From NCBI RefSeq assembly GCF_006345805.1, contig NW_021829256.1:1-6734 (forward strand): 6,734 nt of DNA, in the 5' to 3' direction. Source of the stretch: Octopus sinensis (Eukaryota). Made by a program: the position numbers and the translations under genes. A model generated the notes under the pieces. It saw only the letters and a list, made by a program, of their open reading frames with translations, was not told the origin of the DNA and made no database searches. Of this stretch, positions 1-6,734 are shown one piece after another. Every line of letters begins with the position of its first letter. The first letter of the stretch is position 1.

Positions 1-120
1 ACAGACTATATAAATCTCTTTATAAAGTAAATTTCTTTATAAAGATTATATACTCCATCACACCCAGCTGCTCTCCAGTTTGGTGATACATTAATCACAT
101 CGATAATGAATTCTTTAGTG
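1..120 (-). pseudogene. Fragment of non-LTR retrotransposon RT N-terminal region, R2/R4/NeSL (RLE-type)-like
   Basis: Minus strand reads KEFIIDVINVSPNWRAAGCDGVYN, then (F)FIKKF after a frame slip. This resembles the PNWKA(A/P)GxDG motif preceding the RT core of site-specific non-LTR elements. It is cut by the hAT end at 121. The region is short, so the assignment is tentative. Confidence 0.6.
11..44. repeat. 17-bp tandem duplication, each unit containing the palindrome CTTTATAAAG
   Basis: TAAATCTCTTTATAAAG (11-27) and TAAATTTCTTTATAAAG (28-44) differ at one position. Confidence 0.9.
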
Positions 121-138
121 CAGGCCTGGCCAACCCAA
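121..138 (+). repeat. Left TIR of hAT element 1
   Basis: CAGGCCTGGCCAACCCAA versus the reverse complement of 2219-2236, CAGGGCTGGCCAACCCAA: 17/18 identical. Confidence 0.95.
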
Positions 139-273
139 ATCGCATCGCGGGCCACTTTGTCCAAATGAATCCTTTCCGCGGGCCGCATATACATGTACAT
201 ACTAAGGATAGATATCAAAACAACACAGATAAGATTTTATTTAGTAAAATAGCATTCAGTCCAATTATACGTA

Positions 274-2075
274 TCAATGAGAAATCTGTTTTTCTTTATC
301 TTCACTAATTTTTTCAAATCAACTTCACAATTACTAGTTGCACATCTTAATTGGTTTTCTAAGTTTTTATCTGTTAAAGAAGATCTATATCTACTTTTAC
401 TAAACTTTAATTTCGAAAAGAATGATTCACATACGTAAGTAGATCCAAAGGAGCTTACAACTCTTTGTGCAAAAATTCTTAAGTTGGGATATTTTTCTGC
501 AGTCACATATTTGTTATAAAGGTCAATTTTGGATATAGTAGGATAAACAAGTCTTAGTTCACTGTTGCACTGTAGGTCAATTATTTCCGTCTGCAAAGTA
601 TTTGAAACAATAGAAACGTCAACATGAAATGGAGAAGAAAATGTTTCAAACATTTTCTCATATTTTTTTAGTTCCGAGAATCGACTGTCAAATGCTGCAG
701 CAAGATTTTTTATTTCATCAGCGTACTTGAAGAAATTTTTACAATGGCTGATTTTAAATTGATTTAGCGTTGGAAAATGTTGATCATTTCCATTTCTTAT
801 TTGACATTCAAACAATGACAATTTCATTCGAAATGCTTTGACTTGATGGCATGCATTAGTAATCAAATTATCCTGTCCTTGTAACTCCTTGTTTAATTGA
901 TTAATTTTTTCGGTTATATCTACCAAAAAGCACAGATCTAGCATCCACTTCATCATTTAATTCAGTTAATGTCATTTTCTTATGCATCATAAAACTTTTG
1001 ATTTCTTCTCTCAAGTCGAAAAAACGTTTTAAACATTTTCCGCGACTCAGCCATCTGACATTGGAAAAATACACAAGATCACCATAGTGAGAATATAACT
1101 CGTTCAATAATTCTTTAAACTGGCGATGTTGAAGTGCATGAGAACGAATGAAGTTTATAGTTCTTACAACCACACTCATAACATGGTTCATAGACAACAC
1201 TTGCGCGCACAAATTGTGTTGATGTATCAAGCAGTGTATTACAAATAAATCATTTTTTATGCTTCTTGACTCCATCTCATCCATTATTAGCTTTACAACT
1301 CCTTTATTTCTTCCAATCATAGCCGGCGCCCCATCTGTTGTCAATCCAGCAAGGGTCTCTAAATTCGCTCCATTGTCGGATAAACATTTCATAACAGCTT
1401 GGAAAATATCTTCGCCCTTTGTAGTATCTTTCAAACTGACAAGGTTAAGCATTTCTTGTTTCACTTGAAAAGATTCGGTAACTCCACGAATATATACTAC
1501 AAGTTGAGACGTGTCTGATATATCCGTGCATTCGTCAAAGGCCAAAGAATAACTTTTGAAATATTTTATTTGATCACGCAAAGTCACCACAATTTCATTT
1601 GAAATGTCATTAACCCTGCGACATATGGTTTGACGTGACAAGCTAATGTTTGAAAACTTTTTAGTTTTATCTGGCAAAATGTCTTTCACGACAGCATCCA
1701 AACACTCTTTTACGAATTCTCCATCCGAAAATGATTTCATTCTCTTTGAAATTATCATTGCAACAGAGTAGCTTGCTTTAACAGTATCAGAAGAAGAGTG
1801 TATCGATGAATTTAATAGTCTTTGCTGATTTCTCAATTCAGATTTAAGCGAATCCAGTTTCCTTGTTTTCAATTCCTTACTAAATTTCGCGTATTCGGAA
1901 TGCTTTGTTTCATAATGTCTTCTTACATTGTACTCTTTCACCACCGATACTTTCTCCTTGCAAATTAAACATGTTGGCTTGGAATTATGCATTATAAAAA
2001 AGTAATCTTCTTCCCAATGATTGCTGAATTGCCTGTTTTCTTCAAAAATTTTCCTTTTCTTTATATTGATAACAG
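274..2075 (-). pseudogene. Buster/SPIN-type hAT transposase (GTF2IRD2-like), ~600 codons, two apparent frameshifts
   Basis: N-terminal KKRKIFEENRQFSNHWEEDYFF, then CLIC...RRHYETKH (BED-like). Catalytic-type motifs LAFDECTD, LTTDGAPAM, HCLIHQ, VRWLSRG, FGSTYVCESFFS. ORFs 901-1992 and 237-956 join by a slip at ~948 (ELNDE-[K]-WMLDL). A second slip at ~303 restores the typical ending KDKEKQISH* (TGA at 274-276). No in-frame ATG upstream of the conserved N-terminus. Confidence 0.92.
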
Positions 2076-2192
2076 CTACAAAATAGATAAACTTTAAAAT
2101 TTATTAAACTTATAAAATTTATCTTTATTTATTAACTTAAGAAAAATTTATCTTGAATGTATTTATAGGTTAACTACATACAAAATTTCTCT

Positions 2193-2214
2193 CGCGGGCC
2201 GCATGCGGCCCGCG
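2193..2214. repeat. Perfect 22-bp subterminal palindrome
   Basis: CGCGGGCCGCATGCGGCCCGCG is its own reverse complement. The half-site CGCGGGCC recurs at 146-153 and 177-184. Confidence 0.9.
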
Positions 2215-2218
2215 GGCC

Positions 2219-2236
2219 TTGGGTTGGCCAGCCCTG
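2219..2236 (-). repeat. Right TIR of hAT element 1
   Basis: TTGGGTTGGCCAGCCCTG, the inverted counterpart of 121-138. Confidence 0.95.
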
Positions 2237-2950
2237 GTTTAGGCCATTGATTTTGGCAAGTACCCGGGAGTATAGTTTGGCAGGCGTGTTCTTCAATGCA
2301 CGGCCGTTGTCATTTAGCGTGTTTAGGGCAGTGCAAGGGTGGTAGAGTTTTCGCGAAGCGAATAGGAATTGTGCTCCTCTCATGTTTAGATGTTCCTCTA
2401 TCGGGAGGAGGTTGGTTTCACAGTGCAGATGGTCGATGGGTGTTGATTTCAGGCACCCAAATATGATGCGCATGGCTTTGTTTTGAATTGATTGGAGAGC
2501 CACAGAGGAGCTCATAGAAAGACAGGGAACCCAACTCGGACTCGCGTAGCTTAGGACAGGGCGAATGTATTGTTTATACACACGTTTGAGAAGTGGTTTC
2601 TGCGCACCAGTGATGCGACCACTTATTGCGTTCAAAATATTTGTACGCCTGTTAGCCTTGTCAGAGATCTTCGAGACATGTTTATTGAAGGACATCGTTA
2701 GGTCGAAGGTTAGTCCGAGAACAGTGGGGTGTTTTGATAGTGGGAGAACAGAGCCAAAGAGAGATAGGTTGGGATGTATGTTTGATTGTCTTCTGTCGGA
2801 AGATAATAGGGTGACCGAGGACTTGGAGGACGAGGCCTCGAGCCTGTTTTCTCTGAGCCAATTCTCAACGGAGTGGAGTTGTTGCTGAAGGTTGAAGGAG
2901 GCAGCTTTGTAGTCTTCGTGTTTTGAGGCAATAATAATGTCGTCAGCGTC
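2237..2950 (-). pseudogene. 5'-truncated jockey/I-like LINE reverse transcriptase fragment (ADD motif through thumb and C-terminal region)
   Basis: One open frame from 2950 to 2237 (238 codons): [D]ADDIIIAS...VENWLRENRL...TVLGLTFDLTMSFNKHV...YKQYIRPVLSYASPSW...LQSIQNKAMRIIFGC...HLHCETNLLPIEEHL. It is cut by the hAT TIR, which supplies the QGWPTQG end of the listed ORF. Clade assignment is approximate. Confidence 0.88.
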
Positions 2951-3380
2951 CCCGACGAGTATGGAATATTGTCATCCCGTCAGGCCTTTTGCCATCTCCC
3001 CGATCGAGTCCGACCGGTTCGAGGAGGCACGAATGGCCCGCTGATTTGAGATTAGCTTTCAAGATTTCATTGAGGCCTTGTGTCTGTGTTCCCTGCCTGC
3101 GCTCCTCTTGCAGGAAAGTGGGTGCAGTCCCTTTTTGTAAACGTCCTCACCGAATCTGCAGCGGTGTTTTGCGCAAACATCCAGACCGAGACGGCATCGT
3201 CTAGTCACGTCCCGATGCTGGAAAGAGTAAGAGCGGAGAGACAGCAAGATTGAATGGAGAGACAGCAAGTCGAGCTGCCTCATCGATTGTCATCGCGAAG
3301 AGGAGTGGCCCTAGCGGATCACCCTATTGCACGCCGGTCTCCGAACGGATGATCTCAGAGTAACATTTTTCCATCCAAAT
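2951..3380 (-). pseudogene. Internally deleted CRE-like non-LTR retrotransposon (RT motif + CCHC knuckle + restriction-like endonuclease)
   Basis: Reads CYSE/IIRSETGVQ*GDPLGPLLFAMTIDEAARLAVSPFNL (RT QQGDPLGP motif), then ALTLSSIGT*LDD, RLGLDVCAKHRCRFGEDVYKKGLHPLSCKRSAGREHRHKA(L)NEILK, and LLEPVGLDRGDGKRPDGMTIF(P)YSSG (RPDG endonuclease motif). Contains stops and 1-nt slips. Confidence 0.85.
3235..3269. repeat. 14-bp direct repeat GGAGAGACAGCAAG
   Basis: Exact copies at 3235-3248 and 3256-3269, at the point where RT-core homology jumps to C-terminal homology. Confidence 0.9.
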
Positions 3381-3391
3381 TCCATCCAAAA
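3370..3391. repeat. 11-bp tandem duplication at the pogo/CRE boundary
   Basis: TCCATCCAAAT (3370-3380) followed by TCCATCCAAAA (3381-3391). Confidence 0.85.
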
Positions 3392-4075
3392 TACGTAAAC
3401 AAAGACCGTCTTTTAAATTCAGCTTCTTGTGTGAATCGACAGGATCAGTTTCATTGGCAATTTTCTCTAACATCGCATCAAATTTAATTTTGTTAAAGTT
3501 CGCTTTAAATGAGCGGATGATTCCCTGATCCATGGGTTGTAAAATTGTGGTCGTTTTTGCAGGAAGGTATAGCAGTTCAATTGATACTAAATTCGAGTAA
3601 ATTTCATGTGAAGGGCATCGATCCACAACAACCAGAATTTTTTTTTGAAGATCACGATCCCATGAAAGAAGCCATTCGTTGGAAATTTTGCTAGTCATCC
3701 ACGACCTTTCAGAATGTCTATAATCAATATATTTTTCCACATTAAAATTCTTAAAGCATCCAGGTTTCTTAAATTTTCCAATCATCAATGGACTTTTTTT
3801 ATCTGTCCCCGTCATATTTGCACACAGCAACAAAGAAAATCTAAAATATAAGAAATACAATAAACCGGTCTTTTAGCATTTTTTGCCCGGGGCGATTTTT
3901 CTGACAAACACTTTTTGAAGGAATCCATTTCTTCCAAAGTCACACACTCATCACTTAAATTATCAAAGACATAAGATATATGTATAACCATGGATTATTG
4001 AATTTATTCCCTTTATTTCTCGATATCTTTTAAAAGGACTTTCGTTAGAAACTGAATGGACAGATATGTTATAAC
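3392..4075 (-). pseudogene. pogo/Tigger-family DDE_1 transposase remnant
   Basis: Degenerate DEC..WKK.IPSKSVCQKNRPGQKMLKD-R-FSLLLCANMTGTDKKSPLMIGKFKKPGCFK, SWMTS, VVDRCPSH, YLPAKTTTILQPMDQGIIRSFKA. The portion 3870-4075 is degraded and less certain. Confidence 0.88.
3841..3865 (-). other. Putative 25-nt spliceosomal intron in the pogo transposase
   Basis: CG|GTTTATTGTATTTCTTATATTTTAG|A. Removal gives KDRFSLLLCAN, matching the pogo KxRxTvllc.N motif. Retention shifts the frame and reads TAG. Confidence 0.72.
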
Positions 4076-4092
4076 TAGGGCCAACATTTTTG

Positions 4093-4190
4093 TAACCTTA
4101 AAAATTGAAAAATTTAACCTTAAAAAGTTAACTTTATTAACCTATAAACCAAAATTTTTAACCTTAAAATTAAAAAAATTTAACTTTATT
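4093..4190 (+). repeat. Subterminal TAAC(C/T)T(T/A) repeat array of hAT element 2
   Basis: Motif starts at 4093, 4115, 4138, 4159 and 4180, with an extra copy at 4129. Confidence 0.7.
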
Positions 4191-4245
4191 TATTCTCAGG
4201 TAAAACCTGTAAAGTATAAATAAGAACAATAAAATACTTTAAAGA

Positions 4246-4424
4246 CTATTTATTGAAAATGGACATAACATAATTTTCCAAATTTTGTGTAGAAAAGTTT
4301 CTGTTTGACCTCATAAAACTCCTAAATTGCGAAAAGCATCGTTCGATAGGTGCGAGGATGGTTGACAGTTTTGAAGTAACGAATAATCTTCCGGAGAGAT
4401 ATTTTTATTATCCATATTAATAAT
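4246..4424 (-). pseudogene. C-terminal part of hAT element 2 transposase
   Basis: (KI)INMDNKNISPEDYSLLQNCQPSS, then a slip at ~4353, then APIERCFSQFRSFMRSNRNFSTQNLENYVMSIFNK* (TAG at 4246-4248). This is the hAT C-terminal S.ER.FS motif. Confidence 0.85.
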
Positions 4425-4478
4425 TGTCGCGCGCAATGGATGAAACGCGTGCCTAAAGTGAAACGCTGTGAACCTTGA
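4425..4478 (+). repeat. Left TIR of Ginger-like element
   Basis: TGTCGCGCGCAATGGATGAAACGCGTGCCTAAAGTGAAACGCTGTGAACCTTGA. Core 4440-4466 is the exact reverse complement of 5983-6009. TGAAACGC occurs twice within it. Confidence 0.95.
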
Positions 4479-5430
4479 GAAAACCACAAAAAACCTCGAA
4501 AATAAAATTAACAATCCTTTGATGAAAACAGGAATAAAACCGAGAAATCATTTTTTATTATTATCGTTTGAAAGATTAACAATTTATTTAAATAATGGTT
4601 AGCCATTTTAAAATTACCAAAAAATTAAAAATATTTTAACCTGAAAATTTACCTGTCTAAATTTTTTTAACTTATGATTTAAATACTATTTTTTCATTTC
4701 CATCTTGATCTTTTATTTTAACTCTATTATTTGAAATTAAATCTTCAACAGTAAAGATTTGTTGATGATAAAAAGATTCTAATTTTCGCTTCTTCGTCCT
4801 TTGATTTGTATCAAAATCTTTTTTCAGCAAAACATTATTTCCATTGCAATTTCTTTCAATGTTTTTGAAAAATTTCGTTCCATTCTTTCAAGATATTTGT
4901 CATTTATGATAGTTTGATTTTCATGTTCTTCAATTAATTCATCATCATTATAATAAGAAATGTTATATCCTCTTGTTCGGAAAAAATCCATAAATGGTGA
5001 CATATTTATAGAAGAATGAATTGAAATATTGTACTGATATACAATTTTTTCTAACACATCCACCCATTTTTTCTGTTTGTCTGTGAGTTCTTTTTGAATC
5101 CATCTGCAAATGGTTTGATTGCAACGCTCCACTTGTCCCTGTGATTCTGGATGTCTTGGACGTCCCCTTTTATGAATTATTTTAAATTCTTCACATAATG
5201 ACGTTATTTCTGAATTAACAAATTCTGTTCCGTTGTCAGACTGCAGAATTTTTGGTGGACCATAGGAAAGAAATATAGTTTTCAATGATTCCGAAACTGT
5301 AACTGCTTCTTTATTTTCTATTTTTTTAGCAAAGCAAAATTTTGAATAAATATCTATGACATTCATAAGATATTTATAGGAATCATTTATATCTGCATAA
5401 AACGAAAGATCGACTAAATCAACTTGATAG

Positions 5431-5454
5431 CTAAAAATAAGCTATTGAATGAAC
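5431..5454 (-). other. Putative 24-nt intron in the Ginger integrase
   Basis: CG|GTTCATTCAATAGCTTATTTTTAG|C. Removal gives PRERYQVDLVDL. Retention leaves an in-frame TAG just before the first catalytic Asp. Confidence 0.78.
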
Positions 5455-5724
5455 CGTTCTCGAGGTTCTTTGGCTACTATGTTGACTAGTGGATATTTTC
5501 TCTTTAAGGGCTGACTTCGCTGACATTTGTGGCATGATGATATTACATCCCTAATTATGTTTCGATTGATTATGCAAAATTATTTTTGCAATACTCTTCC
5601 ATTTTATTAAATCCATAGTGATAAATTGAATGAATCCTTTCACAATGCAGTTTCATGGATTCGAAATCATTTGAGGCAATTACCAATATTTTGTTTCCAT
5701 CAGATTGTTTATAATATAGCACAC

Positions 5725-5746
5725 CTATCATTAGATTTAATAGTAC
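5725..5746 (-). other. Putative 22-nt intron in the Ginger integrase
   Basis: AG|GTACTATTAAATCTAATGATAG|GT. Removal joins NFVNSG to GVLYYKQSDG. A branch-like CTAAT lies next to the acceptor. Confidence 0.72.
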
Positions 5747-5971
5747 CTCCAGAATTTACGAAATTTCTACATTTTTTGAGAAAACGAAATCTTTTTAGTC
5801 TTTAAAAATCTTCTGGTATTGTATTATTTATTAAAAAATCAAGAATATTCTTATACTCCTGATCATCCTTTACAATGTTGGCAAATCTCATTTCGATAAT
5901 ATTATCTCAAAGTGCGCAATCATCTTTAATATTGACTTGATAATTGTCAAGAGCTTAATTGAAGGTTAAAT

Positions 5972-6024
5972 TCAAGGTCACGGCGTTTCACTTTAGGCAC
6001 GCGTTTCATTTATGGCGCGTGACA
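5972..6024 (-). repeat. Right TIR of Ginger-like element
   Basis: Reverse complement reads TGTCACGCGCCATAAATGAAACGCGTGCCTAAAGTGAAACGCCGTGACCTTGA. Confidence 0.95.
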
Positions 6025-6169
6025 ATAATTTTAGTCATATCGCTCTCTAAAATTCTCTTCTCTAAATATTTTTTGATCCCTGCTTCATCCTACCCGAAGT
6101 CAAGTGTACTTAACGTTGAATATGCAAATTCTATTGTACATTTGTTACTATCAAGTTGTAATATTTTCT

Positions 6170-6197
6170 CTATGAGATTAATTACTATATGAAAAAC
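6170..6197 (-). other. Putative 28-nt intron in hAT element 2 transposase
   Basis: AG|GTTTTTCATATAGTAATTAATCTCATAG|AG. Removal gives YSHIPEKILQLDS in frame. Retention gives TAA and a frameshift. Confidence 0.72.
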
Positions 6198-6582
6198 CTG
6201 GAATATGTGAATAGTTATGCGAAATTGCACATAAGCGTTTTACTAGCTTTTCATTTTCAATGCATTTTTGGTGGCAGTCACTAGTATTCCTTTGTCCTCA
6301 ATCAAATCAAAAATGTTAATCACTGAGATTAAATTTCTTGAATAAAAAGATGCAGCCTTTAACCAGGTGCCCCATCTCGTCAACACAACTTTCGGAGGAA
6401 TTCCAATTTCGTAAAACAACAATTTTCGCTTGTGGTTCTTCCTGACAGAAGCTTGCACGCTAGCTATCACATCATCAACTTCTGATAAGATTTTCTGACC
6501 TCCATTGAACAATTATGCAAAATATGGGTGACGCAATTAACATGAAAAAGATTGGGCTATAAATTTTTTAAAATTTTCCCGG

Positions 6583-6610
6583 CTAAATCATCAATTAATT
6601 AAAACAATAC
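6583..6610 (-). other. Putative 28-nt intron in hAT element 2 transposase
   Basis: CG|GTATTGTTTTAATTAATTGATGATTTAG|CC. Removal gives DAARYMTSAGKILK. Retention gives TGA TGA and a frameshift. Confidence 0.78.
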
Positions 6611-6734
6611 CGGATGTCATATACCGTGCAGCATCGGAAATGAGAAGCATAAAATTATCCCGTTCAACCATAAGGTTTCGAATGGAATCATCAACGATCT
6701 GTGCTATGATATTTTTTGTTGGCGCGGATTCGAT

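Follow-up and report, generated by a model that had tools for sequence, protein, structure and literature searches.

The window analysed here, a 6,734-nucleotide stretch of the Octopus sinensis reference assembly (GCF_006345805.1, contig NW_021829256.1), carries five short segments that are very probably real U2-type GT-AG spliceosomal introns in three transposase genes. The explanation we favour, with a probability of roughly 80%, is that they are ordinary U2-type introns of three resident DNA transposons and that their size is normal for the organism that carries them, most likely Dicyema. On comparative evidence, the segments of all three unrelated transposase genes behave like genuine spliceosomal introns, and from this we infer their splicing. 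Ultra-short dicyemid introns and introns in DNA-transposon genes are both already documented; the finding is largely ordinary and reveals neither a new kind of intron nor a new mechanism of gain.

All five segments lie on the minus strand, begin with GT, end with TAG and have a G+C content of 16-25%, in agreement with the original prediction of five AT-rich GT..TAG segments of 22-28 nt. The pogo intron spans positions 3841-3865 (25 nt, phase 2; GTTTATTGTATTTCTTATATTTTAG). The Ginger gene contains intron 1 at 5725-5746 (22 nt, phase 1; GTACTATTAAATCTAATGATAG) and intron 2 at 5431-5454 (24 nt, phase 2; GTTCATTCAATAGCTTATTTTTAG), while the hAT2 gene contains two introns of 28 nt, both in phase 1, at 6583-6610 (GTATTGTTTTAATTAATTGATGATTTAG) and 6170-6197 (GTTTTTCATATAGTAATTAATCTCATAG). 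Pfam matches to DDE_1, rve and DUF659 agree with the family names initially given to the three genes and, in the spliced products, extend over the junctions. In the proposed mechanism, the host's ultra-short-intron spliceosome would splice the transposase pre-mRNA, and only the spliced mRNA would encode an intact enzyme, since four of the five lengths are not multiples of 3 and the fifth segment, Ginger intron 2, holds an in-frame TAG. Transposase expression would thereby depend on the host spliceosome, as had been suggested, but the same is true of every intron-bearing transposon.

The Ginger2-like element (4425-6024, minus strand) is complete at 1.6 kb, with inverted repeats, an rve domain and a coding region running from 5891 to 4657, and sits as an insertion inside the hAT2 gene. 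The arms of its terminal inverted repeats (TIRs) measure 53 nt, of which ~47 nt lie within the element, and its ends read TGTCG and TGTCA (TGTCR). A 5-bp target-site duplication, ATAAT, flanks it on the left (4420-4424) and on the right (6025-6029). Ginger2/TDD elements are characterized by TGTNR termini, TIRs of ~50-180 bp and 4-5-bp AT-rich target duplications (PMC2836005), and both the termini and the duplication of the window's element are of this type. Perfect 5-bp duplications are found in eight Ginger copies, including that of the window (ATTAT, GTAAT, ATAAT, CTAAG, TTAAA, TATAT, ATCAT and ACTAA). The Ginger family moved recently: at least 15 copies are 97-99% identical, only one copy (L006) among the 15 whose start could be placed retains the full spliced ORF, and the window's insertion is missing from three near-identical loci (C12600, C12604 and C1153), which show a single ATAAT at the empty site. 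Pfam rve matches the spliced product with E=7e-17, unbroken across the intron 2 junction. Integrase_H2C2 scores 22.7 bits (E=1e-4), under the Pfam cut-off of 25.5 bits; in the homologue alignment (A1) the H..H and C..C residues do not vary. Named matches of the protein include KRBA2-like and SCAND3-like proteins.

Unspliced, the consensus built from 16 Ginger copies is broken; excision of exactly the 22- and 24-nt segments turns it into a single ORF of 396 aa. Across its ~1.2 kb there are 52 possible GT..AG segments of 15-40 nt, and an ATG-to-stop frame is opened by only two pairs of them, one being the predicted pair and the other sharing its intron 1 and deleting residues that align in homologues. 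In 100 shuffled sequences, no pair of segments opened a frame, so the opening of the Ginger frame by these pairs is well beyond chance. At the intron 1 junction, ...NFVNSG joins GVLYYK... and homologues are gapless; at the intron 2 junction, ...AKEPRER joins YQVDLVDLS... and homologues are colinear. A diverged Ginger subfamily retains both introns at the same site and phase: its intron 1 is a 22-nt GT..AG segment with 10 of 22 bases changed, and its intron 2 measures 23 nt against 24 nt. In the spliced frame, differences between the subfamilies at codon positions 1/2/3 amount to 27/23/52% in exon 2 and 22/14/52% in exon 3. The window's copy has private lesions in its coding region (TAA for CAA and two 1-nt deletions). 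The exact consensus exon-3 ORF is carried by no Ginger copy, and long-read assembly errors may account for some 1-nt indels within A/T runs of the copies.

The hAT2 transposase gene is split by the Ginger insertion. Its upstream part (6030-6734, minus strand) contains DUF659 and runs off the contig end; its downstream part (4088-4419, minus strand) contains the coding end, with a stop at 4246-4248, and 3′ subterminal repeats made of TTAACCTTAAAA units (4089-4188, direct repeats D1/D2). The two parts are continuous in loci without the Ginger element. Family copies form groups at 95-100% and at ~75-85% identity, and the consensus, which represents three independent lineages plus two copies of the 81% family, gives one 307-aa ORF to its stop only when both segments are spliced out. 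At 6583-6610, ...SDAARYMTS joins AGKILKNLYPNLFHVNC..., and the DUF659 match of the spliced product (E=5e-9) crosses this junction; the 81% family has 28 nt at the site, with GT/AG ends and four substitutions. At 6170-6197, ...SHNYSHIP joins EKILQLESNEC...; here the 81% family has 25 nt with the indels confined to the intron, and the exons on either side show their substitution peak at the same codon position. Colinearity in hAT2 is judged from the Pfam DUF659 match and from motifs read by eye, among them the hAT-type C-terminal motif; Pfam Dimer_Tnp_hAT gave no match at E<0.01. Private lesions of the window's hAT2 copy comprise TAG for TAT, TAG for AAG and one 1-nt deletion. The window also contains another hAT (121-2236) with a near-complete coding region, and a look-up of the window's 363-aa hAT ORF in public assemblies gave no record.

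The pogo/Tigger transposase fragment (3380-3925, minus strand; Pfam DDE_1, E=6e-30) is truncated at both ends, its homology to family copies stopping at 3380 and at ~3925, the latter read from the alignment. DDE_1 is the one pogo/Tigger domain that it retains of the two present in the full-length 76% family (DDE_1, E=6e-38, profile positions 1-177; HTH_Tnp_Tc5, E=1e-8). At the intron junction, ...KMLKDR joins FSLLLCANMTG..., and after removal the flanking exons have a substitution peak at one codon position on both sides. With the segment taken out, the pogo reading frame runs on without a break and in line with the homologues. The 95% family has these same 25 nt; in the young 76% family the site holds 24 nt, again with GT/AG ends. 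This 24-nt version is in frame and stop-free, so that splicing in the 76% family is not compelled by coding capacity; the 8 aa that it could encode are missing from 12 of 12 homologues. The stretch NLSDECVTL upstream of the intron was considered as a frameshifted NADETG motif and rejected, because the family alignment ends homology near 3925.

Alongside the original prediction, it had been asked whether other genomic copies share the segments or whether these are private to the window with variable boundaries in sister copies. Every sister copy that covers a segment site, as read in the alignments, has the segment at that same site, two copies having a point change inside it. It had likewise been asked whether animal homologues lack the segments; the sampled homologues from other organisms are colinear, without insertion, at the Ginger sites (alignment A1) and the pogo site (alignment A2). 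Between subfamilies, intron bases differ by 14-45% and lengths are 22/22, 24/23, 25/24, 28/28 and 28/25 nt, with position and phase constant. GT and AG ends are present in the five segments and in their diverged-subfamily counterparts; the exceptions among the copies read are pogo L048 (AG to GG), the degenerate pogo L050 and hAT2 L072 (final AG to AA). In 9 of 10 transposon introns a YTNAY motif begins 10-12 nt ahead of the 3′ end, a count that 1 of 2000 shuffles reaches, with a distance range that was picked post hoc; just 4 of 16 actin introns have it.

The assembly is that of Octopus sinensis plus unplaced contigs of a second, fast-evolving animal. Among ~200 transposon matches, a non-exhaustive set of best-scoring candidates, none lies on a chromosome-scale contig, and all three families were seen on unplaced contigs only. 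There they share contigs with actin-family genes that have tiny introns (Ginger on C8460 and C8901, the pogo and hAT2 locus on C12600). The 16 actin introns on C12602, C8911 and C8460 are GT-AG and 24-34 nt long; the octopus actins of the chromosome-scale contigs have one intron each, a few kilobases long according to the exon coordinates. The tiny-intron actins are animal-type and divergent; they follow the standard code and lack in-frame TAA and TAG codons. Among 51 metazoan genomes, introns this short are reported only from Myxobolidae and Dicyema japonicum (PMC13644364). Dicyema acuticephalum has introns of 26.2 ± 1.9 nt and unusually divergent actins (PMC2222250), and D. japonicum, collected from O. 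sinensis, has a G+C content of 36.7% and 49% repeats (PMC6736024). On this circumstantial evidence, the octopus was most likely co-assembled with a dicyemid renal parasite (Dicyema), which would be the second animal. A limited literature check found no earlier report of octopus-dicyemid contamination.

Three other explanations were weighed against this one. It is very improbable that the segments are short disabling insertions in dead copies, with GT..AG ends arising by chance. The window's own copies are indeed dead even once spliced, because no intron explains their private stops, 1-nt deletions and pogo truncation, and GT..AG pairs are common in AT-rich DNA, as the 52 candidates in the Ginger consensus illustrate. 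The expectation that precise removal restores the reading frame holds for the families, with this caveat for the window copies. Yet the family consensus ORFs are intact solely after precise removal, and after subfamily divergence a third-codon-position substitution bias persists in the flanking exons on both sides, in the spliced frame. Length changes within the segments are of 1-3 nt, whereas exon indels separating subfamilies are multiples of 3 or confined to single copies, and recent Ginger transposition needs a working transposase. Somewhat less improbable, though still poorly favoured, are genuine host-typical introns in a host other than a dicyemid, for example a myxozoan or a ciliate, of which the renal parasite Chromidina is one. 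Myxobolid introns are equally short (PMC13644364), and the named proteins most closely related to the Ginger and pogo transposases come from microsporidia, which shows the involvement of parasite-associated sequence. With one tiny-intron actin as query, the best of the 8000 matches listed had ~88% identity and none was a named Dicyema protein. Myxobolids, however, are known to infect fish and annelids, not cephalopods, and animal-type, standard-code actins argue against ciliates and microsporidia. The renal parasites characteristic of O. sinensis are dicyemids, whose G+C content, repeats, intron size and divergent actins fit (PMC6736024, PMC2222250). The idea that the segments are eliminated DNA of the ciliate type was dropped, given boundaries of GT/AG rather than TA, the standard code and the animal-type actins.

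The remaining explanation, an active, ongoing process that inserts 22-28-nt introns and from which the three superfamilies acquired theirs recently and independently, is unlikely, though the least so of the three. In its favour, three unrelated superfamilies have introns, and the sampled Ginger and pogo homologues lack the insertions, which are thus either derived here or lost everywhere else. The original prediction had taken the presence of one size class in three superfamilies to suggest active gain of tiny introns. This argument falls away because the narrow size is a genome-wide property, as the actin introns on the same contig set indicate (see also PMC2222250): in this genome an intron would reach such a size whatever its age, and the size is therefore uninformative on the date of gain. 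Each intron is, moreover, common to subfamilies whose exons differ by roughly 15-30% and is accordingly older than the subfamily splits; no presence/absence variation was seen, with no examined copy precisely lacking an intron. The other hAT in the window, although near-complete, has no frame-breaking intron. Compared with one another, the five introns share base composition but no common sequence. An origin by tandem duplication was rejected: aligned locally to the 35 nt of either flank, no intron resembled its flanks more than shuffled introns did (p = 0.14 to 1.0). There is no sign of an active, ongoing gain process. Of the proposal that the introns were gained in this host, what stands is a plausible gain somewhere along this lineage, since sampled homologues elsewhere are without the introns.

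As resident introns of ordinary size, the segments bear on annotation and on intron evolution. In genomes with ultra-short introns, ORF-based tools score transposase genes as dead unless introns of ~20-30 nt are allowed; the warning that ORF-only annotation would miscall these segments as lesions was well founded, and such scoring here would leave the recently mobile Ginger family unseen. Among the contigs of the octopus reference are some of a second animal that reach 1.29 Mb, with some genes named as Octopus sinensis proteins, and these contigs can mislead cephalopod work on transposons, gene families and horizontal transfer. For intron evolution, the transposon introns offer a modest lead: they are candidate gains, since their sites are unshared by sampled homologues in a lineage known for conserved intron positions, and they could be dated against subfamily divergence. 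We entertain, tentatively and at somewhat less than even odds, the wider proposal that all of them are true gains within the dicyemid lineage. Such gains would be notable, as dicyemid host-gene introns are reported at ancient, conserved positions, and the de novo creation of ~25-nt introns in an animal could then be timed with transposon families whose relative age is known. The same data would imply that a large dicyemid genome, rich in transposons, sits in the public reference assembly of Octopus sinensis, with its genes annotated as octopus proteins.

Several known systems invite comparison. Introners also link transposons and introns, but there transposons become introns, whereas here transposons contain introns, and these five have no common sequence, inverted ends or target duplications of their own. 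Paramecium introns, which are under translational surveillance, are 20-35 nt long and, if retained, mostly cause a frame shift or a stop. The frame-shifting lengths of four introns and the in-frame TAG of the fifth are similar; the present genome, however, uses the standard code and has animal-type actins, and five introns are too few for a rule that the 24-nt pogo variant already breaks. The P element, Ac and Drosophila pogo are DNA transposons with intron-bearing genes. Ginger1 transposase genes have 1-4 GT-AG introns, Ginger1 being the only group for which the Ginger paper mentions them (PMC2836005). As here, canonical introns interrupt the transposase ORF in these elements, and the enzyme needs host splicing. 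The introns described here are several times shorter, and the present Ginger is of the Ginger2/TDD type, with TGTCR ends and a 5-bp AT-rich duplication. Myxobolids (Henneguya, Thelohanellus and Myxobolus) are cnidarian parasites of fish and annelids, and nothing here points to a cnidarian origin; their introns are alike in having median lengths of 22-27 nt, signals reduced to GTa...AG and A residues with weak conservation upstream of the AG (PMC13644364). Another close parallel is provided by the introns of D. acuticephalum and D. japonicum, which are GT-AG, ~22-30 nt long within a narrow range and weak in splice signals beyond GT and AG (PMC2222250, PMC6736024, PMC13644364). They belong to a repeat-rich parasite with Octopus sinensis as host, and the actin introns on the same contigs fit their class. 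The published dicyemid introns lie in host genes at conserved positions, whereas those described here belong to transposase genes and occupy positions that no sampled homologue shares.

The window is an entire contig of 6734 bases, built throughout of nested transposons, and every gene lies on the minus strand. A complete hAT element (121-2236) carries 18-nt TIRs, CAGGCCTGGCCAACCCAA, with G+C-rich palindromes, CGCGGGCCGCATGCGGCCCGCG, immediately inside each end; its coding region is approximately intact, with zf-C2H2_12, DUF4371 and hAT dimerisation domains, and its sole break is one frameshift near 901-956. The adjacent non-LTR reverse-transcriptase fragment (~2240-3323) contains several frameshifts and is G+C-rich, at 47-51% compared with 27-35% in the surrounding sequence. 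LINE copies are reported to be numerous in Dicyema japonicum (PMC6736024). Beyond a pogo/Tigger DDE_1 fragment (3380-3925) lies a second hAT gene, hAT2, whose two parts (4088-4419 and 6030-6734) are interrupted by a complete 1.6-kb Ginger-like element (4425-6024). The 3′ end of hAT2 (4089-4188) contains a TTAACCTTAAAA-type unit repeated in direct orientation at spacings of 22 and 44 nt; these units are kept in the families at 97% and 81% identity and are probably subterminal transposase-binding repeats.

Five candidate introns interrupt three of these genes at the coordinates of the original prediction: 3841-3865 in pogo (25 nt), 5431-5454 and 5725-5746 in Ginger (24 and 22 nt), and 6170-6197 and 6583-6610 in hAT2 (28 nt each). 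Every one starts with GT, ends with TAG and has 16-25% G+C. The Octopus sinensis assembly contains Ginger in at least 15 near-full copies of 97-99% identity. In a 16-copy alignment, both segments occupy the identical site in every covering copy, and no other copy shares the stop codon and 1-nt deletions that break the window copy. Left unspliced, the majority consensus is likewise interrupted, and removal of exactly the 22- and 24-nt segments yields one 396-aa ORF running from ATG to stop. Among 52 candidate GT..AG segments of 15-40 nt in this consensus, only two pairs open the frame: the predicted pair, and a second that uses an overlapping 36-nt segment and would lose residues aligned with homologues. 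No GT..AG pair opened any of 100 shuffled sequences. Ginger homologues from other organisms, 26-43% identical and for the most part similar in length, align colinearly with the spliced protein, with no insertions at either junction. A diverged subfamily (contig C10278) has two introns, of 22 and 23 nt, in matching positions and phases, with about one-third to one-half of their bases changed. Read in the spliced frame, the exons of the two subfamilies show divergences of 27/23/52% and 22/14/52% for codon positions 1/2/3. Were the second segment translated, its one-base difference in length between the subfamilies (24 versus 23 nt) would cause a frameshift.

The Ginger element also bears marks of mobility. 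Its window copy is flanked on both sides by ATAAT (4420-4424 and 6025-6029), and three near-identical pogo-hAT2 loci (contigs C12600, C12604 and C1153) have no Ginger and a single ATAAT. These three loci (L041, L043 and L044) preserve the empty site, and the insertion varies in presence. Such polymorphism suggests either recent transposition or different haplotypes drawn from a parasite population. Perfect 5-bp AT-rich duplications flank eight copies, the window's included, and the ends read TGTCR, features that fit the description of Ginger2/TDD (PMC2836005). One copy (L006, contig C12461) retains a complete spliced ORF. For the family to have moved recently, a functional transposase must have been made, and with the consensus structure this would mean that both Ginger introns must be removed. 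Copy-specific frameshifts across the Ginger, pogo and hAT2 copies (L001-L074) are mostly single-base indels within A or T homopolymers. These may be long-read assembly errors in a low-coverage, co-assembled organism, and the number of intact copies is therefore probably underestimated.

Splicing of the 25-nt pogo segment would link ...KMLKDR to FSLLLCAN..., and the identical 25 nt are present in a family at 95% identity. A young family at 76% identity, whose copies are ~99% identical to one another, carries 24 nt there instead, again bounded by GT and AG. Its 505-aa ORF is complete, and its 24 nt translate as FNFYLFFR, residues just upstream of a conserved LLLC(A/S)N strand that are absent at exactly that point in 12 of 12 homologues. 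Once the intron is removed, substitutions in the flanking exons peak on the same codon position on both sides. This 24-nt intron is in frame and stop-free in locus L054 and ~20 sister loci; spliced and unspliced mRNAs of the 76% family would thus each encode a full-length protein, differing by those eight residues.

The hAT2 consensus, built from few copies representing three independent lineages, is likewise broken when unspliced, and removal of the two 28-nt segments gives one 307-aa ORF to the stop. The 81% family has 28 nt at the first intron site and 25 nt at the second, with indels only inside the intron. One copy (L071, contig C1794, 292000-296500) contains a candidate third intron, GTAAGGATTTTTCGATAATATATAG, of 25 nt, read by eye in that copy only; it lies upstream of the hAT2 part held in the window and would link a zinc-finger exon (...HRISKKHKTFV) to ...LTTFSQQKLDES....

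The rve, DUF659 and DDE_1 Pfam matches of the spliced products continue across the junctions. Since the comparative signatures of Ginger, pogo and hAT2 together are standard for real introns, the five segments are very probably genuine introns, and we infer from sequence that they are spliced.

The original prediction went further and took one size class in three transposon superfamilies as a sign of active tiny-intron gain in the host. Any intron of this genome would show that size, and the common size class is therefore uninformative on when or how the introns arose. Their conservation between diverged families indicates that the introns predate the subfamily splits. Intron presence does not vary among the copies read, the introns resemble their flanks no more than shuffled sequence does, and the five show no similarity to one another. 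No tiny frame-breaking intron is evident in the coding region of the other hAT element (121-2236). On these grounds, active gain is not supported. Earlier gain within the lineage is reasonable, given that all sampled Ginger and pogo homologues have no insertions at these sites; loss of the introns in the other lineages, instead of gain here, is a possible account of the same pattern. A second by-product of the analysis is this handful of introns as candidates for lineage-specific gain.

The genome in question is not that of the octopus. The assembly (GCF_006345805.1; 2.72 Gb in 13,516 contigs) contains two kinds of actin gene: those on chromosome-scale contigs have just one intron, a few kilobases long as judged from exon coordinates, and those of the other kind, divergent and located on several unplaced contigs, have 3-5 GT-AG introns each, of 24-34 nt (16 introns in total). 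Among the best-scoring candidates listed, the three transposon families have ~200 matches, none of them on a chromosome-scale contig, and three contigs pair a transposon match with an actin-family gene that has tiny introns (C8460 and C8901 for Ginger, C12600 for the pogo-hAT2 locus). The O. sinensis assembly therefore includes the genome of a second animal with 24-34-nt introns, a by-product worth noting for users of the octopus reference. The contigs associated with it (C12602, C8911, C8460, C12600, C1794 and C8702) are unplaced and reach 1.29 Mb. Database proteins named Octopus sinensis (P0015, P0091, P0103 and P0109) match these transposons; P0015 and P0091, the latter a kinase joined with a pogo-derived domain, come from contigs identical in length to C1794 (1,293,439 bp) and C8702 (1,033,805 bp). 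The transposon introns (window and subfamily counterparts) have 22% G+C versus 31% for the actin introns, and a YTNAY motif beginning 10-12 nt upstream of the 3′ end, in a search window picked post hoc, occurs in 9 of 10 of the former versus 4 of 16 of the latter.

The closest named relatives of the Ginger and pogo transposases, at 32-42% identity, belong to the microsporidia Nosema granulosis and Dictyocoela muelleri (P0003, P0010, P0016, P0017, P0069 and P0071), both parasites of amphipods. This similarity may stem from horizontal transfer between parasites, or simply from how databases are sampled. For the second animal itself, a dicyemid is the best candidate because intron length, divergent actins and the O. 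sinensis host all match published Dicyema data; a search with a tiny-intron actin returned no named Dicyema protein among the matches listed. Introns this short were found only in myxobolid myxozoans and D. japonicum among 51 metazoan genomes (PMC13644364). D. acuticephalum has a mean intron length of 26.2 ± 1.9 nt and unusually divergent actins (PMC2222250), and D. japonicum, with 36.7% G+C and 49% repeats, was collected from O. sinensis (PMC6736024). Introns within DNA-transposon genes are themselves well known, with one to four in Ginger1 transposase genes (PMC2836005). Two known things, the ultra-short introns of a dicyemid-like parasite and transposase genes that carry introns, make the combination seen here an expected one.
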